From: Bdellovibrionota bacterium
Lineage (GTDB): Bacteria; Bdellovibrionota; UBA2428
Length of the DNA stretch: 28,123 nt
Reading direction: 5' to 3'
NCBI GenBank assembly: GCA_039920645.1
Contig: JBDSDI010000139.1
Coordinates: forward strand, 1 to 28,123
A program made the position numbers and the translations under genes. The notes under the pieces are model-generated. The model searched no databases. It was given only the letters and a program-made list of their open reading frames with translations, and was not told the origin of the DNA. Of the stretch, positions 1 to 28,123 are shown piece after piece (positions within the stretch are counted from its first letter, which is position 1; each line of letters opens with the position of its first letter).

Positions 1-570
1 CAGCATCGCGCTCCAAATCAAAATCTTCGGCTTAATGCCCACGAAGAGAAGTACGACGGCCCCGACGATCATGAGGTGCCCGCCGGTACCGAGGTCGGGT
101 TGGACGATAGTCATCAGTCCAGGAATACCGATCATAAGGCACGGAATGATGAGATCCTTGAGACCCATTTTGTGGATCTGATTCTTCGTGTGAAAATACT
201 TGGCCACAGCGAGAATCATGAAAATTTTCATGCTTTCGCTGGGCTGCCAGCTGAAAAATCCGAAGTTGATCCACCGCCGCGCGCCCATGCGCTCAACGCC
301 GATAAGCGGAACCAACGAAAGCGCCATCAAATTCATGCCGTAAAAAACGTAGGCCACGCGTTCGAAGATGCGATAGTCGAAAAGCATGATGACGGCGCAA
401 ACCGCCAACGAAATACCGAATGCGATGAGCTGTTTGGAAATGAAATGCTCATCCTGATGATGATAGGTGGCGGAGTAAATGTTGATGAGTCCTAGGATCA
501 CCAGACCGATCACCGTAAACAGCAGGGGCCAGTCGAAACGACTTCCCGGCCCTTCTTCGAGTTCTTCCAT
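1..570 (-). CDS. rodA: Rod shape-determining protein RodA (FtsW/RodA/SpoVE SEDS family), 5' part; runs off the window edge
   Basis: Translated by hand because it is not in the ORF track: MEELEEGPGSRFDWPLLFTVIGLVILGLINIYSAT...GARRWINFGFFSWQPSESMK...IVQPDLGTG. These are SEDS motifs (GAxRW, QPSE, QPDLGT) among multiple hydrophobic segments. The frame is open to position 1. An alternative in-frame ATG lies at 612. Confidence 0.92.
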   Translation of the reverse strand, partial: MEELEEGPGSRFDWPLLFTVIGLVILGLINIYSATYHHQDEHFISKQLIAFGISLAVCAVIMLFDYRIFERVAYVFYGMNLMALSLVPLIGVERMGARRWINFGFFSWQPSESMKIFMILAVAKYFHTKNQIHKMGLKDLIIPCLMIGIPGLMTIVQPDLGTGGHLMIVGAVVLLFVGIKPKILIWSAML

Positions 571-632
571 AGAGGTCCAGTGTAGAACCCATTTTAAAAG
601 CCCACAAGACATCTCCCCACTCTGAAGATGTG

Positions 633-661
633 TTGCGGATTCCGAAAAGGGGTTCTATTCA
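633..661 (+). promoter_or_regulatory. Putative sigma70-type promoter (TTGCGG-17-TATTCA), 6 nt before the ATG at 668
   Basis: The hexamers and 17-nt spacing are seen directly. No Shine-Dalgarno sequence precedes ATG 668. Confidence 0.4.
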
Positions 662-667
662 GTAAGA

Positions 668-1216
668 ATGATCTGCCTTATTGCCGGAACCAACCGCCCC
701 CACAGCCAGACCCTGCGTGTCACACGCCTTTTCGAAAGGCTCTACAAGGCTCAAGGGGTCGAAACGCAGATTCTAGACCTGAACACGCTTCCGGCAGAGC
801 TCTTCCGTCCCGAGGCTTACGCCGACAAACCGGCTTCTTTTGCGCATTTCAGCGAGAGCGTTCTCAAGGCGGACGGCCTTGTCATCGTGACGCCCGAATA
901 CAACGGGGGATTTCCGGGGGTTCTGAAGCTTTTCATCGACATGCTAAAATTTCCCGAAAGCTTCGAGAAAAAACCTGTCGCCTTCGTAGGACTGGCTGCC
1001 GGGATGTGGGGCGCCCTGCGTCCGGTCGAACAACTCGAGGCGATCTTCAAGTATCGTAATGCATTCCTCTTCAACGAACGCATTTTCCTTCCCCGCGTCG
1101 AAACGCAACTCACCGCCGACGATCACTTTACGCAAGCACTCACCGGACAGCTGGCCGATCAACAGGTCAAAAACTTCATTGGTTTCGTAGAGAGCTGCAA
1201 GAAATTGCATGGATGA
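668..1216 (+). CDS. NAD(P)H-dependent FMN reductase (flavodoxin-like, SsuE/ChrR family)
   Basis: N-terminal GTNRPHSQT phosphate loop and the ADGLVIVTPEYNGGFPGVLKLFID family signature; 182 aa. Confidence 0.9.
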   Translation: MICLIAGTNRPHSQTLRVTRLFERLYKAQGVETQILDLNTLPAELFRPEAYADKPASFAHFSESVLKADGLVIVTPEYNGGFPGVLKLFIDMLKFPESFEKKPVAFVGLAAGMWGALRPVEQLEAIFKYRNAFLFNERIFLPRVETQLTADDHFTQALTGQLADQQVKNFIGFVESCKKLHG

Positions 1217-2531
1217 TTCCAAGAAATCGGGAGAGCCGCCGAAGTCCTTGTTTTCCAGATCCAAGGATCTCGTGGGTCTTCTCGCGAAGATGGGGCAAAA
1301 AGAGGTCGCCTCGCGAATCAGCTCCCTCGTCTCGGAAAATCCCTCTCTCAAAAAGATCAATACTCAGCTTGAGCAAGCACATGTGCTCGTCGACGCCCTC
1401 AAACACCTGCGCGGCGCGGCCATGAAGGCCGGACAAATGCTCAGCCTCGAAGCGAGAGATTTCCTTCCCCCCGAAGTCATCGATATCCTCAATCAGCTTC
1501 AAGACCAGAGTGAATCTATGAGAAGCTCGCTCGTCGCGGAAATTCTTCTTAAGGAACTTGGCCCTGAAATTCTCGGCGAGATCCGCGACCTCTCCGAAAA
1601 TCCCGTCGCGTCCGCGAGCATCGGACAAGTCCATCGCGCCCAATTTCGTGGCCAGGACGTCGCGATAAAAGTCCAGTTTCCGGGCGTGGCCGAAAGCATC
1701 GTAAGCGATCTTTTCATGCTGAGAAAACTCGCCGAAACTTTCCTCAAAGTGACCGGCAAAGATATCCGTCTCGAAGCGCTGTTCTGCGAGCTCTCCGAAA
1801 TTCTCAAGCAGGAAGTCGACTACATCTCCGAAGCGACCCACATGGAAGAGTACGCCAAAATGCTCGAGGGCCGTCCGGGTTTCGTGGTTCCGCGTCCGAT
1901 CTGCGAACTCGTGAACGCCCGCGTCCTGGGGATGAGTTTCGAGGGCGGCGTGAAGCCCGACGATTGGATTCGCTCGAACCCTTCGATCGAAGATCGCGTC
2001 GCGGTTGCGCGAAAGATTCTGGACCTCTACGTCATCGAGTTCTTCGAGAACGGTTTCGTGCAGACCGATCCGAATTTTGGAAATTTCTTCATTCGTCCCG
2101 AAAGCGGGGACCTTGTCGTGCTCGATTTTGGAGCGATGAAGCGCTACCATCCCTCTTTCATCAAGAACTACAAGGAGCTGCTGCGCCTCATTCGTTCCGC
2201 TCCCGACGCCAAGATCATCGAACACACCCTCGCGATGAAACTTATGGATCCACGCGAAAGCCAGGAATGCCGCGATGCCTTCGTCGCCATGCTCAAGATG
2301 AGTCTGGAGCCTTTCGGCTCCGGCGGCGAGGCTTTCGATTTCGGATCGACCGCCTACAGCTCAGATATGCGGAAATCAAGCCTCCATTTCACAAAACTCA
2401 TTCGCTATTCCTCTCCACCCCACCAGATTCTCTTCCTGCATCGCAAACTGAGCGGCGTCTTCCGACTTTTGCAGACGATGCAGGTAAAAATTCCCCTAGA
2501 AGATTATTGGGAAAACTTCGTCTCCGTGTGA
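1209..2531 (+). CDS. ABC1/AarF/UbiB family atypical kinase (COQ8/ADCK3-like)
   Basis: LRGAAMKAGQMLS (KxGQ motif), ASASIGQVHRA (A-rich loop), VAIKVQFPG, QEVDY, QTDPNFGNF and LDFGA. It overlaps the upstream gene by 8 nt. Confidence 0.92.
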   Translation: MDDSKKSGEPPKSLFSRSKDLVGLLAKMGQKEVASRISSLVSENPSLKKINTQLEQAHVLVDALKHLRGAAMKAGQMLSLEARDFLPPEVIDILNQLQDQSESMRSSLVAEILLKELGPEILGEIRDLSENPVASASIGQVHRAQFRGQDVAIKVQFPGVAESIVSDLFMLRKLAETFLKVTGKDIRLEALFCELSEILKQEVDYISEATHMEEYAKMLEGRPGFVVPRPICELVNARVLGMSFEGGVKPDDWIRSNPSIEDRVAVARKILDLYVIEFFENGFVQTDPNFGNFFIRPESGDLVVLDFGAMKRYHPSFIKNYKELLRLIRSAPDAKIIEHTLAMKLMDPRESQECRDAFVAMLKMSLEPFGSGGEAFDFGSTAYSSDMRKSSLHFTKLIRYSSPPHQILFLHRKLSGVFRLLQTMQVKIPLEDYWENFVSV

Positions 2532-2543
2532 TAAACCTTCGCC

Positions 2544-5093
2544 ATGTTCTCGTTGGAGCAGATTCAAAATGATCTTCCTCGTTTCGATTCCGGCGAGCTC
2601 TCGCGCCTTTGGAAAATTTTCGAAGAAGGTCGACCCCTTCATTCGACTCTTCTCGCCGCATCCGAGTTGGGGCTGAAGAGCCATCCCGACGAGATCCGCG
2701 AGTTCTACGATACGTGTGCGCGTGGCGCCCACATCGAGAAAATGCGCGAAAAGATCGAGTCCGAATCCTCTGAAGTACTCGAAGCGAGTCCCGCCCTGAA
2801 GAAAGCACTCGATAGCGCTCGCGACAGCGACACACTTTCCCTCATCGAGAAGAAACTCAAACGACGCCACCGCTCGCGCGCCGCCCTCGCCCGCCAGTAC
2901 GGTCTTGAAACTCTGCTCGACGGCATGTGGAAGAAACTCCACGGCCAGGCCTCCGAAACGACCGAGGCTTCTCTCGACGCTGCCGTTCGATCCGAAGTCG
3001 AGGACCTCAACGACAAATCTAAAATCGCGAAACTGCTTGGCGCCCTGCTTGCAGAAAAACTTCTCGATGATTCCGTACTTGGTGAAAATCTTCGCCAGTA
3101 TTTCCTCGCAAAAGCCGATGTCGTCGTCACCAAGAACGAGAAGGCCGCCGAAGATTCGCGCTTCAAGTCCTTCTTCAATTTCCGAGGCCCCTTCGCGCAG
3201 CTCATGCGACGTGATCAAGCCCATCGCTTCCTCAATCTCCGCCGTGGTGTCAGCCAGGGCGACCTGAACATGTCGGTCGAAGGTCCTCGCGCCGATCTGG
3301 AAATGAAGCTCTTCGAAGCCGCTGCTCCGATCGCTCATCGCAGTTCCGCTCCGTCCGAATGGGTAGATTGGGCTCTGGCGACCGTCACTGAAGCGCTCGA
3401 GCAGTCGCTCCTCACCCAGTTCCAAAAAGATGCCTTCAATATGCTCCGTGACTCCGCGGAAAGCGAGATCCTTCCTCCGATCCGCCGTAACCTTCGCCGG
3501 GTTCTAATGAGTCCCGGCCTTGGCCGCCAAATCGTCATGGGCGTCTCTCCATCCGGCAAGAAGACTTGCCGCATCGCCGTGGTCGATCGCGAAGGGCACT
3601 TCAAAGAAACCGCGCTTCTACACCTCCTCGAAGGCGAGAAAAAAGCCGAGACCGAAGCCGTTTTCCTCGCGCTGATCGAAAAACACGGTGTCCAAGCGAT
3701 CGCACTTTCGGATCACCCTGGCGCGCGCGAGATCGAGCGTTTCCTGCACGATCTCTTCCGCACCGTGAAGATCCGTATCCCGGTTTCACTTATGCCGTCC
3801 GAATCTTCGGACGACTACGCGTCCTCCAAGATCGGCCAAGAAGAGTTCCCCGAAATGGAAACTCCTAACCGCAAAGCGGTCTTCGTCGCACGCCTTCTCC
3901 AGAATCCTTTGGGCGAACTCGTAAAAGTGAAACCCAAGAGCCTTGGCGTGGGACAGTTTCTCAGTGAAATTCATCCTGAGAGCCTGAGCCGCACCCTCGA
4001 CGAAGTCCTCGCCGATTGCATTCACGAAGTCGGAGTCGACCTCAACTCGGCATCGAAACCTCTTCTCGCGCGCGTCGCAGGCCTCAACGAAGATCTCGCA
4101 ACCAAGATCATCGCTTATCGCGCGGACAAAGGTTTCTTCTGGGACCGCGATCAGATTCTCGAAGTCGCAGGCGTCGAAGCCCATCATTTCGAATACGCCG
4201 GCCCGTTCCTGCGCATCCGCGACGGCAAGAACCCCTCCGATCTGTCCGACGTTCACCCGAAACACAACAAAGCCATTCTCGAAGCACTGAAACGCCAGAA
4301 AATCGAAAAGTCAGACTGGTCGGCGAAAGCCGAACTTCTGCTTCAGGACGAAAAACTCAAGACACAACTCGGCGAACAACTCCTCGGCCGTATCGTTCAA
4401 ACCATGAAAAATCCTCCCAAGGATCCCCGTGGCGACTTCAAATTCATTCAGTTCCGCGAAGACGTCAAAGACATCCGCGATCTCAAAATGGGAATGGTTT
4501 GTGCGGGACGCGTCTCGAACGTGACCTCCTTCGGAGCCTTCGTCGATATCGGTTTACAACAAGACGGCCTCGTCCACCTCTCCGAACTCAGCAGCACTTT
4601 CGTTCGCGACCCTTTCGACGTGATTCATCCCGGAGACCTCGTCACCGTGAAGGTCATCTCTGTCGATCCCGACAAGAAACAGATTTCCTTCACCATGAAA
4701 AACTTCGCGGAAGTTTCCGAGAAGAACCAGGAAATCGTTCGCCGTCACAAGGAAGTCGTCGACCGCGACCGCGAAGACAGTGCTGCTCGCTCACGCGCGG
4801 AACGTCCACGCAATGAGCAGCAGCAACAGCGTCCCGAGAGAAACGCAGCGGGCCCTCGTCCCGATCGCCCGGCGCGTCCGCAACACGGCAACGGCCCAAG
4901 CGCTGGTCCTCGCAGACCGCGTCCCGACGGCCCACGTCAGAATGCCGGACCTCACAGCGGCGGCAACGACCGTAGACCTCCGCGCGACGGCGGTGGCGGC
5001 AGTAACGGCGGCGCTCGTCCCCAGAAAACCGAAGGTCTCAGGGACAATCCCTTCGCGGCCCTCGCCCAACTTCGCGATCAGCTGAAGCGCTAA
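2544..5093 (+). CDS. tex: Tex/YhgF family RNA-binding protein (YqgF/RNase H-like, HhH and S1 domains) with a low-complexity C-terminal tail
   Basis: EEFPEM...ARLLQNPLGELVKVKPKSLGVGQF, VGVDLNSAS...VAGLNEDLA (HhH), and an S1 domain GRVSNVTSFGAFVDIGLQQDGLVHLSELS. Several family motifs are degenerate (see findings). Confidence 0.88.
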   Translation: MFSLEQIQNDLPRFDSGELSRLWKIFEEGRPLHSTLLAASELGLKSHPDEIREFYDTCARGAHIEKMREKIESESSEVLEASPALKKALDSARDSDTLSLIEKKLKRRHRSRAALARQYGLETLLDGMWKKLHGQASETTEASLDAAVRSEVEDLNDKSKIAKLLGALLAEKLLDDSVLGENLRQYFLAKADVVVTKNEKAAEDSRFKSFFNFRGPFAQLMRRDQAHRFLNLRRGVSQGDLNMSVEGPRADLEMKLFEAAAPIAHRSSAPSEWVDWALATVTEALEQSLLTQFQKDAFNMLRDSAESEILPPIRRNLRRVLMSPGLGRQIVMGVSPSGKKTCRIAVVDREGHFKETALLHLLEGEKKAETEAVFLALIEKHGVQAIALSDHPGAREIERFLHDLFRTVKIRIPVSLMPSESSDDYASSKIGQEEFPEMETPNRKAVFVARLLQNPLGELVKVKPKSLGVGQFLSEIHPESLSRTLDEVLADCIHEVGVDLNSASKPLLARVAGLNEDLATKIIAYRADKGFFWDRDQILEVAGVEAHHFEYAGPFLRIRDGKNPSDLSDVHPKHNKAILEALKRQKIEKSDWSAKAELLLQDEKLKTQLGEQLLGRIVQTMKNPPKDPRGDFKFIQFREDVKDIRDLKMGMVCAGRVSNVTSFGAFVDIGLQQDGLVHLSELSSTFVRDPFDVIHPGDLVTVKVISVDPDKKQISFTMKNFAEVSEKNQEIVRRHKEVVDRDREDSAARSRAERPRNEQQQQRPERNAAGPRPDRPARPQHGNGPSAGPRRPRPDGPRQNAGPHSGGNDRRPPRDGGGGSNGGARPQKTEGLRDNPFAALAQLRDQLKR

Positions 5094-5100
5094 AGGATTT

Positions 5101-6135
5101 TTAGCGCTTCAGGCAAATCAGGCGGCGCGCCTCAACCAAACCTTTAGCTTTTTTGTCTTTCGACTCCGAGGTGTAGACGAGCGATGTTCCGTCGCTGGTG
5201 TAGGTGATCGCTTCTTGTTGCTCGAGAACGTCCGCCACGTCCATCGCGCTCCGACTGAAGTCCTCCGCCTTGATCGGGGCATTACCCGATAGGATCGACG
5301 AATCGAATTCCACGATGCCTCCCAAGGTGATCAAAACGAAAGTTTTGCCGTCGGGCGAGAAGTCGGCGTCGGTCACAAGGAACTTCTTGCGTTCTTTCCC
5401 TGTGGCCACTTTGGCCTCGGGGAAAATGTCTTCGATCTTGATCGTGCGCACATAGGTGAGGGTCGTTTGGGCACGATTCTTCGCTGCGATCGCGACGTTG
5501 GCGTAAACGCTGCGTTTCAAGACGTAGACACGCGGCGAGAGATCGTCGTCCGCGCCCTTTTCACCATCCGCGCGTGTGCGCTTCGTAACGACGTAGACAT
5601 CTCCGCTGTTGGGATCGACCATCATCGCTTCCGCGTTGTGCTGCCTCGCGCCGGTGGCATCGCGACTGTAGTCGATATCGATAACGACCTTCGGCGCGGT
5701 CTGCGCCTTATAATTTTCTTTTTCGGCGACGACGATGAATTTCAGATTCTGACGATTGAAGTTATTGTTGCCAATATCCCCGAGAAAAAGACACCCTTCT
5801 TTTTCGGCGGTGGCTTTCTTGAGATCGGGCGGACAATGTCCGACGTCAATAGTCTCCATGTCGTCAGCATTCACACCATCGACCATCGAGCTTTGCAGAG
5901 GATTCCCGTTCTCGAAGGAGACATGAAATGCCGAGCCAGAACCCGAATCGTTGATGTGGTAATAGCGCTGATTAGGAAAGTCGATGGACGACGAGATGCC
6001 CGAACTTTCCCTGAGGATCTTTGCGCTGAGCAGTGGCACCGGCCCACGATTTTGCCATTTACTGCAGAGAGCAGCGGCGTGGATTTGGGGAGCGACGAGA
6101 GTTGTGAAAATAACGATGGAGAGCAGACGTTTCAT
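5101..6135 (-). CDS. Secreted hypothetical protein, probable beta-propeller
   Basis: Signal peptide (MKRLLSIVIFTTLVAPQIHA) and an AAGGA RBS. Repeating blade-like motifs ESSGIS, HINDSG, LFLGDIGNN, NAEAMMVDP, VTDADFSPDG and QQEAITYTSDG. Function is unknown. Confidence 0.75.
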   Translation of the reverse strand: MKRLLSIVIFTTLVAPQIHAAALCSKWQNRGPVPLLSAKILRESSGISSSIDFPNQRYYHINDSGSGSAFHVSFENGNPLQSSMVDGVNADDMETIDVGHCPPDLKKATAEKEGCLFLGDIGNNNFNRQNLKFIVVAEKENYKAQTAPKVVIDIDYSRDATGARQHNAEAMMVDPNSGDVYVVTKRTRADGEKGADDDLSPRVYVLKRSVYANVAIAAKNRAQTTLTYVRTIKIEDIFPEAKVATGKERKKFLVTDADFSPDGKTFVLITLGGIVEFDSSILSGNAPIKAEDFSRSAMDVADVLEQQEAITYTSDGTSLVYTSESKDKKAKGLVEARRLICLKR

Positions 6136-6177
6136 GGTCCTTCTAGACTACTGCCAAACCACCTCATTAAATCAGGC

Positions 6178-6215
6178 AAAAAAATGACGAATTTCCCATA
6201 GCGGGAAATCCGTCA
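6178..6215 (-). terminator. Rho-independent terminator of the 6242-7822 gene
   Basis: The stem TGACG-ATTTCCC / GGGAAAT-CGTCA (6185-6215) has one mismatch. It is followed on the minus strand by 7 T (A-run at 6178-6184). Confidence 0.8.
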
Positions 6216-6241
6216 CAGAATTTTCTAAATACTGAGAACGC

Positions 6242-7822
6242 TTAACGCAGCAGCGAACGGAGATCCACGGGAGGAGCTTCGTCCACGCCCGATCCGGAAA
6301 CCGCGCGTTGAAGTTCTTCAAGATTGAAGTCCATGCGGTTCTCGTAAGTGCGCTCCATTTGATTTCTCAAACGCTGCTCAGCTTTGTACCACGCTTGCTT
6401 AAGGGACGAATCGTCGCAGCTTGCGAGCTCAGATCCGCGTGCGCCCCAACGAGCCTCGACGCAGTGGTAAGGATCGAAGGATAGATCGAAGAGTCTTTCT
6501 TGAATGTCTCCGAGGTTAAGCGCGACGTCGCGTCCCGCCGAGTTCTTGTAGGAAAGCGGACACGAAGCGTAAGAGTTATCGATGACTCCTCCCAGATCGC
6601 GTTTTAGGTCTGCCACGCTGCCCTTGTAATCAATGAGCTGTGAACCTTCGGCCGTGAGCTGAAGGAACTGCTGCACCTTCTTGTACGCTTCGTGGAAGGA
6701 GGTCTTCAGACGCGCGTCGCGCGAAGGGGTCGAGTAGGTTTCCCAGTCTCCATCAGTTCCGTAGATATTGTAGGGAAGCCGCTCGGGCTGCCCGCGATTA
6801 TTCACACCCGCGACGATCGCTTCGTTTACGGAAGCAACGCGATCACGCGAATCGTAGCACAGAGCTTCGAGAAGGTTCTCGACTTCTTGCAAGGGTTCGA
6901 AGCGCAGGTTGCCTTCGGCGAGTACGACGCGGACGTAATCGTAGTAATCGTATTTCACGCCATCGCGCGAGAAGGTTCCTTTCTTCCAGGCGCCGTCGGG
7001 CGAGCGATCGGTCCCGTAGAACTGAGTGAGGCTGTAGTCCGCGATCTGCGCGTTCGGGCGGCCCATGATCGTGCCGTTCGTAGCGTAGACGATGGGGCGC
7101 CAGTTCTTGAAGCCGGCACCGCTCGTAGGACGCGAGCGCGCAAATTTCTCGCCATAGACGCCGCGGGTGATGGAGTTGTCGGGATGCGCGTCCATGAAAC
7201 GAACCCGTCCGTCGGATTCGATTTTGTAGATCATGGCGACGTGGCCGTTCGGATCGTAGATGATCGTTCCGGGGCGGATGCTGCGACGATCGAGTGCGAC
7301 CGAATAGAAGTCCGTGAAGAGATTGCCTTTGACGTCGTCCTCGGGCGGAACGCGGTACATCGCCGACGATGTGACCGTCATCATGTCGCTGATGGCTTTG
7401 TGAAGAGGCGTGTTGTTGGCTACGGATTGGCGAGCCACGACTTTATTGCCCTGGGGAGAGTAGCGAATGTCGCGCGTCTCGCTGCGAGCTTCAACCTTGC
7501 TCTCGTAGGAGTATGGCAAGTCGTTCATATAGGCGAAGTAAAGACGGAACATATACGGGAGACGCGAACAATCCGAGAATCCATTCTTCAGGAACGAAGG
7601 ATTCTGGTCGCGGTAAGGATTTTCAGGGGCGTCGAAACAACGACCGGTCGTGTTGCAGTGGCTCTCGCCCATCTTTGCGATGAACGCGGAGTAAGCGGCC
7701 TCATCCGCATCGCTCCAACGATCTTTTTTGATGCGCCAGATTCCATCGGTGTGAGCCGAGGCCAACGTGGGAGCGAGAAGAAGAAGAACGCCGAGAAGCT
7801 TCAAAGATTTTTGCGACAGCAT
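6242..7822 (-). CDS. Secreted hypothetical protein with NlpC/P60-like (papain-fold) Cys-His motifs
   Basis: The start was moved from 7852 to ATG 7822 because of the GAGGG RBS and the signal peptide MLSQKSLKLLGVLLLLAPTLASA. It carries the motifs GFSDCSRLPY and IRPGTIIYDPNGHVAMIY. The CDS itself is well supported; the function is inferred. Confidence 0.8.
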   Translation of the reverse strand: MLSQKSLKLLGVLLLLAPTLASAHTDGIWRIKKDRWSDADEAAYSAFIAKMGESHCNTTGRCFDAPENPYRDQNPSFLKNGFSDCSRLPYMFRLYFAYMNDLPYSYESKVEARSETRDIRYSPQGNKVVARQSVANNTPLHKAISDMMTVTSSAMYRVPPEDDVKGNLFTDFYSVALDRRSIRPGTIIYDPNGHVAMIYKIESDGRVRFMDAHPDNSITRGVYGEKFARSRPTSGAGFKNWRPIVYATNGTIMGRPNAQIADYSLTQFYGTDRSPDGAWKKGTFSRDGVKYDYYDYVRVVLAEGNLRFEPLQEVENLLEALCYDSRDRVASVNEAIVAGVNNRGQPERLPYNIYGTDGDWETYSTPSRDARLKTSFHEAYKKVQQFLQLTAEGSQLIDYKGSVADLKRDLGGVIDNSYASCPLSYKNSAGRDVALNLGDIQERLFDLSFDPYHCVEARWGARGSELASCDDSSLKQAWYKAEQRLRNQMERTYENRMDFNLEELQRAVSGSGVDEAPPVDLRSLLR

Positions 7823-7910
7823 GCGGCCCTCATAGCGGAACGCATAATGCACTGCAACAAATTCTATTTGGGACTGCTCTAAAGTAACGAAATTACGCGG
7901 AAAGTGTCGA

Positions 7911-8738
7911 TCAGACGCTCACTCCAAAATCGCGTAAGGCCTCGTTAAGCGTCGTTTTTTTATCAGTCGACTCTTTGCGCTCGCCCACAATCAACGCGAC
8001 GGGAACATGATATTCGCCGCCGGGAAATTTCTTGGGGCGGGAGCCGGGAATGACCACCGAGCGCGGGGGTACGTAACCTTTGTACTCTTTGGCTTCGGAC
8101 GAACTCACATCGATGATTCGCGTGGACGATGTGAGTACGACGTTCGCGCCCAGCACCGCAGCGGTTCCGATGCGCACGCCTTCGACGACGATACAACGCG
8201 AACCGAGGAACGCATCGTCTTCGATAATGACGGGAGCGGCTTGCGGAGGCTCGAGAACGCCGCCGATGCCGACGCCGCCGCTCAAGTGCACACGCGCTCC
8301 GACTTGGGCGCAGGACCCGACCGTCGCCCAGGTGTCGACCATGGTGCCTTCACCCACATAGGCGCCAATGTTCACGAACGAGGGCATGAGAATCGCGCCG
8401 CTCGAGACATGCGAACCGAAACGCACGACCGCGCCGGGAACCACGCGCACGCCTTTCATCTGTGAAAGGGTCTTGAGAGGAATCTTGTCATGGAAATGGA
8501 AGGGACCGACATCCATCTGCTCCATCGGACGAAGAGCGAAATAAAGCAGGATCGCCTTCTTGACCCAGTCGTTCACTTTCCAGCTTTCGGAGGTGAGATC
8601 ATACTCGGCCACGCGTACGCTTCCATCGTCGAGCGCCGTGAGCGTTTCGAGAACCGCACTGCGAACGTTGTCGACTTTGAGAAGTTCGCGGTTTTCGAAG
8701 GCCTGACCGATGAGAAGTCTTTGATTGTCGTCCATCAC
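7911..8738 (-). CDS. dapD: 2,3,4,5-tetrahydropyridine-2,6-dicarboxylate N-succinyltransferase
   Basis: WKVNDWVKKAILLYF, DKIPLK, VRVVPGAVVRFG, MPSFVNIGAYVGEGTMVDTWATVGSCAQVG, GGVLEPPQA and C-terminal LNEALRD. The start is GTG 8738 or ATG 8735. Confidence 0.96.
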   Translation of the reverse strand: MMDDNQRLLIGQAFENRELLKVDNVRSAVLETLTALDDGSVRVAEYDLTSESWKVNDWVKKAILLYFALRPMEQMDVGPFHFHDKIPLKTLSQMKGVRVVPGAVVRFGSHVSSGAILMPSFVNIGAYVGEGTMVDTWATVGSCAQVGARVHLSGGVGIGGVLEPPQAAPVIIEDDAFLGSRCIVVEGVRIGTAAVLGANVVLTSSTRIIDVSSSEAKEYKGYVPPRSVVIPGSRPKKFPGGEYHVPVALIVGERKESTDKKTTLNEALRDFGVSV

Positions 8739-8780
8739 GATTCTTTAGCTCAGAGAAAGCGCGGAGCCCAGTGAAAGCTT

Positions 8781-9470
8781 TTAACCGAGTTCATCGTTCG
8801 TGCCGGCGAAAAGCAGACCCGCAAGCAGGGAATCGCGATGCGTGCGCCAGGTCTTATCGGGACCAGAATCACGTTCGATCTCGAGGGTAATCGTAGGAAT
8901 TTTGCGCTCCCAGCCGGCCCAGGTTCCGAAGGAGCCCGGAGTGGGATAACCGATGTCGTCCGTGATGATGTACTTGCACTCGTTGGCCATAACCTCGGCG
9001 AGCTTACGCGCGGGTCCGTTGTAATTAATCATCGGTTCCCAGGTGTGCATCGTGACGATGGCATGCGGAGAAAGCTTGCCGATGATCGCGATGAGCGTCT
9101 GGGCTTCGAACTCGGAACCCGCGCTCGGGCCGGGCTGATAACGTTCTTGGCGAGCGACCGGATCCCAATCTTTGGTGGGCATGTTGCGATTGAGATCTAC
9201 ACCGCGACCGTTCGTACGCTGATTGAGGGCACAACCGTCGGGGTTAAGTCGAGGAATCACCCACAGCGACGCGACGCCTTCGAGTTCGCGCCAGAGTCCG
9301 GAACGCACGAATTCTTCGACGAGGAAAAAGCCTTCCGGCTCGTCGCCGTGCACGCCGCCCATGAGCAAAAGATTCTTCGATCCGCGTGTGAGTTGGAAAA
9401 GCTCGATCTTGCGTCCGCCCTCGGTGGGACCGAAGGATTCGTAGGCGTGAGTTTTTATTTCTGGAGTCAT
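8781..9470 (-). CDS. mpaA: M14 zinc carboxypeptidase, MpaA-like murein peptide amidase
   Basis: GGVHGDE (HxxE zinc ligands), NPDG, RTNGRGVDLNRN, MHT, GYPTPGSFGTW and TLE (catalytic Glu). The start was set at ATG 9470 to avoid overlap with the upstream gene. Confidence 0.82.
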   Translation of the reverse strand: MTPEIKTHAYESFGPTEGGRKIELFQLTRGSKNLLLMGGVHGDEPEGFFLVEEFVRSGLWRELEGVASLWVIPRLNPDGCALNQRTNGRGVDLNRNMPTKDWDPVARQERYQPGPSAGSEFEAQTLIAIIGKLSPHAIVTMHTWEPMINYNGPARKLAEVMANECKYIITDDIGYPTPGSFGTWAGWERKIPTITLEIERDSGPDKTWRTHRDSLLAGLLFAGTNDELG

Positions 9471-9477
9471 CGCGTGC

Positions 9478-11505
9478 TCAAGTGTGCTGGGTCCGAAGCC
9501 GCTTGGCAAGTCCCACGATGATCTCAAAACGCTTCGCACTGAGCATGAAACAAGCGCCCCATTCGCAGAGTTCGAATTCCAGCCGCTCGTGTTCTACGAC
9601 GAGGACTTCAGAGGGACGATAGCCTTTTTCTGCGCATTTCAGCAGGAACTCCCGTTTCTCTCCCGGGGGAACTTTGACCGCAGCACCGCGCGCGACGATC
9701 TCCAACTGATTAAGCATATACGTGAGAATAACAGGATGGCGATCGCTGATGCGAGCGCCGATCCGTAGATCCTTCCAAAAACTCTCTTCGAGATCCGCTC
9801 GAGGTCTGAGCATCAGCTCGCGGGCCACGACGCCCATGTAGGTGGAATAGGCCGACGGGTTGGCGCCGTCTTCGTCTTGCAGCTCGCTCCACGGGGTCCC
9901 GAAACGCGATGATTCGCGACGCCTCGGTAAGAGATTTCCTTCGGCGTCGCGGAAGTTTTTTTCGATCCAATCGATGCGACTTCGCGCCTCGCGATCGAAA
10001 CGCATCTCAAGATCCAGAGGTAAGGCCGAATAAAGAGTTGCCGACTGCAACGCTTCGACGAGCGCAGCGTGGTCTTCGAGCAACGCTTCCTCGAAAGCCA
10101 CATCGGCATAGTAAATATGCGCAAGATCCTCCGGACGCGGAGATTTCACGAGCAAATATTCCAAGGTCTTGAGAGCCGCTCCACGCAGACGCGTTGAGAA
10201 GAGCACGTCATCTGCCGAAAATGCATAGGACGCCTGAAAAAGTGCCGCGGCCATCCATGCATTCCACGAGACCAGGACCTTTTCGTCGCGCAGAGGAGCA
10301 ATGCGTCGCTTGCGGACATCGTAGAGTTTTTGCTTCAGTCGTTTGATTTCCGGATTTGACCACAGCTCCACGTCTTGCGCGTGCTTAAGGCGAAGCACGT
10401 TCGTGCCTTCCCAATTTCCGCCCGGACGCACGTCGAAGATTTCCGAGAAGAGTCCTCCTTCAGAAATTCCGAGAGCTTGCGAAATTTCAGGTCGGCTCCA
10501 CACGAAGAATTTTCCTTCGACGCCTTCGCTATCGGCATCCTGCGCTGCAGCCCAGGCCCCCGACTCGAGACGCATCTCCGTTTCCAAGTAGTCAAGAATT
10601 CCTTCCACCACCCCACGAGCGAGTGGCGAGCGCGTCGCGAGAAAATCTTCGGCATAGGTCTGCACGAGAAGCGCCTGATCATAAAGCATCTTTTCGAAGT
10701 GCGGCACGTGCCACTCTTGGTCGGTGCTGTAGCGATGGAATCCTCCACCGAGATGATCCCACATTCCTCCGTAGGCCATGCCCTTTAGCGTCTGTTCTAC
10801 GGCGTGGTTCAGAGAAAGCTTTCGTCCCGGATCAGTTGCGAGCTCCGCCGCGCGCAGAAGCGCCGATGTCGCGTGAGAACGTGGAAATTTCGGAGCGCCC
10901 CCGAATCCGCCCCAGATCGGATCGAAGTTTCTCAGTTGCAGCTCGCCAACCTTCTCCATCCAGGCGTGCCATCTGCGCGAGAAATCCTGCGATCCGAAAC
11001 TTCCGGCAAGAGCCGCATCACCGGCGATTCCTTGTTTCATGTGATCAAGGACCTGTTTGCCCTGCGCTTCGATCTGTCGGGGATCCTGCGCCCACACGTG
11101 AGCGATATTGCTGAGCAGCTGGATGACCTGCGCTTTGGGAAAATAAGTTCCGCCGAAAAAAGGCGTGCGATCCGGAGTCGCGAAGATGTTCAGGGGCCAC
11201 CCGCCGCGGGCGACCATCGTGTGAAGGGCGTCCATATAGAACTGATCGACGTCGGGATGTTCCTCGCGATCCACTTTGATCGCGATAAATGACGTGTTTA
11301 AAAGTTGGGCAACTTCGGCATCCTCGAAGCTCTCGTGCTCCATCACGTGACACCAGTGACAGGTCGAGTAACCGATCGAAATCAGGACGGGCTTGTTTTC
11401 ACGTTTTGCCGTCTCGAACGCCTCGGGCGACCACGCCCACCAGTGAACGGGATTGGTGGCATGTTGCCGAAGATAAGCGCTTTTTTCCCGGTCGAGGCGA
11501 TTCAT
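9478..11505 (-). CDS. yyaL: Thioredoxin domain-containing protein YyaL/SPATA20 (DUF255 plus alpha/alpha barrel)
   Basis: [80 protein letters not shown] and [10 protein letters not shown]. The start was set at ATG 11505. Confidence 0.92.
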
Positions 11506-11632
11506 TCGAGTCTCACAAAAAAACAATTTCTCAGTCCCGACAATGTGGAGTCTTCTCAATCCTACGAAATTTTCTTGCATTGCGTTGCTGTCTAAAGATA
11601 TGACACTTTCACAATTAGAAGGAGGACATCAA

Positions 11633-12082
11633 ATGTCTCGTATTGTGAAACAAATGGTCGTTCAAGTCTGTGTATTAGCAACCGTTATGGTTGGATGCAG
11701 CGTTTTCGCTTCCGAATTCGATCCTAAAACCGGCGAACTCGTAGCGCCCGACGCACTCGTCGTTCGTGAAGACGTTCACGGCGAACGCGTTCTTCTTACC
11801 GTCGAAAAAGCTCCCAAAGAACTCAAAACCGAAGCCGATATGAAGAATCTGGCGATTGCCGCTGAAAAAGCAGCTGCAACTGTCGACGCTTCCGAAGGTG
11901 GCGCTGAAGGTTCTGGCCCCAGCGAATTCGATAAGACCTCCGGAACGGCGGCGTGGTACTACTGGTACTACCCTAACAACTACAGCTATAACTACTATTA
12001 CAGCTACGGTTGCTACAGCTATTACCCCGTCAGCTACTACAACTACGGCTACTACCGTTACTACTACTACTACCGTTGGTAA
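11633..12082 (+). CDS. Secreted 149-aa protein with a Tyr-rich C-terminal core
   Basis: AGGAGG RBS before ATG 11633, a signal peptide ending VFA, and GCT/GAA/AAA/CGT-biased codons. The last 42 aa contain 23 Tyr and 3 Trp. A terminator follows. Confidence 0.85.
   Translation: MSRIVKQMVVQVCVLATVMVGCSVFASEFDPKTGELVAPDALVVREDVHGERVLLTVEKAPKELKTEADMKNLAIAAEKAAATVDASEGGAEGSGPSEFDKTSGTAAWYYWYYPNNYSYNYYYSYGCYSYYPVSYYNYGYYRYYYYYRW
11954..12079 (+). repeat. Low-complexity (TAC)n-rich tract encoding the Tyr-rich core
   Basis: Imperfect TAC/TAT triplet array, all in one frame, including (TAC)5 near the 3' end. Confidence 0.85.
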
Positions 12083-12122
12083 TTGCTCGTTAGCATCGCT
12101 CGCGACAATGAGCTAACCTAAG

Positions 12123-12158
12123 ACGCCGCGTGACCCGAAAGGGCACGTGGCGTTTTCT
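12123..12158 (+). terminator. Rho-independent terminator after the Tyr-rich gene
   Basis: 13-bp stem (ACGCCGCGTG-CCC / GGG-CACGTGGCGT, one bulge and one G-U pair), a GAAA loop, then TTTCTATTT. Confidence 0.75.
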
Positions 12159-12170
12159 ATTTGGAGATGA

Positions 12171-12491
12171 ATGCCAACTGCCCTCGAAAAACTGCGCGGA
12201 CAAATCCTGGTCGCGCCTTATCCCGACCTCGAGCCCCACGTGAAGCGTGGCTCCTTCATTCTTGTTTCTACGAACCTCGACCTCGCCGAAGTCGCACTGA
12301 AGATTGAGACCAACGACACGGCTTATATGAGCGGACTCATTGAATCCGGCTTGCTCGTGAAGTCGACCGAAGCCGACCTGAAAGACTGGAGACGCGATAA
12401 ACGTTTCTTTAAGTTCCTCATCGTTCAGCCCTTCGTCGTCGCCCAATTCGTAATCCTGCCTCCAGCATCGGATCCCAAAGACCTTAATTGA
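12171..12491 (+). CDS. DUF2288 family protein
   Basis: The pattern DLEPHVKRGSFILVSTNLDLAEVALKIETND...FKFLIVQPFVVAQ matches my recollection of DUF2288. GGAG RBS. Confidence 0.75.
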   Translation: MPTALEKLRGQILVAPYPDLEPHVKRGSFILVSTNLDLAEVALKIETNDTAYMSGLIESGLLVKSTEADLKDWRRDKRFFKFLIVQPFVVAQFVILPPASDPKDLN

Positions 12492-12516
12492 CACTCTGCG
12501 ACAATTTCGCTAGCTC
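12488..12516 (+). promoter_or_regulatory. Putative sigma70-type promoter (TTGACA-17-TAGCTC), 7 nt before ATG 12524
   Basis: Perfect -35 hexamer, which contains the TGA stop of the upstream gene. The -10 element is weak. Confidence 0.45.
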
Positions 12517-12523
12517 TAGTCTT

Positions 12524-13870
12524 ATGATGAAGCTTAAGAGCAGTCTTTGGACCCTCACGGTCTCCGCAACATTCATTTTTTCAAGTACTTATGCACATGC
12601 TGAGCTGCGCGTGCGAAACGCGCGCGAACTTCGCAACAGCTACGGACTTTCGGAAGCCTCGCCTCGTATCGACGAGCTCAAAGGTCTCAAAGTCGCCATC
12701 CTCGACAACTCTTTTGAAGGCTTCTTGCAGAACCGCGACAGCCTTCCCGAGAGCGCGGAATTCATCCGCGGCCCTCTCAAAGTTCCACCGGTCGGAGGCT
12801 CCACCCAAAGCGCCGGTCATGGACTCCTCATGGCCCAAGTGGTCTGGGCGATGACGGGCAGTCATCCCGAAGGTCCAAAATTCTACCTCGTCGATGCCAA
12901 CGGATTGAGCAACCTCAGGGCCGCGATCGACACCGTCATCAACCTCAAAGTCGATATCGTGCTCTACGCTTCGACGTGGGAGACGGGCGGCAACTATGAC
13001 GGCCAAGGCTTCATCAACGCGGCTGTCACACGCGCCGCCCGCGCCGGGATTCTTTGGGTCAACGCCGCCGGTAACGACCACGGGATGACTTACACCGGCC
13101 GCATCTCGACCGATCCGAAAACCGGCGCACTTCGCCTTCCGGGCGACGGCGGTATGCTGAGCTTCACGAACAAGCTCACGAACAATCCCGTCAAGCTCAC
13201 GCTGAGCTGGACCGACTACAAGAACGAAGAAAACGAGCAGACGCAAAAGGATCTCGATTGGGAACTTCAAGACTGGACCGGCAAGCGCGTCGCACTGAAA
13301 AATTTAAGCCAAGGATCGAAATCAACCTGCGGTGAAACTCCGAGCTACGCCCGTGGAGCACGCGAGAATTCGCTGCATCCTCGCGAACAGGACGAAGTTC
13401 AGCTTCAGGAAGGTGTCTACCACCTACGCGTTCTCGACTGTTCGGGGAACTTCGTACAAAGCGATCGCATCCGTCTCGTGGTGCAAAGCCCTAAAGGTGA
13501 CTCTATCGAAATGCACGAAGCCAACGGCGCCTACGAGATCAACCCTCCTGCCGATAACGATAACGTGATCACGATCGGAGATCTTTCACCCGTGTCTTCT
13601 CGGGGCCCTACCCTCGACGGACGTATGAAGCCCGACTTCCGCATGCGCGACTCGCGCGTCGAAATGAGCGACGGTCTAAGCATCCCCATGGGCTCGAGCG
13701 TTGCTTCGGCGATCTTCGCCGGCATCGCGACCCAGCTCATGAGCCAAGAACCCCGCCTCTCCAAAGACACGCTCATTCGCTACCAGAAGAGATTGCTTTC
13801 AAGCCAAAGCCCTGCGAATGGCGTCGGTCCTGAGTGGCGCACGCCGGACGCGTCCGAATTGGGTCGCTAA
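12524..13870 (+). CDS. Secreted S8 (subtilisin-family) serine peptidase
   Basis: Signal peptide; catalytic Asp (VAILDNSF), His (GHGLLMA), oxyanion Asn (NAAGND) and Ser (GSSVASAIFAG); also SSRGPTLDGRMKPD. ATG 12524/12527 is preferred over the TTG at 12488. Confidence 0.88.
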   Translation: MMKLKSSLWTLTVSATFIFSSTYAHAELRVRNARELRNSYGLSEASPRIDELKGLKVAILDNSFEGFLQNRDSLPESAEFIRGPLKVPPVGGSTQSAGHGLLMAQVVWAMTGSHPEGPKFYLVDANGLSNLRAAIDTVINLKVDIVLYASTWETGGNYDGQGFINAAVTRAARAGILWVNAAGNDHGMTYTGRISTDPKTGALRLPGDGGMLSFTNKLTNNPVKLTLSWTDYKNEENEQTQKDLDWELQDWTGKRVALKNLSQGSKSTCGETPSYARGARENSLHPREQDEVQLQEGVYHLRVLDCSGNFVQSDRIRLVVQSPKGDSIEMHEANGAYEINPPADNDNVITIGDLSPVSSRGPTLDGRMKPDFRMRDSRVEMSDGLSIPMGSSVASAIFAGIATQLMSQEPRLSKDTLIRYQKRLLSSQSPANGVGPEWRTPDASELGR

Positions 13871-13874
13871 GCCA

Positions 13875-14243
13875 ATGCTTCTCGCCGCGCAAATACTTAC
13901 GGGAGCGGTCGCGCTCCTCCATCTTTGGTTTTTGATTCTTGAAATGTTTCTGTGGCAGAAACCGATCGGCATGAAAACGTTCCGTCAGAACGTGGAAACT
14001 GCGAAGACGACCGCGGTACTCGCCGCCAACCAAGGGCTCTACAACGGATTTCTCGCAGCGGGACTCGTGACGAGTTTCGTGATCGGGAACGCCGAGACGG
14101 CCTTCGCTTTCCGTTGCTTCTTCCTCGGGTGCGTCGTCGTGGCCGGAATATTCGGAGCCCTCAGCGTCAGCCGTCGTATTTTCCTCGTCCAGGCCCTGCC
14201 TGCACTGACCGCGCTCGCTCTCAGCCTGCTTGCGTTTCGTTAA
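13875..14243 (+). CDS. DUF1304 family membrane protein
   Basis: ALLHLWFLILEMFLW, LAANQGLYNGFLAAGL and IFLVQALPA, with four hydrophobic helices. The start was set at ATG 13875, after the S8 stop. Confidence 0.88.
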   Translation: MLLAAQILTGAVALLHLWFLILEMFLWQKPIGMKTFRQNVETAKTTAVLAANQGLYNGFLAAGLVTSFVIGNAETAFAFRCFFLGCVVVAGIFGALSVSRRIFLVQALPALTALALSLLAFR

Positions 14244-14247
14244 ACCG

Positions 14248-14610
14248 TCAGAAACAGGTTTGTGTACATTCAGCAACGGTGTTGAGGCCGCTGCGACAAT
14301 CGTCGTAACAAAGCGCTTTGTAGTCAGCGCACATCACACCTAGCGGAAACTGTTTCTTTACAAGGTCCGAGCATTCGCGGACCGTATTGAGCGTCTGGCG
14401 ACAGTCGCGGAAAATCTTAATGGCTAGCTGGCCATCGGCGGCAACGCAGCGATCCGAGTTCGTCTCGGCCAAACAATACACGTGCGTCTTATCTCCGCCA
14501 CGAATGAACGCATCTTCGCCTGGGTTGAGATAAAGATTTCCGGCGGATGCGGAAAAGGCCATCATGGAAAGACAGAAAGCGGCGGCGGTTTTGATCGAAA
14601 GAGTCGTCAT
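14248..14610 (-). CDS. Small secreted cysteine-rich hypothetical protein
   Basis: GGAGA RBS, signal peptide ending ASA, and 9 Cys in the roughly 97-aa mature part. Confidence 0.75.
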   Translation of the reverse strand: MTTLSIKTAAAFCLSMMAFSASAGNLYLNPGEDAFIRGGDKTHVYCLAETNSDRCVAADGQLAIKIFRDCRQTLNTVRECSDLVKKQFPLGVMCADYKALCYDDCRSGLNTVAECTQTCF

Positions 14611-14713
14611 CAGAATTTCTCCAGAGCTCACTTCTACTCGGTTCCTTCGATGAACCAAAATAAGAAATCTTCATTTTTTCCTTCATCCGCACGCCGTGTG
14701 CTGTGCTCAGGAC

Positions 14714-14742
14714 TTGCCCCACTGGCACTCACGGAATAGCTT
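14714..14742 (+). promoter_or_regulatory. Putative sigma70-type promoter (TTGCCC-17-TAGCTT), 6 nt before ATG 14749
   Basis: The hexamers and spacing are seen directly. Confidence 0.45.
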
Positions 14743-14748
14743 CGAGGT

Positions 14749-15222
14749 ATGCAGTACTGGCTCATGAAATCCGAACCCGATTGTTATTCGGTCGATGACC
14801 TCAAAAAAGACAAGAAATCCCTTTGGACCGGAGTCAGGAATTACCAGGCGCGCAATTTTATGACCCAGCAGATGGCTCAAGGCGACGGCGTGCTTTTCTA
14901 TCACAGCAACGCCCAACCGCCTGGCATCGCTGGACTTGCGCGCGTGTCGTCGGATGGAGATATCGATGACCCGACTCAGTTCCTGAAGAACGATGAACAC
15001 TATGACCCCAAGGCCACGCGCGAAAAACCGATTTGGGGATGCGTGGAAGTGGAATGGATCGAGACCTTCCAGAAATACCTGAGCCTCGAGTTCCTCAAAG
15101 GAAACCCGAAGCTCGCTGATTTGGGCGTCTTAAAAAAAGGAACACGTTTATCGGTCCTCCCCGTTTCCGAGAAGGACTTCAAAGAAATCTGCAAAATGGC
15201 GGGAGCTAAGAAAGCTCCCTAA
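14749..15222 (+). CDS. EVE domain-containing protein
   Basis: MQYWLMKSEP, WTGVRNYQARNF, GDGVLFYHSN, YDPKA and RLSVLPV are classic EVE (PUA-like) motifs. Confidence 0.93.
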   Translation: MQYWLMKSEPDCYSVDDLKKDKKSLWTGVRNYQARNFMTQQMAQGDGVLFYHSNAQPPGIAGLARVSSDGDIDDPTQFLKNDEHYDPKATREKPIWGCVEVEWIETFQKYLSLEFLKGNPKLADLGVLKKGTRLSVLPVSEKDFKEICKMAGAKKAP

Positions 15223-15240
15223 CTGCATTTCGCCGCGAGC

Positions 15241-15681
15241 TTACTCGCCGAAGCCCGAAGGATAATTGGATCCACCGTTGCCGCCGCTTCCGGGCGTACG
15301 GTTCTTGCGACGTTGTTCGAAGTCTTGCTGAGCTTCGAGCGAAAGGCGCGTCCAAGGCTGAGCGGCAAGACGCTTGAAGCCGATGGGCTCCTCGGTCTCT
15401 TCGCAAACGCCGTAGGTATTATCCGCAAGACGTCTGAGAGCTTCCTGGACTTCGAAAAGCAGGTTCTTCTTGCCAACGAGCACGATTTGGCTGCGCTGAA
15501 CGCTCTCTTCGTAGCTACTGCGATCGACTTCGTCGGGCGCGCTTTGGTCTTCGTTCTCTTGTTGAGTGAGTTCCGCTTCAAGTTCGATAATCTCGCGTTC
15601 GAGCGATACCGATTTATCGGTCAATTTAGCGTTCAGCTCGGTGAGCTGAGGCTTGGTGAGTTCTGAGGGATTTCCTGACAT
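15241..15681 (-). CDS. dksA: TraR/DksA family transcription factor
   Basis: Coiled coil with the tip motif DEVDRS (DxxDxA-like), then EALRRLADNTYGVCEETEEPIGFKRLAAQPWTRLSLEAQ. Confidence 0.85.
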   Translation of the reverse strand: MSGNPSELTKPQLTELNAKLTDKSVSLEREIIELEAELTQQENEDQSAPDEVDRSSYEESVQRSQIVLVGKKNLLFEVQEALRRLADNTYGVCEETEEPIGFKRLAAQPWTRLSLEAQQDFEQRRKNRTPGSGGNGGSNYPSGFGE

Positions 15682-15753
15682 TTGCAGTCCCTACCTTTCC
15701 TAAAGTTGCCTAGGGATAGCTTTAAAGCCCCTCTTAGCCAAGTGAAAATTTCT

Positions 15754-16923
15754 TCATACCGAGACTGAAGGAGAATCGGAGACCAGAATTTTCCTTAAAT
15801 AATCAAAGCCATAAAGACCTGTATTGTGTCCATCTGACCAATGGATTCCCAGAGCGTAATTGCCTACGGTCTGGATCTTCGAAGGATGCACGTCGGGTCG
15901 GATGTCTTCCCTACGGACCTTGCGAACGCCCGTGTTCTCGTCGACGCAGACAGCGCAAGGACAGAGATAACGGAGTTCTTTGTAGGCCATGATGCTGTGT
16001 TTTCCGTCGTTCCAGCTGAGTTTGAGCATCTTATGGGCTTCATTGGGCTCGGTGGCTATGACGATCGGCTTCTCGGTACGACCGCCAGAAACCAGCGTCG
16101 AGAGCTCGGCGGCCATGTTGTGGGCAAGCTCAAAGAAAAGCTTGGCCGAGGAGGAGTCGGGGCGACTGATGACGACGGGGATACCATTGTCACTATCCTC
16201 GAGGAGGAGAGGATCGAGTGGAAAGCGCTGAAGTACAGGAAGACTCAGTTCTTGGGCAACCTTGTCACCGCCACCCTGGCTGAAGAGGTGACTCTTATAA
16301 TGGCACTTCGGGCATTCGTACTCGCTCATGTTCTCGACGAGGCCGAGAACGGGAACGCGAACCTGCTGGAACATTTTGAGACCGCGGCGCGCGATCTCGC
16401 TGGCGAGTGCCTGCGGTGTCATGACGACGATCGCAGCGCTGAGACGGATCGACTGCGCGAGCGTGAGCTGGATGTCACCCGTTCCCGGAGGCAGGTCGAC
16501 GATGAGGTAATCGAGTTCGCCCCAGTCCACCTCGGAAAGGAACTGAGAAACGGCGCGCGAGGCCATCGGACCGCGCCAGACGATCGGAGCGTCCCCCCCC
16601 AAAAGCCCCATACTCATGCACTTGATGCCATGAATGACGGGTGGAGCGATTTTACCGTTCGACTCGATCGGGACATCGCGGAGTCCCATAAGTTTAGGAA
16701 GCGAGGGACCGTAGATGTCGGCGTCCATAAGACCGACTTTGGCACCCAGTTTTTGCAGCGCCACGGCGAGGTTCACTGCGGTTGTGGACTTGCCCACGCC
16801 GCCCTTACCTGAACCAATGGCGATGATGTGCGAGACCTTGGCGAGCGGGCTTCCCTCGGGACGAGGCACGGCGGGAACGATGACTGATGCGGAGCTCTGC
16901 GATGACGTCATACGCCACGTCAT
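15754..16923 (-). CDS. apbC: Mrp/NBP35 (ApbC) Fe-S carrier ATPase fused to a C-terminal DUF971 (GBBH N-terminal-like) domain
   Basis: GSGKGGVGKST, DADIYGPS, DLPPGTGD, GLVENMS and CPKC. The C-terminal part is LSWNDG...LRYLCPCAVC...VGNYALGIHWSDGHNTGLYGFDYL. The start is 16923 or 16911. Confidence 0.92.
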   Translation of the reverse strand: MTWRMTSSQSSASVIVPAVPRPEGSPLAKVSHIIAIGSGKGGVGKSTTAVNLAVALQKLGAKVGLMDADIYGPSLPKLMGLRDVPIESNGKIAPPVIHGIKCMSMGLLGGDAPIVWRGPMASRAVSQFLSEVDWGELDYLIVDLPPGTGDIQLTLAQSIRLSAAIVVMTPQALASEIARRGLKMFQQVRVPVLGLVENMSEYECPKCHYKSHLFSQGGGDKVAQELSLPVLQRFPLDPLLLEDSDNGIPVVISRPDSSSAKLFFELAHNMAAELSTLVSGGRTEKPIVIATEPNEAHKMLKLSWNDGKHSIMAYKELRYLCPCAVCVDENTGVRKVRREDIRPDVHPSKIQTVGNYALGIHWSDGHNTGLYGFDYLRKILVSDSPSVSV

Positions 16924-16973
16924 AAAACAGGCACATCAAATTGACGACAAGAATTCTGCGGAAAGCGGGCCTG

Positions 16974-16982
16974 TGATAGGGT
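16974..16982 (+). promoter_or_regulatory. Putative extended -10 promoter (TG-n-TAGGGT), 6 nt before ATG 16989
   Basis: The motif is seen directly. No SD sequence precedes the icd start. Confidence 0.4.
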
Positions 16983-16988
16983 TCTTCC

Positions 16989-17996
16989 ATGGCAAAAGCT
17001 CAGTCTAAAATCACGCTCATCCGCGGCGACGGTATCGGCCCCGAAATCTCCGACGCCGTCATGCAAATCATCGAAGCCGCCGGAGCAAATATCGTCTACG
17101 ACGAAGTCGAAGCGGGTCTCTGCAGCATCGAGAAGACCGGCCAGGGCATCACCGCAGAGTGTATGGATATCATTAACGTCAACGGTGTCGCTCTCAAGGG
17201 GCCGACGACCACTCCGGTCGGCGGCGGTCACAAATCGATTAACGTCACGATCCGTAAAGCGCTCGACCTCTATGTGAACTTGCGACCCATCAAGAGCATT
17301 CCCGGTATTGAGACGCCCTTTAAGAACGTTGATCTTCTCATCGTCCGCGAGAATATCGAGGACACTTACGGTGGCATCGAACACATGCAGAGCACCGACG
17401 TCGCCCAGTGTTTACGACTCATCACCCGAAGCGGATCGCTCAGGGCCGCGCGTTTTGCCTTCGAGACAGCGCGCAAGCTCAAGCGGAAAACCGTCACTTG
17501 CGTCCACAAGGCCAACATCATGAAGATCACGGATGGACTCTTCCTCGACGCGTTCCGTGAGGTCGCAGCCGAATACTCCGATATCCAGTTCAATGACATC
17601 ATCGTCGATAACTGCTGCATGCAGCTCGTCACCAAGCCCCAACAGTTCGACGTGCTCCTGCTACCGAATCTCTTCGGCGATATCGTCAGCGATCTTTGCG
17701 CCGGGCTCATCGGCGGGCTCGGTATCGCTGCGGGCGCGAACATCGGAACGCGGGCTGCGGTCTTCGAGGCGGTCCACGGATCGGCTCCAGACATCGCGGG
17801 TAAAGGTCTTGCCAATCCTACGGCGATGCTTCTTTCCGGCGTGAGCATGCTGCGCCATCTCGAGCAACTCGACGTCGCTGATCGCATCGAGAATGCCGTC
17901 TTCAAGGTTCTCAAAGAAGGCAAATGGAAAACGCGCGATCTCGGCGGAACGGCCTCGACCGGGGAATACACACGCGCCGTAATCGCGAATTTGTGA
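16989..17996 (+). CDS. icd: Isocitrate dehydrogenase catalytic chain (isocitrate/isopropylmalate dehydrogenase family), probably NAD+-preferring
   Basis: GDGIGPEI, KGPTTTPVGGGHKSINVTIRK (S-x-N-xxx-R isocitrate-binding pattern), RENIEDTY, HKANIMK, PNLFGDIVSD and EAVHGSAPDIAG (Asp-Ile at the cofactor site). Confidence 0.9.
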   Translation: MAKAQSKITLIRGDGIGPEISDAVMQIIEAAGANIVYDEVEAGLCSIEKTGQGITAECMDIINVNGVALKGPTTTPVGGGHKSINVTIRKALDLYVNLRPIKSIPGIETPFKNVDLLIVRENIEDTYGGIEHMQSTDVAQCLRLITRSGSLRAARFAFETARKLKRKTVTCVHKANIMKITDGLFLDAFREVAAEYSDIQFNDIIVDNCCMQLVTKPQQFDVLLLPNLFGDIVSDLCAGLIGGLGIAAGANIGTRAAVFEAVHGSAPDIAGKGLANPTAMLLSGVSMLRHLEQLDVADRIENAVFKVLKEGKWKTRDLGGTASTGEYTRAVIANL

Positions 17997-18004
17997 GGTG
18001 AAAG

Positions 18005-18337
18005 ATGGGACTCCTGAACGATAAAGTAAAACTTGTTGGCTTCGACGTTTTCGTTGTGAACCAAGGCCTTCCGAAAATCCCCGAAAAAATCGAAGGCCTC
18101 ACGCTTTCGCTGATTTCCAACCGCGGTACAAAGGTCTGGCCCGGCCCAACTCCGAACATCAATCTCACTGACGTCCATCGCTGCCGTTTTATCGACGCGT
18201 CGAGAGCTTCGCTCACGCATGCCGATGCGCTCAAACTCCTGGCGGGAATCGACAAGGCCGGTTTCGAATGGGTCCACGTCGAGAAGCTCATCGAGATCAA
18301 CGGCAAAGCCGGATTCTCGAAAGCCCAGGGCGAATGA
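18005..18337 (+). CDS. Stand-alone C-terminal accessory domain of long-form bacterial isocitrate dehydrogenase
   Basis: KLVGFDVFV, LSLISNRGTKVWP, DVHRCRF and WVHVEKLIEINGKAGFSKAQGE resemble the C-terminal extension of roughly 480-aa IDHs. It has its own GAGGTG RBS overlapping the icd stop codon. Confidence 0.8.
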   Translation: MGLLNDKVKLVGFDVFVVNQGLPKIPEKIEGLTLSLISNRGTKVWPGPTPNINLTDVHRCRFIDASRASLTHADALKLLAGIDKAGFEWVHVEKLIEINGKAGFSKAQGE

Positions 18338-18345
18338 GTTAGAGC

Positions 18346-19272
18346 CTAAAGCTCGAGGAGAAGGTCGCGAGCCTTAAGGGTCTCGACGCAGTCTACGAGC
18401 AGGCCGTTACGAAGCGTCATCTCCGTGACGAAGATGTCTTCTTCTTTGAGCCATGCGAGCACTTCGCTGAGGATGATCGCACCGGGAACGAGCACGCGCG
18501 CGCGACTCGGCGCCAGTCCGTAAATACTCTGGAGATTCTTACTGTCTTCGTGGAAGGAATGCTCGATCCAATCGTCGAGATCCGTCTTGTGGATTACGGC
18601 GTTCTTCTTCGTCGCGCAGAGAATTCCGCCCAGGCTCTGGATGGCGCCGGCCGAACCGACGAGGTATTCGAAGCTACGAGGCGGCTTTTTTTTGCGAAGA
18701 CACGCACGTACGGTTTCCCGCAACTTCGCTTCGGCGCCTTTTTTCTTGCGAACGGAATCCCACTTTAACGAGAGACGGACCGAGCCTATCTGGAAGGATT
18801 CCTGTTTGAGAGTCTTCCATCCCCGACCGAACTGAGCGACTTCGGTGCTGCCGCCGCCGATGTCGACAAGCATGCCGCGGTCGACAAACGGATACTCCCA
18901 TTCAAGCCCTTGAGCGATCACGCGCGCCTCTTGGATACCCGAAATTACCTGAATCTTGAGACCGATTTTAGCATGGACCTCTTTAACGAAATCAGCGCCG
19001 TTGCGGGCATCCCGCAATGCGCTGGTTCCCACGACGCGCACCAAGGGCATGTTGAAGCGCGAAAGGTTGTCGCGCATACGCTTGAGCGCTTTAAGCGCCA
19101 TGATTTTATGGCGATTCGAGATCAGCTTGGTTTCGAAAACGGAGCCACCCAGCTGAACCGGATGACGTTCTTTATGAATGATTTTGAAGGGGACCTTGCG
19201 ACGCATGCCCACGTACTGAGCCACGGTCATCTTGAAGGAATTGGATCCTAAATCCAAAACCGCAAACAGCAT
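18346..19272 (-). CDS. ppx: Ppx/GppA family exopolyphosphatase (short form, no HD domain)
   Basis: LDLGSNSFKM, GTSALRDARNG, ISGIQEA, VDIGGGSTEV, IGSVRL and PGAIIL...LRNGLL; 308 aa. Confidence 0.88.
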   Translation of the reverse strand: MLFAVLDLGSNSFKMTVAQYVGMRRKVPFKIIHKERHPVQLGGSVFETKLISNRHKIMALKALKRMRDNLSRFNMPLVRVVGTSALRDARNGADFVKEVHAKIGLKIQVISGIQEARVIAQGLEWEYPFVDRGMLVDIGGGSTEVAQFGRGWKTLKQESFQIGSVRLSLKWDSVRKKKGAEAKLRETVRACLRKKKPPRSFEYLVGSAGAIQSLGGILCATKKNAVIHKTDLDDWIEHSFHEDSKNLQSIYGLAPSRARVLVPGAIILSEVLAWLKEEDIFVTEMTLRNGLLVDCVETLKARDLLLEL

Positions 19273-19278
19273 TGCCGG

Positions 19279-19734
19279 TCAGGCCTCGGTCTCGTTCAGA
19301 GCATCCTGAAGCGCTTCAATGAAAGCGGTGAAGAGATCGCGATGGCGCGAGTCTTCGAGAGGGAATTCGTAGACGTTTGAGCCGCGAACGACATCGATCG
19401 CCATTCCGAGGATCTTTTTGAATTTTTTGGGAAAGGATTCGGAGTTCGCGATCGCTTCGACCTTCACCTTGGAAAGGGTGATCACGCCGATCAAAGGATC
19501 TTCTACCGGCAGGAGCTCGCAGAAGACTTCTTCATCGAGGAGGCCGGCACAAACCCAGCCGCTTTCCGCGTTTTTCCAACGCCAGTCGAGACGAAGCCCC
19601 GCGGTACGCAAACTTTGCATCGCGGAATCGAGGGAACGGAACTGCTTTCCGGGGAGCATTCCCCGGACGGTGCTGATAGAGGGTTTGACGGATTTTCTTT
19701 TGAGCGGGTGCGAGGAGGAAGAGGAGGTCGTCAT
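19279..19734 (-). CDS. Hypothetical protein (weak resemblance to DUF3788)
   Basis: It fills the gap between ppx and the methyltransferase and ends 6 nt before the ppx start. The LDWRWKNAESGW segment is reminiscent of DUF3788; the family call is weak. Confidence 0.6.
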   Translation of the reverse strand: MTTSSSSSHPLKRKSVKPSISTVRGMLPGKQFRSLDSAMQSLRTAGLRLDWRWKNAESGWVCAGLLDEEVFCELLPVEDPLIGVITLSKVKVEAIANSESFPKKFKKILGMAIDVVRGSNVYEFPLEDSRHRDLFTAFIEALQDALNETEA

Positions 19735-19823
19735 TGCGGCCCAAGGTACCTCTCCTGGCCCTCTCTTTCCAGAACATTATCCGTGAATTCAGCCTCGGAT
19801 GAGAGTATCTAGTTTCGATCACC

Positions 19824-20900
19824 ATGATCGAAGCTTTCCACCTCAGAGAAAATCGTGCTCTGATTGAAGCCAAGTGGCGCGAGAAACGCTTGCTGACGAG
19901 CGAGGTCCTCGCTCAGAATCCCCTGCGAGCCCTCCAGCCCGACAGCACGGGCGGTCGACTGCGACTGGACCTCATGTGGAAAGAAGGCCTCATCGGCATT
20001 CGCGACGAGAATGACTCCTTCACGGAGATCCGTGAGCCCGATTCCGCCCATCCCCGCATCCGCGGCATGATGAATCTTCTTCTTCAAGATCCTCTTCCCG
20101 TCACGAGAGCGGGCCTGCGCTTCCGCTATTCGACCCAGGAAGATCTCTGCGGCCTGTGGATCGACTGCTCTAACGAAGAGATCAAACAGCTCAAAGACGA
20201 AGCAGAGTGGCTTAAACGTGCTCTAACGAAACGACATTGGATCGTCGAGGCCGGCCAGAAAGGCAAGGAGTTCGCACGAGAAGAAAGCGGAGAACTTGTT
20301 TTTCGCGAAGCCCGGCCTCACGTCTGGCTGGCAAGTTTCGACTCGAACAACGACGAAATCCTCCTCAATTCGAAGATCCACCTTTTCTCTCAGCCCGGTC
20401 CCGAAGTGAACCGCGCTATGATCGCCTGCGGTTTCGAGCTCCTGGAACTGTTGAAAACACCTCCGCAAAGCTGGGCCGAGTTCGGCGCGGGCTACGGAAA
20501 CCTCACCGCGGCGTATGCCTCTTACTTTCCGAAAACCGACGCGTGGTCCTCCGAAATCCATCCTCTTGCCGTGGAATGCCTCCGCCTGAACGGCGCGCGC
20601 TTCTTCCCGCACATCGAACTCATGCTCACGTCGGCGAAGCTCGAATCCCTCGATAAGCGCGCCGATCTTTGGATTCTCGATCCTCCGCGCCCTGGATTCC
20701 CCGAACTTTTCGACGGGCTCGCGACCCAACCCGAGATGAAGCCTCTATCGGTGCTCATCTATCATTGCCACTCCAAAGGGCTCATCGGCGACACCACGCG
20801 CCTGAAGAACCTTGGATACAAACTTCAGGAATGGTCCTGCGTCGACGCCTTCCCTGGAACCCCCTATCACGAGGTCATTTCTCTATGGAACTTATCGTAA
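19824..20900 (+). CDS. RlmD/TrmA-like RNA (uracil-5)-methyltransferase, divergent
   Basis: FSQ (FxQ motif), EFGAGYGN (SAM binding), ILDPPRPG, YHC (catalytic Cys region) and DAFPGTPYHE (DxFPxTxHxE-like). I see no TRAM or 4Fe-4S cysteine motif. Confidence 0.78.
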   Translation: MIEAFHLRENRALIEAKWREKRLLTSEVLAQNPLRALQPDSTGGRLRLDLMWKEGLIGIRDENDSFTEIREPDSAHPRIRGMMNLLLQDPLPVTRAGLRFRYSTQEDLCGLWIDCSNEEIKQLKDEAEWLKRALTKRHWIVEAGQKGKEFAREESGELVFREARPHVWLASFDSNNDEILLNSKIHLFSQPGPEVNRAMIACGFELLELLKTPPQSWAEFGAGYGNLTAAYASYFPKTDAWSSEIHPLAVECLRLNGARFFPHIELMLTSAKLESLDKRADLWILDPPRPGFPELFDGLATQPEMKPLSVLIYHCHSKGLIGDTTRLKNLGYKLQEWSCVDAFPGTPYHEVISLWNLS

Positions 20901-22078
20901 GCTGTTCACCGGGTCTCGAAGCCCTTCTCTGCGAGGAGATCAAAGAACTTTGTCCGCGTCTCGAGCCTTCGGCCGAACACGGCGCGGTTCGCATCCCCGA
21001 AACCGACACGATCGAAGACCTGGAGTTGCGTGAGATCTACCTCAAGAGCCGTCTCGCATCGCGCATCCACATGAGTCTGCGCGAGTTCTCGGCAACGAAC
21101 GCCGCGATGCTCTACGACCAGACCCGTCGAATCGCATGGCAGGACTTCCTGCCTCCCGAGAAAAGCTTCATCATCCACACGCGTGGAGAGGCCGACGCTT
21201 TCGATCTGCGATTCGCGAGCCTCAAAGTCAAAGACGCCATCTGCGACGAGGTCCGCAAGCATTTCCAAGGCGAGCGTCCGAACGTCGACAAAGAGCACGC
21301 CGATTTTCGCATTGCACTCTTCTTCCGCAAAGGTCGCTGCGAGATCTCGCTGGACCTCTCGAGCGACGTCCTTCACCGTCGCGGCTACCGCGTCGATGCA
21401 GGTGAAGCGCCGATTCGCGAAAACCGTGCTGCGGCCCTGATTCGCATCACCGAGGCCAATGCCGGAGAGAACGAGGACGCGCACGATCCCTTCTGCGGTT
21501 CGGGCACGCTGCTTATTGAATGGGCTTCGCGCAAGCTCGGCGCACCGCGCTCGCTGGTCTTTCACGGCGACGATCCACTCTTCAAGCTGCGTCCTGAACT
21601 AAAAAAAGATTTTGAGAAAGCTCATAAAGAGCTCATGTCCGAATATCGCAAGCGTGTCGAAGAACGCGCGTCGGCAAAACAGATTCTCGTTCGGGGCAGC
21701 GATCTGTCGACCGAAGCACTCGAAGCGGCTCGCAAGAACCTCAAGGCCGCCGGCCTCGAAAAGATCTCGAAGCTCGAGAAGGCCGATGCGACCACGCTCC
21801 AAACGACCGCACGCGTGATCCTCGCGAACCCTCCTTACGGCGAGCGTCTTCAGGACACGGACGCCGCAGTCGAGCTTCTCAAGACCTTCGGCCGTCACGT
21901 CAAACACAAGCTCGGACCTTGTACCCTTGGCGTCGCTCTCGCCAAGACCGGACTCACGAAACATCTCGGATTCAAACCCGACGTAAAAATGTCCGTCGAA
22001 AATGGACCGATTCCGATCGAGCTCTCGGTGATCCGTATCTACGAAGGGCGCGCTCCTCGCCCAACCTTCGCGGAATAA
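20885..22078 (+). CDS. THUMP-domain RNA methyltransferase (RlmL/Trm14-like)
   Basis: MELIVSCSPGLE...E, SRLASRI, VKDAICD, LHRRGYR, APIRENRAAA, DPFCGSGT and ANPPYGERL. The start was set at ATG 20885, overlapping the upstream gene by 16 nt. Confidence 0.88.
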   Translation: MELIVSCSPGLEALLCEEIKELCPRLEPSAEHGAVRIPETDTIEDLELREIYLKSRLASRIHMSLREFSATNAAMLYDQTRRIAWQDFLPPEKSFIIHTRGEADAFDLRFASLKVKDAICDEVRKHFQGERPNVDKEHADFRIALFFRKGRCEISLDLSSDVLHRRGYRVDAGEAPIRENRAAALIRITEANAGENEDAHDPFCGSGTLLIEWASRKLGAPRSLVFHGDDPLFKLRPELKKDFEKAHKELMSEYRKRVEERASAKQILVRGSDLSTEALEAARKNLKAAGLEKISKLEKADATTLQTTARVILANPPYGERLQDTDAAVELLKTFGRHVKHKLGPCTLGVALAKTGLTKHLGFKPDVKMSVENGPIPIELSVIRIYEGRAPRPTFAE

Positions 22079-22092
22079 TTGAGAGGTTGTTT

Positions 22093-23667
22093 TTAAACCG
22101 TTGCGTCCGGATCCTTAGGCAGCTCGAGACGCGGATACAAGCGCGGTACTTCGCCGAGCGGAGTGCCGGGGCTCAAACGTTGAGAATGCGCCGACCACGG
22201 AAGGATGTCGGGATCTCCGCTGAAGCCCAGAGCGACCCTGAGTTTCCTTGATCCTTCGGGTAAAACGCTTCTCATCACCACCGACAACACGGAAAGCGCA
22301 TCGATCATCGTGCCCAGTACGGATTCAAGGCGCTCCTTCTGAGCGGGATCCTTGGCGAGCGACCACGGTTTGGTATCATTAATGTAACGGTCGCAGGTCG
22401 CGACCGTCTCGGCAAAAGTCGCGAGCGCGATGTGGTAGCGGGCATTATCGAAATCCTCGGAGAACTTCGCAGGCAGTGCGTTGACCTTCTCGAGCAACGC
22501 CCGGTCGTCCGCCGTACGGTGAGCCGCCGTGGGAACGGCCGCACCCAAGTTCTTGTGCACGAGGGTGAGTGTGCGCGAGGCGAGGTTTCCGATGCCGTTG
22601 GCGAGCTCGGAGTTCGCACGGCTGATGAACGATTCCCAGGTGAAACTGGCGTCCACTCCGTAGGACATGTCACGCATGAGAAAATAGCGGAAGGGCTCAG
22701 CGCCGAAGGTCTCGTAAACCTTCACGGGATCGACCACGTTGCCCAAACTCTTGCTCATTTTGAGACCCGCGGTAAGCCAGAACCCGTTGACCTGAAGCTG
22801 TCGCGCGGGCTCGAGACCGAGGGCAAAAAGCATCGTGGGCCAGTAGACCGCGTGCGTCTTGAGAATATCTTTGCCGATGAGATGTCGCGATTCTTTCCAT
22901 AGATCGGCGCGGAAACTCTTCTCTTCGGCGATCGGATGCCCCGTATACCCCAGTCCTCCGAGGTAGCTCAGCAACGCATCGAACCAAACGTAGGTGACGT
23001 ATTTATCGTCGAAGGGAAGCGGGATTCCCCAGGTAAGACGCGTTGTCGGACGCGAGATACAGAGATCTTCGAGAGGTTCCGAAAGCATCGCGAGCGCCTC
23101 TTTCATGTAATGATTTGGAACAATCGCATCGGTGTGCTGACGGTAGTACTCGAGGGTTTTTGCGCGGTATTTCTCCATGTTGAAGAAGTAATTCGACTCT
23201 TCGCGGATCTCCGGAGGACGCTGATGATCGGGACAAAGACCGTTCGCATCCCATTCGAGGTCGGTGCGGAAGCGTTCACAACCCAAGCAATATTTACCCG
23301 TATAACTGGAGAAGCGGATATCGCCTTGGTCCTTGAGACGTTGGAGAGCTTCTTGCACTAGTTTCCTATGGGAAAGCAGCGTCGTTCGATAGGAAATATC
23401 GGGCTGAAGTCCGAGAAGTTTCCAGGCGTACGTAAAGAGACTCGATGTCTCGTCGACGAATTCCTGTGGAGATTTACCTGCTTTTTCGGCAGATTGCGCG
23501 ATCTTCTCACCGTGCTCGTCGGTGCCCGCGAGGAAGAAAGTATCGCGTCCTTGCTGCAAGGAATAGCTCTTGAGAGTGTCTCCCAAGATCGTCGTATAAG
23601 CGTGGCCCAAGTGGGGTTTCGCATTCACATAGTAGAGGGGAGTTGTGATGTAGAGGGGTTTTCCCAT
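22093..23667 (-). CDS. metG: Methionine--tRNA ligase (short monomeric form)
   Basis: YITTPLYYVNAKPHLGHAY (HIGH), GTDEHGEK, a CLGC...CPDH knuckle, YVWFDAL, IGKDI and KMSKSLGN. No C-terminal OB domain. Confidence 0.97.
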   Translation of the reverse strand: MGKPLYITTPLYYVNAKPHLGHAYTTILGDTLKSYSLQQGRDTFFLAGTDEHGEKIAQSAEKAGKSPQEFVDETSSLFTYAWKLLGLQPDISYRTTLLSHRKLVQEALQRLKDQGDIRFSSYTGKYCLGCERFRTDLEWDANGLCPDHQRPPEIREESNYFFNMEKYRAKTLEYYRQHTDAIVPNHYMKEALAMLSEPLEDLCISRPTTRLTWGIPLPFDDKYVTYVWFDALLSYLGGLGYTGHPIAEEKSFRADLWKESRHLIGKDILKTHAVYWPTMLFALGLEPARQLQVNGFWLTAGLKMSKSLGNVVDPVKVYETFGAEPFRYFLMRDMSYGVDASFTWESFISRANSELANGIGNLASRTLTLVHKNLGAAVPTAAHRTADDRALLEKVNALPAKFSEDFDNARYHIALATFAETVATCDRYINDTKPWSLAKDPAQKERLESVLGTMIDALSVLSVVMRSVLPEGSRKLRVALGFSGDPDILPWSAHSQRLSPGTPLGEVPRLYPRLELPKDPDATV

Positions 23668-23673
23668 AGGGGA

Positions 23674-23702
23674 ATTAAGCTTTCTTCCTGCGTGTCGGTC
23701 AA
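23674..23702 (-). promoter_or_regulatory. Putative sigma70-type promoter (TTGACC-17-CTTAAT), 6 nt before the metG ATG
   Basis: The hexamers and spacing are read on the minus strand. No SD sequence precedes metG. Confidence 0.45.
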
Positions 23703-23812
23703 TGCGCCTCTATGAAAAAAACGTGAAAAATTCTTCGCGCCCTATTGCAAGAGTGAAAAATGAGTTAGAAATAGGAATTAAGAACGATCCACTAGAGGAG
23801 AGATTAGGGATT

Positions 23813-24244
23813 ATGGCAAAGAAAACTACCAAGAAAACCGCAAAACCCGCTAAGAAAGCTACGGCTAAAAAAGCAACTGCAAAAAAAGCAACTGCTAAGA
23901 AAGCCCCTGCTAAAAAGGCAACCGCCAAGACGGCAACTGCTAAAAAAGCTACTGCCAAGAAAGCTCCTGCAGCTAAGAAAGTTAAGACGAAGCGCAAGCC
24001 TAATCCTGCTTTCATGAAGCCCTTCAACCCTAGCGAAAGCCTCGCTGTCGTTGTTGGCGCGAAGCCCCTTCCCCGCACCGAAGTTACCAAGAAACTTTGG
24101 GCATACATCAAGAAGAACGGTCTTCAAGATTCCAAGAACCGCCGCATGATCAACGCGGACGCTGCTCTGAAGGCAGTCTTCAGCGGCAAGGCTCAAGTCT
24201 CGATGTTCGAGATGACCAAGCTCGTCAGCAAGCACCTCTCGTAA
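23813..24244 (+). CDS. SWIB/MDM2 domain protein with a histone H1-like Lys/Ala-rich N-terminal tail
   Basis: About eight (A)(T/P)AKK pentapeptides, then RKPNPAFMKPFNPSESLAVVVGAKPLPRTEVTKKLWAYIKKNGLQD...MFEMTKLVSKHL (SWIB). The start was set at ATG 23813. Confidence 0.92.
   Translation: MAKKTTKKTAKPAKKATAKKATAKKATAKKAPAKKATAKTATAKKATAKKAPAAKKVKTKRKPNPAFMKPFNPSESLAVVVGAKPLPRTEVTKKLWAYIKKNGLQDSKNRRMINADAALKAVFSGKAQVSMFEMTKLVSKHLS
23840..23980 (+). repeat. Degenerate 15-bp tandem repeat encoding ATAKK/APAKK pentapeptides
   Basis: Units such as GCAACTGCAAAAAAA, GCAACTGCTAAGAAA and GCCCCTGCTAAAAAG are synonymous-divergent copies. Confidence 0.85.
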
Positions 24245-24272
24245 TTCGAGAAGTCGCGCTACTGGCGATCTC

Positions 24273-24312
24273 AACCCCGCTTTCCGCAAGGAGAGTGGGG
24301 TTTTTCTTTTTT
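24273..24312 (+). terminator. Rho-independent terminator after the SWIB gene
   Basis: 13-bp stem AACCCCGCTTTCC / GGAGAGTGGGGTT (two G-U pairs), GCAA loop, then TTTCTTTTTT. Confidence 0.88.
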
Positions 24313-24365
24313 GAAGGCGGAGACGCCATTCGAAACTTAAAAGGAGAGCGAACACGACGTCGTGT

Positions 24366-25127
24366 TCAACGCGCGCCGAGGGTCTTGAGGAACTGCAGTG
24401 CCTGATGGGCGTCGTTGAAAAACTCGACCTGCCAGGCCTTGTGTTCGATCTCCGTTGCCCAACCACAGTGCTCGCCGACGAGGATGGCGTAACCTTCGCG
24501 TTTGAGCGCTTCTTCAACCGCTGGCCGGTCCAGAAGATCGTCGCCAATCACGACCGGTTTAAACGTTGTAGCGGGACCGAGCTGCGCTTCAACGTCGCGA
24601 AGGGCAAATCCTTTGTTGTATTCGGTCGACAGGAGTTCCGCGCCGCGCGCGCCGACGTGCCAGATCCAGCCCTTAAGACCCACCGGCAGAGGGTTCGCGA
24701 CGATGAACTTCTGAAGTTCGAGCATGTTCACATTCTGATACGGTGCGATTCGCAGGCTGGACGCTTTGATCTCGAGGCGTAGACGGCCTTCGCCCTCGAG
24801 GCATTTTTGGTAATGCTCGATGAGATGCTTCGGAAGTTCCGGTCCCACGAGCGTGCTCGTCTTGGCGTGCGCATCCCAGCGCATCGAACCCTGGATGAAA
24901 TAACCGGAGAAAAGAAGATAATCTGACAGCACCGATCCCAGGGATTCTACGCGTCGTCCCGTATTCCAATACACGCCGCCACTCTTCTTCGCGAGTGATG
25001 CGACAACGTCGTAGATCTCTTGGGGATCGTAGCCTTGGCCTTCCCATACCTCGAGATGCGGACACAATGAACCGTCAAAATCCAAGAAGAAATAGAGATC
25101 TTTGAAGGATGCGTCTTGGAGTTTCAA
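24366..25127 (-). CDS. HAD-IIB hydrolase, trehalose-6-phosphate phosphatase (OtsB)-like
   Basis: FFLDFDGSL (motif I), NTGR (motif II), NKG (motif III) and IGDDLLD (motif IV), plus LEIK in the cap domain. TTG start. Confidence 0.75.
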   Translation of the reverse strand: MKLQDASFKDLYFFLDFDGSLCPHLEVWEGQGYDPQEIYDVVASLAKKSGGVYWNTGRRVESLGSVLSDYLLFSGYFIQGSMRWDAHAKTSTLVGPELPKHLIEHYQKCLEGEGRLRLEIKASSLRIAPYQNVNMLELQKFIVANPLPVGLKGWIWHVGARGAELLSTEYNKGFALRDVEAQLGPATTFKPVVIGDDLLDRPAVEEALKREGYAILVGEHCGWATEIEHKAWQVEFFNDAHQALQFLKTLGAR

Positions 25128-25165
25128 CTACGTATCATGGTAGCATGATCTTCATAGGAGGAAAA

Positions 25166-25927
25166 ATGAGCAATCAAAGCAAGTTTTTCGTACTGACTCT
25201 TGTTCTCGCGGGCCTTGCCCCTCAAGTCGTCTCCGCAGCACAATCACGTGCCGGTATGGCCCACTATGTCGGCAGCGGTCTCGCTTACCCGACCCTCAAC
25301 CACGCTCTGTTCGTGAACCCGACCGCGCTCGTGGACTCGCCCCTCACAAGCCTACAAGCGTCCTACATGCTCGATCCTGGAAACGTCCACAGTTCGATCA
25401 CAACCGGCGGCGGCACGGCGGGGTTTGGTATTGGCTACCGTCAGAACGGTTCGAGTTCCACAGAGGAATTCGGACTCGCGGGTCGCATCAACATCATGAC
25501 TCTCGGAGCGACTCTGCGCACGCATGAATTCCAAGGCCTCGACGGCGACCTCGCTGCCACCTTCGATTTCGGAGCAATGAGACTCACCGCCATCGGACGC
25601 GGGGCCAATCAGGGCTTCGATCGTGCCGACGTCGGCCTCGGATTCACCTCAGGACCTTTCAGCCTCGGAATCGACGCGAAAAAGCCTCTCGCTGCAGGCG
25701 ACGAAAGCTACGACTTCGATGTCGGTATGTCCGTCAGTGACGGGCGCATTTCGGCTGGATTCGGTTACACCTTCGCCTACAATGGTGCGAGCATGGTTGC
25801 TGGCGATATTCACTCCGGTCTGAGTTTTGATGTCACGAAGGGCGCCGCTCTCGAAGCGTTCTACAAACCCTCGACGCAGGAATGGAGTCCCGGAGATTGG
25901 GTGCTCGGCGCCCGCTTCCAGCTCTAA
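25166..25927 (+). CDS. Predicted outer-membrane beta-barrel protein
   Basis: AGGAGG RBS before ATG 25166 and a signal peptide. It has the ALFVNPTAL N-terminal motif (FadL/PorV-like 'NPAxL'), alternating hydrophobic strands, and ends WVLGARFQL. Confidence 0.72.
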   Translation: MSNQSKFFVLTLVLAGLAPQVVSAAQSRAGMAHYVGSGLAYPTLNHALFVNPTALVDSPLTSLQASYMLDPGNVHSSITTGGGTAGFGIGYRQNGSSSTEEFGLAGRINIMTLGATLRTHEFQGLDGDLAATFDFGAMRLTAIGRGANQGFDRADVGLGFTSGPFSLGIDAKKPLAAGDESYDFDVGMSVSDGRISAGFGYTFAYNGASMVAGDIHSGLSFDVTKGAALEAFYKPSTQEWSPGDWVLGARFQL

Positions 25928-25933
25928 TCTTTA

Positions 25934-25962
25934 TTGCGTCAACATTAAGGGCGCTCTAGGGT
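25934..25962 (+). promoter_or_regulatory. Putative sigma70-type promoter (TTGCGT-17-TAGGGT), 9 nt before ATG 25972
   Basis: The hexamers and spacing are seen directly. No SD sequence is present. Confidence 0.45.
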
Positions 25963-25971
25963 CACGGCCCT

Positions 25972-26835
25972 ATGAGCGCCCTTCGCATTTCCGCACCGAT
26001 CGTAATTTTCGTGCGACCCCAAGCCGCCGGAAATATCGGAGCACTCTCGCGCGTGATGTCGAACTTCGGCGTCTCCGAACTGCGTCTCGTGGGTCCTCGT
26101 CCCGCTGACTCCGACAACGACGATGAGTTCTCGAAGATGGACTGGGCGCTGTCCTGCAAAGGCTCACGCGTTCTCGAAACCGCGACCCGCCACGCTACGC
26201 TTCAAGACGCGCTCGAAGGCCTTCACATCGCACTTGGAACTTCTGGAAAAAAGGACGGCTTTTTTGAACTCGGTTACGCACGACCCTTCGTCTCGCCCAC
26301 GAAAGCGCTTGCGGACCTCGATACCGAAATCGCATCGTCGCCCGAACCTCTGCGCTGGGCGCTCGTGCTCGGTCCCGAGGACGACGGCCTGAACGCCGAA
26401 GAGGCCTCGCTCTGCAAACAACTCGTGCATATCGCGACGGTCGACCAGAATCCCTCGATCAACCTCGCGATGGCCGCGGGACTTTTTCTTTATCATTGGC
26501 ACCTGCTGAATCTCGGTGAGATCTCAAACATGGCACCCTCGACCGAAAAAGCGATGGTGGCCGGTGCTCAATCTTTTCCCTTAGAGCCCGGCGATCGCCT
26601 CGCGACGCTGGATGAAAAGGAAGCCTTCCTCGATTACGTCGTCGAAGCGCTAAAACTTACGCAGTTCTTCAAGACTCCAGATGTCGTGGCGTCACGAGCG
26701 CGGCTGCGCCGCTGGCTCCAAAGTTCTCAGTCTCCGCTGATGGATCTCAGGACGCTCTTCGAGGCCGTCTATCAACTCAAATGTTGGGGACAAGGCCGCT
26801 TTGAGGGACGCGATTTCCTGAAGAAGAGATCCTAG
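25972..26835 (+). CDS. trmJ: TrmJ/LasT-family SPOUT RNA methyltransferase
   Basis: IFVRPQAAGNIGALSRVMSNFG, ALGTSG, LVLGPEDDGLNAEE and NPSINLAMAA, followed by the TrmJ-type C-terminal helical region. Confidence 0.85.
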   Translation: MSALRISAPIVIFVRPQAAGNIGALSRVMSNFGVSELRLVGPRPADSDNDDEFSKMDWALSCKGSRVLETATRHATLQDALEGLHIALGTSGKKDGFFELGYARPFVSPTKALADLDTEIASSPEPLRWALVLGPEDDGLNAEEASLCKQLVHIATVDQNPSINLAMAAGLFLYHWHLLNLGEISNMAPSTEKAMVAGAQSFPLEPGDRLATLDEKEAFLDYVVEALKLTQFFKTPDVVASRARLRRWLQSSQSPLMDLRTLFEAVYQLKCWGQGRFEGRDFLKKRS

Positions 26836-26990
26836 CGTCGGCCGAGGCAGCGCTCGAAGGCGTCGTAGGCTCCAGCGCAGAAGCGTTGCGTATCCATGCG
26901 CGGCAGATCGAACTGCACGGGGAACGGCCCTTGAATAAGCTGCCACTTGATAGCCCACCCGCTCGGAAGCTCGAACCCATTAGCTCGCAT
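26832..26990 (-). CDS. Possible 52-aa small protein or gene remnant (not in the ORF track)
   Basis: MRANGFELPSGWAIKWQLIQGPFPVQFDLPRMDTQRFCAGAYDAFERCLGRR. It fills the 171-nt gap, has genome-typical C/G third positions, and shares its stop with trmJ in CTAG. No clear RBS. Confidence 0.35.
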   Translation of the reverse strand: MRANGFELPSGWAIKWQLIQGPFPVQFDLPRMDTQRFCAGAYDAFERCLGRR

Positions 26991-27006
26991 TTTTTCGACG
27001 GCGGCG

Positions 27007-28122
27007 TTATTCGCTGCGACCGAGGATCTTCAGGATGAACGCCAGGTCCCGCGCGCGTTCCTTGTAAGCGTCATAGCGACCCGATGCGCCTCCATGACCT
27101 GCGTCCATGTTCACGTCGAGTAAGAGCGGATTCGCGTCGGTCTTGAGTGTGCGGAGTTTCGCAACGTATTTCGCAGGCTCCCAGTACATGACCTGACTGT
27201 CGTGAAGCGAAGTTCTGACGTAGATCGCGGGATAGGCACCCTTTTTGAGATTGTCGTAGGGGGAATAGGCGCGCATGCGATCAAATGCGGGCTTCTCGTT
27301 CGGATTACCCCACTCTTCGTATTCTCCGACCGTCAGTGGAAGGCTCGCATCAAGCATCGTGTTCAATACGTCGACGAAGGGGACGTGCGACAGCACGCCG
27401 CGGAAAAGATCCGGGCGCAGATTCACCACGGTGCCCATCAGAAGGCCGCCGGCGCTACCGCCTTCGATGAAGACCTTGTCTTTCGCGGCGTATCCTTGTG
27501 AGACCAGGTACTCCACCGCGGCGTTGAAATCGGTGAAGGTGTTCATCTTCTTGTCCATCTTACCGGAGTCGTGCCAGGCCTTGCCATATTCCCCACCACC
27601 GCGAATGTGTGCGATCGCCATGACGAAGCCACGGTTCAGGAGCGCAAAGCGCGAGGCCGAGAAAGAAACGCTGATGGGATAACCGTAGGAACCGTAAGCG
27701 TAGACGTGTGCGGGATTTGTGCCCTTTTTGAAAAGATCCTTCCGGTAAACAAGCGAGACGGGAATCTTAGCTCCATCCTGGCCCGTGGCGAAAACGCGCT
27801 CGATCTGGAACTGCGTCTTGTCGTAGGGCGTAGGCGGTTTTTTTTCCTTCAGGAGTTTAGATTTTCCGCTGGCGACGTCGAGCTCGTAGGTCCCCTCGGG
27901 CGAGATAAAGGACTGGTAACCGTAGCGGAAAACCTTGCTGTCGTATTCGGCGTTCTGCATGGGATAAATATCGTAGGCGGGTTCGGGAAGCTGAACGAGG
28001 TAGGGTTTCTGACCTTTGGCGAAAGGGAAAACGTGAAAGCGCGGTAAACCTTCGGCCTGTTCGTGTACAATCATGAAGTCCTTGAAAACGTCATGATCGG
28101 TGACCGCAATATCTTTGTTGTA
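27007..28122 (-). CDS. ptrB: Oligopeptidase B (S9A prolyl oligopeptidase family), 3' part; 5' end is outside the window
   Basis: YAYGSYG, HIRGGGEYG, GGSAGG (catalytic Ser), VPFVDV, EEWGNP, LHDSQV (Asp) and AGHGG (His). The frame is open to the window edge. Confidence 0.93.
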   Translation of the reverse strand, partial: YNKDIAVTDHDVFKDFMIVHEQAEGLPRFHVFPFAKGQKPYLVQLPEPAYDIYPMQNAEYDSKVFRYGYQSFISPEGTYELDVASGKSKLLKEKKPPTPYDKTQFQIERVFATGQDGAKIPVSLVYRKDLFKKGTNPAHVYAYGSYGYPISVSFSASRFALLNRGFVMAIAHIRGGGEYGKAWHDSGKMDKKMNTFTDFNAAVEYLVSQGYAAKDKVFIEGGSAGGLLMGTVVNLRPDLFRGVLSHVPFVDVLNTMLDASLPLTVGEYEEWGNPNEKPAFDRMRAYSPYDNLKKGAYPAIYVRTSLHDSQVMYWEPAKYVAKLRTLKTDANPLLLDVNMDAGHGGASGRYDAYKERARDLAFILKILGRSE

Positions 28123-28123
28123 A

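Follow-up and report, generated by a model that had tools for sequence, protein, structure and literature searches.

What is the role of a small exported bacterial protein in which tyrosine makes up 55% of the last 42 residues? One such protein is encoded within a 28,123 nucleotide stretch of DNA, referred to here as the window, which comprises positions 1 to 28,123 of contig JBDSDI010000139.1 (GenBank assembly GCA_039920645.1) from a member of the Bdellovibrionota. The source assembly is a 2.56-Mb metagenome-assembled genome (MAG) that is 82% complete; three metagenome runs from the rhizosphere contain the window DNA, while none of the runs listed with the window's own sequence is an RNA run. 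A first-pass annotation, made from the nucleotide sequence alone, described a signal peptide, an acidic pro-region, a flexible linker and an aromatic core, and suggested that the core is released after export. It is proposed here, with moderate confidence, that the gene provides the substrate in a maturation module of two genes found in the Bdellovibrionota, the product of which would be an aromatic peptide matured by a co-encoded protease.

The gene and its flanking signals

The gene is a frame of 149 codons on the + strand (11633-12082), running from an ATG at 11633 to a stop codon at 12080-12082. The locus comprises the following features, in window coordinates.

11620..11625, + strand: Shine-Dalgarno sequence AGGAGG, 7 nt upstream of the ATG, read from the sequence
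11633..11710, + strand: Sec signal peptide, aa 1-26, cut after VFA; from alignments and the family logo, A60-x-A73 followed by [GS]-E-L-D
11711..11722, + strand: N-terminal copy of the [GS]-E-[LF]-D motif, SEFD, aa 27-30, with which the mature protein begins; E28 and D30 are nearly invariant
11723..11920, + strand: acidic pro-region, aa 31-96, ending in a flexible Gly/Ser/Glu linker; from the AF2 model and composition
11921..11956, + strand: junction motif S-E-F-D-x7-W, aa 97-108, the predicted S8 docking and cleavage region; E98, D100 and W108 are invariant, and the complex model places the contact here
11954..12079, + strand: aromatic tail, aa 108-149, last residue Trp, with four modelled beta-strands; from composition and AF2
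12120..12156, + strand: terminator hairpin, 16 bp and GC-rich, followed by a U-run (to ~12165); from the RNA fold
12171..12491, + strand: DUF2288 gene, 106 aa, no signal peptide; Pfam PF10052, E = 1.3e-20
12524..13870, + strand: secreted S8 subtilase, 448 aa; from Pfam PF00082, the catalytic triad, AF2 and synteny

The tyrosine core is exactly as first reported, with 23 Tyr, 3 Trp, 1 Cys, 2 Arg, 4 Asn and 4 Ser among the 42 residues at positions 108-149, and no Asp, Glu or Lys. Relative to the 2.7% Tyr background of eleven other window genes, the probability of at least 23 tyrosines in 42 residues occurring by chance is ~2e-25. A microsatellite origin of the tail was rejected, the DNA containing only three short local repeats, and a frame-artefact origin was ruled out by the differences separating the tail from its homologues. 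The ratios of synonymous to non-synonymous differences from four of these were 9:5, 8:6, 12:8 and 9:12, such that synonymous changes at least equalled non-synonymous ones in three of the four comparisons, which argues that the tyrosine frame is the selected frame. An overlapping Thr-rich ORF at 11856-12116 was itself dismissed as a frame artefact.

The flanking signals described by the first-pass annotation, a strong AGGAGG ribosome binding site and a dedicated terminator, were both recovered. The 83 nt of 12083-12165 fold with a free energy of -36.3 kcal/mol (z = -4.2 relative to shuffles), and the hairpin at 12120-12156 is followed on its 3' side by UUUUCUAUUU, making this a convincing intrinsic terminator; a simple terminator scan did not detect the hairpin. 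The suggested use of high-expression codons finds weaker support, tyrosine being encoded by TAC and TAT in a ratio of 20:3 against 89:47 elsewhere, a borderline bias (Fisher p = 0.05).

The precursor protein and its modelled fold

The signal peptide is of the SPase I type, with the cleavage site lying between VFA and SEFD. A lipoprotein reading, based on Cys22 in the sequence VGC, was rejected, as this cysteine is unconserved and the family has an A-x-A site. The 81 residues of the pro-region and linker (27-107) include 17 Asp or Glu, 9 Lys or Arg and 14 Ala, with a pI of 4.5.

In the AF2 monomer model (mean pLDDT 78, pTM 0.63), the pro-region forms a beta-hairpin of strands 41-46 and 52-57, which includes the invariant R45, and a helix at 67-80, with pLDDT of 86-92 across residues 41-80. 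The linker at residues 91-100 is the flexible, low-confidence part of the monomer (pLDDT 56), and the tail folds into strands at 108-113, 120-125, 128-138 and 141-148, with pLDDT rising from 68-77 over residues 101-120 to 84-93 from residue 121 onwards. Searches with this model returned nothing meaningful, whether by Foldseek against the PDB and AlphaFold clusters, by VIA-align over a set of 48,161 chains (highest Z 4.0) or through the features and structure search of the ESM Atlas.

Pro-region and tail are packed in the model as one compact unit. This fits the earlier suggestion that the acidic pro-domain chaperones the aggregation-prone core, although it falls short of proving it. The same compactness at a pTM of 0.63 means that the precursor might work intact. 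It could, for instance, be a structural part of the envelope or surface, such as a Tyr-rich and perhaps cross-linked coat, which the neighbouring protease would only trim or turn over; the single fold with its confident four-stranded tail would suit such a function. Tyr-rich and Gly/Tyr-rich proteins are typically structural or cross-linked materials, being found in spores, eggshells and hair. The hair proteins are an example (PMC2528016).

A family defined by a repeated motif and an aromatic tail

The homologue search suggested by the first-pass annotation proved productive. A word-indexed search found 12 homologues, and a profile built from 35 members was matched, out of 1.84 billion representatives, by 394 clusters (50% identity) at E <= 1e-3, of which 225 passed E <= 1e-10. 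Profile matches were present in 46 of 401 sampled Bdellovibrionota genomes and 26 of 204 genera, and the 46 include nearly all complete Bdellovibrio genomes. The relatives with names belong to a MAG of the Pseudobdellovibrionaceae and to one called 'Bacteriovorax stolpii'.

The window precursor matched no curated family in either Pfam (E <= 0.01) or NCBIfam (E <= 1), and one distant homologue likewise had no matches in these collections. No literature on the family was found, and queries combining Bdellovibrio with tyrosine-rich proteins gave nothing relevant. No description was found of the precursor family, of its double E-L-D motif or of its aromatic payload, in agreement with the first-pass annotation, which knew of no characterised family with this architecture; none emerged from Pfam, NCBIfam, fold or literature searches.

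The layout of signal peptide, acidic pro-region, flexible linker and aromatic core is conserved across the whole family, and seven residues are invariant across 35 diverse members (R45, E98, D100, W108, Y141, Y143 and Y146). Motif statistics were compiled from the 150 best representatives, of which 144 could be counted for the junction and tail and 140 for the N-terminal E-x-D. The [GS]-E-L-D motif lies immediately after the A-x-A signal peptidase site, E-x-D being found at this position in 116 of 140 representatives, and a second copy of [GS]-E-L-D follows at a median distance of 63 residues (range 56-77). This second E-x-D is separated from a tryptophan by exactly seven residues in 137 of 144 sequences, the spacer having the consensus [RQ]-[DE]-[ST]-[SG]-x-[SE]-[SA]; the tryptophan itself, which starts the tail, is present in 135 of 144.

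The tails range from 27 to 132 residues in length (median 48) and are composed of 39.6% Tyr, 11.7% Gly, 9.1% Trp and 8.7% Asn, with Asp, Glu and Lys together contributing ~1% and aliphatic residues <2%. Beyond the conserved G-x-Y-x-Y-x-Y-Y block the C-terminal extension differs in length, from 2 to ~30 residues, and the last residue is Trp, Tyr or Phe in 116 of 144 cases. Some lineages have Gly/Trp or Gly/Tyr repeats (GYG/GWG) in place of the Tyr-rich tail. The composition of the tail is thus conserved far better than its sequence, which makes a sequence-specific receptor for the tail less likely.

Association with a secreted S8 subtilase

The first-pass annotation considered the gene to be monocistronic, yet a functional partner is apparent in the S8 subtilase gene that starts 440 bp downstream of it. 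Across the contexts read, this is the sole gene that travels with the precursor. When two scans of the phylum, one for the precursor and one for the S8 protease, were compared by hand, an S8 orthologue was found on the same contig, at most 2.1 kb away, in 45 of the 46 genomes with a precursor match. The protease mostly lies directly downstream on the same strand in neighbourhoods that otherwise differ, and the genes of distant homologues, in unlike surroundings, still have an S8 orthologue immediately on their 3' side. The two genes are divergently oriented in four genomes, all from one family, and two genomes of the Bdellovibrio family have an extra orphan precursor copy without a protease.

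The association extends beyond the reach of the precursor profile. The S8 subfamily is present in 95 of the 401 sampled genomes, and of 20 further S8 loci at which the profile detected no precursor, 19 adjoin an ORF with an aromatic tail; most of these ORFs have a recognisable signal peptide, and 11 have the E-L-D junction.

The terminator and the DUF2288 gene, which encodes a cytoplasmic protein, both lie between the members of the window pair, and their presence counts against a two-gene module. DUF2288 is found between the pair solely in the window's own family, at four loci, and is absent from this position in other families. Similarly, a DsbH-like thioredoxin and an M14 carboxypeptidase encoded upstream were rejected as partners, because outside the window's own family neither is conserved. 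The 2OG-Fe(II) oxygenase Bd0452, found near the Bdellovibrio copy, has no counterpart among the window ORFs scanned and is thus not regarded as part of the module. No third conserved gene, such as one for immunity, was found across the contexts read.

The protease has an intact catalytic triad (D61, H99 and S392), which is invariant in 21 of 21 aligned orthologues; an alternative TTG start for its gene lies at 12488. After the signal peptide, just ~35 residues precede the catalytic Asp61, leaving no room for an I9 propeptide; all orthologues read likewise have a signal peptide and too short a stretch for such a propeptide. The AF2 model (pLDDT 85, pTM 0.86) includes a beta-rich jelly-roll insertion at approximately residues 190-385, lying after the oxyanion Asn region and before Ser392. 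Its top 11 structural matches in the PDB were all to CspA, CspB and CspC (TM 0.52-0.55, E down to 3e-15). A sequence search of the PDB with the S8 gave no match. No Pfam domains were found in the C-terminal extensions of longer orthologues.

A predicted complex between precursor and protease

When the two mature chains were modelled together, the complex scored 0.80, compared with 0.00 for the best of three controls; 51 of 78 solved complexes attain the mark set for this score, as do 2 of 108 mismatched pairs. On the side of the precursor, the confident interface consists of residues 95-111 (G-P-S-E-F-D-x7-W-Y-Y-W) and four tail residues. On that of the protease it includes DNSFEG 61-66, GHG 98-100, AAGN 181-184 and IPMGSSV 387-393, thereby covering the stretches around Asp61, His99, the oxyanion region at 181-184 and Ser392, as well as parts of the jelly-roll. 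The model thus supports an S8 active site that is occupied by the junction motif, a prediction of docking rather than cleavage. The score expresses the confidence of the model, to which a substrate and a substrate-like inhibitor would look alike.

The precursor might accordingly be read as a regulator of the protease: a substrate-like inhibitor or folding helper encoded in trans, which would keep the S8 silent until both proteins are outside the cell, with the tail serving as an anchor or plug. The lack of an I9-type propeptide in S8 orthologues speaks for such a role, as does the retention of the prodomain in the active site of the clostridial Csp proteases, the nearest solved folds; an inhibitor would fit the modelled cleft equally well, and strict co-occurrence would suit a chaperone and its client. 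We nevertheless consider it rather unlikely that this is the precursor's function. Although the model puts the last part of the pro-region into the S8 cleft, where an I9 propeptide would have its C-terminal end, the confident contacts are limited to the linker and first tail residues, and the folded N-terminal part is uninvolved. That part has a beta-beta-alpha fold, as opposed to the beta-alpha-beta-beta-alpha-beta fold of I9 propeptides (~75 aa), and no I9 match was found for the precursor by Pfam, Foldseek or VIA-align. Nor would regulation explain why every member has an extreme aromatic tail of 27-132 residues.

The interface also bears on whether the precursor works intact as a structural component, which appears improbable. 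The invariant, precisely spaced junction and its predicted fit to the cleft suggest site-specific processing, and in the contexts read no oxidase, peroxidase or tyrosinase gene accompanies the pair, as might serve a cross-linked coat. The near-obligatory secreted S8 and the complex model together lend strong, if indirect, support to the original suggestion that the core would be released after export.

Expression in Bdellovibrio bacteriovorus

The model predator B. bacteriovorus HD100 harbours both genes. The precursor orthologue is Bd0450 (UniProt Q6MQL5; NC_005363 423626-424024), which is ~30% identical in sequence to the precursor of the window, and the S8 orthologue is Bd0449 (UniProt Q6MQL6); the two are annotated as 'hypothetical protein' and 'putative protease', respectively. 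The pair resembles that of the window in having a signal peptide, G-E-L-D, E-L-D-x7-W, a Tyr-rich tail and an S8 gene directly downstream, and differs from it in having no DUF2288 gene in between. Bd0450 was absent from the portion of the TMT proteome tables covered; as its tail contains no Lys or Arg and so offers no tryptic sites, this absence is uninformative.

About two thirds of genes in the HD100 RNA-seq set are reportedly called growth-phase specific, so co-regulation of the pair within it amounts to weak evidence. Both genes belong to this class: Bd0450 was found to rise from 0.76 RPKM in attack phase to 197.9 RPKM at 3 h of growth, and Bd0449 from 0.77 RPKM in attack phase to 66.1 RPKM in growth phase (PMC3627812, Table S1). 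Ribosomal and ATP-synthase genes reach 3,000-8,600 RPKM in the same table (PMC3627812), against which the 198 RPKM of Bd0450 is a moderate level that does not bear out the abundant expression anticipated by the first-pass annotation. Microarrays detected no induction at 30 min and a ~2-3-fold higher signal in host-independent growth (PMC2797640). At the protein level, Bd0449 falls in a cluster with peak abundance at 3 h of predation, afterwards dropping below its starting level (PMC12546842), and a study of the extracellular proteases of a host-independent strain includes it in its list of that strain's proteases (PMC3898049). Within the literature found, Bd0450 appears in no main text and Bd0449 in one protease table only.

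This timing raises the question of whether the freed tail is an effector directed at the prey, which might make the prey inner membrane leaky or, by mimicking the C-terminus of an outer membrane protein, engage the prey's assembly or PDZ-protease machinery. Expression during growth within prey and the loss of the protease from cells after prey lysis would be expected of such an effector, as would the Trp, Tyr or Phe that ends 116 of 144 tails, and Trp- and Tyr-rich peptides prefer membrane interfaces. Known pore formers and cationic antimicrobial peptides are, however, unlike these nearly uncharged tails devoid of aliphatic residues; the conserved residues are fixed in position relative to an internal Gly rather than to the C-terminus, beyond which extensions of 2 to ~30 residues occur; and the prey is dead well before 2-4 h. 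The patchy occurrence of the module, with the protease in 95 of 401 genomes, further indicates that it is not core to predation. A prey-directed effector is decidedly improbable.

Comparison with known systems

Secreted precursors encoded beside a secreted S8 convertase are a known arrangement, with LanA/LanP, AbpT/AbpP and CspB/pro-SleC as examples, yet the module falls short of what defines each of these. In class I lanthipeptide maturation, a secreted subtilase of the LanP/NisP type removes the N-terminal part of the precursor extracellularly. The window locus is alike in that a small precursor adjoins a secreted S8, but no LanB, LanC or LanM was found by Pfam among 17 of the larger window ORFs or the called genes of four other loci. 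Furthermore, the core is not rich in Cys, Ser or Thr, its single Cys being replaced by Tyr in homologues, and whereas lanthipeptide leaders are exported by LanT, the window precursor has a classic A-x-A Sec signal.

These differences weigh on the broader suggestion, also made at first, that the gene encodes a RiPP precursor with a Tyr-rich core modified by enzymes encoded elsewhere. The leader and core plan and the adjacent S8 do recall lanthipeptide and cyanobactin clusters, and the S8 has a weak match to PatA/PatG in NCBIfam, far below threshold (20 bits against a cut-off of 421). A Sec signal, however, would remove the unmodified chain from the cytoplasm, where RiPP enzymes are found; no conserved modifying enzyme lies beside the pair in the contexts read; and the 'leader' is a folded region of 80 aa. 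It is therefore very improbable that the product is a RiPP.

Csp subtilases are site-specific pro-protein convertases, CspB being the protease that cuts pro-SleC. The window S8 shares with CspB, CspA and CspC (PDB 4i0w, 9pr9 and 6mw4) a jelly-roll inserted in the catalytic domain, at a sequence identity of 11-16%. By contrast with these spore proteins of the Firmicutes, which keep their own prodomain, it has no prodomain and carries a Sec signal.

Curli-type amyloids need a CsgG/E/F set beside the subunit gene, and no such secretion and nucleator set was found within the window or the four other contexts read. Animal high-Gly/Tyr keratin-associated proteins and the YGGW/YGGY-type NLP/CNC peptides of nematodes are dominated by Tyr, Gly and Trp and contain few charges; their likeness to the precursor tails is one of composition only, with no known homology and no known dedicated protease partner.

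Among the systems compared are also the ABP systems of Gram-positive bacteria, comprised of the toxin AbpT, the S8 protease AbpP and the immunity protein AbpI (PMC12582261, PMC9424270). Here, too, a Sec-exported precursor strictly co-occurs with an adjacent, co-exported S8, and in models a flexible precursor loop occupies the active site of the protease, a prediction that has been borne out by N-terminal sequencing for AbpT/AbpP (PMC12582261). Cleavage of AbpT frees an active C-terminal fragment; an equivalent release in the window family would follow by analogy. AbpT is unlike the window precursor in having an N-terminal BetaH domain, a seven-stranded sheet with a central helix (PMC12582261), together with a C-terminal enzymatic toxin domain and an adjacent immunity gene. 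No BetaH or toxin domain was detected in the window precursor by Pfam or by fold, its model consisting of a hairpin of two strands, a single helix and an aromatic tail of four strands, and the family differs further in its low-complexity aromatic payload, the lack of a third conserved gene and its Gram-negative predator hosts.

A proposed route of maturation

Maturation of the precursor by its neighbouring protease, the reading favoured here, would proceed as follows. The pre-pro-protein would be exported by Sec, with signal peptidase leaving a mature N-terminus that begins [GS]-E-L-D. The acidic N-terminal part, a beta-hairpin and helix, would then maintain the solubility of the uncharged aromatic beta-sheet tail until the co-encoded, Csp-like and propeptide-less S8 docks on the flexible [SG]-E-[LF]-D-x7-W segment and cleaves there. 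A peptide of ~6 kDa (42 aa in the window, with a family median of 48), consisting almost entirely of Tyr, Trp, Gly, Asn and Ser, would thus be released beyond the cytoplasm. In the model predator, the pair is likely to be produced during growth within prey, rather than in the free-swimming attack phase.

Given the conservation of composition, the freed peptide would most likely act through bulk physical chemistry, whether by stacking and self-assembly, by adhesion to surfaces or at membrane interfaces. More tentatively, the module may represent a means of deploying a bacterial product of a kind hitherto unknown, an unmodified, nearly pure aromatic mini-protein of ribosomal origin, supplied with a removable acidic cap and its own convertase, within prey during growth. 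It might there form, for example, a self-assembling tyrosine-ladder matrix, a glue or an agent acting at membrane interfaces, and the doubled [GS]-E-L-D could be a new recognition signal belonging to the pathway.

To our knowledge, no bacterial counterpart has been described of a peptide that is 40-55% tyrosine and has almost no charge. Approximately a quarter of the sampled Bdellovibrionota genomes carry the S8, with an aromatic-tailed partner adjacent at nearly every locus checked, and the carriers include HD100, an organism already accessible to genetics, time-resolved proteomics and imaging. Should the tail prove to self-assemble or to stick to surfaces, it would constitute a new biomaterial motif; should it act on the membranes or envelopes of prey, it would count as a new predation factor. 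Either way, the E-L-D-x7-W junction would define a new recognition site for a convertase, and the family would merit a curated model.

Variation in the precursor-protease pairing

The pairing of the Tyr-rich precursor with the gene for the secreted subtilase (S8) takes several forms across the Bdellovibrionota. Within one family of the phylum, partner ORFs carry Gly/Trp or Gly/Tyr repeat tails, built from GWG or GYG units, in place of the Tyr-rich ones (loci L037, L039, L041 and L055, from genomes G038, G146, G174 and G125 respectively), and in several genomes of the same family precursor and S8 are in divergent orientation (G004, G013, G022 and G077).

An aromatic-tailed ORF adjoining the S8 orthologue was absent at just one of the 20 inspected loci where the precursor profile had seen no partner (L047; G119:C7:1100-8400); this genome is 67% complete, and its S8 is only ~30% identical. 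Two genomes, both from one genus that shares its family with Bdellovibrio, each harbour an additional, weaker member of the precursor family (G243:C1:1741382-1741837 and G339:C6:134109-134588), with no S8 match near either extra copy. The extra copies are possible orphan paralogues that depend on the one protease.

A repeated motif in the precursor

Throughout the family the motif [GS]-E-L-D occurs twice, at the mature N-terminus and again at the junction ~63 residues on, in the window at:

11711-11722, plus strand: mature N-terminus copy
11921-11932, plus strand: junction copy

The repetition might stem from an old internal duplication, or it might provide a second site for the protease, a place for docking or a means of binding metal.

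Local gene context

The genes flanking the precursor in the window are:

8781-11580, minus strand: 700 aa DsbH/DUF255-type thioredoxin protein, with an M14 carboxypeptidase gene behind it
12171-12491: DUF2288 gene (PF10052), with a cytoplasmic product, between the precursor and protease genes

The thioredoxin gene is divergent from that of the precursor, and its arrangement with the carboxypeptidase is conserved in L002, L003, L006, L008 and L009 but not beyond the family to which the window belongs. A DUF2288 gene likewise separates precursor and protease in this family alone (also in L002, L003, L006 and L008). As its stop codon overlaps a candidate upstream TTG start of the S8 frame, DUF2288 and S8 may share a transcript downstream of the terminator that follows the precursor gene.

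Long ORFs in other frames lie over the tail and the DUF2288 gene:

11856-12116, plus strand
12090-12494, minus strand

Neither is a gene: both are frame artefacts, and the one at 11856-12116 is a Thr-rich translation of the TAC-rich DNA in another frame.

In Bdellovibrio, a 2OG-Fe(II) oxygenase gene precedes that of the precursor at a distance of two to three genes on its upstream side (1705-2679 in locus L004; Bd0452 in B. bacteriovorus HD100), and Bd0452 has been found to be 11.5-fold higher in host-independent cells (PMC2797640). The oxygenase is probably unrelated to the precursor, as no counterpart was found among the window ORFs scanned; nevertheless, such an enzyme close to a Tyr-rich peptide is still of interest.
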